Source: Chlamydiota bacterium (GTDB taxonomy: Bacteria > Auribacterota > JACPWU01). Taken from it: a DNA stretch of 5,119 bases. How positions within the stretch are numbered: position 1 is the stretch's first letter; each line of letters opens with the position of its first letter. A program made the translations under genes and the position numbers. Below, one piece after another: positions 1 through 5,119 of this stretch. Location: NCBI GenBank assembly GCA_016196885.1, contig JACPWU010000036.1, forward strand, positions 1-5,119, given 5' to 3'. The notes beneath the pieces were generated by a model. The model made no database searches. It worked only from the letters and a program-made list of their open reading frames with translations, and was not told the origin of the DNA.

Positions 1-2407
1 ATGGGTCTTGCACCTTGTATTTTAGAGCCAAGTAGGGATACTTGTTTAAATCAATCCACTGCGCTCCCCCTAAACGTCCTTCATCCCCTATCAACTCTGG
101 GCCAGGATTTAAATATTGAATCTTTACAAACTCATCTTCGGATCCATTAAAAAAGCCTTTCACCCGACAAATACCTTTCCTAAAACTACTTTGAAAAGGA
201 CATCCTACTCCTTGCATTTTCATCTTAGAAATGTTCTCTTCCCTTTGAAAAAAATGATTCTCTTTTAAGGCACTTTCTAATAAAAATCGAGAAAAGGATT
301 CCCCTGTTCTTCTAAAAACTTTCTTAAGTGAAAATCCACCCATCAGCTCATAAGGACAGTCCCTTGTAAACACCTGATACATTCTATACTTTTCAGCCTT
401 CTTCTCAACCTCATCATGCTTACCAACATCATCAAAAAAATAAGATACTTCTGTCTTTTTGAAGATCGAGTCTATCCCCTCGGGACCTAAAAGATTGTTG
501 ACCGTGGACCCATGATCACTGTCACGATTGATCCACAAAACAGAATGTCTAAGCGGCTTCTTCAACCCTTTCATCAAAGTCTCAATCCCCAGATCTCTTT
601 GCTGGTCCTCAAAGGCAAAGACAGGATGGCGTTTAAAATAAGGCATGAGCACGGGCAATCCTAGGTTAGAGACAGGACCTCTGACAATTGCAACGCTCGA
701 AGCAGGGTAAATCAGGGGCAGGACTCGAGTGTTCTCGAAAATCTCAACAAGTTCACTGTTGCAAATCCTGCTTAATCCATCCACGGCCTCAAACCTTCTG
801 GCAATCTCCTTCATCGAAGGCGTCTGAGAACCTTGATACATACCCAGACGAATGATGAGATATTTAATGCTTGCAAGACCCAGCAATTCTGTCAGATAAC
901 CACTGTTATGAGAAAAAATCTTGGCCCGCAAGATATCAATAAAGTCACTGGCGATGCCATTGCCTCGATCCGAGAGACCAATCACAGCAGGAACCGGTGC
1001 ATAAATCGAAAATAAGTCACAGATTTCTCGGCTCATCCCAAAAAATCTTTTATCATTCAGCAGGCCGACCCGTCCCCCCAATGGCAGATACAAAGCCTTC
1101 AAACCACTTTTTTCCCCTTTTAAACTTTGCTCTACTTCGTAATATTCCTTTGGAAATTGTAATGTCCTCAGCCGTATGTCAAAGCCTCCACTAGACTCTC
1201 CATAAAGCTCTCCTATCCAAAATGGGCAAGAAAGCAAGACCACCAGAAAGACTAAACCATAACCTACAAAACGCTTGAATCTATACCCTCTAAAATTCCA
1301 CAGAGAAGCCTTTTTTGTATAACAACACAACGCATCTATCACCATGGCACTGAGAACAGCGTAGGCCAAATTTGAAAGCACCATGAATCGGCCCACATCA
1401 CGCACCACATTGGAAAAGGGAATGAAAGCAAAGAAACCTCGTCCTAAAAAGAAAATCCAAGGTAGAAGCGATAAACAAACAAAGTAGATCACCCTTCTAC
1501 TTCTCCTCAAGAGGAGGGCCGAATAGGCTAACAGGGGAGGTACCATAGATAAAAACATCCAGGGATGAGACCAGGTAGATTCATATTGATAATTACGAAG
1601 TCCTCCCCATAACCTCAACAGCCCGAGGAAGCTGAGTTTTTCCTGAAAGCGGTCAATATCAAAGCTGGAAACCTTCTGGGTTACCAATGGATTCTGGGGC
1701 ATTAACACCGCGAATATCCAATGTGCATTCACGAGAAAAAAAATGAGAAACACCAGTCCCAAAAACTTTAAGGAGGTTTTTATCTCACTTTTTGAGGTCA
1801 CAATAAACCAAGCTAATAAAAACAACGCCAGGGGATACCAAACCAAAGACTGTGATTGAAAAACCGCTATCGAAAAGAGCAAGCTCGTTAAGATCGCATA
1901 ACTGCCTTTGCGCGTTTTAACAGCTTTTGTAAAAGCCATCAAAGTCCATGGAAACAAAGCGAGTGACAGAATCACAAACAACCATCCCATGATAATATAG
2001 TTAAAGAAGAGAGGGGTGGTCACAAAATAAAAGCCCCCTACCAGGGAGGGGAAAAAACCCAATTTTAAGAAACGGCAGTATGAATAAAGGGAGAATCCTG
2101 CCAAGGTAAACATAAAAATCAGCAGAAATTTGACGAATCCTGCCCCATTGATTCCTAAAAATGACAGTCCTCCCACGAACAGACGAAAGAAACAGTCATT
2201 CAAGTTGGAAGCCGCAAGACCAAACAAGGACTCGGTGTTATGACGCCACATGAACACACCTTGAGCAGCATAAGCACGCATCTGATCAGGCGCCTCTGGC
2301 AAACCCCAATCTCCCCCACTGATCAAACCAGGAGAGGCAAGAATTCCCCGCAAGAAAACCAGGGAAACCACGCAATAGAAAATCAATGCAAAAACCCGCT
2401 GGCTCAT
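1..2407 (-). CDS. Large polytopic membrane protein, putative GT-C fold glycosyltransferase (AftD/DUF3367-like or YfhO-like). It is 3'-partial: the C-terminus lies beyond the left window edge.
   Basis: Manual reverse-complement translation from the ATG at 2407..2405 gives 802 sense codons with no stop down to position 2 (MSQRVFALIFYCVVSLVFLRGILASPGLISGGDWGLPEAPDQ ... LNKYPYLALKYKVQDP). The ORF track omits it only because no stop lies in the window. AGGA sits 7 nt upstream of this ATG. An alternative in-frame ATG is at 2425..2423, just after an in-frame TGA at 2431..2429. Nt ~1216..2407 encode about 12 hydrophobic segments with an acidic first-loop motif (GGDWGLPE). Nt 1..1215 encode a hydrophilic, presumably extracytoplasmic domain (e.g. 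LTELLGLASIKYLIIRLG). The family call comes from remembered architecture and motifs and was not searched. Confidence 0.88.
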   Translation of the reverse strand, partial: MSQRVFALIFYCVVSLVFLRGILASPGLISGGDWGLPEAPDQMRAYAAQGVFMWRHNTESLFGLAASNLNDCFFRLFVGGLSFLGINGAGFVKFLLIFMFTLAGFSLYSYCRFLKLGFFPSLVGGFYFVTTPLFFNYIIMGWLFVILSLALFPWTLMAFTKAVKTRKGSYAILTSLLFSIAVFQSQSLVWYPLALFLLAWFIVTSKSEIKTSLKFLGLVFLIFFLVNAHWIFAVLMPQNPLVTQKVSSFDIDRFQEKLSFLGLLRLWGGLRNYQYESTWSHPWMFLSMVPPLLAYSALLLRRSRRVIYFVCLSLLPWIFFLGRGFFAFIPFSNVVRDVGRFMVLSNLAYAVLSAMVIDALCCYTKKASLWNFRGYRFKRFVGYGLVFLVVLLSCPFWIGELYGESSGGFDIRLRTLQFPKEYYEVEQSLKGEKSGLKALYLPLGGRVGLLNDKRFFGMSREICDLFSIYAPVPAVIGLSDRGNGIASDFIDILRAKIFSHNSGYLTELLGLASIKYLIIRLGMYQGSQTPSMKEIARRFEAVDGLSRICNSELVEIFENTRVLPLIYPASSVAIVRGPVSNLGLPVLMPYFKRHPVFAFEDQQRDLGIETLMKGLKKPLRHSVLWINRDSDHGSTVNNLLGPEGIDSIFKKTEVSYFFDDVGKHDEVEKKAEKYRMYQVFTRDCPYELMGGFSLKKVFRRTGESFSRFLLESALKENHFFQREENISKMKMQGVGCPFQSSFRKGICRVKGFFNGSEDEFVKIQYLNPGPELIGDEGRLGGAQWIDLNKYPYLALKYKVQDP

Positions 2408-2496
2408 ACTCTTATCCTGGCCCATGCATCAAAAGCCTTTCAAATAATTTCATGCCTTGAGTGTGGGCATTCCTAAAAATGATCTGCCTTCTGGTC

Positions 2497-3489
2497 TCAG
2501 TCTCCCTTCCATAAACTCTCATCTTTTTTGAGCCATATCTCAACACAGTCACCCCACGGGGTCCAGGATAAAAGGGTTGCAATGGGAAAAAGAAAAAAAT
2601 TCAGAAAAAGATTCCCTCCCAATCGGCTCCTCATCCCCAGAAGCTGATGCTTGCGGAACTGATTCAACCAATAGTCTAGACTGATCAAACTAAAGGCTGG
2701 AAAACTTTGGAAGGTTCTGCGAACCTCTTGAAAACCAGACTTTTCAGCACATTGCCTCAATGTCTTCAAGGAATATAAGAAAAAATGTCTCGGGGTTTCC
2801 AAGGCATGCCAACATCTCCCAAAAATTTTAAATCCCAAGGACCCAATATTTGGAACATTGATAATAAGAGTCCCGTCTCTTTTCAGTACCCTTCTCAAAT
2901 CCATTAAAGATAACAAAGGATCTGGTAAATGTTCGAAAACATGATTCAAAGTAATAACATCAAAATACTCATCCGGGAAATGGGATTCTTTAAGAGAAAG
3001 AACATTTAATCCCCGAGCCCTTGCCCTCCTCAAAGCTATTTCACTAAAATCGACCCCCCAAACCTCCATTCCTAATCCCTTCATCTTCTCAAGGAAGTCA
3101 CCTGAACCACATCCGAAATCCAACAAACGTCCTTCTGGTTTGACTAAAGTCCCTCGGATCAGCGGTCGAAAGGGTAGAAACAAAATCTTTTCCCAGAAAT
3201 GGTCTTCTAAAGAATCATAAATCCGTTCAAGCTTCTTAAGGAATTTCGCCCCGAGTAAAGCATGGTGGGTTCTAGGCTCATAGGCCTCATAAATTTCAGG
3301 ATAATAAGGAATGATCTCCTCTTGAGGTTGAGGATTAATAAAAATCAGGCCACAAGTGCACTTCCATAAAGAAAATTCTCCGGTCGTTCCGTACATTCGA
3401 TCGTGATTATTAAAGAGAAACTGAAAATCTGTGGCGCCACAAAGACAGCATTGAGAAATCTCTCTCACGCATTCACCTCTAGCCCGCAT
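2497..3489 (-). CDS. Class I SAM-dependent methyltransferase with an N-terminal 4-Cys zinc-ribbon-like motif and a hydrophobic C-terminal tail
   Basis: This is the 330-codon ORF in the track. Motif I is LLDFGCGSGDF, the acidic post-I motif is VWGVDFSE, and motifs II/III are FDVITLNHVFEHLPDP and LKRDGTLIINVPN. The N-terminus carries CCLCG...KCTCG. The C-terminus has a hydrophobic stretch, NLFLNFFLFPIATLLSW. Start uncertainty: the ATG at 3489 lies inside the terminal repeat of the inserted element. An in-frame GTG at 3468 is preceded by AGAGGTGA (3480..3473) with a 4-nt gap, so the native start may be 3468. Confidence 0.93.
   Translation of the reverse strand: MRARGECVREISQCCLCGATDFQFLFNNHDRMYGTTGEFSLWKCTCGLIFINPQPQEEIIPYYPEIYEAYEPRTHHALLGAKFLKKLERIYDSLEDHFWEKILFLPFRPLIRGTLVKPEGRLLDFGCGSGDFLEKMKGLGMEVWGVDFSEIALRRARARGLNVLSLKESHFPDEYFDVITLNHVFEHLPDPLLSLMDLRRVLKRDGTLIINVPNIGSLGFKIFGRCWHALETPRHFFLYSLKTLRQCAEKSGFQEVRRTFQSFPAFSLISLDYWLNQFRKHQLLGMRSRLGGNLFLNFFLFPIATLLSWTPWGDCVEIWLKKDESLWKGD
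3473..3480 (-). promoter_or_regulatory. Shine-Dalgarno sequence AGAGGTGA serving an in-frame GTG at 3468 (probable native translation start of the methyltransferase)
   Basis: On the minus strand, AGAGGTGA matches 7 of 8 positions of the canonical GGAGGTGA. The spacing from the GAGG core to the GTG is 7 nt. By contrast, the ATG at 3489 is preceded by TTTTCAGATAAA with no SD-like purine run. Confidence 0.55.
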
Positions 3490-3491
3490 TT
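3482..3491 (+). repeat. Left terminal inverted repeat GCCCGCATTT (12 bp if the flanking TA at 3480..3481 is included)
   Basis: It is the exact reverse complement of 3792..3801. It overlaps the annotated ATG (3489..3487) of the methyltransferase ORF. Confidence 0.9.
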
Positions 3492-3538
3492 TATCTGAAA
3501 ATAGTTTTTAGTTATTCTTATACAATAAGTTATGATGA

Positions 3539-3794
3539 CTTGTAGTCGCCCGATTCATCGGGCAGCCCCATAAATGGGGCGACTACAAGGGTGATTTTCA
3601 TCCCCCTTTGTGACTGAAAGTTATGGCCGTTTCTCATCAGATTTCGTCGCGAGAGCGTCAAGTCTGCCTTGGATGCGAGGAAGACGCTCCGTGCCATGCG
3701 AGGCATACTTTGCAGTATGTCGAGCGTGGCCGACCGAGTCTGCACGGAGAGACGAGGCGGAATCGGAGAAGAGCAGCAGAAATGTGATGAGAAA
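3539..3794 (-). ncRNA. Candidate structured RNA of unknown class, embedded between two co-oriented genes. It has a three-way junction, a GAAA-capped hairpin and a GCAA-capped extended hairpin closed by a 16-bp helix.
   Basis: Three-way junction: a 9-bp outer helix (3539..3547 / 3581..3589) encloses two 6-bp hairpins (3548..3563 and 3565..3580). Hairpin 3589..3606 has a GAAA loop on the minus strand. The extended hairpin 3693..3730 reads, on the plus strand, GCCATGC-GAGG-CATACT-TTGC-AGTATG-TCGA-GCGTGGC, and its loop is GCAA on the minus strand. Helix 3687..3692 / 3744..3749 and the closing helix 3630..3645 / 3779..3794 complete the fold. Strand choice rests on the GNRA loops occurring only on the minus strand. 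I recognise no known RNA family. Confidence 0.3.
3625..3645 (+). repeat. Internal degenerate copy of the terminal repeat (GGCCG--TTTCTCATCAgATTTC), in the same orientation as the left end and inverted relative to the right end
   Basis: Reading the right end inward gives GCCCGCATTTCTCATCACATTTC (reverse complement of 3779..3801). The internal copy matches it at 19 of 23 positions with one 2-nt gap. That match includes an exact 10-mer (3630..3639 vs 3785..3794) and a further exact 5-mer (3641..3645 vs 3779..3783). Confidence 0.85.
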
Positions 3795-3801
3795 TGCGGG
3801 C
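3779..3801 (-). repeat. Right terminal inverted repeat (outer 10 nt pair with 3482..3491; inner 16 nt pair with 3630..3645)
   Basis: This was read directly from the sequence. Base 3801 also supplies the G of the TAG stop codon (3803..3801) of the upstream gene. Confidence 0.9.
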
Positions 3802-5119
3802 TAACATCTATTCTTTCTTTTCATAAGGTAAAATCCCAATAAACAAAACAACAAAACAGTTCCAGAAATAATCCATCCTACCTCCAAAGCCCTTTGTGAA
3901 GTAAATTCAAGAATAATCTCAAAAGATTCATTTTGTCTCTCAATTTCTAACTGCGTTCCAAGGTCTTTAGGATCCACCCACCACGTGTTCAAATATCCAT
4001 TGGCTGCAAAATGACGCTTCAACTCGATACGCCGTCCACGATCTCTTAAAAGACTCAACAGCGCAGAAGAAGGTTCATCAAACTCCAAAAATTGGCCCCT
4101 GCCATTCTGTGTAAGGTCATTGACCTTTCGAACATAGGCTCTCCAATTGGGATGAAAAGATTCGCTAAAGACCAACCAAAACGGCTGATCAGATTTCTGG
4201 ACCCTCACAACATAGCGCGTCGGATTGATTTTTCTAAAATCAATCTCTGGCAAGCGCTGTTCGCGCTCTAACCCAGGTCTAAACAAGAGCCAATCACAAG
4301 TGAGCCTGGGATTCGTTAAGAAACGCAGTTTCTGAAACCTCTTTTGAAATTTTAAAGGGTCCAGGCGAAATTGGAAACAGTTTTCGTCCACCCTTTTAAT
4401 CTTACCTTGTGGAATGTCAACCGGGGTGCCATTCAGAGAAAAGAGTTTGACCGGATCCAATCCGAAGTCAAACGCCTCTAACCTCCTTATTTTTTGTTCA
4501 AAAAGATAACTTTCTACACGATACCGCCACCGATTCTTCTTCTGATGGGGTGCTACAAGCTCCATCCATTGCAATTCCCAATTTTTCCAGTTCTTTCTCG
4601 CATCCAAAATCTCCCGAAAATCAATATTCACAAAACTGATCCCTTTATTGAGAGATACCACTGAAAATTCGCGCTCTAATTGGCTTGATTCTTTTTTCTC
4701 GCCGGCCAGCCCAAAGCCAAAGATCGCTCGAACATGACGTCCTGAGTAGTCTTTCAAAAAAAGGTTCCAGTGATTCATATCATTTAAATTTAAAAATTGT
4801 CTCTTGTGAACCTGAAATGAGAATTTCTTGTCGCGAGGAATCTCAAAGAGAGACCCAACCCCATAGACTTTCCCTTCGTCTTCATAAGCATAAGATTTAG
4901 TAGGAAGATCCTGCTGGAGATCTACATCCAAATGTTGAAACATCCCGATATCATAAAGGACAAAATCATATTCTCCCTTCTTCCCCTTGGAACAATCCAC
5001 TCCCCAAATCTTATGCGGTAAAATCTCTAACGAGGTGAGATAATAATGCTTCTCGCCAGGTAACACCTCTCGTGCCTTTCTCAAAAGGTCTACGATGAAT
5101 GTATCCTTCTTGGCCGAAG
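3801..5119 (-). CDS. C-terminal part of a large envelope protein with a C-terminal TM anchor, probably the extracytoplasmic domain of a second AftD/YfhO-like GT-C protein. It is 5'-partial.
   Basis: The track ORF 3801..5084 begins at a TTG. The same frame is open upstream to the window edge (...SAKKDTFIVDL before LRKAREV), so the true start lies beyond 5119. The stop TAG is at 3803..3801. A single hydrophobic helix, VGWIISGTVLLFCLLGFYLM (~3822..3881), is followed by a basic tail, KRKNRC. The motif FWLVFSESFHPNWRAYV ... ANGYLNTWWV resembles the conserved C-terminal xxPGWxA / NGW region of YfhO/AftD-type proteins, as I recall it; this was not searched. Confidence 0.88.
   Translation of the reverse strand, partial: SAKKDTFIVDLLRKAREVLPGEKHYYLTSLEILPHKIWGVDCSKGKKGEYDFVLYDIGMFQHLDVDLQQDLPTKSYAYEDEGKVYGVGSLFEIPRDKKFSFQVHKRQFLNLNDMNHWNLFLKDYSGRHVRAIFGFGLAGEKKESSQLEREFSVVSLNKGISFVNIDFREILDARKNWKNWELQWMELVAPHQKKNRWRYRVESYLFEQKIRRLEAFDFGLDPVKLFSLNGTPVDIPQGKIKRVDENCFQFRLDPLKFQKRFQKLRFLTNPRLTCDWLLFRPGLEREQRLPEIDFRKINPTRYVVRVQKSDQPFWLVFSESFHPNWRAYVRKVNDLTQNGRGQFLEFDEPSSALLSLLRDRGRRIELKRHFAANGYLNTWWVDPKDLGTQLEIERQNESFEIILEFTSQRALEVGWIISGTVLLFCLLGFYLMKRKNRC

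Follow-up and report, generated by a model that had tools for sequence, protein, structure and literature searches.

The gap between two minus-strand genes in the window, the 5,119-nt stretch of DNA analyzed here, is best read as the remains of a transposable element that was miniature and non-autonomous and had IS1380-family termini, a reading to which we assign a probability of roughly 80%. The original prediction of a non-autonomous element with terminal inverted repeats and no transposase was borne out, as the gap holds no transposase gene, and internal open reading frames of the 318-nt element encode at most 71 aa and cross covarying helices. One clean 320-bp element had also been proposed, but the gap turned out to consist of a 174-nt unit of a repeat family with a damaged left end, a detached 9-nt tip, and a 135-nt AT-rich spacer (Table 1).

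Table 1. Coordinates of the gap, its component parts, and the flanking genes in the window
Feature	Positions	Strand	Basis and remarks
Class I SAM-dependent methyltransferase gene	2497..3468	-	Pfam Methyltransf_23, E 4.4e-25
Left flank CTAG, putative target-site copy beside the outer left tip	3479..3482		Sequence; family target YTAR, 4-bp duplication
Outer left tip CCCGCATTT, first 9 nt of the terminal inverted repeat CCCGCATTTCTCAC	3483..3491	+	Followed by divergence (TATCTG...)
Spacer, 135 nt, AT-rich except for the hairpin	3492..3626		Composition; no match to the family model
REPIN-like double hairpin	3539..3589		Two inverted units GTAGTCGCCC-loop-GGGC; repeat search and fold
Structured-repeat family member with IS1380-type termini, 174 nt	3627..3800	+	Covariance-model match
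Inner left arm CC---GTTTCTCATCAGATTTC	3627..3645	+	cmsearch alignment; 3 nt missing relative to CCCGCATTTCTCA, tip damaged
Conserved 5' subterminal motif TTTCGTCGCGAG	3642..3653	+	Consensus TTCGT[A/C]GCGAG; (near-)invariant alignment columns (A2, A3)
Apical hairpin and conserved tail, GG-CATACT-TTGC-AGTATG-TCGAG	3702..3724	+	Consensus helix 6
Conserved 3' subterminal motif GCAGCAGAAA	3773..3782	+	Consensus GCAG[C/T]AGAA
Right terminal inverted repeat TGATGAGAAATGCGGG	3785..3800	+	Family consensus TGGTGAGAAATGCGGG
Right flank CTAA, putative target-site copy	3801..3804		Complement contains the upstream gene's TAG stop codon (3803..3801, minus strand)
Upstream gene, 3' part, hypothetical protein with a C-terminal membrane helix	3801..5119	-	NCBI HYZ67_06270, Chlamydiae bacterium MAG; runs off the window

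At the edges of the gap, GCCCGCATTT (3482-3491) and its reverse complement AAATGCGGGC (3792-3801), with TA adjoining both arms (3480-3481 and 3802-3803), were found as predicted. The element abuts both the stop codon of the upstream gene and the minus-strand ribosome-binding site AGAGGTGA (3480..3473), into which the left CTAG leads directly on that strand, and the in-frame GTG at 3468..3466 is probably the start of the methyltransferase gene. An alternative in-frame ATG (3489..3487), chosen by an automatic gene call, lies within the terminal repeat of the element. No Pfam family matched the upstream protein, and its nearest homologue beyond the MAG shares 40% identity with it and lies among different neighbors. 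The predicted contrast in G+C is real but smaller than the hand counts had implied, being 0.555 for positions 3601-3800 against 0.345-0.455 in neighboring 200-nt segments; the high G+C is confined to 3627-3800, while 3492-3536 and 3592-3626 are AT-rich.

The unit belongs to a widespread and apparently undescribed repeat family, the canonical member of which measures about 176 nt. Covariance model R1, which was constructed without the window sequence, matched the plus strand over model positions 1-176 with 80.3 bits (E 3.5e-24), against 12.3 bits on the minus strand, and the window unit aligned end to end with 61 family units. Its score is among the lowest in the family, other members reaching 120-166 bits. 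At least 120 metagenomic stretches matched the family and, among the matches listed, 61 of 124 have a right end 160-180 nt downstream. The family occurs in at least four phyla, and its members come from Acidobacteriota, Candidatus Eisenbacteria, Gammaproteobacteria, and a Chlamydiae MAG. None of the Rfam 15 covariance models matched the window at E <= 1, and in 18 loci with family copies only rRNA and tRNA reached the Rfam 15 gathering scores. As well, the pattern GCCCGCATTT-N(285-315)-AAATGCGGGC was found in 97 stretches of a species-representative genome collection that does not include the source MAG (itself represented here by a 5.1-kb contig and a 2.2-kb Logan contig), and 70 of the 97 have the longer repeat GCCCGCATTTCTCAC(CAGG) in common.

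In support of the original prediction, relatives with the same termini are present in many copies, which lie at unrelated loci and have separate target duplications. The gammaproteobacterial MAG CALODJ01 contains about 20 copies of a subfamily of about 309 nt. Moreover, metagenome Ga0307505 carries four near-identical 177-nt copies whose loci are unrelated and whose flanks differ from copy to copy; three of them are 97.7-99.4% identical and the fourth is shifted by a 1-nt indel, indicating recent transposition within the family. Truncated copies that keep only the 5' part are frequent, and tandem or nested copies were also observed, such as L062, in which two copies share one CTAG, and the composites L048, L097, L033, and L085. 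Searches of longer and of truncated relatives yielded no transposase. The window copy is degenerate, with its own left tip damaged and one internal helix partly broken, and it is old and probably immobile. Any present effect of this copy, whose structured strand runs antisense to the operon, would stem from a less stable, yet strong, hairpin in the polycistronic mRNA.

Five transposase-bearing elements with matching termini were identified, and all of them encode an IS1380-family DDE transposase (PF13701, E 2e-152; NF033539, E 2.7e-122), rather than the IS630/Tc1-mariner transposase originally suggested. The 1708-bp element at positions 319-2026 of L102, for instance, has the same ends and a 483-aa IS1380-family transposase. 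The ends read CCCGCATTT(C/T)TCAC in L102, L108, and L111, and diverged versions of this in L109 and L110. Plasmid-borne IS1380-family elements from Pseudomonas putida, Bradyrhizobium, and Rhizobium possess CCCGCATTTCTCAC-type ends, flanked by CTAG/CTAG, and the terminal repeat CCCGCATTTCTCAC of pKF715A (Pseudomonas putida), the Bradyrhizobium elements, and L102 is the same as that of the family unit. In the window copy, this IS1380-type repeat is matched at 15 of 16 nt by the right arm and at 9 of 9 nt by the outer left tip, while the inner left arm has the 3-nt gap. IS1380A has homologous ends (CGCGGAAATCTCAC) with flanks TCGA/TCGA. The IS1380 family, which includes IS1380A, ISEcp1, ISPme1, and IS1247 in the ISfinder classification, is described there by ends in CC and direct repeats of 4-5 bp; likewise, the ends of the unit begin with CC, and a palindromic tetranucleotide is duplicated in both. 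Unlike the IS1380-family insertion sequences, which measure about 1.65-1.7 kb and carry a transposase, the unit spans only about 176 nt. Beyond about 17 nt of terminal repeat, its interior showed no similarity to the 5' and 3' non-coding ends of the five IS1380-family elements, so that only the ends are shared and the unit did not arise from any of these by simple internal deletion, and no transposase-bearing element with its subterminal motifs was found.

The flanks of 66 units, taken without forcing the tip base, comprised CTAG/CTAG (20 units), TTAA/TTAA (five), CTAA/CTAA (four), and TTAG/TTAG (two). Perfect 4-bp direct repeats, non-palindromic ones included, thus flank 31 of the 66 units, and no inverted combination of CTAA with TTAG was present among them. 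The target of the family is YTAR, with a 4-bp duplication, and because the flanks of the relatives are 4-bp direct repeats, the element in the window is delimited to 3483-3800 (tips CCCGC...GCGGG) between CTAG and CTAA. These two flanks agree at three of four positions, and three of the 66 relatives have the same pair. In 16 of the 66 copies (18 gene ends), the duplicated target takes in the stop codon of a neighboring gene, as in the window; the orientation bias relative to neighboring genes, estimated by a crude ORF heuristic, is modest. The proposed mechanism relies on a DDE transposase of IS1380 type, provided in trans, that would recognize the terminal repeats of about 15 bp (CCCGCATTTCTCAC); the element would insert into a YTAR tetranucleotide, preferably CTAG, with duplication of 4 bp. 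Since YTAR includes TAG or TAA, insertion into a stop codon would restore the stop and be tolerated, which would explain the exact placement of this copy after one gene's stop codon and before the ribosome-binding site of the next.

How the composite of unit, tip, and spacer came about can be proposed in more than one way. The right arm has its real counterpart in the inner left arm, where 3630-3645 pairs with 3779-3794 (94% over 16 nt), whereas the outer left match extends over only 9-10 nt, and the tip at 3483..3491 is outside the reach of the covariance-model match. This 9-nt tip alone persists 144 nt upstream of the unit, past the spacer, which may have been inserted into the left repeat, captured from flanking DNA, or present as native intergenic sequence. 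A possible, though somewhat doubtful, alternative to entry in one piece is that two separate remnants are present, of which an older copy, deleted almost in full, left CTAG plus CCCGCATTT beside the ribosome-binding site, while a second, near-complete copy entered at the stop codon; the intervening 135 nt would then be native. In favor of this, the spacer shares the AT-richness of the host and contains a REPIN-like hairpin of a kind typical for intergenic regions; in addition, 5'-only copies are frequent in the family, and tandem and nested ones occur. However, an exact 9-nt tip demands a precise deletion, and the imperfect direct repeat around the spacer, CCGCATTT (3484-3491) and CCG--TTT (3627-3632), suggests insertion into the left repeat instead. 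Furthermore, ISPme1 and ISEcp1 of the IS1380 family misrecognize surrogate ends and take adjacent DNA along (PMC9330008), and such capture, by analogy, is one possible route to the composite as a single piece. YTAR flanks are expected in both scenarios, and the three-of-four match of the flanks does not discriminate between them.

The history of the composite bears on the gene junction. The "translationally coupled" empty site of the original prediction would apply only if 3483-3800 entered as one piece. A spacer of native intergenic origin would imply that about 140 nt separated the two genes originally, and with two separate remnants the junction would not have been tight. The hairpin within the spacer is composed of the units GTAGTCGCCCGATTCATCGGGC and, inverted, GTAGTCGCCCCATTTATGGGGC, with arms of 25 nt that are 88% complementary. 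As in the RAYT-mobilized REP/REPIN elements, two inverted short palindromes (REP units) headed by GTAG form one long intergenic hairpin, a likeness that concerns 3539-3589 only. In an independent Logan assembly of the same organism, a contig ends at 3536, adjoining this hairpin.

The family unit keeps a rod-like secondary structure across phyla, in which G-U pairs are tolerated and A-C mismatches are not. RNAalifold predicted 52 pairs, 35 of which show compensatory changes; the overall count for the family is 34 of 53 pairs, and in helix 6 five of the seven pairs have such changes. Paired cells amounted to 92.9%, compared with 75.8% in shuffles and 34-46% when the partners were slid, and none of 500 shuffles reached the observed pairing values. 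At paired positions, G-U or U-G was counted 286 times against 32 for A-C or C-A, a ratio of nine to one. The consensus energy was -64.2 kcal/mol for the forward and -21.5 kcal/mol for the reverse strand, and the forward strand was the more stable in all 61 units. The strand difference in folding energy was -14.5 kcal/mol versus -5.4 kcal/mol in composition-matched shuffles, the asymmetry being partly an effect of composition, as the forward strand has more G than C (skew +0.12). The compensatory changes, together with the acceptance of G-U but not of A-C, indicate that one particular strand is selected as a single-stranded molecule. Most simply, this molecule would be RNA, although it could instead be single-stranded DNA formed as an intermediate of transposition.

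The strand-specific, covarying structure of the family could in principle also be accounted for if the window contained a domesticated gene for a stand-alone non-coding RNA, transcribed from the plus strand antisense to the operon, with the inverted repeat as its closing helix. Folding fits this as well, the plus strand being far more stable than shuffles (z = -8.0) and more stable than the minus strand (z = -4.8). The structured strand of the unit is antisense to the flanking genes, so read-through of the operon cannot produce the structured RNA. Nevertheless, we consider such a gene improbable. No promoter-like or terminator-like site was found on either strand of 3300-4000, and because the closing helix begins with the outermost bases of the element, a transcript including it must start outside. 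The window copy, at 80 bits against 120-166, has the damaged tip and the partly broken helix, and family copies lie at unrelated loci with target duplications, like mobile DNA.

An IS630/Tc1-mariner-type element that duplicates TA, as first supposed, is very unlikely. IS630 prefers CTAG and duplicates TA, and TA does stand directly outside GCCCGC...GCGGGC in the window and in most copies of the first scan. However, the G and C of these tips were forced by the first search pattern; when the flanks were left unforced, the base beside CCCGC co-varied with the far flank as part of a 4-bp direct repeat, so the supposed TA duplication gave way to the CTAA/CTAA, TTAG/TTAG, and TTAA/TTAA pairs above. 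The homologous tips of IS1380A are flanked by TCGA/TCGA, and no IS630/DDE_3 protein was seen besides the five IS1380-family transposases. Neither a TA duplication nor termini in common with an IS630 transposon were found, and this candidate was rejected. By itself, the 12-nt inverted repeat is not significant, as exact 12-nt inverted pairs appeared 0.68 times in mononucleotide shuffles of the window when limited to 400 nt, and 1.4 times without a distance limit, in agreement with the chance estimate made originally; its significance comes from identical termini that bound hundreds of elements outside the window. A chance repeat in an ordinary intergenic spacer, with about 0.7 such pairs expected per window within 400 nt, is practically discounted by the full-length covariance-model match and by the occurrence of identical termini on hundreds of elements and on IS1380-family insertion sequences.

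ERIC/IRU of enterobacteria and Correia CREE/NEMIS of Neisseria are bacterial MITEs with structured transcripts. They are often co-transcribed with neighboring genes, and their stable hairpins can be processed by RNases (PMC10969869). The present family resembles them in its small size, non-autonomy, and intergenic location, as well as in having terminal inverted repeats and duplicating a short target. Its parent insertion sequences belong to the IS1380 family, of which that 2024 review of MITEs makes no mention (PMC10969869). ERIC and Correia elements are limited to one bacterial family or genus, whereas this family extends over the groups named above and its structure is kept by many compensatory changes on one strand only. 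Conservation of a one-strand fold also recalls the attC sites of integrons. In these sites of mobile DNA, the fold of one specific strand is conserved despite variation in sequence, and they are recombined as folded single-stranded DNA by a tyrosine recombinase, with no target duplication. For the present family, the associated enzyme is a DDE transposase, and a single-stranded DNA form is hypothetical.

Finally, we tentatively speculate, at rather low confidence, that the unit is a functional, strand-specific structured nucleic acid that participates in or regulates IS1380-type transposition. As RNA, it might serve the transposase as a scaffold or guide, or titrate it; as a folded intermediate of single-stranded DNA, it might bring the two ends into proximity. 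Such a role would account for the conservation of structure rather than sequence across phyla and for the tolerance of G-U without A-C, and it would also account for the near-invariant, non-palindromic subterminal motifs TTCGTMGCGAG, GTCGAG, and GCAGYAGAA.

The gap between the methyltransferase gene and the upstream hypothetical protein gene holds an ordinary, decayed insertion, whose core is a copy of a family of ~176-nt structured repeat units with IS1380-type termini. This insertion accounts for the odd base composition of the gap, and the G+C contrast pointed out in the original prediction was indeed found (0.555 at 3601-3800 against 0.35-0.46 in the surroundings). The termini it had reported were confirmed in the sequence as well, with GCCCGCATTT at 3482-3491, the reverse complement at 3792-3801 and TA outside both, as were the gene boundaries, namely the upstream stop codon TAG (3803..3801, minus strand), AGAGGTGA (3480..3473) and GTG (3468..3466). 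A 12-nt exact inverted repeat had been expected about once by chance, and shuffles yield ~0.7 per window within 400 nt, so that the repeat is unremarkable alone. In addition, a longer second inverted repeat (3630-3645 / 3779-3794, 94% over 16 nt) is present inside the gap.

Features of the window and transposase-bearing elements with related ends (flanking target in lower case)
Feature	Position or locus	Strand	Left end	Right end
Large membrane protein gene	1..2425	minus		
Class I SAM-dependent methyltransferase gene	2497..3468 (or ..3489)	minus		
Outer left tip (9-nt left repeat)	3483-3491			
Spacer	3492-3626			
REPIN-like double hairpin	3539-3589			
Window copy of the unit	3627-3800	plus		
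Hypothetical protein gene, C-terminal membrane helix	3801..>5117	minus		
IS1380-family element, viral contig	L102 319-2026		ACCCGCATTTCTCACA	TGTGAGAAATGCGGGC
IS1380-family element, Pseudomonas putida pKF715A	L108		ctag CCCGCATTTCTCACAGG	CTGTGAGAAATGCGGG ctag
IS1380-family element, Bradyrhizobium	L111		ctag CCCGCATTTTTCACAG	ATGTGAGAAATGCGGG ctag
IS1380-family element, Rhizobium	L109		more diverged	more diverged
IS1380A, Acetobacter	L110		tcga CGCGGAAATCTCACAG	GTGTGAGAAATCCGCG tcga

The upstream hypothetical protein is HYZ67_06270 (100% identity, full length), which has no Pfam domain and only distant relatives outside its MAG. A paralogue, HYZ67_07450 (38% identity), is encoded on a 27.6-kb contig of the same MAG. 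An orthologous empty site was sought through the relatives of this protein and none was close; the best outside the MAG (locus L002, 40% identity) carries a glycosyltransferase gene downstream of the homologue and lacks the element. As for the methyltransferase, the terminal repeat of the element supplies a minus-strand ATG (3487-3489), which is in frame owing to read-through of CTAG as GCT-AGA. On the Logan contig, the gene was automatically called from this ATG inside the element (330 aa). The GTG at 3468, preceded by the ribosome-binding site AGAGGTGA, is more likely to be the start than the ATG, and recognition of the insertion corrects the gene model in this respect.

A first scan (GCCCGCATTT, 285-315 nt, AAATGCGGGC; one genome per species) gave 97 stretches, 70 of which have the longer repeat GCCCGCATTTCTCAC(CAGG) in common, mostly flanked by CTA...TAG, and the hosts of same-ended elements include Gammaproteobacteria, Alphaproteobacteria, Acidobacteriota, Thermoanaerobaculia, and Verrucomicrobiota. 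The right end of the window element, GATGAGAAATGCGGGC, agrees with the consensus of this longer repeat; the outer left end agrees with it for 9-10 nt only, and a left-end-like sequence is located at 3627-3645. Several of these matches contain a recurrent unit of ~176-190 nt, which aligns with window 3625-3801. A metagenome scan (CCCGCATTTCTCA, 5-9 nt, TCGTMGCGAG; flanks left free) gave at least 120 stretches, and the right end lies 160-180 nt downstream in 61 of 124 among the matches listed. The copies without a nearby right end, among the matches listed, are all truncated and adjoin ordinary genes without a transposase, and in many cases the contig ends inside the unit, as is expected of a repeat. 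Moreover, four copies in one metagenome (L127, L151, L175, and L221) occupy unrelated loci, each with its own 4-bp flanks, three of them being 97.7-99.4% identical and the fourth offset by a 1-nt indel, a pattern that speaks for mobility.

Covariance model R1, for which 52 metagenome units but not the window were used, matched the window unit on the plus strand over the full length of the model (80.3 bits, E 3.5e-24), against 12.3 bits on the minus strand. Elsewhere, scores are 120-166 bits for canonical copies and 77-88 bits for those with insertions, and scored copies were found in Acidobacteriota, Bryobacterales, Candidatus Eisenbacteria, and Gammaproteobacteria; the ~310-nt proteobacterial elements score ~22 bits on both strands and have the terminal repeats alone in common with the unit. 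The damage in the window copy includes a left tip of CC---GTTTCTCA and several broken pairs of the long internal helix. The window has no Rfam match at E <= 1 and no tRNA or tmRNA, 18 family loci reach gathering scores with no Rfam model other than rRNA and tRNA, a promoter and terminator scan of 3300-4000 returned none, and the window unit has no blastn match in plasmids. On the minus strand, CUGAUGAG...GAAAC resembles a hammerhead but was dismissed because helix II is absent and Rfam gives no match.

The element had been proposed to be a MITE of the IS630/Tc1-mariner type with a TA duplication. The first scan was blind to the difference between a 2-bp TA and a 4-bp duplication, because its pattern fixed G and C at the tips. 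With unforced flanks, 31 of the 66 complete units among the matches listed show perfect 4-nt direct repeats (CTAG/CTAG in 20, TTAA/TTAA in 5, CTAA/CTAA in 4, and TTAG/TTAG in 2), inverted combinations such as CTAA/TTAG being absent among them, and the TA duplication proved to be wrong. The flanks of IS1380A (TCGA/TCGA) point likewise to a 4-bp duplication, and the IS1380 family, per ISfinder, has ends CC and direct repeats of 4-5 bp. A target duplication of the 4 bp YTAR fits these flanks, and the window element would then span 3483-3800 between CTAG (3479-3482) and CTAA (3801-3804), which agree at 3/4 positions; the same mismatch occurs in three of the 66 listed relatives.

Because YTAR contains a stop codon and its duplication regenerates the stop, insertions there would be harmless. 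In 16/66 units among the matches listed, a flanking gene ends at the TAG or TAA of the duplicated target (11 upstream same-strand genes and seven convergent downstream genes, with both in L126 and L144), and the window copy shows this arrangement as its relatives do. At L126 (994-1169) and L144 (4955-5155), the flanking genes are convergent and each has its stop inside one duplicated copy of CTAG; before insertion, a single CTAG formed the overlapping stops of the two genes. By landing in stop codons that are then restored, the family illustrates neatly how target choice can minimise harm.

A transposase-bearing partner was found by scanning viral contigs for TAGCCCGCATTTCTCAC. This 1708-bp element codes for a 483-aa protein belonging to PF13701 (E 2e-152) and to the NCBIfam IS1380 equivalog (E 2.7e-122), and a tblastn search of plasmids with it gave 517 records, from which four elements were examined; the one on pKF715A has CCCGCATTTCTCAC ends. 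No IS630-type protein was met among transposase-bearing elements with these ends, and the partner transposases are of the IS1380 family. The MITE reading was right in kind although its assignment to IS630 was mistaken. The interior of the unit has no similarity to the non-coding ends of the examined IS1380 elements and is thus not a deletion derivative of them, as a MITE in the classical sense would be, and the 97 genome loci hold short forms only, with no long partner elements. The 5' leaders of the IS1380-family elements L108 (606-705), L109, L111, and L102 share a long-range hairpin, TGCATCGGGGCC ... GGCCCCGATGCA, which encloses the transposase start codon and resembles a conserved structure for the control of translation.

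The plus strand of the window gap, which is antisense to the genes, folds much better (-142.8 kcal/mol, z = -8.0) than the minus strand (-116.6 kcal/mol, z = -4.8). The window unit and 61 other units align collinearly from end to end, with the near-invariant motifs TTCGT[A/C]GCGAG, GG-hairpin-TCGAG, and GCAG[C/T]AGAA, and the RNAalifold consensus is a rod of 52 pairs with compensatory changes in 35. When the window is left out of the alignment, paired cells amount to 92.9%, against 75.8% for shuffled and 34-46% for slid partners, both sides have changed in 34/53 pairs (441 cells), and none of 500 shuffles reached the observed pairing and covariation values. The consensus structure has -64.2 kcal/mol forward against -21.5 reverse, with forward folding better in 61/61 units, and G>C skew accounts for about one-third of the strand difference (-5.4 of -14.5 kcal/mol). 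A constraint on double-stranded DNA would treat G-T and A-C alike, whereas G-U/U-G is counted 286 times and A-C/C-A 32 times, which argues, from the alignment, that one strand of the unit is selected as a single-stranded molecule. No transcript containing both terminal arms could begin within the element, so that an RNA role would need read-through transcription, and co-orientation of the upstream gene with the structured strand in 36/52 cases (a crude ORF heuristic, among the matches listed) is consistent with this. The ~310-nt proteobacterial subfamilies show no overall strand asymmetry (forward more stable in 30/58 copies), and the strand-specific fold therefore belongs to the ~176-nt subfamily rather than to all elements with these termini.

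Elements with the same ends also occur nested, in tandem around a shared CTAG, or reduced to a bare pair of repeats of ~35 nt. The gammaproteobacterial MAG CALODJ01 (HOU_bin.0136) contains a ~309-nt subfamily with IS1380-type termini in ~20 copies (e.g. L007, L008, L020, L021, and L025), each with a nested inverted pair of REP-like GTAGGGTGCGC...GCGCACC palindromes, indicating that a REPIN-like unit has been multiplied together with the element. Locus L062 contains two tandem copies (3712-4020 and 4023-4330), which share one CTAG. Terminal repeats alone form minimal ~35-nt palindromes at L020 979-1014, L036 400-431, and L062 2282-2319, perhaps left behind by excision or derived from family members by deletion. 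The family member in the cultured isolate Acanthopleuribacter pedis KCTC 12899 (L022 3372-3683) has an interior of ~8 tandem GAAAGGTCGGCCCCGC copies, a minisatellite inside the element. As well, two mutually homologous, low-G+C matches to the first pattern, in a Flavobacteriales MAG (L024 5937-6247) and a Sphingobacteriales MAG (L056 5221-5538), are without the family repeat and YTAR flanks; they start with GCCCGCATTTATCT, which resembles the outer left end of the window element, GCCCGCATTTTATCT.

Of the 135 nt between the outer tip and the unit in the window, all but 51 nt are AT-rich. Those 51 nt form a REPIN-like double hairpin, built from an inverted pair of GTAGTCGCCC...GGGC units, GTAG-headed palindromes (GTAGTCGCCCGATTCATCGGGC and inverted GTAGTCGCCCCATTTATGGGGC). 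The Logan contig L001, an independent assembly of the same organism, ends at 3536 beside this hairpin, suggesting that the hairpin is repeated in the source genome. This composite is compatible with three histories. In one, the left repeat was interrupted by an insertion at a later time, and an imperfect direct repeat that borders the spacer, CCGCATTT / CCG--TTT, hints at this. In another, adjacent DNA was taken along via a surrogate end, for which ISPme1 and ISEcp1, which use surrogate ends in this way, give a precedent (PMC9330008). In the third, the gap holds two unconnected remnants, separated by native intergenic sequence. The original junction would have been the tight TGT-TAG-AGGTGA-ATGC-GTG reconstructed in the original prediction (empty site ATGTTAGAGGTGAATGCGTG or a CTAG variant) in the first two cases alone.

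MITEs are tied to several IS families, and the present family probably works like a bacterial MITE. No description of a MITE using IS1380-family ends was found in the searched literature, IS1380 is not mentioned in a 2024 MITE review (PMC10969869), full-text search found the terminal repeat sequence in no paper, and the unit family belongs to no existing model in Rfam 15. The family resembles ERIC and Correia elements, which make structured transcripts (PMC10969869), the fold here being predicted from sequence, but differs from them in its IS1380 parentage, cross-phylum spread, covariation strength, and strand-specificity. For the window itself, a decayed insertion between two genes has limited consequences. 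The unit family is plentiful in metagenomes from soil, sediment, and freshwater, extends over several phyla, and merits a proper description. Its covariation signal is strand-specific and among the clearer ones seen in bacterial repeats. With this family, one could ask in a manageable system what makes some miniature transposons keep a fold: their own mobility, an effect on host transcripts at the RNA level, or the two together.
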